A DNA stretch of 64,000 nucleotides from Eledone cirrhosa (lineage: Eukaryota), in contig OZ024741.1 in assembly GCA_964016885.1 (NCBI GenBank), positions 145,886,001-145,950,000 on the forward strand, read 5' to 3'. The notes beneath the pieces are model-generated. The model was not told the origin of the DNA. It saw nothing but the letters and a program-made list of their open reading frames with translations, and did not search any database. Shown piece after piece: positions 1-64,000 of this stretch (positions are counted from its first letter, which is position 1; the number at the start of each line of letters is the position of its first letter). A program made the position numbers and the translations under genes.

Positions 1-54
1 ATGCTTATGAATAAGATGTGCTCATATGATCTCTCATAGTCTCAAAATCTGACA

Positions 55-85
<31 letters not shown>

Positions 86-689
86 CATTCAAATTGTTTG
101 GATTTTGGAGGTTTTCAGGTTTCAGATGCTGCAAAAGAATTATCAGCCTCTAATCATCAACATCAATATCATCATCTGACATTGGTTGGGAAGCTTGATA
201 TAAACATCAGTTGAATATTACATTTTCAGTTTATCTTTTTGAAGTCATATGTCAAATGTTATTTAAAAGGTTACCCAAATGCTCCTTTAGTACACTTTCT
301 CTCTGTCACTTAAAACATTTCAGGTAATTTTGAAATGAAACTTTCAAGTGTTGGTTTCTAAGAAGCTGTCTAAATTGTTTTCATATTGTTGTTGAAGCTG
401 TTATTATATCCATGTTACTGCTGTTGCTCCAGTTGTAGATGATTGCACTCACTAATTTAAAGAAACTTGCATGCAGAACAATAGTTTTACAACTAGTGAA
501 TTTGCTTATTTTGAAATTAAAGTCATAAAAGGAAATTACTTATGCAAACCAATCATTATAAACATAGCTGCTGCCTTCACTGTAAATTGGTATCACATGG
601 CTTTTGAGTTATTTCCTCTGTGTATGTGAACAAACTTGGGATATGTGTAAAATTGAAATCATGCAAAAGACATTTTCTCAGAGCATAAT

Positions 690-935
690 GTAGGTTTGAG
701 TGATCTAATAACTTTTCTCAAAGGAGACCCCTTCCTCCTGTTTGACAGAGGAAAATACAAACATTGGAAAAAAAAAAAAGTAATCCTGATGCCAACTGGC
801 ATAAAAAAGAAACATTCAATCAATGCCTGATATTTAGCTATCTTCTGTTCCTCTGCATTGTGCACTGCAGCACTTGGGTTTGTGATCAAGAATATATCAC
901 AACATGTAGCATTCCAAATGACTGATTTCAATGAT
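690..935 (-). pseudogene. Degraded non-LTR retrotransposon restriction-like endonuclease remnant (CRE-like)
   Basis: Minus ORF 659..931 reads KSVIWNATCCD...SAAVHNAEEQKIAKYQAL...FMPVG, resembling the WDATC.D...AA..AE..K..KY..L...F.P motif of CRE-clade C-termini. Recognised by eye only. Confidence 0.45.
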
Positions 936-977
936 ATTGTAACTAATGTAATCAGAGTAAGTTTATATTGTTGTAGG

Positions 978-1202
978 CAGGGGCCTCGTTTGCCTTAGAA
1001 ATGTGAGGGGGACAAACCGACATTTGTTGATTCTTAAAGGAGCATAAATTGGTTATGGTGTCTTTCCCGGATCCTATCACATAAGGAAAATTTTATATAT
1101 TCAAATGAAGTTCAGATATAAAAGAATAAACAAAAAATAAAATACAGACGTTTGAAAAAGTAGGGGGGGGTCCCCTGGTACCCCCCTGAAACAAGGCCCT
1201 TG
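978..1202. mobile_element. hAT-type MITE (225 bp)
   Basis: TIRs CAGGGGCCTCGTTT / AAACAAGGCCCTTG (12/14 match). Flanked by near-perfect 8-bp TSD GTTGTAGG (970-977) / GTTGTATG (1203-1210). Confidence 0.75.
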
Positions 1203-1211
1203 GTTGTATGT

Positions 1212-1450
1212 GTATGGCCTAGTGGTTGATGTGTTGGATTTATGAGTGTAATATTGGTGGTTTGATTCTGGAACCTGGCTATACATAGTGTTTGTGAGCA
1301 TTGCTCTAGTCCACTCAGCTGAAAGTGAGCAACAGTAACCTACAATGGACAAGCTTTCTGTGTAGCAGGGATATTTATATTCTCAGTCCCTTAATGCCAA
1401 TGAAATTGAAATAAACACCAGCCTGGTGATCTTCTGGGCTTGGGACAGAT
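1212..1450 (+). mobile_element. Degraded tRNA-derived SINE (CORE/Nin-like body)
   Basis: TGGCCTAGTGG A-box-like head and CTAGTCCACTCAGCTG core, shared with copies at 7.5, 25.5, 33.9 and 59.3 kb. Confidence 0.55.
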
Positions 1451-2576
1451 TTTAGGTTTTGTAACCAGCCCTCAGGCCAGCTCTGATTGAACAGCTTTAT
1501 GGTCAAAGATGTTTTAGACATGAGCAATCAAGATTTTGTATATTTTTCTATACTAAGACTACAGTATCTAATGTGTCCATCATATTTTATGACAATAGGA
1601 TGTCATTTGCGGAGATTTTACTCCTATTTCTAACAGATCAAACCTGATCTGGTGTTGATGCTAATGTTTCACTTATTTTGTATGCTAGCATGGGTTAGAC
1701 AAGACAACTCAAGGAAAACATTCTAAAGCAAGGCCCCCTCTTTTGGTGCCATCAATAAACACAGAAATATGAAAAAATGTTTCTACACATTTTTATTGAA
1801 CGTTTTTTTCCTTCATGTTTGAAGCTTTGTAACTTCTCACAAATTATCTGTGTACGTTTATACTGAGAAGATTTATTTTTTTAAATCATATATTTATTAA
1901 ATCATATATTTCTGCTAGTTTAGACTTTCTTAATTGGCAAATTAATTGAATATAGATCAATAACAGCTTCATTCAAAAAAAGATAAATACTCAAAGCTAT
2001 AATGACAAAAGATCTAATGAAAGAAACCTAAGTAGGAGAGCAGTCACTTCAAATAAGTAGGTCTATATGTTGTAGACATGGTATCCATCAGTCATAGCAA
2101 AGATAATCCATCTAGGATAGCAGTCGCTCTGAATAAAAACTGATACAGGATAGAGAGGATTCTTAAATTCTGACAAACAATGTTTTTATTGACTAGTGCA
2201 TGCTGTAAAATGGTTGGTGCTATGAGAAAGCTTCTGCCAGAAACATCGCAGCCAAATTATGATCATTAAAACTTATAATGTAAACAGCTAATTGTATAAT
2301 GTAAACAGCTAATTGTACCCATTCATGGGAAAACGGATATAAAATGTTGATATGGGAATGGATAATTAGTTGTAAGAAGCAACTAAAAGTGTTGGCATAT
2401 CAGGAAAGGCTTATAGTCATAAAATATTTCCTTAACATCCCTGTAACATCTTCCTATTAGAAGTGCTTGAAACCCTAACCCTAAAAGAATAACAACAACA
2501 ATAATAATGATTTCTACTTTAGTACACTGGTACTTTAGGCCTTACTGGTACTTTGCACTGGGATTGATTTAATAAT

Positions 2577-2795
2577 AATGGTTTCTTATGTAGGCACAAA
2601 GCCAGCAATTTGGGGGTAGTGGAAATTCGATTAAATCGACCCAGTGCCTGCCTGGTACTTTATTTTATCGACCCCGTAAGGATGAAAGGCAAAGTTAACC
2701 TCGGCGGGATTTGAACTCAGACCGTAAAGAGCTGTAACATTATGCTGCAATGCATGGCGTCTGGCCCTCTACCAATACTGCCAATCCACTGCCCT
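2577..2795 (-). mobile_element. tRNA-derived SINE with Meta-like domain
   Basis: Minus strand has B-box GTTCAAATCC followed by CGCCGAGGTTAACTTTGCCTTTCATCCTTACGGGGTCGATAAAATAAAGTACC and an (ATT)n tail. More than 10 copies in the window. Confidence 0.85.
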
Positions 2796-2804
2796 AATAA
2801 TAAT

Positions 2805-3780
2805 AATAATGCTTTCTTCATTGGCCATACAGGGCTTACATTAAGGAGATATTAAAGATGGTACAGGACAATACAGTGTGGGTTTTTTTGTGTAAAATAA
2901 AATTTACAACAGGGATGAGAGGGGGAAAATTTTGCCAACCAAGCACATGATGCTGAACAGTTTCGAGAGGTGACTGTTCACTCTAGCCACTGAGCAGATA
3001 TCAGAAAAGGGACCTGAAGTCACAATGATTGAGCCTATCGAATGCATTCGATTGATCTAAGCTGATCAGGGCCCACCTCTGCCAGGATTCTTAGCCACCC
3101 TCTCTATGATGTATCACATGAGATGGAGGTCGTAGATGGATCTCTTTGGAATAGCACATATCTGCACTTCTTCCACCAGGTCCCCTGATTTTTAACAATA
3201 ACGTTGCCTTCCTTAATCCTCCTCATTTGACTTTTTTTCAATTTTTTTGTTGCCCTGCAAAAGAGGCCGTCATCTGAGAAAAAGGCTTCTGTATATTGTT
3301 GGAGGCAGCTTCAGTTTGTTTGAACCCATCTCATTGTGTACATTTTCATTGCTTTTACTGTTACTGTTGTTGTTGCTGCCGCTGCTGTTGCTGATCAGGT
3401 TGTTGTTTCCATTTGTGTTGTCATTTTTCTTATGTCGCTGTTATTTTTGTTGTTTGTTTCTGTGCCATGTTTTTGTAGCTGTAATGGTGATGGTATCAGT
3501 TTTTGTTTTCGCGTGTTGTTGTCTTTTGTTGTGTTTGTTTTACTATTTTGAAATTTTATGATGGTGACGATGGTGTTAAAGTTATCAGTTTTCAGTACTC
3601 CGTTTCGTATTTTTTTAGCTATGTTGTTGTTGGCAACAGTGGCCATCTTTGTGGTGGTCTATAGTGATGTTAGTGAGGAAGGGATATTGCTATTATCTTA
3701 GCTGTTACTCACTTGGATGTTGTGTTCAGTGGATGCCGAGGGGCTGTTTTCCTCCATTTTGAATTTTTTTTTTAATCTTG
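2805..3780 (-). mobile_element. Internally deleted Tx1/L1-clade LINE remnant (5' region, RT piece, 3' end)
   Basis: Minus strand ~3030-3180 translates with breaks to Q.CAIP.RSI.D.HL..YII...G..LISLDQSNAFDR (RT domains 2-3). The 3' end at 2810-2910 matches 24100-24200. Confidence 0.65.
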
Positions 3781-4179
3781 AGGGTGTAAATTTAGAATAT
3801 AAAATTCAAATATAAAATTCAAATATTAGAATATAAAATTCAAATATTATGGGGTCTCATTTTTTTAGGGCAAAGCTGATGTCTTATGTCCTCTTTACAA
3901 CAAAAATGATAACAAAACAAGCATTTTAAACAGATAAAAATAATAAACTTATGGGGGCAAACAAATATACGTTTAAACCAGCCAATCATAAGCATAAGGC
4001 CAACAATTTTAGGAGAGTAGAAAGTGCATTACTAGTACTTTATTCTATCAAGTCAGTAAGGATGAAAGTCTAATCTAACCTCGGCAGGATTTGAACTCAG
4101 AACATAAAGGGCCATAACTATATACCACAAAGCATGTTGGCCGATGCTTAGCCTATAATGACATAATAGTAATAATAAT

Positions 4180-4358
4180 TGTTTCTACTTTTGGCACAAG
4201 GCCAGCAATTACCCAGTGCATTACTGGTACTTTATTTTATCGACCCCATAAGGATGAAAAGTAAAGTTAACCTCGGCGGGATTTGAACTCAGATCATAAA
4301 GGGTCGTAACTCTTTGCTGCAAAGCATGGCGTTCAACCCTCTACCAATACTGCCAATC
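4180..4358 (-). mobile_element. Meta-like SINE copy (an older copy lies at ~3995-4150)
   Basis: GGCACAAGGCCAGCAATTACCCAGTGCATTACTGGTACTTTATTTTATCGACCCC...CCTCGGCGGGATTTGAACTCAG. Confidence 0.85.
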
Positions 4359-5264
4359 CAGAAATTGAATTCCTTTTGCAGTTGTTTACACTTTAGTATG
4401 TATTTAGCATTTTGCCTATTTCTTTTATTCAGGTCCAACATCTTCAATTCAAACTTTAACTATTTGACTGTTTACAATATATTTGTCTTTCTTGTATATT
4501 ATTTTTACTTTTTTCCCCCTCTCTGTTTAGTCTTTCAGGATTTAAACTATTTCTGTATTGTTCTTTTTTCCCCCTTTAAGTCAACATTAGTACCAAACTA
4601 AAATCGATTTTACATAATATACCTCATTTTAGCTATTGTCCATAACCCAGCCAGAAGTATACTGAAAACAATTTTTCATGACCAGAAAATAGCATTGAAA
4701 ATTACATTACTATTTCAACTCTTTCCGTTTTCACACACCGAAAAGTTTTGAAAAGTTTAATATTTTATTATTTAGCATTAACATTAAAAACTGATCAAAA
4801 TATCAGCCAAATTTACTGCATTTTCTGAAAATTTATAATATTAGCATTAAACAACTATTTATGTATGTTTACTACAGCAATATATTTCAATGGTGTAAAT
4901 TTTCAATGATTGCAAGATATTTATGCCTGTCAAGTTGTATAATATATGGAATTAAAAAAATAATAATACAAGAATATAAAGCAGGTATTTTAAATGTGAA
5001 ATGTCAAATATAAATATCATTTTTCAGATTTCTGCAATATAACTTGGAAGACTGATGAAAAATTTCCTTCAACTTTTCCTCCACACTTCAGATTTGATAA
5101 ACACATTTTGAGATACCAAGACTTTCTTCATATTTCAGCTTACTATATGTATATATATGTGTATATATATATATAAGATTAATTTACGCTTGCATGGTAT
5201 TTAAAAAAGAAAAATCTTTTGTTGCTGAAGTGCCCGTGATACTGAAAAATGTCCTCTTATGGCT

Positions 5265-5700
5265 TGCTTTGCCACTGGAATAAAAGGAAGACATTAGTCA
5301 TCTAGAAAACACACATGGCATTAAAGAGGCTTTTTGCTTGCAAACAAACTGAATATTAATAATATTATAATTATTCCCTCAGGAATACATTTAGTATCCA
5401 CCATGTTAAGAGTGAAAACAATTTTCTTTTTAAATTTTTGGAAACTTAGAATAATCAGCAAATGTATACTTTTGAGAATGCTATGTATTCTTAGCAGTTC
5501 AGCGGGTAGCGGTGACGAGAATACATGGTCTCAATAAGGAGCAAAACTGCCAAAACAATTGGCGACTCTTTTCTCTCAGCTACCACTGGAACAGAAGCAT
5601 GATGTTGGCCATCTAGAAAACACACATGATGTTAATTAGACTGTTTACTTGCAAACAAACCGAATATTAATAATATATAATATTATTATTATTCACTCAC
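5265..5700. repeat. Diverged direct duplication (~120 bp, ~5270-5385 vs ~5580-5700)
   Basis: Both copies share CCACTGGAA..., CATCTAGAAAACACACATG and CTTGCAAACAAAC.GAATATTAATAATAT. Confidence 0.75.
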
Positions 5701-5726
5701 AAATACATACATATATATATATATAT

Positions 5727-6018
5727 ATAAAGAAAAAAAGATGAAATCGAAAATGCAACGAGTCTTATTAAAAAAAAATATATATATATTTATTTGGTTC
5801 CTTTACCGGTTTCGCAGTTCTTCTGCTTTTCAAAAGTAGAGTTGAGATGGAGGGTCTGTGGTTTTTCTCACATCGCACAGATGTATATATAGATATATAG
5901 ATATTTAAAAAAAATAAGACTCCAGTTGCATTTTCGATTTCATCTTTTTTTCTTTATACTTTCACTCGTGTAGGACACTTTGGTTATTTTTCATTTTGTA
6001 AAAAAACCTCATTTTCTA

Positions 6019-6020
<2 letters not shown>
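5727..6020. mobile_element. Foldback Penelope-like terminal remnant inserted in (TA)n
   Basis: ~45-bp inverted arms (5727-5770 vs 5912-5958) enclose a minus-strand HHR plus AATAAA. (TA)n lies on both flanks. Confidence 0.65.
5801..5836 (-). ncRNA. Minimal type I hammerhead ribozyme, U3:A8 variant
   Basis: Minus strand: CTT-TTGAAAA-GCAG(AAGAA)CTGC-GAAA-CCGG-TA-AAG. Stems I and II pair, stem III is palindromic, the site is GUA, and AATAAA follows. Confidence 0.7.
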
Positions 6021-6056
<36 letters not shown>

Positions 6057-6414
6057 CATCATCATTGTTTAACGTCAATTTTCCATGCCAGCATGGGTTA
6101 AACGGTTTGTCCTATCTGAGGTAAGTTCGGTCAGATGCCTGTGTCTTATAAACATACCTATGTGTATATAAATGTGTGTGTATACATATATATATATATA
6201 TTATTAACATATTTGTTTGATTAACTTCACTGTGAATTAGTATTAACATCAACATAACAATTACTGAAAGTAAGGGTGGTAATATAAATTGTCAACTTAA
6301 ATGTTATCTGCTTACATAACATTGCATAATAGATGTCATCCTAAGGTTCTGAATTCAGTTTACATGCTTACAGAAATACATACAAATAATTTACTTATTC
6401 ATATTTCACTCCTT

Positions 6415-6501
6415 TAGATATATATATATACCTATACATGTAAGCATATATCCATACACACATATATATGAGTGTGTGTGTATATAGGTATATATATGTG
6501 T

Positions 6502-6576
<75 letters not shown>

Positions 6577-6669
6577 CATACATATATATACCTATATATA
6601 TACATACATATATATACCTATATACATACACACACATATATGTGTGTATGGATATATGCTTACATGTAT

Positions 6670-6700
<31 letters not shown>

Positions 6701-6850
6701 ACATACATGCATATATATATGCATACATATATGTATATATGTATGCTTATATATATATATACACACACACACACACATATATAAATATATATATATATAT
6801 GCATACACACATACCAACACATGTACATACATCCACATCTACACATATCA
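6415..6850. repeat. Compound (TA)n/(CA)n/(TG)n microsatellite with an internal inverted repeat
   Basis: TATACCTATACATGTAAGCATATATCCATACACACATATA near 6427 is the reverse complement of sequence near 6637-6676. Source of the YIYI ORFs. Confidence 0.9.
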
Positions 6851-7201
6851 TAAATCGATAACACGTTTTTGTAAACTTAAATTCTGTTAAAACATCTTAA
6901 ATTAGACAGAAAATTCTGGAAGTTTTATTTATTAGTATATGATTTTTTATTCCTTTAATTTGGTAACTCCAAGAATATTTTTCAGAATCCCTTCTAGAAT
7001 CGAATTACAAAATTACGTTCACATTTTTTATTTTGCATCCTAGGTGCAGACCATGGCTATGCAGTTAAGGAATTCACTTTGCAACTATGTCATTTTAGGT
7101 TCAGTTCCACTACATCGCACCTTGAGCAAGTGTATTTCAGTTGACCAATCCCTTGCAGATGAAATTTAGTGGATGGAAATGGTAATGAACCCTCCTGTTG
7201 T

Positions 7202-7244
<43 letters not shown>

Positions 7245-7511
7245 GCAACCTTACAACAAATATATATATATGTGTGTGTGTCCATGCTTACATTTAAACC
7301 ACTTAACGACTGGTACTATTTTTTGAAGTCCTGTAACTTAGTGGTTTGACAAATAGAGAATAAGGAAATAAAGAACAAAACTGAAAATAACAAGTACTAG
7401 TGTAAAGAGCCAGATCAATTACAGTGAAGCATTTCGTCCAACACTCTTATCATTCTCTTGTCTACTACCCCTAAATTATAATTGTATACTAAAACTACAA
7501 ACTGAAAGCTT

Positions 7512-7785
7512 ATGGCTTTGGGGTTAGGGAATTTGGTTTATGAACATGAGGGTGTGGATTTGATTACCAAACCTGGGAGCACATTGTGTCCCTTAATAAG
7601 ACATTTCATTTCACATTGCCAGAGGCCATTCAGCTGGTAAAGAAATGAATATCAGCAGCAGCGGGTTGTAAATCCTGTTACAGACTAATGTCCTGTCCAG
7701 AGTGGAGTCTTGTACTCTAACTCACTTAACACCATTGCTACTGAGATAAGTTCTGGACTGATGAGCCTCAAAATCAAAACAGACT
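7512..7785 (+). mobile_element. tRNA-derived SINE with CORE/Nin-like domain
   Basis: TGTGTCCCTTAATAAGACATTTCATTTCACATTG...ATTCAGCTG, and a Nin-like end CTGAGATAAGTTCTGGACTGATGAGCC. Confidence 0.55.
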
Positions 7786-9084
7786 ATCTCTCATCATCTA
7801 TGTGTAGTTATTAGAGAATACAGATGCATTTCAGGGGTTTGCTTTTCTGTTTAGTCTGATATCGTTCCAGCCAGAAGAATTGGGATTTAACATTTATGGA
7901 TAACAAAGGGGGTAGATTTAATCCATTGCTTGGTTTAATTCCATCACCTCTCCCTTGGGTCGTCTCCAATTTGAGGAGACTTAGTGGTTAGAGTGGTGGG
8001 TTCATGATCACAATGTCATGGGTTTGATTCTCTCACTGTTATTGAGCAAAGCAGAAAATATGAGTACCAGAGAGGTGTCTACTGCTTTCAGTCATTGGAA
8101 TAAACTGTGGATAGGTGAGCCTCTAGGCTTTAGAAAAAAATATTGAGAAATGACTTCCTAATTGATTTAATTGAAATTTAATTATTCAAGTTGATTGAGA
8201 TATTTTCACAAAGTGAAATTACTGACAGGTAAGGATCATTGGAAATTGAAATTACAATTAGAATACATAAATTCAATAAAAACTCTTGAAAATTTTCAAT
8301 ATTGCTTAAAAATATGAATTTTCTTTATTTATTTTTTCTTTATTATTGAATTAAAATATACAGTTTGGATTTAAATTTCTTTTATTGTTATTATACTGTT
8401 GTAGTTGTTATTTTGCTATTGTTATTATTATTGTTGTTGTTGTTGTTATTACATAGCAGGACTTTTCAACACTACTACTACAACTACTACTACTACTACT
8501 ACTATTGTCGCTACAATTACGTTTAATCACCTAATATTCATTTGTGAAACTATCACACTTTTCTTAATTTATAAATTTAAAAAAAAACTTAAGTCTTAGC
8601 CTTCCTATACAAATATTAATGAGTGTTGATATCTGGGAGGACCAGCTTAAAAAATAGCATGTTACTGGTTATTTTCTGGTAATATTATGTGTTCTCTTTA
8701 TATATATATATATAATAAAAGACCCATAATTTTCAAAAAGCCGGTACAGCGCGGTAGAAAAATATAAAGAGCAAATGATGACAAATAAAACAGAACAAAG
8801 TAATGTTTTACGTAGTGTATTTCAACATGATATTTCATGGTTAATACCCTCTGTTCAAATGTGGAGCTGAAACAGTTCAAAGCAATGTGTTTTTTCTCCT
8901 TAACTGGCCTATGTGTCTGAAATATGCACATATTAAATTGCTGTAGCAGCCACTCTGCCTCAAGCATTTCCAATCTATTATTTATTTTTGATCTATGTGT
9001 GTGTGTGTGAATGTGTGTGTGCAAAAGTAAACAGAATCAACAAAGCAGATATATATGTATATCATTATCATACTGCCCTTGCCA

Positions 9085-9203
9085 TTCTGAGTTCAAATCC
9101 CGCCGAGGTTAACTTTGCCTTTTATCCTTACGGGGTCGATAAAATAAAGTACCAGTAATGTACTGGGTAATTGCTGGCCTTGTGCCAAAAGTAGAAACAA
9201 TTA
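9085..9203 (+). mobile_element. Meta-like SINE, 5'-truncated
   Basis: CTGAGTTCAAATCCCGCCGAGGTTAACTTTGCCTTTTATCCTTACGGGGTCGATAAAATAAAGTACC. Confidence 0.85.
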
Positions 9204-9944
9204 TCAACATTTTACACCTATTTTCAAGGCGTTCATGGGTCAGATGAGTAGTTGTTATATTAAGAGGCTATAACATCTGACTTTGCCTGACTTACATGTT
9301 CCATTCTGTATGTACTAGGTGCATTATATTGTGGTATCCCCATTACTACCTAACAGGGGGCTTTTTATCATGGCACCACCACTGCCACTTTACAGAGTGG
9401 GCTGGGTGCGTTTTATTGAGGCACCATATTTCATAGACAATAGACATTGGTAGTAAGTGCTATCCAGTTATATTGCTGTTAATGCATTATGTCCATTTAG
9501 TCATGCAAACATGGAATAGTTGTATCCCTGTAAATACCATGATTACTGACCTTCCTTTTTATACTAAAATGGAATGAACTTCCCTCAGTTTTGACAATGT
9601 GTCTTCCTGTTGTTTGATCAACAGAGCAGCCTGCTTGTGAAATTAATTAGCACAATGTTCAACAGACATAACTCTCAGGGAGATTCAATGTGACATAATG
9701 TGTAACTTGGTTAACTCTTTGAATTACAAGTACAGTCTATCTGATGGGCTTTCAAACAATTACTGCATACCTAATTTCCCAAGCGTAGGATCAAACTGAC
9801 GCTATTGTATATGACACTTGTCTGAAATTACATGCAGTGGGATCAAACCTGGGTCTTTATTTTTGCAAAGTGAATTTCTTTACTATTTAGTCATGTTGCA
9901 TCCAATAATACATCCACACATAATATGTATTTGGTGTAGAAGAA

Positions 9945-10352
9945 ATGTCAATTAAATCGATCCCAGTGCCTAACTGGTACTTTATTTAACGACCTCAGAA
10001 GTATGAAATACAAAGTTGACCTCAGCAGGATTTTGAACTCAGACCACAAAGGGACAGGACTACATACTGCTTGGCATTTTGTCCATCACTAACAATTCTG
10101 CTAATACTCCACCCTTAAAGAACACACCAAATAATGATTTTTGATTTAGGCACAAGGACAACAATTTTGGAGAAGGGCAAAGTCGATTAATATGACCCAG
10201 TGTATTACTGGTACTTTATTTTATTGACCCAGTAAGGATGAAGGGCAAAGCTAACCTTGGTGAGATGTGAACTCAGAATGTAAAGGAGCATAACTATATG
10301 TAGCAAATCATATTGTCTGATGCTCTACCAATTCTGCCAATCCACCGCCCTT
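9945..10352 (-). mobile_element. Two tandem diverged Meta-like SINE copies
   Basis: Two successive CTGGTACTTTATTT...GACC...AAAG.T.ACCT...GAACTCAG units separated by CACACCAAATAAT, which is repeated at ~10123 and ~10356. Confidence 0.75.
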
Positions 10353-13300
10353 CACACACCAAATAATAAAACAATGTCTATTGAAGCAGAACAGAGCAAC
10401 TCAACAGCAATACAAAATATGAAGATTAGAATCTTTCTATTAGCAGTACACTATTGATAGATTACAACTCATGGTAACAAAGAATATTTCCTTTATATAG
10501 TAAAAGATCACTATTAAACATTTCCTCTATTTTAGTCACATTTCCTGCATGATGTAACTTGAAAAAGAATTCACTAAATGTCTCTTGATATACACAACAT
10601 ACCTACAAAAACTAACAGACTTTAATGTTATACCAGATTCCAGAAATGTTTGCTAAATACTCAGGAACTCTATGACATTTGCACTTTAATGAAAACATTT
10701 TCATTTATAGATTAAATGTTCTAATGATAATAATTGTGTGAGCAGTCTATTCTATAATGACTCCTCCATTGCCTTTGAGGATGAGCATTCAGTTGATTGA
10801 TCAATTATACAGCTGACTTGTAAATTTATGTGAAGGTGGCTGAATATTCAACAGATATGTGTACTCTTAATGTAATTCACAAGTTGAATCAGGGATCCAC
10901 AATATGTGACAATGTTGGATGTTTAAACTGCAAGTATAATTCATCAAAGAAATTCCACAAAGTTTCCACAATTTTACACACAAGGTTAGGGTTGACCCAA
11001 TGCTATACTCAAGTCATTTCCTAAAATGTCACTCTGTGGCAATAAACCCAGGACTTCAACATAGCAAAGCAAATTTCAAAATCCACTTGGTCATGTCTGC
11101 ATCCTTATGTAGGCTCACACATACATTTATAAATACACACATACATCAATACAACTATACATACGTATACAAGCACATACACATGGCTTGGTTTCAATTG
11201 AAAACCTTTATCACTTAAAGCTGAGTTTTCAAACTCTTAACATATCTATCACAATCTCACAATCCTACTGGAAACAGTTATGCTGTTTGACCCAAATGTA
11301 CATAAATAATCTTTCCAAATTCCAAACTTGTATTTTTATATAAAGGTTGTTCCCAACATGGCTACTGCAGTAAAATGACTAAAACTAGTAAAAGAAAAAA
11401 TAATGCAGGTAGGGTACAAAAGAACAAATATGCTAGGTTACTCACATATATATGTAGTTATAATGCCCACATTTATCAGGTTTTATACTCAACTTCCTCT
11501 GTTATAGTCCTACATTAGAACCAATATTACATATATCCTTAATATATTGTCATTTTAGAAATAGTTGTCAGTAACTTTCTGGCTAATTACCTTCAGAATT
11601 GTAAATCTCAACCAAAAATTCTCTGAATACACTAGAACTGTTTTGCTATTGATAAAAGCAGCTTCACAAGGCTCATAAATCTCTACAACTTTTACCTAAG
11701 AACATACATACATACATATATTTATGTACCCAAAATAACCTGTAAAGATATCTAATGGAAGAACTACAAGCAGCCAAATATAGTAGACTAGCCACTATTT
11801 TAAATCAAGAGTTAAGAGCATCATGTCAGATGTGACTAAAAGTTTACATAATCAAATATTTTTAAAGATAGAACACAAACAAGTTGTATACTGTAGAAAA
11901 TACTACCTTCTTGAAAAAACTATTTAAACATTTTCATTGTTTTCTCTAAATCTTAATTGAAATTCATGTACTCTTTCAAGTTTCCTCTCTTCTTTGTTTA
12001 TTTATATATAAAATGTTAACTTATGTGCGTCAAACTATTTTCTCCAAATATTATTCTTAAATTTATATTTTTATCTATCATTCAATATATTGTCAGATTT
12101 AAATAATACAACACATACAAAAAGCTTTTTACAGATATTCTCTTTGCTAAAGCATTAATTAATTGAAATATAGTGCATTTCATTGGATATACAATCACAA
12201 AAGGGCTAAGATTACTCTGCGGCATAATTTAGTCTATCGCCTATTGAAAACATCATGTGCTACAGAGTGTATATAGCTAAATGGAATTCTTGTATGTCAA
12301 GAATAATTCTACCAAGACTTGAATAGCAGTGTAAGAATGGTCTTTAATCATCAATGGTAAACAATTATAATCTTGTTTCACATCGCCTTAGCTTCAATAT
12401 ATAAATGCTGAGTTACATTATCATCATCACTGTTTAATATCTATTTTCCATTCTTGTTTAGGTTAGATGGGTTGTCGCATACTGAGGCTAGACTGGTCAG
12501 GTGGCTATATTTTGCTCGTTTTCTTAGTTTCTATAACTGGGTGCTCTTCTTCATGCCAGATATTGTATGAATTAACCATATAATACAAAACTTCCCCTCG
12601 TAATTTTAAATAAGAAATGTTCAAGTTATATTCCATCAGTTATCTAATGAAAAATTAGCTATTTTGATAAATCCCTCGACATTTTTTATCGTTTTTTTTT
12701 TAGAAACATGGTAACAAAATTATTAACTACTCAATTACAGACACTGGAAAAGTGTCGATAAATATTGAAAAATCAATGACTAGGTGTTGCTTATGGTTTT
12801 CATTATATTTTTGTTACTAAAATCTGAGCTCTCTATGGTGAATTATTTGGTTCTATGGTACCTTCTTTGATTAGGCTGTTTACTTCGTTTCTTATAAATT
12901 TGTAATCAAACACATTGTCATAAGGATTATTCAGTTGTGCATCAAAGACATAACAACCTTTCTAGAGTTGGTAATCTACATGATATACACACCAGTACAT
13001 TATGTAAAGTGGTCGGTGATAGGAAGGCCATCCAGCCATAGAAAACTTGCCAAACAAAGGGTCAAGGAGATGCTTCAGTTGTGGTAAAGACATCGCAATA
13101 TCAATAGCGTGGATGCCCTGATAAAATGTACCTGGTGTAGAGCTTGCAAATGTATGTAAGAGAGATGTAAGCTCTCAGCTCATCTGAGAGGTCAGTAACA
13201 CTTCTTGAGTACTGACTCGGTCTGTAAAAACTTTACCAACATTTGCTAGCAGGGAAAAATCAACATTAAATGATGATGATGATAAAGAATACTTTTGAGT

Positions 13301-14004
13301 AGGCAGAGAAAATAGGTTTGGAGTTTGGAACTCAGTTAGTGAAGGAAGTAACAGGTGGAATCTTCACAGAAGCAAACTTCTAGGGAAAGGAAGTGGCTTG
13401 ATCAAACTTTCAACTAATATACCACTGAAGGATGTTGCGACACAAAATTATGCCCAAGCATTAGACTCAAATAGAGACTCTATATAACTAACAGTGACTA
13501 ATATTTGTACGCCTTCTCAACGTATATCGAATGTCAACTAGGTATATATCTGTAATTCAATATACTAAGCTATGTTGATGCCATCACAATATTACATCTG
13601 ACTATGTTAATGACTAAACCATTACAGTTAGCAATATCAGATTTAACTCGATTATCAACCAAAGCTAGCATTCATTGAATATTAATCACAATATTAACAA
13701 TTTTGACTCTAAGCTACCCAAAACCACCCCAGGCCCGATGAAACAAAACCATTAATTTTAAAATGTTCCTATTTAAATTCATATCTTTCATCAAGACCCT
13801 TTTATCAAGTTAGGTTGCAAATACCATCTTAAAAATAAGATAATTTAAGGAAATTGTTACAAATTTTTTCATTAATTAATTCAAATTTTGCTCCATTCCA
13901 TTCAACTTCATATCAAATTTCTTGAGAATTATAGAATAAGTTGCTCCCAAATAGACAATGATAGTTGGTGAAGTCATTCTTTACCTTATGTTTGAGAAAA
14001 AGAT

Positions 14005-14295
14005 TGGATGTGTTGTGTGTATCTGATGACTGGTGTGTGTTATGATGTGTTTTGTTGGTTCTGTTGACTGGTGTGTGGTGTGTGTTGTGATGTGTTGTGT
14101 GGGTTCTGTTGACTGGTGTTGTGTAGTGTGGGTTCTGTTGTGTCATGTTGTGCTGTGTGGATTCTGTTGACTGGCGTTGTACAGTGTGGGTTGTGTTGTG
14201 TTGTGCTGTGAGTTCTGTTGACTGATATGTATTGTGCTTGTGGGTTCTGTTGGCTGGTGTTTTGCAGTCTGGATTCTGTTAATTAGTGTGTATTG
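14005..14295. repeat. Degenerate GT-rich minisatellite (~30-40 bp unit)
   Basis: Recurrent GGGTTCTGTTGACTGGTGT motif, about 8 copies. Confidence 0.85.
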
Positions 14296-14677
14296 TGTCT
14301 GCACTATTGGTTAAGTACAGATCTGCTTTGTTCAAGCAGACCTACAATCAAAGATGTTCCAGGATGTAGAATCAATTCTACTATTACTGCCTCTTTGGCA
14401 GTAACCAAGTCTATGATTCTTGAGAAATTTGACATTAAGTTGGAGAAAAATAGCTCATTTCTAACAGCAATGTGATTAGTAAAATTTTTGTTTTACATTC
14501 AAAATCCTTGAAATATATTTACTCTACCAAATATAGGATTTATTAGTAATATATCTGTGAATATTTGAGTTCATCAAAGACAACAATTCTCAAGATGTTT
14601 GACATTTTCATATTTTTGACATGCTTTATGGTGAATTTGTCTTGCTGGTGGTGTTGAATTTTTCTTCCCTTTTTAAA

Positions 14678-15035
14678 GCTATTTGACACCAAGCCACCTG
14701 AAACTGCTTCTGTTTCTATGATACACAATTGTTTCGTTTAAAGTGTTCATACGAATCTAAATCATGATAATTTTATGTAAGAAAGTTATGCTTCGAACAC
14801 ATGACAAATAATGAGAAAGTTAGTTATATTATTAAATGCCTCCAAATTATTATGTTCAAACTCATTTGAAAATCATAAAGAGTTCTTTTCGTTATAAATA
14901 TGTGAGAACCTTTATTACACTATGTTCAAAACACCAGATTAATAACAAAAGCTCTCCAAATTCCTGATTATTTTTCATAATTATTTTAAAATCTTAGGCA
15001 GTATCTTTCATTAGAAATATGGTAATGAAAGGATA
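14678..15035. mobile_element. TTAA/CCCTTT-terminated MITE family copy (piggyBac-like ends)
   Basis: Homologous to copies at ~16.25, 16.48, 30.6, 32.36, 38.6, 40.3, 48.9 and 55.1 kb. Shared blocks GATACCAAAC..CCTGAAAC and GGCAGTGTCTTTCATTAGAAATATGGTAATGAAAGG. Confidence 0.6.
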
Positions 15036-15459
15036 TGATAATGTTAGAGTGTTACTTGAGGAAAACTTAACTGCTATTTCTTGACGATCAAGCAACTGCT
15101 ACATAGAAATTGTTTCAGAGGCTCATTATGTTTGTCTTATGGAACATGTTTTGTAATGTTATGTATTGTGACACATATATTGTATTGTGTGTATTGTACT
15201 CTCTTCTGTATGTTGATTGTTTTGTTGTTGTTTGTTGTGTCCCCTGCTGCTCCACAATGTTTCATATGTGTTCTTCAGTTAAAATGATGAATTGAATAAG
15301 AGACAGTTTGATCTTTCTATTTGTCTGACAGAAGTCGCTGCAGTATCCATTGTATTGACATCAACACTTCATGTCAATATTAGTTATGTGTAACATCAAA
15401 GTTTCACTGATGAGATATTTTATAACCAATATCTTCTCTGCTCATTCATCATTAAAATC

Positions 15460-15750
15460 AGCACCACCACAAACACCTCAATCACAACCACCAATAACTG
15501 CACAATCACCACAAACATAATACTGCCACTACATTGCCACCATCTCCATCACTACCATCACCACCACAAACACCACAACCACAATTACAACCAACACTAA
15601 AAAGAACACAACCACCATCACCTCCTCAGACAACATAATCATCAACACCACCACCAAAAAACAACACAATCACAAACATCACTAGAAATGCCACCACTGT
15701 TGCTGCTGCTGCTGCTGCTGCTTCTGCTGCTACTACTACTACCACTACCA

Positions 15751-15783
<33 letters not shown>

Positions 15784-15800
15784 TTACCATCACTACTACA
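15460..15800. repeat. Compound (ACC)n/(GCT)n/(ACT)n trinucleotide repeat
   Basis: Seen directly. Confidence 0.9.
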
Positions 15801-16247
15801 AATTATAGATAAACCTGTTATGTTATTATTTTCAACCTGCTAATTGTTTTAAGGGAATGCTTCCTCCTGAAGCAATGGTTAGCCAGGGGCAGTTAGATGG
15901 GGGCAGGGTATGACAAACATGTTATTCATCAGGGCTTTTTTAAAGCAATATTCTATACCTTTCTTTTCCTATATCCTTTTAGTTGCTTCATATAACATGC
16001 CAGGTTACGGTATACCTATTCTAAACTAGATATACACAGCATATCTTCAACTTGATTTCTTATTGAAATTTGCTTTAAAACCAATTCTAGGAACTAAATT
16101 AAAATGTAATCTATTCATATTTGAACATTTCCATTACAATTTTCCATAAACTAATAACAATATGCAAAATAGCCTCCCCATCTGATAACTGTAAGTTTTT
16201 TAAGTAGCTGCTAGCTGAGACCAGTTTTCAAAATAGTGAAGATTGAG

Positions 16248-16712
16248 TCAACTCTTTTGATACCAAACCATCTGAAACAACCCATGGCTCGATGAAACAA
16301 AACTATTTGTTTCAAAGTGTTTATATTCATCTAAAATTCTTTTATCATAATTTTAAGTCCAAACCTTTGTCATATGTTTGAAATACCTGTTTAAAAATTT
16401 CACAATGTTACTAAATCACCAAATTGTTGATTAGGCAGTGTCTTAGAAATATGGTAAAAAGATTAAGTTGGTAATAGTTAACACCTTTTGATATTAAACC
16501 CCTAGTTCTATGTTAGAAAACTACTTGTTATAAAGTGTTTATATGTATCTAAAAGCTTTCCCTGATAAATTTATGTAAGATCTTTATGTTCCAAGCACCA
16601 GCTTAACAATGAGAAAGTTTGCTATGCTATGACACCCCTCCAAGTTTTTTATTATTTCAAAACTATTTGAAAATCATAGGCAGTGTCTTTCATTAGAAAT
16701 GAAAGGGTTACT
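16248..16712. mobile_element. Two tandem copies of the TTAA MITE family
   Basis: 16248-16465 and 16478-16712 each start (T)AAC.C.TTTGATA..AAAC and end AGAAAT....AAAGGGTTA / AAAGATTAA. Confidence 0.6.
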
Positions 16713-17702
16713 GAAACAGAAATGCACTTACTTTCATATCTATGATATTTTAACAGGTACTTAGAGTGACTCCAAAATAGTAATTTACAGGGAAATAAAA
16801 CAATATGTTTTAAACATGAAACCTTGGGTTTCTGGAACAATAAAGACAAACTTCTGTGACTTAAAAATCGTCAAACGATATTTAGAAAATAATTAGCAAT
16901 AGATGCTTTGAGAGAAAAGCTAAGCCCAAAAGAAATCACATGTAGTAAGCAGAAGAAAATGTTATGTTAGTACAGACATGTAATGCTAGGGATGATGAGT
17001 GTTAACTGAAAAAGTACCTGAGTGGAAGAAAGCTATGGATATGGAAGACAAAGAAAACTGTGGGAACTGAGGTAGTGGAAGCTCATCTCATAAAACTAAA
17101 TTTTGTTGTTGTCATTGTCATTGTTATCATCATCATAATCATTGTCAAACTTTGGATTAAAACTGGATTTGTTCATTGAGAGCTCAGGGCAGTAGGCCAG
17201 TCATTATCACAGTGATGTTAAGAGAAAGGAAAATCTGATCAATGAAGAGTGACTTCTAATTGCTTGGTAAATTATTCAGCCATTACAGTCAGTAACAATA
17301 TATTCTACATCATCAATATGTTTATGCTTGATTAGTTTCTCCATTCTGATATGCTTTAAACAATTCTATGGTAGTATCAATTCTGATATCTCAGATCATT
17401 TCATCTCTTTGAAAATACCAGCTACTCCTCTTAGTATTTTTATTGCACTCTCACCTTCTTCATTAGTTTTACCTATTAGCTGTCATCAATAAGCAATACT
17501 AATTAACTCTTTTATACACAATCATAATTACTTAGGACACCCAAGGGAACACACACTTACACCAATTTCTCTATAGTCTTCTCTCTGAATACTCAAAAGT
17601 CACTACCTCATCATCACTCACACTCTATAAGCTTACACTCTAATGATTTCCCCACTGAACATTTCAATAAATCATTATATAAAATGGTTTTACTGTACAT
17701 AG

Positions 17703-18405
17703 TAGGTGCGGGAATTGCTGTGTGGTTAAGGAGTTTATATTGTAATGATATAGTTTTGAGTTCGGTTTCATACCCACAATATGGCACATTAGGCATGTGT
17801 CTTCTACTATAGTTTCAGATTGTCTGTGTGGAAGCCTATCACCCCCCCCCCCTACACACACACACAAAGTTTTGGGAGGATTCTGCAATTGTATCAAAGA
17901 CATGACAATTTGCCTAGTGATAGTGATAAATGCACTCAAAGCACTCTGTAAAGTAGTTAGTGGGAGGAAAGGAATCCAGCTGTAGAACATTTGCCAAAAA
18001 TAAGTCAGGAGAATATTTCCGTTGTATCAAAGATATGACAATCACTATACTGTTAGTGATTTGTACATTAAACATACCAAGTACACTCTGTATAGTGGTT
18101 GGTGATAGAAAGTGGATCCAGCTGTAGAAAACCTGCCAAACAAAAGATTGGGAGCAATCTGCAGCTGTATCAAAGGCCTGACAACATCTCTAATGCTGGT
18201 TCCACTATAAAATGCATTTATTAGAGAGTGAGATGCAGGCCCCTGGTCTGCCAGAAGAATTGGTCGAGTTTGAGAATGTAAGAGAGAGGTAAGTAAAGTA
18301 CCCAGCCCATCTGAGAGGTCAATAGCTTTGCTGGGGTCATGGTCTGGTATGTTACAACCTGTCCAACCCTTGCTAACATCAAAGATGGATGTTAAATGAT
18401 GATAT
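17703..18405 (+). mobile_element. Composite tRNA-head SINE with duplicated internal module and RTE-like (GAT)n tail
   Basis: tRNA-like head GCTGTGTGGTTAAGGAG, two copies of CACTCTGTA.AGT.GTT.GTG....GGATCCAGCTGTAGAA, and tail CCAACCCTTGCTAACAT...GATGTTAAATGATGAT. Related copies at 12.99-13.28 kb and 19.54-19.88 kb. Confidence 0.6.
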
Positions 18406-20207
18406 ATATGTGTAAATGTGGATTATTGTGTGCTAAATTAGGAGGTTACTGACTGTTTCAATTGGGAATACTTTAACGTTTTCATATGATAATCTGTCAA
18501 TACAATAGTTACACTATTTCCATAGCTTAAGCTTCTGGCTAGGAACGTTATCTTACAAAATGATCCTATGCATGTGCTCCAAATGATTTTGTTGAGCAAG
18601 TTGTAAACAATGAGCTCAAAATCACTGGATATCGATCTAAACCCTTATTATCATAATTAACTCCCAATTGTTTTTTAAAATTTTGGTCAAGTCCTCCATA
18701 TTGGTAAACTCATGCTGCTAAATTAACTAGTCCCAGCCCATCTGCTACTGCTGCTGTGATTTGCTGACTGACTAGCAGTTAATGTCACTCGAGGGATATC
18801 AGCACCGACTTAAAAATTTAGTTGTAGGGTCGATTTTCGGAAACCCTCAATGGACTGTTGGTTGATAAGAGTTTCCTTAATCCATGACCAACAGATTCTC
18901 CACAGAATTAAAAAAAGTACTGTACCAGTTTAGACTTTAATAACACATTCTTTCATTAATAAGCTAATTATTAGATTATTAGAGCATTAAATAACAAAAA
19001 TGTCTTAAATAAAATCATGAGAGAAGGATTTAATATATGAATAAACATTTTTGGGTGGTTTTATGCAGTTAGGTATCAAAAGGGTTAATCCTTAAACTAA
19101 GGCCAGTGAGTTTATCCTGCAAGCTTAATAAGTGTTTGTCTCACATCAAACAAATATAAGCAAAAATGCTATATCTGACATACCTTAACTTATAGAACAA
19201 TACTCCACATAGCTGTTGGTATGTCTGTGATTTAAGAGTTTGCTTTGCAGCCACATGTTTTCAGGTTCATTCTCAATGCCTGACACCTTAGCTATATGTC
19301 TTCTACTATAGCCTTATAAATGAAATTTTATAGATGAAAACTTAGTGTGTGTATGTGTTTGTGTTTTTATGTCTCATAATGTAGTATTTTGACAAAACAA
19401 GATCATACCAAACTTGAAAAAATAAGTACTAGGGTTGCTATAATTGACTAAATTCTTTGGAAGCAGTGCCCCATCATGTCTACAGTCTAATGACTGAAAA
19501 CAGTAAAAGAAAAGAAAATATAGTAATCTACTGAACTACACGATAAACGCACCCAGTACATCCTGTAAAGTGGTTGGTGAAAGGAAGGTACCCAGCTGTA
19601 AAAACTTGCAAAACAAAAGATTAGAAGGATTCTTTAGCTGTATTGAAGACATGACAACTACCCTAGAGCCGGTTCCATGAAAAATGTGGAGTGCAGGAAT
19701 GTATGTAAGCAATATGCAGGCACTTGGTCCATCAGAAGATTTGGTAGAGTGCAGGAAAGTATGTAAGTGAGATGCAAGTCTCATCTGAGAGTCAGTAATC
19801 TGCTTCAGTAATGACCCATTCAGCCCTTGCTAGCAGGAAAAATGGATGTACGATAATGATGGCAATGATGACAATGATGATATTACTCTAATCTCAGTAG
19901 AATGCAGTCACAAGCAACAAAATTTAAAACATGTATGTCTCCACGTGCAAATAAAATGATGACTATGGTGGTGAGAGAGTGAAGATTGTGACAATGATGA
20001 TGATTGTTATAGTCGTGTTGTTGTGGTTGTAGTAGTAGGAAGAGATGTTTTCTGTCTGTTGAGAGAAAGTTTACCAATTCTTTCGTCTTCTTTCACAGTG
20101 ACTAAATATAGAATTTCAGTCAGACTCCAAACTTAATGTAATTATTTCATGATCTTTGCAATATGACAAACCAAAATAATTCTTTCACACTGTGCAGTAT
20201 TTCAATG

Positions 20208-20238
20208 TAACTACTACTACTACTACTACTACTACTAT

Positions 20239-20312
<74 letters not shown>

Positions 20313-20325
20313 ATAATAATAATAA
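20208..20325. repeat. (ACT)n then (AAT)n microsatellite
   Basis: Seen directly. Confidence 0.95.
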
Positions 20326-20440
20326 TTGTTTCTACTTTTCGCACAAGGCCAGCAATTACCCAGTGGATTACTGGTACTTTATTTTATCAACCCTGTAAGG
20401 ATGAAAGGCAAAGTTAACCTCGGCGCGATTTGAACTCAGA
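20326..20440 (-). mobile_element. Meta-like SINE ending at the R4/Dong junction
   Basis: Matches the family consensus up to GATTTGAACTCAGA, then switches to LINE sequence. Confidence 0.8.
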
Positions 20441-21301
20441 ATGGCAAGGGAGAAGACAATAGATCAAGAGATGTCCAAGGAGGAAGAGCAACCTTCATGA
20501 AAAATCCCTTCATAGTACCTTCATTAAGAAAACGGAATTTAGAGATCCAAAGACTTTGGAACTGGTTAAAAAGAGGAGACCTTAAAAAAAGATACAGAAG
20601 GAATGATAATGCCTGCGCAAGAGCAGGCCCTCAAAACGAAGTGGGTGAAACGAAGTGGGGAGAGAGAGGAGATGGTGGCTCACTCACATTGTATCCGAGT
20701 GTAAACACCTAGCCCAGACTCACTATAAAGGCTGGAGACATGATGTGATAGGCAGGGTCATCCACTGGCATCTATGCAAAGTAAATAATTTACCACATTC
20801 TGAGAAGTGGTATGAGCATAAGCCAGAGTCGGTGATAGAAAACGATCAGGTGAAGGTGCTATGGGATTTTAGGATACAGACGGACAAGAAATTAGAACAC
20901 AATAGGCCTGACCTGGTGGTTTTGGACAAGGAAAAAAGATTGTGCTTGATTGTAGATGTAGCCTGTCCCTTTGACACGAGAGTGCAAGAAAAGGAGAGGG
21001 AGAAAATTAACCGATACCAGGACTTAAAGTGGGAGTTAAAAAGGATTTGGAACTGCCATGAAATCAAGGTCGTCTCGATTGTCATAGGTGCACTAGGTAC
21101 TACCTCAAAGAGTTTCCAAGGATTGTTAAAGAAGATTAGTCCAGCCCCACTTTTTGGAACACTTCAAAAGGCATGCTTGCTGGGAACAGCAAGAACCCTC
21201 CGATATGTCCTGAATGTCTGAGGCTGCAGGTAGTGGCTTGATATTCATTTCAAAAAACCTTCCAGTTAAATAACATCAATGACTGAGACTCAAAGAACAA
21301 C

Positions 21302-21333
<32 letters not shown>
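20441..21333 (+). mobile_element. R4/Dong-type RLE non-LTR retrotransposon, 5'-truncated copy 1
   Basis: ORF 20655..21221: HIVSEC...RHDVIGRVIHW...LWDFRIQTD..LEHNRPDLVV...IVDVACPFD...EKI.RY.DL...IVIGALG (RLE PD-D-K motif). Frameshifts upstream, short 3'UTR, (TAA)n tail at 21302-21333. Confidence 0.9.
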
Positions 21334-21334
<1 letters not shown>

Positions 21335-22641
21335 CAACTATAGACCTATCACATGTCTGTCCGTAATGTGGAAACTGTTAACAAGCATTGTGTCTGGGGA
21401 AATCTACCATCACCTCCACAGAAAGAACTTGTTACCGGACGAACAGAAAGGATGCTGAAAGAAGTCCCATAGTACAAAGGACCAGTTACTTATTGATAAG
21501 ATGGTAATGAGGAATTGCAAGAGGAGACACACTGGTCTTGCCATGGGATGGATAGACTACAAAAAGGCATTCGACATGGTACCTCATTCTTGGATAACCA
21601 AAAGCGTAGAGATCTTCAAGGTGGCAGATAACATCAGACAGTTGTTGGGCAAAAGTTTGAAGTCCTGGGAAACAGAGTTAACATTGGGTGGAGAATCCTT
21701 GGGAGGCGTGAAGATCAAGAGAGGTATCTTCCAGGGAGATAGTCTGTCCTCTCTGTTGTTTGTCCTTGCCCTGATCCCCCTGACCATTATACTGCGAAAC
21801 GTGAAAGAAGGATACAATTTGGGAAAGGGAGAGCTTACCTCCCTAACTGAATTTAGAGATCCACAGACATGGAACTGGTTGAAAAGAGGAGACTTTAAAA
21901 AGGCTACAGAAGGAATGCTAATGGCTGCGCAAGAGCAGGCCCTCAAAACGAAGTGGGTGAAACACCATATTTACAGGGTGGAGGCTAGCCCACTGTGTAG
22001 GATCTGTGGAGAAAGAGAGGAGACTGTGGCTCACATTGTATCCGAGTGTAAACACCTAGCCCAGACTCACTATAAAGGCTGGAAACTTGATGTGATGGGC
22101 AGGGTGATCCACTGGTACCTATGCAAAGTAAATAATTTACCACATTCTGAGAAGTGGTATGAGCATAAGCCAGAGTTGGTGATAGGAAACGATCAGGTGA
22201 AGGTGCTGTGGGATTTTAGGTTACAGACGGACAAGAAACTGGAACACAATAGACCTGACCTGGTGGTTTTGGACAAGGAAAAAAGATCATGCCTGATTGT
22301 GGATATAGCCTGTCCATTCGACACGAGAGTGCAAGAGAAGGAGAGGGAGAAAATTAACCGACACCAGGACTTAAAATGGGAGGTAAAAAGGATTTGGAAC
22401 TGCCATGAAGTCAAAGTGGTCCCGATTGTCATAGGCGCATTAGGTACTATCTCAAAGAGTTTCCAAGGATGGTTAAAGAAAATTGGTCGCACCCCGCTTT
22501 TTGGAACACTTCAAAAGGCATGCTTGCTGGGAACAGCAAGAACCCTCTGAAACGTCCTGAATATCTGAGGCTGCAGGTAGTGGCTTGATATTTATTTCAA
22601 CAAACTTTCCAGTTAAATAACATCAATGACTGAGACTCAAA

Positions 22642-22675
<34 letters not shown>
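21334..22675 (+). mobile_element. R4/Dong-type retrotransposon copy 2 (RT domains 1-4, CCHC knuckle, RLE), internally deleted
   Basis: Starts at NYRPITCL. ORF 21501..22550 has WIDYKKAFDMVPH, RGIFQGDSLS, CRICGEREETVAHIVSEC and RPDLVV...DIACPFD. The catalytic YxDD region is missing near 21840. Same 3'UTR as copy 1 and a (TAA)n tail. Confidence 0.92.
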
Positions 22676-22677
<2 letters not shown>

Positions 22678-23029
22678 AGATGATAATGTGAATGTCAACC
22701 TTATTATTACTATCATTATTATTGATAGTGATGGCGTTGTTGAGTATGGCAGCATCATTTCTATTATTATTACTTTGATATCACAGTCATTGGTGTTATT
22801 TAACTGGAAAATTTGCCCTAATGAACATTAAGCTACTACTTGCAGCCTCAGATATTCAGGATGTATATGAGGGTTGTTGCTGTTCCCAATAGGCATGCCT
22901 TACATTTCAAAAAAAAGATGACTGGGCTAATGTTCTTGGAAGCTCTTCAAGATAGTACCGAGTGTTCCTATGATGATGGGGAAAACCTTGATCACATGAC
23001 AGTTCCAAATCCTTTTCAGTTCCCACTTT

Positions 23030-23775
23030 AAATCCTGGTACTGGTTAATTTTCTCCTCCTTTTCTTGCACTCTTGTGTCAAATAGGTAAGCTACATATAT
23101 AATCAAGCAAGATAATTTTTCTTGTCAAAAACCACCAGGTCAGGCCTATTGTGTTCTAATTCATTGTCCATTTTAATCCTGAAATCCCACAGCACCTTCA
23201 CTTGATCGTTAATGCTTATACCATTTCTCAGAATGAGGTAATTTGTTCAGTTTGCATAAATGCCAGTGAATCACTTTTCCTATGACTTTAGAGTGAGTCT
23301 AGGCTAGATGATTACACTCAGATACAATGTGAGCCACAGTTTCCTCTCTACACACACACAGATCCTACAGAGCAGTCTAGCCTCTCCTTGTAACATGTCC
23401 GTGGATCTTTGAATTCTGTTTTCTTTCAAAAGATGCTATGAGGGACCTTTTCATTCTGATTGTTCTTTCTCTTTGCTGTTACTTCTTTCTTGGACATCCT
23501 CTAGTTTATTGTCTCCTCCTTCAATACAGCCTTAAGCATTAGCTCATTACTATCAGACACATATTTATGTAGACAGCTCTTCTCTATCTGAACACCATCC
23601 TCCATGCTCATTAGACCTCTGCCACATTCAGATCTCCTTAAGTACAGTCTATCAACATCACCCTTCTTATGAAATATACTGTAGATAGTTATTAATTTCC
23701 TTTTTCTTTTTATCTAGTTCTTTTTGCTTGTTTACATTCCATTTAAGGATTTCCACACTGTACCTAATAGCTATT
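23030..23775 (-). mobile_element. Older diverged R4/Dong remnant in opposite orientation
   Basis: Minus strand has GTGAAGGTGCTGTGGGATTTCAGGATT and AGAACACAATAGGCCTGACCTGGTGGTTTTTGACAAG matching copies 1 and 2, plus upstream sequence absent from copy 2. Confidence 0.8.
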
Positions 23776-23792
23776 ATTATTATTAATGTAAG

Positions 23793-23975
23793 GCGGTGGA
23801 TTGGCAGTATCAGTAGAGAGTCGGACGCCATGCTTTCCAGCATAGTTACGTCCCTTTACGGTCTGTGTTCAAATCCCGCCGAGGTTGACTTTGCCTTTCA
23901 TCCTTACGGGGTCGATAAAATAAAGTACCAGTAATGTACTGGGTAATTGCTGGCCTTGTGCCAAAAGTAGAAACA
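23793..23975 (+). mobile_element. Full-length Meta-like SINE with 17-bp TSD
   Basis: GCGGTGGATTGGCAG head, GTTCAAATCC B-box and Meta-like core. ATTATTATTAATGTAAG at 23776-23792 and 23976-23992. Confidence 0.9.
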
Positions 23976-24099
23976 ATTATTATTAATGTAAGCCCTGTGC
24001 AGCTAATAAAAATATCAATAACAACAACAATAACAATAATAATAATGGTTTCGTTTATTGGCCAATAAATGAAATCATTATTGGTATTGTTGTTGTTTG

Positions 24100-25075
24100 T
24101 GATTTTTTTTATTAGCCGCAATGGGCTGACATTAAGAAAACATTAAAGATGGCACAGTATGGTATAGTGTGGGTTTTTTTCTATGTAAAATAAAATTTAT
24201 AACTGAGACTAACAAAGTAAACCTTTAAAAACATCAAACATAATTCCCCAAAAGGCAGATCACTCTGAGTGTCACTCATGAAGAAAGCCTGTTGTTCTCC
24301 TCCAATCTACAGGCATATGCTCAAGGCAAGCCCATTCACTCGGACTATACTTGTTACTTTTACCCACCTTGAAACAAACTGGCTGGAAGGTAGTGCTTCC
24401 CTCACCACACCAATTTTCCTCTTCAAGTGAAACCTGAAAAAATTAATGAAGGGCTTCACTGGAGAGGAAAGTGATTGTCTTCAAACTTTCAAACACACCC
24501 ACCACATTAACTCTTTGCCATCGCCACCAGGCAAATACAAATATTCTATCCTTCCCCTCTAAAGAAAGATGGTGGGGTGATTTTCATAATGGACTCAGTT
24601 GATAGTTGGATCCATCCCACATGTGACAGCAAGTGTTCAACTTAAACCCACAAGTAAGCAATACTCGAGTATTCAATGAGTGCATGCAATATGATTTCTT
24701 TGTCCTGTGCACATCTCAGACAGGCCCAGCTGATGGGACTGCACAGCCAGAGATTTCTTGAAGTTATCCATAAGCCCTGGATTGATATTCCTCTAGAAAA
24801 GAGTGGCTAATTAATTTTCATCAATGCCCACAGTCTCTCCAAGAACATCATAAATGTTATCTACCACTAACCCTCTATGGAACATCAAGGTGGGGTTTCT
24901 ACCGAGCATACCACCCGATTAGCCATGCTAGCAAAGGTGGAACAGGTCATTACAGATCAAGTCAATGCTTAATTGCAGCTACTGATCTTTCAAGGGCTTA
25001 AAATCTCACATATTTTCTTACACTGTAGCGATTGCTCCAATAGACTTAGGGCTTGCATCTAACTAACATAATAAT
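24100..25075 (-). mobile_element. Tx1/L1-clade LINE 3' remnant
   Basis: The 3' end matches 2810-2910. Minus strand has a degraded P.C.RC.QD.E.ILHALI zinc-finger-like segment near 24670-24730. Confidence 0.6.
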
Positions 25076-25200
25076 CCTACACTTAACCAAGTGCATTTTA
25101 TTGTGGCACCAGAACTAGTGAGTTTGTTTTGTTTTTTGTCACAGCTAAACAGTTATCTTGACCATTTCTCTGGCAGGTCTTCTATGATCAGATGCCCTTA

Positions 25201-25205
<5 letters not shown>
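25075..25205. repeat. Outer arm A of an inverted duplication (partner 28554-28684)
   Basis: ATCCTACACTTAACCAAGTGCATTTTATTGTGGCACCAGAACTAGTG...GATGCCCTTACTGTAT is near-identical to the reverse complement of 28554-28684. Confidence 0.95.
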
Positions 25206-25259
<54 letters not shown>

Positions 25260-25262
<3 letters not shown>

Positions 25263-25440
25263 TCATCATCATTTCATTTCATTTTACGTCAACTTTTTCC
25301 CTGCTTGCAAGGGTGGGACGGGAACTGATTCTGGCTTGATTTCTACAGCTGGATGCCCTTCCTAACACCAACCTCATTTACAGTGAGTGCTGGGTGCTTT
25401 TTTTTGCCGTGGCACCTCCACGACCACTTTACAGTGGAAT
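25260..25440 (-). mobile_element. RTE LINE 3'-end fragment with (GAT)n tail
   Basis: Reverse complement of 48490-48745 (TTTCTACAGCTGGATGCCCTTCCTAACACCAACCTCATTTACAGTGAGTGCTGGGTGC). Confidence 0.85.
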
Positions 25441-25454
25441 GATAGGGACCCCAG

Positions 25455-25608
25455 TCCCTATCATCTCATTTCTACAGCTGAGTAAACTGGAGCAACGTGA
25501 AATAAAGTGTCTTGCTCAAGGAAACAACACATCACCCGGTCTGAGAATTGAACTCACAACCTTTCGATTGCAAGGCCAATGCTCTAACCACTAAGCCATG
25601 TGCCTCCA
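25455..25608 (-). mobile_element. tRNA-derived SINE 5' part (CORE-like)
   Basis: Minus strand: TGGCTTAGTGGTTAGAGC (A-box), GAGTTCAATTC (B-box), CCTTGAGCAAGACACTTT...ACTCAGCTG. Confidence 0.8.
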
Positions 25609-25650
25609 CATATATATAAATATATATATATATATATTTATATATATTTA

Positions 25651-26210
25651 AATCTAATTGAGTTCTTAACACGCAGGGTTAAAATTGTTGAAAAAATTAA
25701 TTGACCCACGTGTAAATTATTTTACTTTCTTGTGTTTCGCGATTGCCTCCCTTTTCCGCTTCATGACGCTGTGAAATTCCTCATTCTGAGACTGCTGGAA
25801 TTTCAAATTTGGCGGTCATTATGATGCGTGGAGGGACAATTAGCTGACACGAAAACTGACAGGGGTAAAAAAATTTTTCTTATATCAATGTTTGACGGGC
25901 ATCCACTGATGATTTATAAGTGCCCACCTGCATATGTTCTTACAGAAAAATATGCAGGCTTCTACATAAACCGGACACATTCTCCCAACTTGTAGAAAAC
26001 TTATAATGAAACAATTGTTTGGAAAGAGAGATATATTTTTATTTTAATTATATCTCATATAAAATAATACAACTGGCTTTCCACAAAATACATATAGTTA
26101 GCACCCCAAACATAAAATTGGGATTATACTAAGGTATATCCTAATGTTTGTTGAGTGAGATGGTAGCCAGTCAGAGTATAGCTTAAGGCTTTCTCTGTTA
26201 TTGTATTGTA
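25651..26210 (+). mobile_element. Non-coding, highly structured HHR-bearing element (Penelope pLTR or retrozyme-like) in (TA)n
   Basis: Flanked by identical TATATATTTATATATATTTA (25631-25650, 26211-26230). Several long hairpins, a central hammerhead, and no long ORF. Confidence 0.7.
25897..26023 (+). ncRNA. Type I hammerhead ribozyme with a large multibranch stem II insertion
   Basis: TCCA(25902-05), CTGATGA(25906-12), stem II TTATAAGT/ACTTATAA, GAAA(26008-11), palindromic CAATTG, TT, TGGA(26020-23). Two hairpins lie inside stem II. Confidence 0.7.
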
Positions 26211-26243
26211 TATATATTTATATATATTTATATATATATATAC

Positions 26244-26312
<69 letters not shown>

Positions 26313-26313
<1 letters not shown>

Positions 26314-27530
26314 CGGATACATAAAGAACGAACTGACACGTAACCGGAACAAATGCACCGACGCTAGAGACCGAGACACACACACCACACATTTCCTGGA
26401 AGTACTCAAACTGAACGGATACACGACATCCACCACAAACCGTGCCAGAAAGAACAGAGGACACCACACCCGAGGCACTAACACTTGTTTCCTGAAGCTC
26501 CCACACTTCAGTGAAGAAACAACAACAGTCATCCGCAGAGCTATCAGACGAGAAGGACTAGATATCCAACTGGCCCACTCAGGTCCTTCTCTACGCGGTC
26601 AGCTAACCAAAAGACACCCCCACCAGACATGACAACTACTGCAGACTAGCCAACTGCCCCATCAACGACACAGACGTATGCCACCAGGCTTACGTCGTAT
26701 ACAGACTAGAGTGTGACAAATGCAACAACTTCTACGTAGGTAGCACCACCAGACCACTCCACATAAGAATAAAAGAACACCTCAATACTAACGCTTCCTC
26801 ATTTAAGAAACACCTAGTTAAATGCAAAAACACTGACAAAACCATAACAGTTAGGATAGAAACTAAGGAAAGAAACCTCGGCAATCTTTGAATTAAGGAA
26901 GCACTAATTATAGACAAAACACAACCACCAATTAATAATAGACTAGAACTCAACACCCAATTTCTAACTTGATAGAGCTCCTAGCCCCATATTTACACAC
27001 ACCCCACACGCACACATGCACGCACCCACACACACACACGCACACGATTACACCTCCACTTATCCTCTCTCACACATACACACACTAAACCTGTTCTAAC
27101 ACGAGATAACATCTATCCCCCACATTTACGTATAGACATATCTTCTCACACTCACACACACACTCACGTACTTACACCTTCATGCATTCTCCCACACACT
27201 TAAACAGGCATGTACAAAAAAACAACAAAAAAACATAAACAAACCCCCCTTAAAGGGAAACTACTCTTTATCCACCTAATCTTAACTCTTTGAAATTAGA
27301 GATAGAACAGATACTCTATACCATTTCCTGTCAGCATGACTTGGCAAGCTTTTTAGAACACTGGTTTGACAACTTTATTCCCTCTGAAGAAGAGATATTA
27401 TCTCGAAAATTTAGGACATTTAAATAAATCTAAGGTAAAAGACAAATTGTCAACAATATCTTTTGCATTTGCATTCTTTATTCTATGTCCATACCTGCAT
27501 TGTTTTGGCTTTATTATACATATACAAACG
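26313..27530 (+). mobile_element. Penelope-like element, 5'-truncated: RT thumb, Cys linker, C-terminal GIY-YIG endonuclease, 3'UTR
   Basis: Frame 1 reads LKLNGY...FLKLPHFSEE. After a frameshift near 26625: CRLANCPINDTDVC..AYVVYRLECDKCNNFYVGSTTRPLHIRIKEH...NL*IKEALII...PPINNRLE, stop at 26970-72. In-frame TGA at 26889. Confidence 0.9.
27381..27428 (+). ncRNA. Minimal hammerhead motif plus poly(A) signal in the Penelope terminal repeat
   Basis: CCT-CTGAAGA-A-GAGAT(ATT)ATCTC-GAAA-ATTT-AGG, then AATAAA at 27423-27428. Stem III is very short (palindromic AAATTT). Confidence 0.6.
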
Positions 27531-27575
27531 TATATATATATATATATATTTATATATATTTATATATATATATAC

Positions 27576-27659
<84 letters not shown>

Positions 27660-27663
<4 letters not shown>

Positions 27664-27899
27664 TGCATCTATACAGATGGTAATGTGAATGTGGACAGAA
27701 AAAGAGGAAAGGAAAAACTAAGAGAGAAATAGTTAAAAGTGAGGGAGAAAGAAATGAAGTTCAGGGAGTTGATGAGGGGGAATGCTGACGATGAAGAAAA
27801 AATTGAGAAGCTTATCATGGAGCCTGCAAAGCTAAACCTTACTTCAGCAGGGACTATGGCCTTAAAATGCTTCTTGTTGTACACATGCACATGCATCCA

Positions 27900-27905
<6 letters not shown>
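27660..27905. repeat. Inner arm B of the inverted duplication (partner ~28215-28468)
   Basis: Near-identical reverse complements. The ORF track shows the same peptide MREKEMKFRELM... on + (27739) and on - (28380). Confidence 0.95.
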
Positions 27906-27958
<53 letters not shown>

Positions 27959-28214
27959 ATTATTGTTACTATATATATATATATATATATATTATTATTA
28001 TTATCACTATATATATATATATATATCCCGCTCAGACCCATGCTAGCGGTGAAAATGGACGTTAAACGATGATGATGATGATGATGATGATATATATATG
28101 TATAGTAATAATAATAATAAATCTGAAGACTAAAATCCAAAGAGGGCTCAATAAGCATCGATTCTTTGCTTAAACTTTAATCTGTTATTTTAATACATAC
28201 ATATATATATATAT

Positions 28215-28464
28215 ATGCATGGATGCATGTGCATGTGTACAACAAGAAGCATTTTAAGGCCATAGTCATTGCTGAAGCAAGGTTTAGCTTTGCAGGCTCC
28301 ATGATAAGCTTCTCGATTTTTTCTTCATCGTCAGCATTCCCCCTCATCAACTCCCTGAACTTCATTTCTTTCTCCCTCACTTTTAGCTATTTCTCTCTTA
28401 GTTTTTCCTTTCCGCTTTTTCTGTCCACATTCACATTACCATCATGCATTTGTGTATAAATGCA

Positions 28465-28502
<38 letters not shown>

Positions 28503-28512
28503 GTATATATAA

Positions 28513-28558
<46 letters not shown>

Positions 28559-28684
28559 TAAGGGCATCTGATCATAGAAGACCTGCCACAGAAATGGTTG
28601 AGATGACTGTTTAGCTGTGACAAAAACAAAACAAACTCACTAGTTCTGGTGCCACAATAAAATGCACTTGGTTAAGTGTAGGAT
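28215..28684. repeat. Right arm of the inverted duplication: B'-(TA)n-A', uninterrupted
   Basis: Reverse complements of 27660-27905 and 25075-25205 joined by a ~90-bp (TA)n with TACG/TTTA interruptions. Confidence 0.95.
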
Positions 28685-31600
28685 ATATATACACATATCA
28701 TCATCATTCTTATCATCATTCAACATTCAATTTTTCATGCTGACATGGGATGAATAGGTCATTATACACCAATTCAGTACTTAATCAGCGTTATTGCGCC
28801 ACAACACAGGGCAGGGAATCATGTCTGGCTTAGTAGATTCTATTTCATCTCCGTCACATAGTTCTAGCTCTAAATTCATTACAAAACTTTTTGAACGCAT
28901 CTGATGGATTTGATTCATGTTTGGGTGAATTAAAATGTGTTTTGTAGCACACAGGCATGTTGATATCTATACCTTTCTATCTAATTATCTCTTTAAATCT
29001 GGGTCTGTATTTGTATGTAAGTATACATCTATCTTCATGCACACACATATGTATACATACATAAGCAAATAAGAAGAAATGACAAGAAAGTGTAATTTAT
29101 TTTGAAATCATTTCTTTCAAAACGCTGCAAAACATTTCCCATGTCACATAATCTAAGAAAGAAAGGTTTTATTTTTATTTTCTTCAGAAGATTTTGAATG
29201 TTTATGGTCTAAAATAAATGAAAAAATAATCCTATTTATTTATATTTCAAATTAGAATTTATCCTTGTGATAAATATAAATTTTTGCAGCCTTCAAATAT
29301 TTTCTTTTCTAAAAACAATTAATAAAAAAAAGCATAACATTTCAAAATGAAACGAAATGTTTTTTTAAATCCTCACACAACCCTTACATTTAATATAAAT
29401 GTATAAATGATTGAATGATATGTTATCATCATGTTTGCATTCCCTGTTGGATATTTCCAAGCAAATTTTCTGTCTTTTACTTATGGTTTTGTTGAGTAAA
29501 GTATATAAGAGAATTAATATATATGAAAATTTTTCTTCATAATCGTGTATTCAAATTTAATATCATCCTTGAAATAGAATCCATGTTTCATGTGACAAAT
29601 AAATAAGTAAAGGAAAATATTTGTATTCAATTCCTTCATAGATCAATTAAATTCAATCCAGATTGTAAGCCTTATTCAAATTTTAATTATAAATGGTTCA
29701 TGCTTATAGTTTTTCTTTCAGTAAAACATTAAAAGGTAAAAATTAAACTGTTCTTTCTCAATAATATGTGGAATTTGTTCAGGAGAAAGTAAACTATTAA
29801 ATGTGAGCAGAAAAAAAAGAGAAGTAATGGTCTATGGCTTTATTCTCTTTAAACACTGAATGAATTTCTTTGATATTAAAGGGTTGATCCTGGGTTAAAC
29901 ATTGCTGCTATAGCTCCTATTATCAATGTTTCCATATGCAGACCTTGAAGGGTTTCCATAAGTTTTGTGAGAACAAAGATCTACATCTAGAGTTTCTGAG
30001 CAAGGTTTTTATGTAGGTCAGACAGTTGGCTATGCATGTAAACCTCTTTACTTCATATGATTGATGTTGTATAAGGGAAAGTCAAATATTGATACAGCTT
30101 AACACCAGTGGTATCATAGTCAAACTAAAAAATGTAACGTTTAAAGGAGACAGCAGCTATTACGTATGATGCTCTAATAATTTCAGCAATCCACCACCTG
30201 AGTCAAATATTTATCACTCCAAAAGGATGAAGGAGAAAGTTGATCTCAGCAGGATTTGAAATCAGAGCACAGAGAACCAGAACAAATAATGTAAACCATT
30301 TAATTTGATGCTCCAATTAGTCTAAAGCCAATTTAATAACTTATACAAACATCTTAGTATATTATATTTCTTGTTTGAAGAATAAGTCCTCCTTCAAGTT
30401 TTAGTACATGGTTACCTTTTGAATTAGCTATACTGAAGAATAGGTGACACTATCCACAGATAATGCAGGTGATGCAGATGATGTTTAACTTAAACTCCTA
30501 CCTGTCAATGTGGGCAGAAAGCAAGTTCTAATTCTGAGAGCAATAGGATTGGAAATGTTATTTAGTATAGGATATATGGGGCTGGGACACAATAAAAATT
30601 GGTCCTTAACCTTTTCATTACTATGTTTTTATTAAAAAAACATTGGTTATAATTTTCAATTAATTTTTAAAATAATCAAAGATTTGGAGGTATTAAGTAA
30701 AAATAACTAATTTTCCCACTATGAAACTGGAGCTTGTAATATATTTTATAGGTTCTTACATAAACTCATGGTGGCTGGTTTTTAAATAAACATAACATTT
30801 TTTAAATAAACAGATTTGTATTGTATAAACAAGGTTGGTTTCAGATGGTTTGGTATCATAATTTTTGCAGTATTTTTCTGGCTCTTTGTATTCAAATTCT
30901 ACATGGGTGATAATTCTAAACTGTCACCTGGTTTAATACATCCATCTAACCATGCAAGCTTTCAACAAAGTCCACTGTGTTGCAAGCATTAAGATCCAAG
31001 TCTCCCCACCCCTTTAATCTCAAAGAGGCATGCATAAAACCCTTTCCTACCTAATAAAAAAAGTATTAAAAAAAAACGATTTGAAGAAAATTCTCCCTAC
31101 CTACAAATACCACTAAAAAGCCTCTATCAGAAAAGATAAACAACCCAGAAGAAGATTTTCTACAGAAGAATAGTAACTCAGTTCATAACCTTAAGTATAT
31201 AATGCTGATAGCATCACAGAAAATGGAGGAATATCTCAACCATAATTCTTAAACATATTCATTTGGTATGTTCTTAGCAAGCTGTTTTCTCACACGTAAT
31301 TGATACATTATCTCCTAGATCATAAGGAATATATCTATATCAGATTGAACATCTAATAAAACCTCTGAAGATATTTCTAAAGCAATATTTCTCTTATCTA
31401 ATAAATAGTTCATAATATTTCATCTAAAAGTAAGATCATATAATTTACTAGAAGCACTGTCATTTTAGTATACATCTTGGAAGGTAATAAAAGCCAGTTA
31501 GCAGTGCAAGGTCGATAAATATCACTTAACAAAATATATTCAAAATAGGTGAACAAACTTTCAATACTAGAAACAATTCATACAATTTGGAAACTAATCT

Positions 31601-32954
31601 GAGGATTTCACACTGAAAATAACTGTTGATAGTTGAGCCAATGAATGAAGTTCTACACATTCATTCAATTGGCTCTAAATATCTGTCAAGACTCTTTCAG
31701 ACTAGACTATCTTAACTCTATCTTAACTCTAAACATCCTGTAATAATTTAGCAGAAGAGATCTAAAAACAGGTTTGTTAATTCAAATGTTTCTAGTAACT
31801 TTTCTAGAGGACAAGTAATGTGAAGCAGGTCATAGTGCAGCTTTGTATTTTTCAAGAATATTTTGCTTGTGTGGCTTCATGTGTTACAGGATATTAAAAG
31901 TTAAATAATTTAGAAAATAGTTTGGGATTTTTATCTGAAAATAACTTGATTGTGGAGTCAACGAAAGGGCATCTACCCAGTCAATTTGTTGTAAATAGTA
32001 AATACCCCTCAAACCACACTATATTGTCTTAAATAAAGAATGTTGTATTCAACAATATAGTTCCTGATATTCATGTATTGTCTAATGAAACTCTTTTGAT
32101 CACAGGTCTACAGGATGATAACATTGACCTTGGGGCTAAACAATAATTGATGAAACTAAGTTATTCAACAAAGAAGCTAAACAAAACTGATGAAGCTAAC
32201 TTATTTGCTAAATTATATAGGAAATCTATTTTAAATCAATCTTGCCAGATAGGGCAAAAAATATTTTTTTATCAATGGTAGCGAAAATAAATTTTATGCA
32301 CTACAAAATACTATAGGTCATGAGATGAATATAAATCCAAAGATTCCTGACTTTCTTTAACCCTTTTGTGATAGTATTTTTTATGAAATATACTCTATTA
32401 CAATTAATTTATTAATAATTTTGAGGGATTTACTAAACTTATTATTTCATTACTAAGATAGTAATTTAATACATGGTTTTTATATAAAATTATGTTGGAA
32501 AATTTTGATTTAATAGGTGCCCTTTAAAATAGGTGGTTTTGTTTCATAGAATCAGGGCCAGGTTTGGCTGGATTAGTATCAAAATGGTTAAGAAAATCCC
32601 TGGCTGCTTATTTCAACAGAAGACAGAAATTGTTCATTGGAAATACCAAAAAGCCTTATGTTATATTGTATCATCATCATCATCTTCGTTTATGTTTCCT
32701 GGATTTAGAATAAGCTGTGTCTCTATGTGTGGTAAGAGGTGACTTAAGGGGTTGGTGTCAGGATGAGAATCTGGCCATAAAACACTGCCGCAAAACAAAT
32801 TTCATCCAATCTATGCCAACATGGAAAAGCAGAGATCTTACATTGTTCTATTCAAGGTATGATATTTAATAAATCTTACATTGGTAGCAGAAGCAGACAG
32901 GGTCTTAAAACTAGCTCAGACATCTCTGTGACATTGATTAATACACTCTTGATT

Positions 32955-33315
32955 GCTGAGGGTCCGAAATGTGTTTCTACTGCTCCACTAAGGTGACACT
33001 GACTAACAGATAGTTGACCATTGAGGGTTCGATGCATGTTTCCACTGCTCAGCTAAGTTGACACTGACTATCAGATAGTTGACCACTGAGGGTAAGAGGA
33101 GGGTTTCCACTGCTCAGCTAAGTTGACACTGACTATCAGATAGTTGACCACTGAGGGTAAGAGGAGGGTTTCCACTGCTCAGCTAAGTTGACACTGACTA
33201 TCAGATAGTTGACCACTGAGGGTAAGAGGAGGGTTTCCACTGCTCAGCTAAGTTGACACTGACTATCAGATAGTTGACCACTGAGGGTAAGAGGAGGGTT
33301 TCCACTGCTCAGCTA
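32955..33315. repeat. 65-bp minisatellite, ~5.5 copies
   Basis: Unit ACACTGACTATCAGATAGTTGACCACTGAGGGTAAGAGGAGGGTTTCCACTGCTCAGCTAAGTTG starts at 33061, 33126, 33191 and 33256. Diverged units lie upstream. Confidence 0.95.
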
Positions 33316-33844
33316 TGGCATGTTCTATTTTTGTTTTAATTTTTATGCAGCAGCTATGATTTCAGTTTTACAGCTTTTTTATTTGATTTTTATCCAGCCC
33401 AGCAGACCATTGGGTTCTATTCAATGCCTAATTGGTCAGTTAGCCTCTGATTGGTAATATCACAAAATACCCATTCCATATACACATCAGAAAGTACATG
33501 AAAATTAGATTTCTCAACATATGTCAAAATAAGTGAATTGAAGTTTCTATAACAGGCATCAAAAGAAATGTAGGTAACTTGCATATTCACTTATTAGGTA
33601 TCTAAAATTACACATTAGAAATCTCCAAATCTTTCCAGATTTTCCATACCCTATTGCATGATATGAATAGCAATAACCCTGCACTGCATATACATATTCT
33701 TCCAACATCTATCTATGCACATGCCATACTAACCTTTAGTGTTGCAAATGTTATATGTTAAAGCCAAAATATTGAAAAGGTTTTCTTTTCTTAACCTTCC
33801 TAAGTGACTTGTATTACCTCTATATTATTATATCTAGTGACAGT

Positions 33845-34135
33845 GCATGCCTTAATGGTTATGGTGTTCAACTTAGAATCATAAAGTTTGCTTTCATGTG
33901 CTGCATTTTGTCGATGAGCAAGACACTATATTTCACGTTTCTCTAGTCCACTCAGTTGGGAAAAAATTAGTTGTACTTGGAACTCAAAGGGCCAGCCTTG
34001 TCACACACTGTGTCTTGCTTAATCTACCTGAGAACTGTGTTATGAGTACATGTGTTTGTGGCATGCTCAGTCACTCACATGTTAATTTCATAAGAAAGAT
34101 TTTCTGTTTTCCAAACAACTGGAACATTTGTGATC
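33845..34135 (+). mobile_element. Degraded tRNA-derived CORE-like SINE
   Basis: GAGCAAGACACTATATTTCACGTT..CTAGTCCACTCAG and GGCCAGCCTTGTCACAC; homologous to 59135-59442 (-). Confidence 0.65.
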
Positions 34136-36434
34136 ATAAATTGAGATCAAACTCACATACATTGTTATATTTCATGATGAATTTTAAAACCAGAATACAT
34201 TCTTTATAAGAATTTTTTTAAATGATTATAGATTAGATTCATAAAGAAAAATAATTCATACTGTAAATAAGATAGACACACATTAAAACTGATAGAAGTT
34301 GTTGCCATTTCTGATGGTGAAAGAAGATACAGCTGTTGAAACAATGTCATATGTAATAATTGTTTAAAGTAATACAAATGGGAAACAATTTCTGAACATT
34401 AACATTCACTTGGAACCATAATAAAGAATTTAACAAAAAATAAAAAAAATAGTGAAATATAAAAAAAGAAAATGCATAGATAGAAATAAAAACCGCTACT
34501 ATCTGAATTAATTAACATTTAATTGTAACTGTTTATTGCTTGGTGTAAGATAATGAGATCCTAGTGATTAAGTCGTGTTGAGGGAATATTGCTCTTAAGA
34601 GATACAGAATTGCATTCAGTGGTAATGTTGCAATGATTCAGACAAACGAAATAAAATATGAAGAAGAAATATTCCAATAAATATGCAAATACTAGAGTCA
34701 TTAATTTGTCATGGCCTATATTTAATGCTCAGAGGATAAAATAGGTGGTTCTATATATGCTAAAATGGAACTCCTAATGGTATTCCCTTCTTTGTTTTAA
34801 TGTTCCTTCATTAATTTCTTTTCCTACATTAGCATTTTAATGCTGACACTTCTTTCCTGACTCACTGCCAGATATTTGTGGGAAATGAATATAAACATTT
34901 TTCAAACACTAAATGTCCAAAGGGAATGGATCTAATTTAGATCCAACTTCTACCAGCAAACAAATAATAGCTTCTAGATAGATAACATTACAGAAACAAT
35001 TATAAGAAAAAAAATGCAGCAGTTCTAACATATTTTCTAAGAAAGAAATAATTAAAAAAATTGTTTTACGTCTATATTCCAAGCTGGCATGAGTTTGTCA
35101 GAACATTACAGTCCCATTTGACTGTTAGGGGAAACAATTCTTGTTCATATGTTATATATTTGGCTTTGATTTCTGCAGCTGGAAGCCCTTCCTAATAAAT
35201 CTTGATAGTAAAAGGTTAGCATACAGAAACTTAGTTTTTTGGTTTTTGCTTAAATTTTAACATCCTGTAACGATTTAGCAGAAAATATTAGAAAAAAATT
35301 GTTTGTTAATTAAAATGTTTATAGTAGTATGGTGGTGAAGGTTTGGAGAAAATACTTTAATTTTTACTATGATCATCATAGTGCTGTTTTGCTTATGAAG
35401 TTTCATGCAGTAAAGGATGTAGAACAAACATCTGACTTTATATAAAATAGAGACATGAAGTGTTATGTCCAATGATGTTTTGAGGCAATGTTTTACAGTT
35501 GATGTTCTTCATAACACCAACCCTTTCAAATGTTCATACAACACACAAGGATTCAATATACCTGTTTTAAACCAGATTCATATAGAAAATGATTGTGATA
35601 AGTGAGTAACCCAGATAAGAAAGTATAACAATGTATAACAAACCTTACAATATATAAAACAGTGATCTGATGCATTACTGTATATCCTAAATCTTATGGT
35701 AGTATGCTCTACAGTAAAAGTCAGAATGAATACAAAGAGAAACAGCTTGGAAATATTCGGTTTGATTGTCTACCTCTCTTCTGTGAACCTACTGAAGCAG
35801 AGATGACTGACTACAAGTTAATAAATAAAATTTGATTGTATAGAAACATAGACATATATTTATATTTATCTATATTGACAAGTATTGTCAATAATTTCAT
35901 AATCAAATCTAAAATGAATGACACCTGATGATGTCTCAAGTCAATAAACTACTCTGTTTCCTACAATAACATGTCTGAGAGAGGAACAAAAGAGAAACAC
36001 AATTAGTAATGAAATTCAAGTATAACAGAAATACTGCAGCATATTAGAATAAAATGGTTTAGAATAAAAAAAGTAGTTAACATATAAGCCTGAAAGGAAA
36101 AACAATTGCATCGACATTAACATTTATCATGTTATCTAAAGAATATTGTTTTGATAATGGTTAAATATGGTGTGAAAATTAACATCGTTTAGAATATATA
36201 TATATATATATATACAATGCTTATCAATAAAGCAAATGAAGAAATATTTACAGACAAGCTAAAAAATAATTGACATAGTAGAGATAAAACAAGGAAATAA
36301 ACAGTTATGTGAATTATAACATTCAGTATACTATGTATTTCAATGTCTCTGTACACATGCCTTAGTATTTGTATTAGGAAAAATGGTGCTAAATAAAACC
36401 ATTCAATGGGGGAGTCAGACCCAACCAAGAGTGT

Positions 36435-36850
36435 ATACTGACATCTGTTCATTATTTTCAAGTATCTTGAGGCCATGTTCACAAGTGGTGGAAGGCAGGA
36501 GGCTGAATCAAGTGCAAGAATTGTGGGAGCTGGTGCAGTAATGCTAAACTCGTTATCTTCAATTCAGTATTCATGCCAACCCTTACCTATGGTCGTGAAT
36601 CTTGAGTAATGACTGAAAGAATACGATTGCAAATACAAGCGTCTGAAATGGGGTTCTTCCAAACTCAGAGATCAGAGAGGCACTCCAAGTAGAGCTGCTA
36701 CTTTTCCAAATCGAGAGATCGCAGCATGTGGTTAGAATGTCTCAGGAAACAATCACTGAACAGATTTTGCAGGCAAAACCAACCAGAATTATATTGTGTA
36801 TGATGGGTAACTTAAGGAAATATAAGTCAAAATGAAGAGTGGCTGTGTTC
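36435..36850 (+). mobile_element. Degraded RTE-clade LINE 3' fragment
   Basis: TTCAAGTATCTTG..GCCATGTTCACAAGTG (FKYL) and TCTTCAATTCAGTATTCATGCCAAC.CTTACCTATGGTC; homologous to 52070-52520 (-). Confidence 0.7.
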
Positions 36851-38231
36851 AAAATCAGGAGGACTGGCATAGGCATAAGATCATTGTATAGGATATCTTC
36901 AGTAACTGTTCTGGCTCTTTGCATTCCAAGTTCAAATTCTGCTACAGGTGATAAACTTAGTGAGTTTCCCAGTTTAACACTAACACCTGATCCTTGGGTG
37001 CTTTTAGCAGAGTCCATTCTGTTATAAGCATTTAGACCAGGTTTCAGGATGCCTTCTCCCCTTACTTCTCCTGACTAGTTATGGAGTCCCTTGAAAAGGT
37101 TTATGGGTTGTGTCCTTCCTCTGTTAGATATGTTAATGTAGGAATCAGAGAGTTTATGGTTTTAAAACCCATTCCTGCCCTTCAGAATATTGTCTGCTAA
37201 CATAATTATGAATAAAAAAGAGAAAAAGGAAATGTCTTTACATTTTTATTTAGGTAATGAAGTGGGAGAATAACTGAATTCTCTCTAAACACTATTCAAT
37301 TTACATTGTAAATATAGACTTAACATTTGAAAATTTAATTTGAAAGATCTGAAGGAAAAAATAAAGTTGTAGCATGAAGGTTGATAGTATTAAATGTAAG
37401 AATTACAATAGCATTAAGAATTGTAATCATTTGAAAATTTATTAAGAAGTAGGAAATAAATTTCTATTTGGAATATTGCTATGAAAAATATTAAACAGGT
37501 TGAACTTTTGATCTAGAAAAATATATGTTTTGTAATATTATCAGTGTTAACCATTTAGATTGCCAACATTGAATCTTTCTCATGCATAAATGAATAAGGA
37601 TTGAATTTCTTTGTAATCTGTAACATACACTTGCATTAAAAGGCATTTTGGAAAACAAAGCTAAGTTGATATGATATTGGACTAGTAGCCAAAATAGTTG
37701 TGGCAGTCAATGCGACATGTACAAAACTTTCAGTACAATTAACTTAATCTGTATGATATCTTTGGCAGTTAGTACATTGTAAAATGACTTAAGGAAACTG
37801 TCTGCATTAAACACTATAGTTGAGTATGTGCTAATATATTTAATATTAGTAAGTACCAAAAATATTTCATCTAAATGAAATTACTCTTGCAGTGGGAAAG
37901 CATGGTGACTGTTGATAATCAAATCTGGTCAATATACAGGAGAGGGGATGGGGGCAACTTCGAAATTGTAATTAATTAAAAATTAGAGTTGTACATGCAA
38001 TGAAGAGATGAAAATCTTTGCTTGACCTATATGAACATTTTAGTTTGACTTATATTAAATATAGTAGCAAATTTGGACATGTTTCAGTATTATTTGAACT
38101 TTTTATCAAATTATAGCCTTTCTCAGTACTTGACATATCTAGTCATATAACTATATTAATGTACAAGAAATATACACAAGGTGTCACAGTTAAAGATAAA
38201 TTAGCTAGGGTTGTTATCTGCATGAAACACA

Positions 38232-38548
38232 GTAGTTGCGAGTGAGTGCTACCAACAGTTGAGTGAGCAATAACAATAGTTGAGTGACTGCCAATAAGTT
38301 TGAGTGAGTACTATCAATAGGTGAGTCCTAACAATAGTTGAGTAAGTACTAACAATAGGTGAGTAAGTGCCATCAATAGTTGAGTGACTGCTATTAATAG
38401 TTGAGAAAGTGCTATCAATAGTAGAGTGAGTGCTATCAATCATTGATTGAGTGCCAGCAATTGATGAGTGAGTGCTACCAATTGTTGAGTGAGTCTTATC
38501 AATATTTGAGTGAGTGCAATCAATAGTTGATTGAGTGCTAACAATAGT
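38232..38548. repeat. 21-bp minisatellite, ~15 diverged copies
   Basis: Consensus ATCAATAGTTGAGTGAGTGCT. The minus strand reads as (STHSTID)n in ORF 38249..38557. Confidence 0.9.
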
Positions 38549-39343
38549 CACATGCAACAGAGAAATGTCTTATCCACTATTGGCTTATCATTCATTTACT
38601 TAACAGTTTTGATAACAACCTGCCGGAAAAAGCCTCCAAAATGTAATACAAAAATGTTTTTCACAACGTTTGTAATTATCTAAAAACCTTCCAACATAAT
38701 TTTACATAAGAACATTCATTAAGTTTTGTCCCAAACACCAGCTTCATAATAAGAAATACCTCCAGATTTATGATTATTTTCAAACTATTTGAATACCTTA
38801 GGTAGTGTCTTCCATTTGGTAGCAAAAGGATTAAAGTTGTTATTGATCTTTTATTGAAAGAAAAGGCAGTTCCCTTTAAAACAGGACAGATTGATACCAT
38901 TGATTTTCTGCCTCAATTATATCAGCTCTACTCCTTTTTGAAAGGCATGAATGGAGAGAAGCATCCAAAATGCTGACATTCTAAGCAAGAATGACTAGTT
39001 GTAGTGGTTAGTATGAAACCTGGGAGTGAGGTTAACACAGTATGTATGATGAGAAGAAAAGATAAAAATGTGTTAGCGATACCTAAGTGATGGTTGCAGA
39101 ATCTAGCAAGATGTAGAGAGCACAAGCCAATGCAACAGAAGCAGAAGCAGAGAGAGGAGACAGCATGTCATTGGGCCAGATGTTGTGTTAATAAGCAACA
39201 TTATATAGTCGACTCATTTTTTCTGAATGGAGAAAACAGATAGACACTGGCCCAAAAGACCCTTGTGATTCAGAAAATCATTAGTTTATTCAGTGTAATT
39301 AAGGTTGAAGATTGCTAACGCTATGGTCAGCAATTCAATAATT

Positions 39344-39945
39344 TAACTTCACCTTCATTAAAACCAACCCTAAATCTTTTAGTATAAAAATTAAAAAAAT
39401 TCTAAAAATAACGAATTTTCTCAAATCTGAACATAAAAAAAATATTATTATAAATTCCAACTGAAAATATTATTCATTTCCAAAATAGTTTTATCAGCAC
39501 TGTTATTAATTACATTTTATTTCTGCTCAATTCACACAAAACACCCATAAACAGTATGAAAATACTTTATGCAAAAGTAATTCTACTAAATTTGAAACCA
39601 CAATTTATAAAATAAATAAAAAATCTACTAATTCTTGAGAAAAAACAACACACATTACAGAAAGAAAAATATAGTGAATTCTGTTTTCTTAAAATATATA
39701 AGGTTCCTATTAATCATGTCATTTAATCAATATCAAAAAAAGAAGCGATTTGTCTTCCTTTCATACACAATTATCGTATTCTACAGTATTCTATGAATTC
39801 CAAAGGTTCCATAGAATTTTGGAAATCGTCTTTTAATATTTCATGCTCCCAAAGGTCTCTCTTTACTCAAAATGGTGAGAAATTATAAAAAGGGTTTTTC
39901 TAACGCAAATTTGACAAAGAAAATCAGAAGGTATGGGTGAAGTTA
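39344..39945. mobile_element. Possible non-autonomous DNA transposon (~600 bp)
   Basis: 10-bp perfect inverted repeat TAACTTCACC / GGTGAAGTTA around an AT-rich interior. No second copy in the window. Confidence 0.3.
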
Positions 39946-39994
39946 TTTGATATATTTTTTTTCAGCCGTTATGAAGCTGAAGCATACATATATA

Positions 39995-40300
39995 TAGTAT
40001 GTACCACACCCACCCCACTCTCCCATACATTTCTCATGAGGACAGTTTGTAGCATACATCCAGTGAAGCCTCCAGCCCACACAGTAAAGTGATTGTGATG
40101 GCAACACGGCAAAAAAGCACCCAGCCCACACTGCAAATGTGGTTGGCATTAGGAAGGGCATCCAGTCGTAGAAACCAAGCCAGAAACAGTTCTGTGGGAG
40201 CAAAACACAATCATCTGACCCAACTTGCCTCAAATGAAACAACCGATCTAACCCATGCGAGTATGGAAAAATGAACGTTAAACAATTATGAAGATGATGA
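39995..40300 (+). mobile_element. RTE-tail element (SINE or LINE 3'UTR)
   Basis: CACGGCAAAAAAGCACCCAGCCCACACTG, AGGAAGGGCATCCAG.CGTAGAAA, CTAACCCATGC...GAACGTTAAAC..(GAT)n. Confidence 0.8.
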
Positions 40301-42085
40301 TATATATTCATTGGCTTATTCCTACTCCTTTCAATACCAACCTACCCAAGGCTGCCCTTGTTTCTACAAAACAAATTTCCTATTTTCAAGGATTCCTTAT
40401 TAAATGAAAATCTTTCTACATAATTTGATATAAGAACCTTTTGTTATGTTCACTTGCAAATATGTTCATATTATTTTCATAATAAATAAGTTTTATAAAT
40501 CGTTCCAAATTATTTATTAATCAATTGAAAAAGAGTGTATTTCTTTAGAAATGTAGTCACAAAAAGGTTAACAAGCAAAACTTCAAAGTAAATAGTTACT
40601 ATCAATAGCAAATATTACATTTCTTAATATTGTAATTGTAATCAATTAAACTCTTTAACAAAATTTTAGTTTATGTGTGGAGGAGAAGTGAAGAAATCCA
40701 GCAAAGCTTTTCTCTGTCATGTTTCCTATTATGAAAAATATATTTTATCTATATTCTGTTCTCTTAATCTAGCCCATAATGCTTTAATCTATACAGAAAG
40801 TGTTGATGTGTGAGAAAACTGTTCACTTTTATGACATTGCAGGTGTTAAAGGAAAAAAAATATCTAGTAAAAGCTACCAGTTTGTTTTTGAGATTATCAA
40901 TTGTACTTTAGAATTGTTGAATAGTTTGAAATTAACACACCTTGATATCGTCTATTTAACCTGAATTATCTTTCTCTATTTTTTTGGCTGGATACTTCTT
41001 TAAAGTAAGCAGCATAACAAAATTAAAGCTGAAGTCACTTATCTTCATCTGATAAATGCAGTATAGAGAATTGATACTGCAAAATAGATTGACAACAATT
41101 TCTGAAGCATAATGGCAACACCATGAAGAGATAAACCTCTTCAAACATATCTCTATGTATTGTTACACAGTTTTGATGAGTATTTATAGATAAAATATAC
41201 AGTGAAAATATTTCTGATTCAACCCCACAGTATGTGTTGTGTTAGAAAACTGAATATTTTTGCAGAGCCTATTATTTTTAATTATGTTTTATGCTCTGCA
41301 GTAGCATAACTTAGAAACATACACAGGCAGAAATGAGCAAGCTCACATACAGGTACACACACATACATACACACATGCACACATACACTTATACACATAC
41401 ACACATACACATGTACACAGACATACTTATGCACACTTGCACACTCACTTATAAATATATGTACATACACATGTACAAACACATCAATTTATACAAATAT
41501 GCACAACACATACATACACACAACTGTTATCAGCTGTTTGTTTAATTTTTTCATGGGATACCACATGCTTGAAAAGATATCTACTTATGGGGGGAGGGGA
41601 TGCTTTCACCTGAGATGGAATATTGCACACCAAACATTATACAGTGAAGACAAGTGGTTTAGTGTTCAGAGTTTTGAGCTTATGATTGTAAAGTCGTGAA
41701 TGTGATTTCCATACCAGGTGGCATGTTGTCATTATGCAAGACACTATTTTACATTGTTCCAGTGGACTCGGCTGGTAAAAAGTAATTACAATGACACGGA
41801 TGCCAAGCTGTATCAGCATATGCTTTTCCCTTGGAAAACATTGGTGACTTGAAGAGGGAAGACTGGCATGCATAGGCAACTGTTCTTCTACCACAAAACA
41901 CCTTACTCAGACCTGCACCTTGGAGAACATTCCAGATACACACCAATAGTCAGGCATGACTGAAGGATGCCTTGAAACATTACACAGACAAAAGCAGCTG
42001 CAGGATGCTGGATTCAATGTAAATGTTTACCAAAACAATTGAGCTCTTTACCTTAACATTCTGTAGCCCTATGGTTGTATTTATG

Positions 42086-42139
<54 letters not shown>

Positions 42140-42283
42140 ATAGGAACGAGTAGGACCCCGACGGCTGAGCTCAAGCCATTTCGACGGCTAATTCTGGGGT
42201 CCTACTCGTTCCTATTACCCACTCTACTACCCTAAGTATTGAGTACTTTGGTGCGTTATGGTCTACTTACCACATTTCCTTCG

Positions 42284-42285
<2 letters not shown>
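42140..42285. mobile_element. Short foldback element in (TA)n containing the 3' half of a hammerhead
   Basis: Perfect 20-bp inverted repeat 42140-42159 / 42196-42215. The loop on the minus strand reads GAAA-TGGCT(TGAGCTC)AGCCG-TC-GGGG. Confidence 0.6.
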
Positions 42286-42318
<33 letters not shown>

Positions 42319-42352
42319 TTTTTAATTCATGTATATATATACATATACATAC

Positions 42353-42404
<52 letters not shown>

Positions 42405-42426
42405 GCATGTATATGTATATATATAC

Positions 42427-42946
42427 ATGCATTAAAAAGTGACAATGGTGCTTTGTGGTTACTGATAAAAAAAGAAAACAAAAAAGAAAGATATACTGAT
42501 TGAGAAAGAGGAAACACAAGTACATGAAAGTTGGCAGTAAGCGGGGGGTGGGGGAGAGAGGGAAAGTTAATGATAATACCGAACATAAGTTATGAACCCG
42601 TACTAACAGCACGCACGCGGAAGAGAGAGAGAAAAAACATCTGATCATATCGAGAACAGCCACAGAGAGGAAGAGACGAAGGAAAACAGAAGTGAGTAAG
42701 GGGAGAGTGGTTAGGGGGCAGCGAGAGAAGGGTGAGAAAGACAATAGATAGTAAGAGAGAAAGAGAATAAGTGAGTGGGAGAGAGAAAGAGGGAGAAAAA
42801 GAAAGAAAAAATGGGTTAATACAAATTAACTGAACTTAAGTTCCAAAGCCGTATTAACAACAAGCAAAAGAGGAGAGAATGGAGTTCAGAGCATTAAATT
42901 AACATGAATTAAAAAGTAAAAATGGCTCTGTGTGGTTACTAATAAA
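42427..42946. repeat. Purine-rich 520-bp segment bounded by ~43-bp imperfect direct repeats
   Basis: ATGCATTAAAAAGTGACAATGGTGCTTTGTGGTTACTGATAAA vs ATGAATTAAAAAGTAAAAATGGCTCTGTGTGGTTACTAATAAA. Confidence 0.65.
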
Positions 42947-42967
42947 TATTATATATGTATATATATA

Positions 42968-43175
42968 CAGGGTGGTTCAAATACTTTGATTCCATTTGAG
43001 ATGTGAATATTCCAGAAACTACGAAGTCTAGGACAGGGAGACTGACTAGGCTTAATGTTGAGCAACCTAAGATTTATTCCTCAAAATTTGTCAACATTAT
43101 ACCACTAATTTCTGTAATATAGTGGTAGTTTCTGGGATATTTCCATCTTAAATTCTAATTCTTTAATAGACCCTA
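42968..43175. mobile_element. Tc1/mariner-type MITE (TA target)
   Basis: TA-CAGGGT...ACCCTA-TA ends. Subterminal inverted repeat TTTGAGATGTGAATATTCCAGAAACTAC / GTAGTTTCTGGGATATTTCCATCTTAAA. Confidence 0.7.
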
Positions 43176-46100
43176 TATATATATAAAACCCCCGTCCAAA
43201 CCCATGCAAGCGTGGAACACGGACGCTAAACCTGATGATGATGATGATGATGATGATTATATACATGCAGACACACATGCACATACTCACACTTATATGT
43301 GTATGTATATATGAGAAAAATCAACAAGGAGATATATCACAGAGGAACAACACAATACAATGATATAGTATCATAATGCTTGCTATAATTGGAAAAGTGT
43401 TTTAACATCTTGGATGCTAGTCCTTAATCAGAAGATAGAATGAAAGAGAGGTAAGAGGTTGATTGAGAGATAGGTGAAGAAATAGGAAGAATAAGAAAAG
43501 AAAAAAGAGGGGAAAATGAAAAGTGGATAAATATGTGTTTTGCAAGATGCTTCATGTAAAACTGTATGTTGGAACTTGTACTTTGAAAGGGTCATATGCC
43601 ACATGTACTCAAACATCATGCATACACAGTGCATGTAGATCTACTTGTGAGTCTACATTTGATAGTTATATAAGCACATGCCAAATGTATACAAACATCA
43701 TACAAAGGTTTACACATTTTATGTATTCATTTGTATCATCTTCTTGCTTCTCACTTTCTATCATTCAGTGCTTCTATTTCTTTCTCTCAGATAGATATAG
43801 ATATGTGCATATATACAGTTAAACATACACATATATACAGTTGAACATACACATATATACACCCAAATGCATTCAATATCATCATCGATAATGATTTGTC
43901 TAGAGTTTGGTTCCCAAAAGACTGTATTAAATGCAGTTGTGTGTGTGCACGCATGTGTGTGTGTTGATACCCATCTTTCTGCATTCAGTGGGTTTATACG
44001 CCCCATTATTAGACTATATTATTTAGGCAATGTTACAGTGAAGATTCTATTTCTATTTAAATTCTAAACTTCACTCACTGCATTCCAAATATACTTCATT
44101 TATATATACATATATGTTACATAATCATATATGTATGTATATATATATATATATATACAGAGAGAGAGGGGGGGGGAAGAGAGTACATTTTCCACTCTAT
44201 GCTTCAAAAAACAAATAAATCAATTCTCGTTCGGAAGTAGTTTTAGCTGTTTGAAAAAAGAACTTTAGTAAAAAAAAAGTGACTTGAATAGGGATTAAAA
44301 TTACATCGATAAAATATTGAAACCCATCCGTGTGTTTCAGATTGTAACGTTAGCTACACTGTAAGAAAATAATAGTATACATGCATGCTTACATCCAATA
44401 AGAACAAAATACAGGGCATAAAATTATATTAACAAAGGTTTGAAACCATACCATGGGTTTCATACAGCAATATTTCACATACTACAAGAAATAATAAGAT
44501 ACATGCATACATCTAATACAAACAAAATATTTGGAGCTTTTTCAACTTATTTTTTTGTAGGGATTATCAAATAAAATATTCAAAACTTATTATCTGCACA
44601 CGTTTTATCAAATCTGAGTGATGAACTTCTAAACAAAACTCTGTTACCAGTATGGCTAATGTATGAATCAATCTCAAGATATACAAGTTAATATTTGCAG
44701 CAGATCACATCTAAAGAAAACATGAACTTTTTATACAATATTTCTTATTTTATATTTTACTTCCATGACATTTGTTAAAAGATACTCAAAATACTTAAAG
44801 ATCAATATTCACATACAATTTATATATTATTGCATAGAAATCTGATAAATTTGTGATTGTATCGATTAAAATTCATTCTTCACCTTTTTAAAGATAAATT
44901 TTACCTCTTCAAATTCCAAATGAATTAATCGTATTACAATAAACCATATTAGTTGCTGGAATTTTAAGAAAGAATTTTATTAATTAAATAATTAAACTCT
45001 AAATAACATTGGTGAAGAAACTGAAAAGTATTAGAATCTACAAACACACAGAATCAAGTGAAAAATATTTAAATAATGTGAACTTACCTAATTCCAAAAG
45101 TATTTCCAGAAATGCAACAAAATCGAAAAAAATATATAAATAATTGTGATCATAACAATATAAAGAATATTTTGAAAATAAAGTATCAAGCATTTACAAA
45201 AACAATGCATTTATTCATTGAAATTGTTTTTTTTTCCAAGAAAGACAAAAAAAAACAGTGAATACATAGAAATCAAGACTAATAAATTATGCATAAAGAA
45301 AGATTTGTTTAACATCTATCAATACCAGAGGACTTGAATTATTTGTAGGATGGGAATCTTGAAAAATAATTATATTCATTCTTTTGTGTATTTTCTTTTT
45401 ATATATATATTCGTTTGTGATAAACAAAATTCTGAACTAATTTCATTAAGAGAATATGAAAGAAAAGTTTTCATTTAAACTATTCTTTAAAAATATTTGA
45501 AAACTCTTGAGGATTATCTGCAAGCTGCAAAACAATAGCCTGCTATTGTTGTTTTTTCTTTTGAAAAAAAATATCTATTGAAAAATTTAAATGAATATAT
45601 ATATGTGTGTGTGTATGTGTGTGTGTGTATGTGTATGTATATATATATATATATGCGTCTGTATATATATGTATGTGTGTGTGTGAGTGTGTGTTTGTGG
45701 GTGTGTGTATTTATTTACTTTATGTACTTTTGGTTTTCCTTAGAGATCCATTCTGAAATGAAATTATTGCTTCCATATTTAAATACATAAATATTTACAG
45801 TTATGGATAAATACACATTTTTTTTTTTCGTAAAGTTTTCATCTCAACCAAAGGGCATAACGATCTGCTTCAAAGTATTTCATCATTTGTTATTGTTATT
45901 ATTTTTATATCTGATTGTAAAATAATAGTTTATTGAGATTTTTTGCTTACTTAACAATAGGTTAGGTTGATAATTCAATTCTATGTTGTTTCTTTAGAAC
46001 TGCTTAGAATGATTTTACTTTCATATATATTGCATGTGAGAAAACATGCATATCTAATACTTTATTTACACATATACTATATTGTGTATGCATGCACAAA

Positions 46101-47184
46101 AACATCAATTTTTTAATATATTTTACTATGCTTGACTGAGTTGGGCAGTACATTCACACAGGTATATATAGATATACACATATATACATACATACACTAA
46201 CACATGAATATCATCTCCCTCTTTCTTTATATATGTACATACACAGGCACACATACATACACATATTATCATAATTTTAAGTTTGATCTGTTGTTACTGT
46301 TTGTGTCATTTTTTTATACTTACTGTCTTAAAAAAAAAGAAAACGTTGAATAATATAAGCCCAGATGACCTATCTGAAAACACAGATGGGGTAGCTACGC
46401 TTGGAAAGTTATTTCTTATAGTTCTGCTCAACCAGCCCACTATTATAAGGTTAAACAACAACAATTAAAATATTTTAAAACAAAAAGATTACAACTACAC
46501 CATTAATCTAAAAAGTCTATCTTATCCATCTAATCCACACATAAATAAACAAAAAATTGCAGCAAAATCAATTTCTTCTCTCTGCCAAAACTTTTTGTTG
46601 ATTTGCCAAAAATATAAATGCCATATCTATAGAAAAAACCTAGTGAGTTAGTAACCTACTCAAAACATCACAAAATACCAAAAGCTGGCCAGATAGTAAG
46701 CAGAAAACATAATTTTCATAAATTTAGTTCAGTTTACTCTTTTAATGGTTTCAATTAGATTTTGACCATTTTGTTAATCATATCTTATTTTTAAAGCCTG
46801 ACACTCATTTTTATTGATCTTTTTGTTGAACTGCTAATTTACAAGACATAAACACAAGCACATATGAAAATGTAAACACAAACATGAACACACACATGTC
46901 ATCATAGACAACAGACAAAAAATGATTATAATAGTTGTATTTTTATGTATACATGAAGGTTCAAATGCTTTCATAATATATTTGTTTTTACTCTTTTTGT
47001 TGTCACAGGTACACTTATAAGAATTACTTGTTTTTTATTCCATGTTCTGGATGCACATATCTCCATATTGTTATAATTGGATGATTAGACCATTTCTTTT
47101 TGAGACACATTACTAACTGCTTTGATAGATATATTAATCAGAAGATAAGTTATGTGATGTTTTTTTGGAATAAAAGTTTTTAGA

Positions 47185-48745
47185 TAAAAGTAAGCCACTC
47201 TACTTGGCATTTGTCGACCTTGAAAAAGCCTTTGACAGATTTCCACGTGCTGTAATCTGGTGGGCTCTTAGAAAAGTAGGAGTAGATGATTGGCTTGTGA
47301 AAGCGGTACAAGCCATGTATAGGGGAGCAGTCAGCAAAGTTAGGATTAGTAATGAGTATAGCGAGGAATTTAGCGTAGAGGTTGGGGTCCACCAGGGCTC
47401 TGTTCTTAGCCCTCTCCTGTTCATCATAATCCTGCAGGCAATAACGGAGGAGTTTAAGACCGGATGCCCATGGGAACTCCTGTATGCTGATGACCTCGCA
47501 CTTATAGCTGAATCTATGGTAGAACTAGAGAATAAATTCCAAACATGGAAGCAGGGACTAGAAAGAAAGGGTCTCAAAGTCAACATGACAAAGACTAAGG
47601 TCCTTGTAAGTAAACGAGAAAACAGAACCCAGATCCCCTCAGGGAACTGGCCTTGCTCAGTATGTAGGAAAGGTGTAGGTAGGAACTCCATTCTCTGCCC
47701 CAAATGCAAACAAAGGGTACACAAGAGATGTAGCGGGATCTCAGGAAGCTTAATTAAGAATGTAGGCTTCACATGCAGCAGCTGTGCTGGGACAGTAAGC
47801 AGCAAACAGCCACAGGAAACAATTACCACCAATCTCTGGGAAGGGCTCTGTAGAAACAGTAGACAGCTTCTGCTACCTAGGTGACAGAATTAGCAGCGGA
47901 AGTGGGTGTTCAGAAAGTACAATAACTAGGGTAAGAACGGGATGGAAGAAGTTTAGGGAACTACTACCACTGCTAGCTGCAAAAGGCCTCTCCCTCAGAA
48001 TGAAAGGCAGACTGTATGATGCGTGTATCCAAACAGCAATATTGCATGATAGTGAGACCTGGGCGCTGAAGGTGGAAGACTTACGTAGATTAGAGAGAAA
48101 CGAAGCCTGCATGCTCCGATGGATGTGTAACAGTAATATACGTGAACGACAAAGCATAAATGAATTGAGAGAGAGACTGAGCATAAAAGGAATCAAATGC
48201 TGTGTGCAGGAGAGGCGGTTGCGCTGGTATGGACATGTGATGCGTATGAAGGATGACAGCTGCATAAAAACTTGCAGAGCACAGGAAGTCGATGGAAACC
48301 GCGGAGTGGGGAGACCCAAGATGACCTGGGATGAGGTGATAAAAGCCGACCTTACCCAATTACACCTCTGAAAGGCAATGACACATGACCGTGACCTCTG
48401 GCGTCACGCAGTAATACAGAGTACCCGACGTCCCATGGGTACAAGCTGAAGCATATAGACAATATGTCCCCACACCCCCCACCGCAAGGTGGTCGTGGAG
48501 GTGCCACGGCAAAAAAGCACCCAGCCCACACTGTAAAGTGGACGTGTAGGCGCCACGAAAAAGCACCCAGCACTCACTGTAAATGAGGTTGGTGTTAGGA
48601 AAGGCATCCAGCTGTAGAAATCAAGCCAAATCAGTTCCTGTATGAGCAAGGCATGGTCAGCCGACCAGACACTGCCCACAACAGGACAACCCGTCTAACC
48701 CATGCTAGCGTGGAAGAACGGACGTAAAACGGTGATGATGATGAA
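47185..48745 (+). mobile_element. RTE-clade LINE, 5'-truncated, with a PHD finger inside the RT; one frameshift
   Basis: AFVDLEKAFD, GVHQGSVLSPLLF, LLYADD, then C4HC3 (CSVC..CPKC..H..C..CSSC). After a frameshift near 47830: VDSFCYLGD, GWKKFREL, RRLRWYGHVMR, GRPKMTW. 3'UTR ends in (GAT)n. Confidence 0.95.
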
Positions 48746-48911
48746 TGAGTAGCAAATTTGTCTTTATGGGAGAATTGGCATTGTGTATAGAGTGGCTTAC
48801 AATGTGATTACTGTATTTACACTAATTTTTTACTGGATTCCGTGATACTGACCAACTTTGTAGGGCATGAAGTTTCTATTCAAAAATAATAATTCACGTA
48901 TAATGTTTGTG

Positions 48912-49162
48912 TTAACACTTTCATTACCATATCTCTAATAAAAACAAACTTGCAGTGATTTTCAATTTGTTTTTAAATAATCAAGAAAATTGAAAAGATT
49001 TAGTAATATAACTAACTTATTATTAAGCTGATATTTGGAACTTAATAAAGGGTTTTGCATAAAATTATTATTGAAGATTTTTAGATAAATATAAAGACTT
49101 TAAAACAGCTTCGTATCATATAACCATGAGTGATTCCAGGCGGTTTGGTATCAAAAGCTTAA
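48912..49162. mobile_element. TTAA MITE family copy
   Basis: TTAA-CACTTTCATTACCATAT ... GGTTTGGTATCAAAAGC-TTAA. Confidence 0.7.
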
Positions 49163-51837
49163 CAACGTCAGCTAGAAATATTACACTTGTCTCCTCAACT
49201 GTCACAAATGTTACTGGTGAATCTCATATACTACTTCATCTTAAACTTTTATTTTTTTGTCTTCTTTTTTGTACAGCAATTAGGTGTTTCAGTATCGGCT
49301 TTGAGCCCTGGACTTGTGAACATATGTTAACGAGGTTCATTCTTGAAGTACTGTATTTTAACTTTACTTAGTCATGTTGGTCACACTTTCGTTTTTGTTA
49401 TAGCTAATGCCTATGTATATTTAGTTAACCTCCTATAGGTTTGTATCTCATAGACGATTTTATGTATCTTAATTATATGAATTCCAGTCCTATTGTGAAA
49501 AGCAATGAGGTGATGTGAAATAAAGTGTTTTGATCAAGAATACAATGAATCATTTATGATCATGAGTCCAACAACCTAACCACTAAGTAACACACCTTCA
49601 CAGACTGTGATGAGGATTTTCTTGCAAATGTTTAATTGGAGTGTTTTGAATTTTTTCATTCCAATTTCCATTTTCTAACAAAGATTTCATAATTTCCTCA
49701 AACTTATGTGCTGCTACTTTTGAATCAACTCCATCCAGTAGGCTATGACGATTCTGAAGCACACATGTAGCAGGCAAATCTCTCTTAAATTAAGATCTTT
49801 ATAAATAGTCATATTAATTTTTGTTTTGATTGAATATTTATTTAAATTAAAGTTCATGTTTCTGTTATGTTTTGGTTTTAATATTCATCTAATATATATT
49901 TCTCTAATATTCAAATACAACTTATTGTTTCTGCTTTCTTGAACATCACAAGAATAAAATGATCAGATTTCACTAAATTCATGTTACATTTACTAAACCA
50001 AACATTTTACATATTTAATCGCTTTAACAAATTAATACTTTTTTTTTTATTTTGGTGCTTTTCTTAATTTATTCTCTTAACTTTATTTCTTTAGATATTA
50101 ATGATATTCATGAACTTCCCTCTCTTCAAGTGTGACTTGGCATATTTCTTTAAACCCAGAATCAAGCCAATGTCACCACTGAATCATTTGGAAACTGTAA
50201 CATTGCATAACTGTGTGTACCATCTCCACTATGAGGTAATGATATAAAATTAAAATTGAAAATTCAATCTGTACTGATTGAAGAGGAAAAGAAGGGGGCA
50301 GATTACATCTAACATGATAGATTGTTGGTCAAAACCACATCTCAAGTCTATATGTGTATGTGCGTTGGATCACCATTGTTTAGATTGCAGTAAATGCTTG
50401 CATAACTATGTTTAGCACATATTGTGATGCCACAATACAAAGGTGTAGTAGTGTCATCAGAAAGGCTGGGTAATGATAGCTACTTGCTATCAACAGAAAT
50501 CACAGAGTACACATATCAGAAATGGAGAATGAAATATCATTTCAATAATCATTTATTGAAAATAAATGTTCAATAAATTGATATTTCACTCTCCATTTTT
50601 GATATACATGTTTGTCTGCATATGAGTGTGTGTATGCGTGTTTCCATATCAATGTCCATGTCTTTGTTTATGTCCTATGAATTAGCAGTTTCACAAAGGG
50701 ATCAATAAAATAAGTACCAGAAAATAAGTACCAAACAAAATGAGTACCAGGGTTAATATGATTGACTAAATCCCTTCAAGATGATACTAAATCCCTTCAA
50801 GATGATACTCCAGTCTAGCCACAGTCTAATGACTGAAACTAGTAAATGAGTAGACAGTATTGCTAGTGCTAAGTGTATATATGGAATCATTTTGAAGTAC
50901 ATTTAATAGATCAAATGTATTATTTACGTCAAATAAAGGAGAAATAAAACTGTGAATTGTTCCAATTAGAAAAAAAAAAAAGAAAATCCATTTGAAAGGG
51001 AAAATGAAAGCTGTATGAGAGAACTGTTGCACAAATCTGCTTAGTCAATATTAACAAAACTACACAGTAATATGATAAAAATGGGTGTCTTTTTGAACTT
51101 TTGAAATTGGAAAAATTTTTGATTTCTTTGATATAACATAAGTAGCAAAAATTGAAAAGTCAAATGTTTCTTGCAATAGATATATGCATACACAATAGAT
51201 AAATAAATTACCAAATAGTTTTATATGCATGTTGGCAGATTTCCTTAGATATAATGTAATTAAAGACAAAAGACAAAAAATCAAAAAACAAAGACAAACT
51301 GATATTAAATAAAATTGTTAAAAGTTCGTTTGAAGCTTTGTGTGATTGGTATAAATATTTATGTTAGGACTTCTGCCAGTAGTTCACAATGCCTTTGAGA
51401 TTTTCATCTTTTCCCCACCAACTTTGGTTAACTTATTATTCCAGTGTTTTTCTCATCATGCTATTAGTGGTACACATTCAAGTTTGCTGATATTCCTATT
51501 AACTTGATAGACAGAAGATGCTTTTTGTCAAAAATCCAAAATGCCTAACTGCAACCATTCAAAGAGGGAGATCTAGAGAAACACTGATGCATTATTTTTG
51601 CTACTTGTCACAGATTGAGCAGTTCGTGATAATTATGGTTTTCTTCTCTTTTCTTTTATTCATGTACAGGTTTCAGTCAGTAGACTGCAATCATACTGGA
51701 GCACTGCCTTGATTTAGTCAATCATATCAGCTCAGGTACTTATTTTATCGATAACATTTGTCAAACTGCTATGTTACAGGACATAACAACAGATACAGAC
51801 ACAAATGTTTACACACACACACATACACATGCATATA

Positions 51838-52068
51838 TCATCATCACATCATCATCATCACTGTTTTGCGTCCGTTCTTCCACGCTAGCATGGGTTAGAT
51901 GGGTTGTCCTGTTGTGGGCAGTGTCTGGTCGGCTGACCTTGTCTTGCTCATTAGGGAACTGATTCTGGCCTGATTTTTACAGCTGGATGCCCTTCCTAAC
52001 ACCAACCTTATTCACAGTGAGTGCTGGGTGCTTTTTCCCTGTGGCGCCTACACGTCCACTTTGCAGTG
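51838..52068 (-). mobile_element. 3'-end fragment of the 47-kb RTE family
   Basis: Near-identical to the reverse complement of 48525-48745. Confidence 0.9.
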
Positions 52069-52069
52069 T

Positions 52070-53130
52070 GTGTATCTTCCCCTGGGTCTCCTGTCAGTTG
52101 ATTTTTGCCTGTAAAATCTGTCCTGCGATCCTTTCCTGAGACATTCTAAACTCATGCCCATAGTACCAGGGCTGTGATCTCTCAATTCAGAGAAGTTGCG
52201 GCTCTACATGGAGTGATTCCCTGATCTCAGAGCTATGCCCTCTATCAGCCAAATTGGGGTTCAGAGGAACCCAATTTTGGCCGCTTGTATTTGCAATCAT
52301 AATTTTTTGGTCATTAACCAAGATTCATGACCATAGGTAAGGCTTGGCATGAATACAGAATTGAAGATAACATGTTTTGTTTTTACACCTACCACCTATT
52401 TTCTGATTACCAAATGCTGAAGCTGGTGCATTACTACACCAGCTTTTGCAATTCTTGCACTTAAGCCTCTTACCTTCCATCACTCGTAAACATGGCCCTG
52501 AGATACTTGAACTTCTCTACCTTCTTCAGTAGAGCTCCATTCACATTGAGAGAACAAGTATGTCAGTTTTTGCAGCACTGATTTTCATTCCAGTGATGTT
52601 GCACTTGGCATCAAATCTATCAAGTGCATGTCAGAGATCACTTTCTATTGAGTTAAGTAATACCAAGTCGTCTGCAAATTCCAGCCGACTGATTCTACAT
52701 CAGCCAGTCGTGACACCACTTTCAACTCGGCTGTGCATGTCAATCCTGTTCATGTAAATAATGAACAGGAGAGGTGACAGTGTGCACCCTTAGCAGAATC
52801 TGACTCTCTTATTAAATGGTTTCGATTTAGCACTATTTATCTGAACACTCGGGCATTCATATAGAGATATCAAGACAACAAGAAGCAGACAATCAATCCC
52901 ATACTCCGGCAGAACCTTCCAGAGCAGCTCCCATGGAACATGGTCATATGCCTTTTTGAAGTTGTCAAAACAAAAACACATCCCATTCAAAACAATATCA
53001 TCTGTTGTAAACGAGGTGCATCTGGGAGCGATGACTAATTTCTTGGAGGCTGCGGTCACAATAGCAATTAGAGACCTTTTGTCTGCCGGGTGGCTTGGAT
53101 CTCAATTATCTCCTTTTTAAGCTTCTCCAA
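52070..53130 (-). mobile_element. Degraded RTE-clade LINE (second family), RT and C-terminus
   Basis: FKKAYDHVPWELLWKVL.EYGI in ORF 52790..53059. Downstream minus-strand pieces read .GCTLSPLLFIIYM, FADDLV and EKFKYL. Confidence 0.85.
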
Positions 53131-53217
53131 TAAAGTTGATGCAAAAGGAGATTGTTGTATCCAAGCCAGCTGATGAATAGTGTAGTTTTTTCCCCAGACA
53201 CAGCACAGCTGGCCAAA

Positions 53218-53280
<63 letters not shown>

Positions 53281-55077
53281 ATACACATATATACACACAT
53301 ATACACCCATATAAATACACAGAAACACACAGAGCATCCTCATCATCACTGTTGACATCTGGTATTATATTGTAGGGTGTACCCCACTTTCCATATTTGT
53401 ATGGGCTGGCCAATGATGATTGAATGAAGGTTGTGAGCGTAAAGAGGAGCCCATGTATGTTATGTGTGAGGGCATGGAAGTACCTGGTTTGATGCCTAAG
53501 CACACAGTTAGCCCATCAGGAGTGAGAGACCCCTAGTTCTGATTAGGACATCACTCAAGATGGAAAACTCGGATTTAAAACCTGCAACATGATAGTGCCA
53601 ATGATATTGACCTGTTCTTCTTTTTGGCTACCTGTCACCAAATCCTTTCTTCACTTAGAAAAACTTCAAGCACAGGTATCACTTGATTTATTTGACTTTC
53701 ATGTACATTGCATGAGTATGGCCTTTTCTTTTCTTTCACTGCAGTATATGCAGAAAGGAACCTAAGTCCTTAGAATGGTTAAAATTCATGTTCTTGCCAC
53801 CCATGTATGAGAAAAAGGTCAACAGATGGCAATTCTCAAAACTGAGATGCAGCCATTATGTTTCTAGGAATGTATGTATTATGTATGTGTGTATGTGTGT
53901 ATGTATGTAGGTATAAATCCATGTATGTATGAATGTATGTATATATGTATCTACATATAAATATACAAGAGTTTTCTGCAATTTAGATCTGCTAAGTCTC
54001 ACACACACTGTGTCATTGGCCAATCCGTGTCAACTAAAGGCTGTAGTAGGAAAACACTTGCCGAATGTATTGCACAAGTGAACAGATCCTGAAACCATAT
54101 GGCTGCAAAGCTAATTTCTTAACCACACAACCATGTGTGTGTGAATTACATATATCTTCACTTACTCAAATTCTATTAGATAATTTTTCTCTGAAAAAGT
54201 AAGACAATTTCCTGATATCCCTGAATATCCTGATACTCCCTGTAACTCAATGTAAAGGTGAAGCTAACTTAATCAATACCATCTTGTACTAAGTTTGGTA
54301 ATTCATGTCCTCTTACAAGTCCTATACTTAACTTCATATTGATCAATTCGCTTTACATTAATTAATTGAAGGGTCTTGTACTAAAAATATGAACAATTAA
54401 TTTTGTTAGTACAGCTCTCTGCCTTCCCCAGCGATAGCACTGTATAGTTGGTGAATGTTTTGTAAGTTTGACATTTTCAGTGGTTTCGCAATAACTCAAT
54501 GAAGTGTATTAACACAACTCCCCACTTTTTCTAATGTTTTTAACTGTTATAAACAGCATGTTAATTTCCAGAGTAGGCAGCTCAGTTGATTTAGCAACTG
54601 GAAATCTCATCATTGGCACCAATGGAAGTCCAACTTCAACACAAATATCTTGAGTTGGCACTTACAAAGAAAATCTGACTAAAGGCTTTACAGTATTTAG
54701 TTTTATCTCTCAATGTAATGAGTTCAAATACTATTGGGATTGAGTTTGCATTCCTTATCTCTAGAGTTAATAACAAAGTTTCAGTAATTTATTGTGATAG
54801 GTGTGTTTAAGTCAATTATACCCATTCTTATGAAAATTGATCTTATGCCAAATCAAAAGTGTTATCTTTAACTGTATAGATTTAGTCTAGAAAGTCTGAC
54901 ATACCATACTTAATATTTAAAGACTGTCATATGAGAGAAATATAACTTCATGATATTAATTAATTGGTAAATAGCTGAGAACTTCCCAGCAACTGTTACA
55001 TCTAAGTTTACTGAGACTATATTGAATAAAGTATCTGCTAGCTTAGATTTGGCAAAACCTGCTGTGGATTTCAAATC

Positions 55078-55336
55078 ATAACCCTTACGATGTTTGATAC
55101 TAAACTGCCTGGAACTGCCACTGGTTCGATGATAAAAAGCCAGTCATTTTAAAGTGTTTATATTTAGATTTAAACCTTTCATTGTAATTTAATGTAAGAA
55201 AATTCAGTTATGCTCCAAACATCAACTTTAAAATGAAGAAAACAAAAATGAAAATAAATCCTTCAAAATTCGGGATTATTTTCAAAATTAATTGAAAATC
55301 ACTCTTTCATTAGAAATATAGTAATGAAGGGGTTAA
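55078..55336. mobile_element. TTAA MITE family copy
   Basis: TAACCCTT...GATACTAAACTGCCTGGAAC...TTCATTAGAAATATAGTAATGAAGGGGTTAA. Confidence 0.65.
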
Positions 55337-55539
55337 ACTGTCGGTCTTAACACATTATCCATATTTCACCTTTAGTTCATAATTGATATCAATCATCCAG
55401 AAAAAAATGTTAGTACAAAATTAATAAATATTGATTTCTCGTGACTAGGCACAAAATTAATTCTTGTAAGATAAGTTGTAGTGATGATTAAATTAATATA
55501 TGACAGCTGGTCTCTTCTGTCATGATCTGAACATCATAG

Positions 55540-55900
55540 AAAAACAATTCCATTAATTTTCCAATGAAACTCAAACTACACAATTCTCTGGTGACTTTGA
55601 TTCTTCTGTAAGGGTGTGAAAGCTGGACTCTTGCTGCCAACATGGAACAAAAAAATCCAGGTATTTGAGCAAAACGTTTCAGCAACCTATTGTTTATCTC
55701 ATGCACATGACAAATGTCTTTGACAAACAGTAAGTTAACAGGTATGGTGGCAGGCAGGAACAACTCTTTGCAACAGTAAAATGATTATAGCTTATCTAGT
55801 ACAGTCATGTATACTACCACGACTCTCTGTCCAAAACTATTCTTCAGGACCCAGCTGAAAGTAGGTGAAGAAAAGAATGAAAACCCTGATCCAACAGCAA
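55540..55900 (+). mobile_element. Highly degraded RTE C-terminal remnant
   Basis: CTTCTGTAAGGGTGTGAAAGCTGGACTCTT resembles the LLYGCESWTL motif; AAAACTATTCTTCAGG (KTILQG). Confidence 0.5.
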
Positions 55901-56909
55901 AGGTCATAACACTGTGACAATTCTGAAACAGCAAAGGTCATAACACTGTGACAATTCTGAGGACAGAAGCTAGTGGTGACTGCTGACTGCCAAATCACCT
56001 TGAGTAGCACACCAACAACAGGATGTGTCTGTCATGAATACATGATGATTATAATAGCTGTTAGTTTTATAAATTTATAAGCCACTGGAATCTCTACAAG
56101 GATTTGAATTTGGAAAGTAAAATGAAAAGTAATAATTGCAAAGCATTAATTCTAGTCTGGTGCTCTACTTGTTCTGTCAAATTGTTACCCTTAAAAGATT
56201 AATATAAGATGAGCTATAAGTGATTTTTCTGATGCTGTGTAGGTTAACACAATAGAATAGAATATTTTGAGAGAAGTGTTGTTAGAATAAGCGAGCTGCT
56301 TGAAATGGATGGCAGTATTATTGATGAGAAGACTCTATCCCATGGTAGTTGTAATGAAGCTATAGAATCATTTTATATTAATGTGGCTCTAGCCATTAAC
56401 TTATAACTGTGAAACTGTTTCATCTAAAATGTCCTCTTGTTAATTATTTTGTTTATATTGCAGAGTAATAGTGAATGTGAAGTATCATACGAAACAATTG
56501 ATATTACATAGGTGGAATGGCTTCATTATTCATTTGTCAATGTGTCTTTCTGCTTCATCTAGCGTTAGAAATCTATTGATGCAGCCCTGAGTGCATGTAA
56601 CAAATACAAATGTTAAAGCAATGGATAAGTTTCAGGCAGACAGCATATTGATAAGGTTTAACAGTGAACTGATAATCAATTGGGGGAACAGTCTCTCTCT
56701 CTTCAGTCAACACAAATACTCTGTTTTAATATTCATATGATAGGTTTTATATTATTTGAAGGTTATATAACACTGATAAGAAAGACAGAGAATCGTTGAA
56801 ATAGATAAAACCTAGCTTAGTGGTGTGATTTGCTATGAAAAAAATCATCTAAATATACTAAACTGTTCATTTATGTTCAAAATTAAGATACAGAAAATTC
56901 TGAATATTT

Positions 56910-57250
56910 TCTGGTGGTAAAGGTTCAGGGAGCTACTGTCCCTTTTAACAACAAAGGATATCTTTCTCTGAATGAAAGGCAGATTGTATGATACTTGTGT
57001 GCAAAGTGTGATGTTGCATGGTAGTGATTCATGGGCAGTAAATGAAGAAGATATACAAATGCTAGAGAGAAATGAATACTCCTGTGGATGTTTTATGTTA
57101 ATGTGCATGAACGGCTAGTGTGCAAAAGAGAAGGCTGCATTGGTATGGGCATATGTGTAGGGATAATGAAATCTGGGTGGTGAAGTGCCAAGAGTTCCTA
57201 GTGGAAGGAATGCAATGAGTACAGGGAGGCTGTGCTGGAAAAGATCTGTC
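56910..57250 (+). mobile_element. Old remnant of the 47-kb RTE family
   Basis: GGTTCAGGGAGCTACT...CTGAATGAAAGGCAGATTGTATGAT...GCATGGTAGTGA matches 47950-48060. Confidence 0.75.
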
Positions 57251-57496
57251 TAACCCATATAAGTATTGAAAAATGATGTTTCATATGAAGGTTGTGTATG
57301 AACAAATGATAGTGGCTTAATTCTTGAGGGAACACTGATTGTTAGGGTATGGGTACATAAGGAAACAAAAATTGGTTGGTGAGGAAAGGAGATGAAGTGA
57401 TGAAAATGATGAAGTTGCATAACTATATTATTGGGAATATGAAACAACAAAACATCCAAAGACCCAGTTCTCATCGATATAAAAGCAGTATTTATA

Positions 57497-57950
57497 ATAA
57501 CTGTTTCTACTTTAGGCACAAGGCCAGCAATTACCCAGTGCATTACTGGTACTTTATTTTATCGACCCCGTAAGGATGAAAGGCAAAGTCAACCTCGGCG
57601 GGATTTGAACTCAGATCGTAGAGGGATATTTATAATAACAATAATGATAATCGTTTCTTATTTAGGTATAAGGCAAGCAATTTGGTGATTGTAGGGAAAC
57701 AGTTGATGTAATTGATCCCAGTTCTTGAATTATACTTTATTTTATCAACCCTGGAACATAGAAATGTAAAGAGCCAGAACAAATATCCTCAAACATTTTT
57801 CCAAAGATATGATGATAATAATAATGAGGCCAGTAATTTGGGGGGAGGGAAATGTTAATTAAATCGACCCCAGTACGTTACTGGTGCTTTATTTTATCAA
57901 TCCCGTAAGGATGAAAGGCAAAGTTAACCTCGGCAGGATTTGAACTGTAG
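57497..57950 (-). mobile_element. Cluster of three Meta-like SINE copies
   Basis: Copies at 57500-57625, ~57650-57800 (diverged) and 57828-57947. Confidence 0.8.
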
Positions 57951-58051
57951 GGTGAAAGTCAAAAATTTACTTCAGCAGAATACGAATTTAAATCTAGCAG
58001 AAAAGTAACTCCAAATACGAACTCACTCAGACTGTGGTGATATATCCAACC

Positions 58052-58330
58052 CATCATCATCATCATCATCATCATCATCGTTTAACGTCCGTGTTCCACG
58101 CTTGCATGGGTTTGGACGGGGGTTTTCCCACTTGAGGCAAGAGTGGTTATCTTGCTCGCATAGGACTATCTGGCGGGTTTTCTACAGCTGGATGCCCTTC
58201 CTAACACCAACCACATTTACAGTGTGGGGCTGGGAGGTTTTTACCGTGTTGCCTACACGGCCACATTACAGCGTGAACTGTGTGTTTTTTGACGTGACAC
58301 CTACACGATCTCATTTGTTTCGGCCTGGAT
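58052..58330 (-). mobile_element. RTE-tail element
   Basis: (CAT)n-CGTTTAACGTCCGTGTTCCACGCTTGCATGGGTTTGGACGGGGG, matching the short plus-strand copy at 43187-43257. Confidence 0.8.
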
Positions 58331-58459
58331 GTTGTGGCACCAACATAACTTTACATTGAAAGGGGCGGTGTGGATGGGGGTGGGGGTGGTGGGACGGGGT
58401 GTATTTTGTTAGAGATGCCTACTGGCTGTAGTAGGTTTTACTTTGTATTAAAGAAATTG

Positions 58460-58800
58460 TATGGATGATAATGTTGGTAGTGATAGTGGTGATGATGGTT
58501 GGTAGTGATAGTGGTGTTGGTGGTAGTGATGGCGATAGAGATAATTGTGATGATGAAGATTTTGGTAGTGGTAGTGGGAGTGTTGATGGTGGTGATGATT
58601 GTGGTGGGGGTGATGATGGTGATGACAATGGGGATGATTAAGGTACCGATGATGATGATGACAATGGCGATGATGAAGGTAGTAGTAGTGGTGATGATAG
58701 TGATATTGATGATGATAATGACGATTATGATGATGATAATGGTGATGATGATGATGGTGATGATGGTAATGATGATCATGATGGAGATTATTATGATTGT
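58460..58800. repeat. Degenerate (GAT/GGT/AGT)n trinucleotide repeat
   Basis: Seen directly. Source of the poly-His/Met/Ile ORFs. Confidence 0.95.
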
Positions 58801-59134
58801 GACTCATACAACAGAAAAATGAACAGGTAAATTCTCAAACTTTATCACATCAAATGGGCTGCAAATGGTAATTTGAGCCAAGTTTCCTCAATAGAAAACT
58901 TTTCAAATAATTGTGAGGGATGTCACATCACAATCATTTGAATCATTAATTACTCTTCAACAGCTTTTAGAGTGACCATTTGGGACTGTTGAATGATTTA
59001 ACATTCTATGAATATCTTCTAATTCTTCTAACAAAATTGCATTTTCTTTTCTGAAATATAGCCACAAACTTATTTAAGTTACATCAAGAATTAAATTCAT
59101 AGCCATAAATATACTGGACCTCTGTCAGTTCTAA

Positions 59135-59442
59135 CAACTGTTCCAGTTTTCAGATCAATGAAAGAGCCTGCCTATGAAATCAATGTGCAAGTGGCTGAGT
59201 ATTCTACATGAAGGGTACATGTGTACCCTTATGTACTCTGCATGTAGTTCTTTGGGAGATTCAGCATGACATAGAGTGTGACAAGGCTGGCCTATTTGAA
59301 TTGCAGATGCAACTATTTTTTTTCTCATTTTAGTGAACTGGAGGAACATGAAATAAAGTGTCCTATTGAAGGACACAATTCATAGCTGGGAATTGAACTC
59401 ATACCATTACAATCAACCTCCTAACCACTAAGGCATGCACCT
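59135..59442 (-). mobile_element. tRNA-derived CORE-like SINE
   Basis: GAAATAAAGTGTCCT.TTGAAGGACACAA...GGGAATTGAACTC...CTAACCACTAAG. Confidence 0.7.
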
Positions 59443-60311
59443 GTAAAGCCATATATAAAGCATACAATAATAACCAAATACATTAATGTTAAATCTTTCC
59501 ATTTCTTCCTAACTCAGAGATATTGAATCTAATAAATAAAACCATATATAACAATGACTGCCTTTGGAGAAAGGAATGTGTTTTATTTTACATTTATGTA
59601 ATTACATTCGTTTGTTTAGGTATTTTGAAGTCTCTAATGAGTAAATGTTATAAGATAAATGAAATAATTTCAGTCGTAACATAACCTCAATTGTATCCAG
59701 ATTAGTTTCCAAACAATTCAAACTTGAACAAAGAAATTTCTTTTTTTTTATTGTTTTTCTGTCGTGATATTTTCTCTGTGGAATACAGTTTTTAAACCAA
59801 CATCAAGGAGACATTCTTTATTTTTATTTGGAGAATAAAAGTTATAGTATTGAAGATAGATAAGAAAACAGTAAAAATCAGCAAAATAGATTCCTTTTTA
59901 AAGTAATTATTTTTCGAAGCTGCTCTTCTTCTAAGAAACTTGTCTTTGTCAATTTTTCCATTATGAAGAAATTAAACTTCACTATGGAAATAACAATGCA
60001 ACATTTTATCATACATCAGCACGATGATAATGATGATGAGAGGGAGGAAGAAGAAGAAGTGGATAAAATGATGGTGACTTATTATATAGCTAAGATTAAA
60101 CTGGTCATTCATTTTTTCCTTGGTTTACAGTAAAAAACTAACCATAAACCAGAGGAAAGATGAATGCAACCAATTAAAAAAACAGTGACTGTAAGAACAG
60201 AATTTAACAATAAATCACAGACAACATTAAAAAGCAAAGAGATGTGGATAGTTCTTCTGTAAAAGCAAAGTAGTTCCGATGTTTTAGTTTTACACCCTTG
60301 GTTCAAGACAC

Positions 60312-60915
60312 TCATCATCATCATCATCATTTAATTTCTGCTGCCCATGCTGGCATAGGTTAGACAGGTTGTCACAGTCCAAGACTCGACAGGTCAGAGA
60401 AACTACAGCTTGTTCATATGTTTCATATTTTGGCATGATTTCTACAGCTTGACGTCCTTCCTAATGACAACCACTTTACAGAGTGTGTTGAGTACAGTTT
60501 AATGTCGTCCCAGCACTACCCCTTTACAAAGGGTACTAGGTGCATTTTGTCATAGCAATAGCATTAACATTTTACAATGTGTACCACACATATTTTGTCA
60601 TGGCTTCAACACTAACACACTACAGAATGTACTGTACATTATATCACGGCACCAGCACTAATCCCTTTACAAAGTGTACTGTGAACATTTGATTGCAGCC
60701 TGAGCAAAAGATTTTCAGAGCATTTTATTGTGTCAGCAGCACTAAAACCTTACACAGTTTATTGGGAGCATTTTATTGTCATATCAGCACTAACACTTTA
60801 CAAAGTGTTCTGGTGAATTTTATTGTGGGATCAGTACTAACCACTTTCCAAAGTGTATAGGGATCATTTTAATATGGTACCAACATTAACATACTGGGTG
60901 CATTTTATCATGGTA
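60312..60915 (-). mobile_element. RTE-tail element with an expanded ~44-bp internal tandem array
   Basis: (CAT)n tail end, then about 10 diverged units CAGCACTAACCACTTTACAAAGTGTACTGGGTGCATTTTATCATGGCAC. A shorter version lies at 63008-63290. Confidence 0.75.
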
Positions 60916-61092
60916 CAAATGTTTGTAGCAGTGTGACAGTACGAGGGGAATCTTAGAGTGCTGAATGCCTTTCAGTATTTATTTCCATCCCTCCACAATC
61001 TGAGTTTAACTCCTGCTAGGTACCAACTTAGTCTTTCATTTTTCTAGTATTGATAAACTTACATCTTGGAGTGAACAATCAATGTATTTCTG

Positions 61093-61444
61093 ACAAATGA
61101 GTGGAGTTCTTTCATTATCACCGTTTTACGTCCGTTCTTCCATGCTAGCATGGGTTAGACGGGTTGTCCTATTGTGGGCAGTGTCTGGTCGGCTGACCAT
61201 GCCTTGCTCATACAAGAACTGATTTTGGCTTGATTTCTACAGCTGGATGCCCTTCCTAACACCAACCTCATTTACAGTGAGTGCTGGGTGCTTTTTTCTG
61301 TGGCGCCTACACGTCCACTTTACAGTGTGGGCTGGGTGCTTTTTTGCCATGGCACCTCCACGACCACTTTGAAGTGGGAGGGTGTGGGGCCATATTGTCT
61401 ATATGCTTCAGCTTGTACCCATGGGAGGTCGGGTACTCTGTATT
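61093..61444 (-). mobile_element. Young 3'-end copy of the 47-kb RTE family
   Basis: Near-identical to the reverse complement of ~48412-48740. Confidence 0.92.
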
Positions 61445-63311
61445 AAAGTGGTAAATCAACATTATGGCAAAAAATTAATATTTTAGTATGAGTTATAAGC
61501 ACATAAAATTAACTTGAATCAATGAGAAATATGCATGCAAAGGTTTCATAAATGTCCTCACAAATACAAGACAAAGTTGAGGATGTCTATTTAGGATATG
61601 CTATTAATGCATGTCTACATTCTATCACTTTTAAATTTATGGCTCTTTTTATAAACAATAAATAATGTCTTATATTGTATTCAATGAAATATTTTCTTTT
61701 ACTTTATTTCTTGTTTTATGGTTAAGATGTTTACTTAATAACCACAGGATTTTGCATTCAGACTCACTGCATAGTGCCTTTGGCAAGTTTCCACTACTAT
61801 AGCTTCTGGTTTACTAATAGCATATTAGTGAGATTGTTAGACAGAAAATGTGTGGAAAGATAGAGTGGCTGTGTGTGTGTTGGGGCTGTGTGTGTTCATG
61901 TTTAGATCTATTCTGCATGTTTGTTTATATCCTGCTAGGGGCAATATCATCAACTAAAATTCCTTGGATGCAGTGCCCCAGCATGGTCACTCTTCAGTTT
62001 CTGAAGCTAGTAATAGTGTAAAAAAATTAAAAGAGTTGTATCTAGAAAGACACAATCCTGTTCAGCTATAGTTCTAACATTCAAAAGATTAATGTCCATC
62101 AATTTGCTTCACTAACAGAGAAGCTAATGAAACCACTGTTACTGTTAGTTCTGTCATAATGAGATTTCCTTCTCATTTGTCTTAGGTAAGTTGATAGTCA
62201 AACTAAACTTGATACTTTCAAATGGAAGCAGTGGCTAATCTATCATTTCAAGATTGATTTATTATATGGAAAAAAACAAAAAAAATTGCTTTTCTCTCAT
62301 GCTTCTTTTTTCTGTATTTTTAAAAGCAAATAAATAAAATGGAGAAAATATAGTATAAAAAAAACATCAAATCAACAAAAGAAAAACTGAACACTTCAGA
62401 AGAAGTCTCTTAGGAAACATAGAAATGTATCTGATGGATGTTTTGTCTATGTTTCCTACAGAAAGTCTATCAGGTCTACTTAGAGAAGAACAGAATGAAT
62501 AGCTGCCTAATCCCTACCTAAATCTGTCAGATGTAATAAATAGCACAGCTCACACAGAAAACGGCAAAGACATCTCATGAAAATATAAAATTAATCAAAA
62601 AGATTTAAATATATACGCAGACATGCATACAAACAACATCATCATCATCCTCATTTCTCCCATACCAAAACATAACTGAGAGAGAGTGGGGGAAGGAACC
62701 ATTCCAATCACAATCTGAAAATGAAAATGAAAAATGAAAAATGACAAAGTAGGAACCAGTTTTGTAGCAAAGATGAAGGTTTATAGGAGAAAGTTGAAGA
62801 AAAACTGCTAACATCATTTTATACGGTTGTATGAGATTCAAAAGTAATGGTTGTTTATCAGAAGAGGGTTTTGGTATAGAGGCATATATGAACATATATA
62901 TGATATATTTACATATGATAAACATATATTTAGCCTCACTATGGGTATGTTAAACTGTGATCAACTCAGGTTAACAGTGGTCAACACTTTTTCTCTTCTA
63001 TTCTATGCCATCATCATCATTATCATCATTTTATGCCTATTTTCCATGCTGGCATGATTTGGATGGTTCATCACAGTCCAAGATCAGATAAGTTGGAGGA
63101 CTACATCTTACATATATTTTTGGCATAGTTTCTTCAGATGGATGTTTTTTCTTGAGTGCACTGTAAGCATTTTATCATGGCACCAACACTATCACTTTAC
63201 AAAGTGTCCTGTGTGCATTTTATCAGGGCACCAGCACTACCACTTTACAGAATATACTGCATGACTCTTATTGTGAAACCACTAGTATGAGGTTCAGAAA
63301 TTCTTCCTTTT

Positions 63312-63660
63312 ATAATTGTTTCTACTTTTTTGGCACAAGGCCAGCAATTACCCAGTACATTACTGGTACTTTATTTTATCGACCCCATAAGGATGAAAGG
63401 CAAAGTGAACCTCGGCGGGATTTGAAATCAAGGGACGTAACTATGCTGGAAAACATGGCATCCGATAATGATTTCTAATTTTGGTTAAAGGTCAACAACT
63501 TGGAGGGAGGGGAATGTAAATTAAATGGACACATATACTTGATTCATACTATATTTGTCAATCCCAAAAGGATTATTGACAACGTTAACCTGGATTTGAA
63601 CTCAGAACATAATGGTTCTGAAAAAATACTGCAAACTTACTCTCTACTGATTCTGCCAAA
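63312..63660 (-). mobile_element. Two Meta-like SINE copies (one young, one degraded)
   Basis: GGCACAAGGCCAGCAATTACCCAGTACATTACTGGTACTTTATTTTATCGACCCC...CCTCGGCGGGATTTGAA. Confidence 0.8.
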
Positions 63661-64000
63661 TCTCTTCCCAATTTCTTCTTTAAATAATAAAACTATTTTT
63701 CTTATATTCTATACATATGCTGTTGTATACAAACATAAATGCATAAACACATATAAAAACATACATGCAAACTGTTTTACAAATATATTTTAATTATTTT
63801 GTCCACCCCAAAACATGAGATGTTTTGAAGAAGTCAGCTTTTCAGCTAATTGTGTGATCAAGATCAAATTAATCTAGAAGCAAAAATATCTTATGCTACA
63901 TGTTCTACGTTTTCAAGAACTCCATGCTAAATGCATGCATGTTTACAATTATAATTCAATAATTATGTACATGCTCTATTACTATGGTATTCCACTACCT

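What the first reader, a model, noticed from the sequence alone, without database searches (positions are those of the whole stretch)
25631..26230. 560-bp non-coding, structured, (TA)n-inserted mobile RNA (retrozyme-like) carrying that ribozyme
Seen: exact 20-bp direct repeats of an interrupted TA tract flank 25651-26210, and there is no coding capacity. Hairpins occur throughout: ACACG..GGGT/ACCC.CGTGT, GAAATTCC/GGAATTTC inside a longer arm, GAGATATA/TATATCTC, CTGGCT/AGCCAG and TATAC-TAAG-GTATA. It sits immediately upstream of a Penelope ORF remnant but shows no obvious similarity to that element's 3' end. Inference: either a solo terminal repeat of a separate Penelope family or a non-autonomous ribozyme retroelement mobilised by a Penelope RT/GIY-YIG.
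Basis: partly seen in the sequence, partly recalled or inferred. Interest (0 to 1): 0.75.

Follow-up and report, generated by a model that had tools for sequence, protein, structure and literature searches.

The report
Branched-hammerhead retrozyme in TA repeats
This stretch is a front-shortened copy of a 738-base non-coding repeat with thousands of relatives in this animal genome; it carries an unusually branched hammerhead motif predicted to cut its own RNA and is likely pasted into TA repeats by a Penelope-like retrotransposon, possibly a Hydra-type one whose end it resembles.

Summary
The feature is real, but 560 bp is not the unit. Window 25651-26208 is the 3' 558 nt of a 738-nt non-coding unit (3,623 first-look candidates; 40 scored, 94-97% identical). 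Copies are 5'-truncated monomers or head-to-tail multimers with one fixed 3' end running into (TA)n (24 of 29 arrays found by their 5' part; 4 of 4 in unselected DNA). Five subfamilies (60-87% identical) keep a type I hammerhead whose loop II is replaced by two hairpins, with compensatory changes in stems I, II, III and both hairpins; a GGGC/GCCC pseudoknot is invariant but shows no covariation. The neighbouring Penelope remnant is a separate, probably earlier insertion. The unit's ~40 nt around its fixed end resemble, in register, the end of an abundant Hydra-type Penelope-like element; two subfamilies match weakly or not at all. Verdict: a non-LTR retrozyme (non-autonomous Penelope-like element) in a new structural variant. 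Cleavage, circles and the partner are untested; no RNA run was available. This scan had already found the superfamily on other DNA (e1-8819025).

The parts
25629..25650 (+). Left copy of the 22-bp target-site duplication (interrupted TA tract); its last bases overlap the unit's A/T run at the truncation point
25651..26208 (+). 5'-truncated retrozyme copy: positions ~181-738 of the 738-nt unit (subfamily A); one hammerhead only
25897..25901 (+). 5' strand of a putative pseudoknot (GGGC[A]) pairing with 25921-25925; invariant in 5 subfamilies, no covariation
25902..26023 (+). Type I hammerhead: helix I 25902-05/26020-23, CUGAUGA 25906-12, helix II 25914-20/26000-06 (U.U at 10.1/11.1), inserted hairpins 25927-58 and 25960-97, GAAA 26008-11, palindromic helix III 26011-18, predicted cut after 26019
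   Evidence: cleavage itself untested
26020..26208 (+). Structured 189-nt 3' domain between predicted cut and fixed end, with compensatory changes between subfamilies and a conserved 20-nt block at 26140-26159
26181..26208 (+). Fixed 3' end (inferred reverse-transcription start region); resembles the end of a Hydra-type Penelope-like element in register
26209..26230 (+). Right copy of the 22-bp target-site duplication
26312..27530 (+). Neighbour, not part of the element: 5'-truncated canonical Penelope-like element (GIY-YIG remnant with stops, 3' UTR, own minimal hammerhead at 27384-27408); the tract 26209-26311 recurs exactly at 27541-27643

Best explanation
The stretch is a 5'-truncated copy of a 738-nt non-coding tandem unit that carries a hammerhead motif predicted to self-cleave and that is likely copied into (TA)n tracts by the enzymes of a Penelope-like element. 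SHOWN: multi-copy family, head-to-tail units, no ORF, fixed 3' end in (TA)n, variable 5' ends, a 22-bp target duplication here, a hammerhead core in standard order with covarying helices. INFERRED: multi-unit loci are transcribed on the + strand; two hammerheads pair through their palindromic helix III and cut (about 75% likely); the unit-length RNA circularises or stays multimeric (circle about 60%); a Penelope-like RT/GIY-YIG protein nicks (TA)n and starts reverse transcription inside the RNA 178-189 nt downstream of the cut site, runs round the template and stops at a variable point, which gives 0.7- to several-unit insertions. The best candidate driver is an abundant Hydra-type element with open ORFs (about 50%). 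The window copy has one hammerhead and 0.76 unit, so it is probably a dead end.
For: Copies: 3,623 candidates, 40 of 40 scored match at 94-100%; 4 insertions in 980 kb of unselected DNA. Fixed end: 24 of 29 distinct arrays found with the unit's 5' 241 nt end at 737-738 before TA; 4 of 4 unselected; 126 of 155 arrays overall, 61 multi-unit. Hammerhead: 98.4% of cells paired, 7 of 33 pairs change on both sides, in helices I, II, III and both inserted hairpins; slid controls 34-49% paired. Pair 10.1-11.1 is U.U in A/D, A-U in B/C, G-C (with a bulged U) in E; helix III stays palindromic while its letters change. RNAalifold on whole units recovers helices I, II and both hairpins unprompted, 40 of 158 pairs compensatory. 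Circular fold z = -5.3 to -8.6, + strand more stable in 4 of 4. Helix I 4 bp, helix II 7-8 bp and palindromic helix III fit metazoan Penelope hammerheads (PMC4209133). A fixed end inside the RNA downstream of the hammerhead fits internal initiation at AT-rich targets (PMC11167929). End similarity to the Hydra-type element: 0 of 500 shuffles for A, A2, D, E; best non-family match among 85 clusters of repeat ends.
Against: No RNA data and no cleavage assay. The isolated 134-nt motif's MFE (-33.2 kcal/mol) is a non-hammerhead fold; the hammerhead fold without pseudoknot is -27.6. The compensatory changes are a handful of events between 5 related subfamilies, not independent counts. The pseudoknot has no covariation. 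The canonical G10.1-C11.1 pair is missing in subfamily A. The Hydra-end similarity was noticed after the fact, is AT-rich and ~40 nt, and is weak for C (9 of 500) and absent for B (105 of 500). No autonomous element sharing the branched hammerhead or the 189-nt 3' domain was found in the loci held. In the one Penelope system tested in vitro, hammerhead cleavage was not needed for insertion (PMC11167929), and 8 of 9 predicted frog retrozymes did not cleave (bioRxiv 10.64898/2026.07.22.740005).
Confidence: 0.85

Rival explanations
1. The unit is the pseudo-LTR (3' UTR plus 5' UTR) of an autonomous Penelope-like family not yet seen; most copies are truncated remnants of it.
For: Hammerhead near a fixed TA-abutting end is the pseudo-LTR layout (PMC8557442); frog retrozymes are homologous to pseudo-LTRs (bioRxiv 10.64898/2026.07.22.740005); a Hydra-like ORF remnant with a long unbranched helix II and the same helix III palindrome exists in L029 and L055. 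Only the best 40 hits per DNA search were scored.
Against: Units abut units directly (61 of 155 arrays; more than 4 units; long arrays); nothing but a prior unit or flank precedes position 1 in 29 arrays; no contiguous ORF among 181 motifs; five subfamilies evolve as whole non-coding units with conserved structure.
Confidence: 0.08
2. Mobilisation needs no ribozyme action or circle: read-through multimeric linear transcripts are the template and the hammerhead fold is a protein-binding or vestigial structure.
For: Hammerhead mutants did not affect insertion in vitro for PAc (PMC11167929); non-hammerhead MFE and weak helix I; no RNA evidence here.
Against: Catalytic core letters and all three core helices are kept across units only 60-71% identical; 7 of 61 5' junctions lie within -2 to +12 nt of the predicted cut against 0.07-0.17 per nt nearby, though an AT microhomology there confounds this.
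Confidence: 0.2
3. A satellite or DNA-level (rolling-circle or cut-and-paste) repeat with incidental hairpins.
For: One subfamily forms arrays filling two 10-kb stretches; TA-targeting DNA elements are known (recalled, not tested).
Against: Dispersed over many contigs, one fixed end and one ragged end, variable target duplications, no terminal inverted repeats, strand-specific structure with covariation.
Confidence: 0.03
4. The element and the adjacent Penelope remnant are one composite insertion made by that family's RT.
For: Same orientation, same TA tract, similar divergence from nearest copies (97% and 98%); similar adjacency in L020, L055, L215.
Against: No linkage in 19 other loci of the neighbour family; its end does not resemble the unit's end (98-451 of 500 shuffles as good); flanks resolve exactly as a ~112-bp duplication around the Penelope piece, later split by the retrozyme with its own 22-bp duplication (much of it is pure TA, so lengths are soft).
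Confidence: 0.1

Closest known systems
Metazoan non-LTR retrozymes (Cervera and de la Pena 2020, PMC7229834: passages and section 14 read; Li, Clavereau and Pollet 2026, bioRxiv 10.64898/2026.07.22.740005: parts 1-3 of 5 read, supplements not seen)
   Same: Non-coding, low-GC tandem units, one type I hammerhead each, monomers to long arrays, highly self-paired predicted circle, co-occurring with Penelope-like elements; 693-765 nt lies within the 51-972 bp range of the preprint.
   Different: About twice the 170-400 nt of the tested invertebrate and axolotl RNAs; loop II replaced by a ~80-nt two-hairpin domain with a putative pseudoknot; strict fixed 3' end in (TA)n; not detected by Rfam; RNA expression and cleavage not shown.
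Minimal hammerheads of metazoan Penelope-like elements (PMC4209133, parts 1-2 of 4 read)
   Same: Helix I 4 bp, helix II 7-8 bp, palindromic helix III suited to dimer cleavage, position upstream of the fixed end.
   Different: Branched insert in place of a small loop II; 10.1-11.1 is U.U or A-U in four of five subfamilies; no ORF.
Poseidon element PAc of Anolis (PMC11167929, parts 1-2 of 4 read)
   Same: Insertion end lies inside the RNA downstream of the hammerhead; AT-rich targets.
   Different: PAc is autonomous, has two start sites (tail) in an AC-rich loop about 85-92 nt past the cut; here one dominant end 178-189 nt past the cut in an AU-rich junction.
Hydra-clade Penelope-like elements (PMC8557442, passages and section 11 read)
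   Same: (TA)n targeting; the candidate driver in this genome shows RWR, DKT, CxCx5C, CxxC and CxH motifs and lacks the CCHH cysteines; ~40-nt end similarity to the unit.
   Different: The unit shares no other detected sequence with that element; the element's hammerhead is short and ~40 nt from its end.
Pseudoknotted hammerheads (PMC3088659, passages read)
   Same: A helix linking the stem I side to loop II; U.U at 10.1-11.1 is reported as tolerated.
   Different: Here the loop II partner is a junction strand of a branched domain, and the pairing lacks covariation.

Membership tests
non-LTR retrozyme | Non-coding unit in tandem repeats (monomer to multimer) | tested here: met
non-LTR retrozyme | One type I hammerhead per unit, core in standard order | tested here: met
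non-LTR retrozyme | Loci with at least two consecutive complete hammerheads | tested here: met
   family level: L021, L016, L018, L029, L062, L079; the window copy itself has one
non-LTR retrozyme | Self-cleavage in vitro | not testable with these tools
   bench assay needed
non-LTR retrozyme | Unit-length linear and circular RNAs in tissue | not testable with these tools
   no RNA holder listed; circular fold stability only
Penelope-like element, non-autonomous | Fixed 3' end, 5' truncation, partial tandems | tested here: met
Penelope-like element, non-autonomous | Microsatellite/AT-rich target with variable duplication | tested here: met
   121 of 155 arrays end at the fixed end before TA-rich DNA; 22-bp duplication here
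Penelope-like element, non-autonomous | 3'-end similarity to an autonomous family | tested here: inconclusive
   ~40 nt to a Hydra-type element, significant for A, A2, D, E, weak for C, absent for B
Penelope-like element, non-autonomous | Optional 30-40-nt tail at the end | tested here: not met
   terminal units run at most a few bases into the next head; the feature is optional in the family
pseudo-LTR of an autonomous Penelope-like element | Contiguous with an RT/GIY-YIG ORF | tested here: not met
   0 contiguous among 181 motifs in loci L001-L240; sample biased to best hits
metazoan Penelope-type minimal hammerhead | Helix I 4-5 bp, helix II 7-8 bp, palindromic helix III | tested here: met
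metazoan Penelope-type minimal hammerhead | G10.1-C11.1 pair and small loop II | tested here: not met
   U.U in A/D, A-U in B/C, G-C only in E; loop II is a ~80-nt branched domain
non-circularly permuted (type-SGC) hammerhead | Core blocks in scrambled order | tested here: not met
   CUGAUGA, GAAA, UH come in ordinary type I order with covarying helices

The most novel reading that the evidence does not exclude
A retrozyme superfamily whose hammerhead has grown a four-way-junction, pseudoknot-braced helix II that standard searches miss, and whose ~40-nt reverse-transcription start signal is shared with a specific Hydra-clade Penelope-like element: a natural template-enzyme pair that pinpoints what a Penelope RT recognises for internal initiation.
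Probability: 0.35. Interest if true: 0.72.

Novelty: new variant of a known kind. Interest (0 to 1): 0.48.

Why it matters
How Penelope-like elements pick their start site, and which elements move animal retrozymes, are open questions. This family offers a short protein-free template with a sharply fixed start, five diverged subfamilies that mark the needed structures, and a named candidate enzyme with open reading frames in the same genome, so both questions become testable in vitro. It also shows that hammerheads with large branched helix II escape Rfam and probably short-loop descriptors, so retrozyme counts may be too low. The class of element is known, and this scan had already met the superfamily, which caps the surprise.

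Tried and rejected
Rfam: 0 hits in the window. RNA: no RNA holder listed; two coded contig sets of one sample, kind not on record, hold the family and say nothing on expression. HDV-like and other ribozyme readings of 25897-25960 were considered by eye and dropped: no matching catalytic strand, and the hammerhead reading covaries. A first regex reading pairing CUGAUGA with the GAAA at ~25942 has no helix II and is not kept in the other subfamilies. Scrambled-order hammerhead: not this motif. Search for an autonomous element with the same hammerhead: model R1 on 96 sources and on 800 kb found only the non-coding subfamilies; low-stringency BLAST of the 3' domain against 49 Penelope loci found nothing beyond the L020/L101 copy. 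The own genome could not be scanned with the RNA model, so a rare autonomous relative is not excluded. 5' junctions near the cut site: 7 of 61, confounded by AT microhomology and matched by a second cluster at +131 to +148; weak. Automatic target-duplication calls in 29 loci gave 7 shared interrupted-TA strings and missed the window's own; not used. Literature searches with no hit; one search gave no relevant paper; one search gave only the 2026 preprint and one unrelated paper ('octopus' and 'cephalopod' were guesses at the animal group, not established here). Lunse et al. 2017 (PMC5785218) is not held, so I saw nothing of it; it and the unseen supplements of the cited papers may describe long or branched helix II variants.

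Full report
Observation. The described features are in the sequence. The flanks share an exact 22-bp interrupted TA motif (25629-25650, 26209-26230), which occurs 4 times in 980 kb of unselected DNA with 1,704 TA tracts. All five hairpins are present and paired in the + strand MFE (z -6.25). There is no ORF, no similarity to the adjacent Penelope remnant and no Rfam hit.

What it is. A search of the own genome gave 3,623 first-look candidates; the 40 scored all match, 94-97% apart from the window itself. Their flanks show that the window holds only the 3' 558 nt of a 738-nt unit. Copies are truncated monomers or head-to-tail arrays. Of 29 distinct loci from that search (L027 dropped as a duplicate of L021), 28 end at unit position 736-738, but that set was selected for the 3' part. 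Two less biased sets agree: 24 of 29 distinct arrays found with the unit's first 241 nt end at 737-738 before TA (exceptions end at 729, 722, 706, 375 and 258; several loci overlap the first set), and 4 of 4 insertions in 980 kb of stretches picked at round coordinates do so. Four in 980 kb scales to about 12,000 insertions for the superfamily (Poisson range about 3,300-31,000; my arithmetic). Over all loci held, with two array loci left out, 126 of 155 arrays end within 3 nt of the fixed end, 121 of them before TA-rich DNA, and 61 have more than one unit. Five subfamilies (A, D, B, C, E; 693-765 nt) are 60-87% identical and align along their length. Subfamily D includes the long array noted earlier by this scan (e1-8819025); I fetched 20 kb of it and found units about 84% identical to A.

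The ribozyme motif. The most conserved part is a type I hammerhead in ordinary order: helix I 25902-05/26020-23, CUGAUGA 25906-12, helix II 25914-20/26000-06, GAAA 26008-11, palindromic helix III 26011-18, predicted cut after 26019. Loop II is replaced by about 80 nt holding two hairpins. On 13 distinct rows from five subfamilies, 98.4% of cells pair and 7 of 33 pairs change on both sides, spread over helices I, II, III and both hairpins; slid controls pair 34-49% (earlier alignment). These are a few events on a shallow tree, not independent counts. Position 10.1-11.1 is U.U, A-U or G-C by subfamily, and helix III stays palindromic as its letters change, as expected for dimer cleavage (PMC4209133, parts 1-2 of 4). 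RNAalifold on six whole units recovers helices I and II and both hairpins without being told, with 40 of 158 pairs compensatory. A GGGC/GCCC pairing between the strand before helix I and the junction strand after helix II is invariant, so it is possible but unproven; such pseudoknots are known (PMC3088659, passages). Against: the isolated motif's MFE is a non-hammerhead fold, 5.6 kcal/mol below the hammerhead fold scored without the pseudoknot. A long-helix-II descriptor hit 7 times in 800 kb and 0 times in three shuffled copies, so enlarged helix II recurs among this genome's hammerheads.

Is it a terminal repeat of a coding element? Among 181 family 3' motifs in loci L001-L240, a Penelope-type ORF lay within 1.5 kb upstream at 3 distinct places; two have a TA run between, and the third (L215) has that element's own hammerhead and tail before the unit begins. 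Model R1 found only the non-coding subfamilies in 96 sources and in 800 kb. The sample leans to best hits, so a rare coding relative is not excluded.

The neighbour. 26312-27530 is a 5'-truncated canonical Penelope-like element (family RT and GIY-YIG by Pfam on L041; 2,026 candidates) with its own minimal hammerhead at 27384. It is not linked to the unit in its other 19 loci. The tract 26209-26311 recurs exactly at 27541-27643, and 25620-25650 at 27532-27562. The simplest history is a Penelope insertion with a ~112-bp duplication, then the retrozyme into the upstream copy with a 22-bp duplication; this is inference and TA slippage blurs it.

Candidate driver. The ~40 nt around the unit's fixed end align in register with the first fixed end of an abundant element found next to one copy (L020; 64,821 protein candidates, open frames up to 726 aa; ends). 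No shuffle of 500 reached the score for A, A2, D or E; 9 did for C and 105 for B; the neighbour element scored at background. The four best of 4,000 unselected windows were all ends of this element, and it was the best non-family match among 85 clusters of hammerhead-linked TA-abutting ends, some of which are spurious. Its protein shows the Hydra-clade marks listed in PMC8557442 section 11 (RWR for RWK, DKT, CxCx5C, CxxC, CxH, no CCHH cysteine pair; read by eye), and that clade targets (TA)n. The link was noticed after the fact and is short and AT-rich; I put it at about even odds.

Mechanism. Shown: copy structure, target, covarying fold. Inferred: transcription of multi-unit loci, dimer-assisted cleavage, a circular or multimeric template (circular fold z -5.3 to -8.6), nicking of (TA)n and internal initiation 178-189 nt past the cut, as shown for PAc (PMC11167929, parts 1-2 of 4), then variable stop with AT microhomology at the 5' junction. 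Seven of 61 5' junctions lie at -2 to +12 of the cut, above nearby rates but confounded (lead from e1-8664355 and e1-9585305). No promoter was identified and no RNA data were available.

Comparison and novelty. It works like, and meets the testable criteria of, a non-LTR retrozyme (PMC7229834, passages and section 14; bioRxiv 10.64898/2026.07.22.740005, parts 1-3 of 5, units 51-972 bp, proposed to derive from Penelope-like elements). It differs in the branched, possibly pseudoknotted helix II and in the end-level link to a Hydra-type element. Searches found no paper describing these; the library lacks most subscription papers, including Lunse et al. 2017, and supplements were not seen. Verdict: new variant of a known kind, interest 0.48.

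Noticed in passing
window 25320-25609 (- strand): tRNA-like SINE head (A- and B-box-like motifs by eye) begins right at the left edge of the target TA tract.
   Followed up: no
window 28100-28195; L103-L125: The Hydra-type element has two fixed ends about 90 nt apart (a long tail); the window piece appears to be an inverted tail joined to the first end.
   Followed up: partly
L005 minus strand, hammerheads at 48, 358, 668: 310-bp tandem with a short U.U-type minimal hammerhead, a classical-size retrozyme candidate.
   Followed up: no
L029, L055, L054, L021, L032, L173, L176, L184, L211, L221: Several unrelated repeats carry hammerheads with 49-90-nt helix II extensions and palindromic helix III; the L029/L055 one lies downstream of a Hydra-like ORF remnant.
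   Followed up: partly
L164, L241, L242 (unit positions 1 to ~250): Subfamily D arrays contain recurring ~250-nt short units that break at an internal GTGTATT resembling the normal end, then restart at the head; possibly a template jump at microhomology.
   Followed up: no
L032-L050: The neighbour Penelope family has two 3' ends 44 nt apart, the classical tail, and frequent inverted 5' pieces.
   Followed up: partly
L266:2543-2687 (-): A further, more distant hammerhead-like motif with a ~95-nt insert and palindromic helix III.
   Followed up: no
window 27663-27896 and 28219-28466: Inverted duplication of about 240 bp separated by TA/GAT tracts (by eye).
   Followed up: no
window 21459-22550 and 47174-47884: LINE-type RT remnants, the second with a PHD finger after the RT match.
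   Followed up: no
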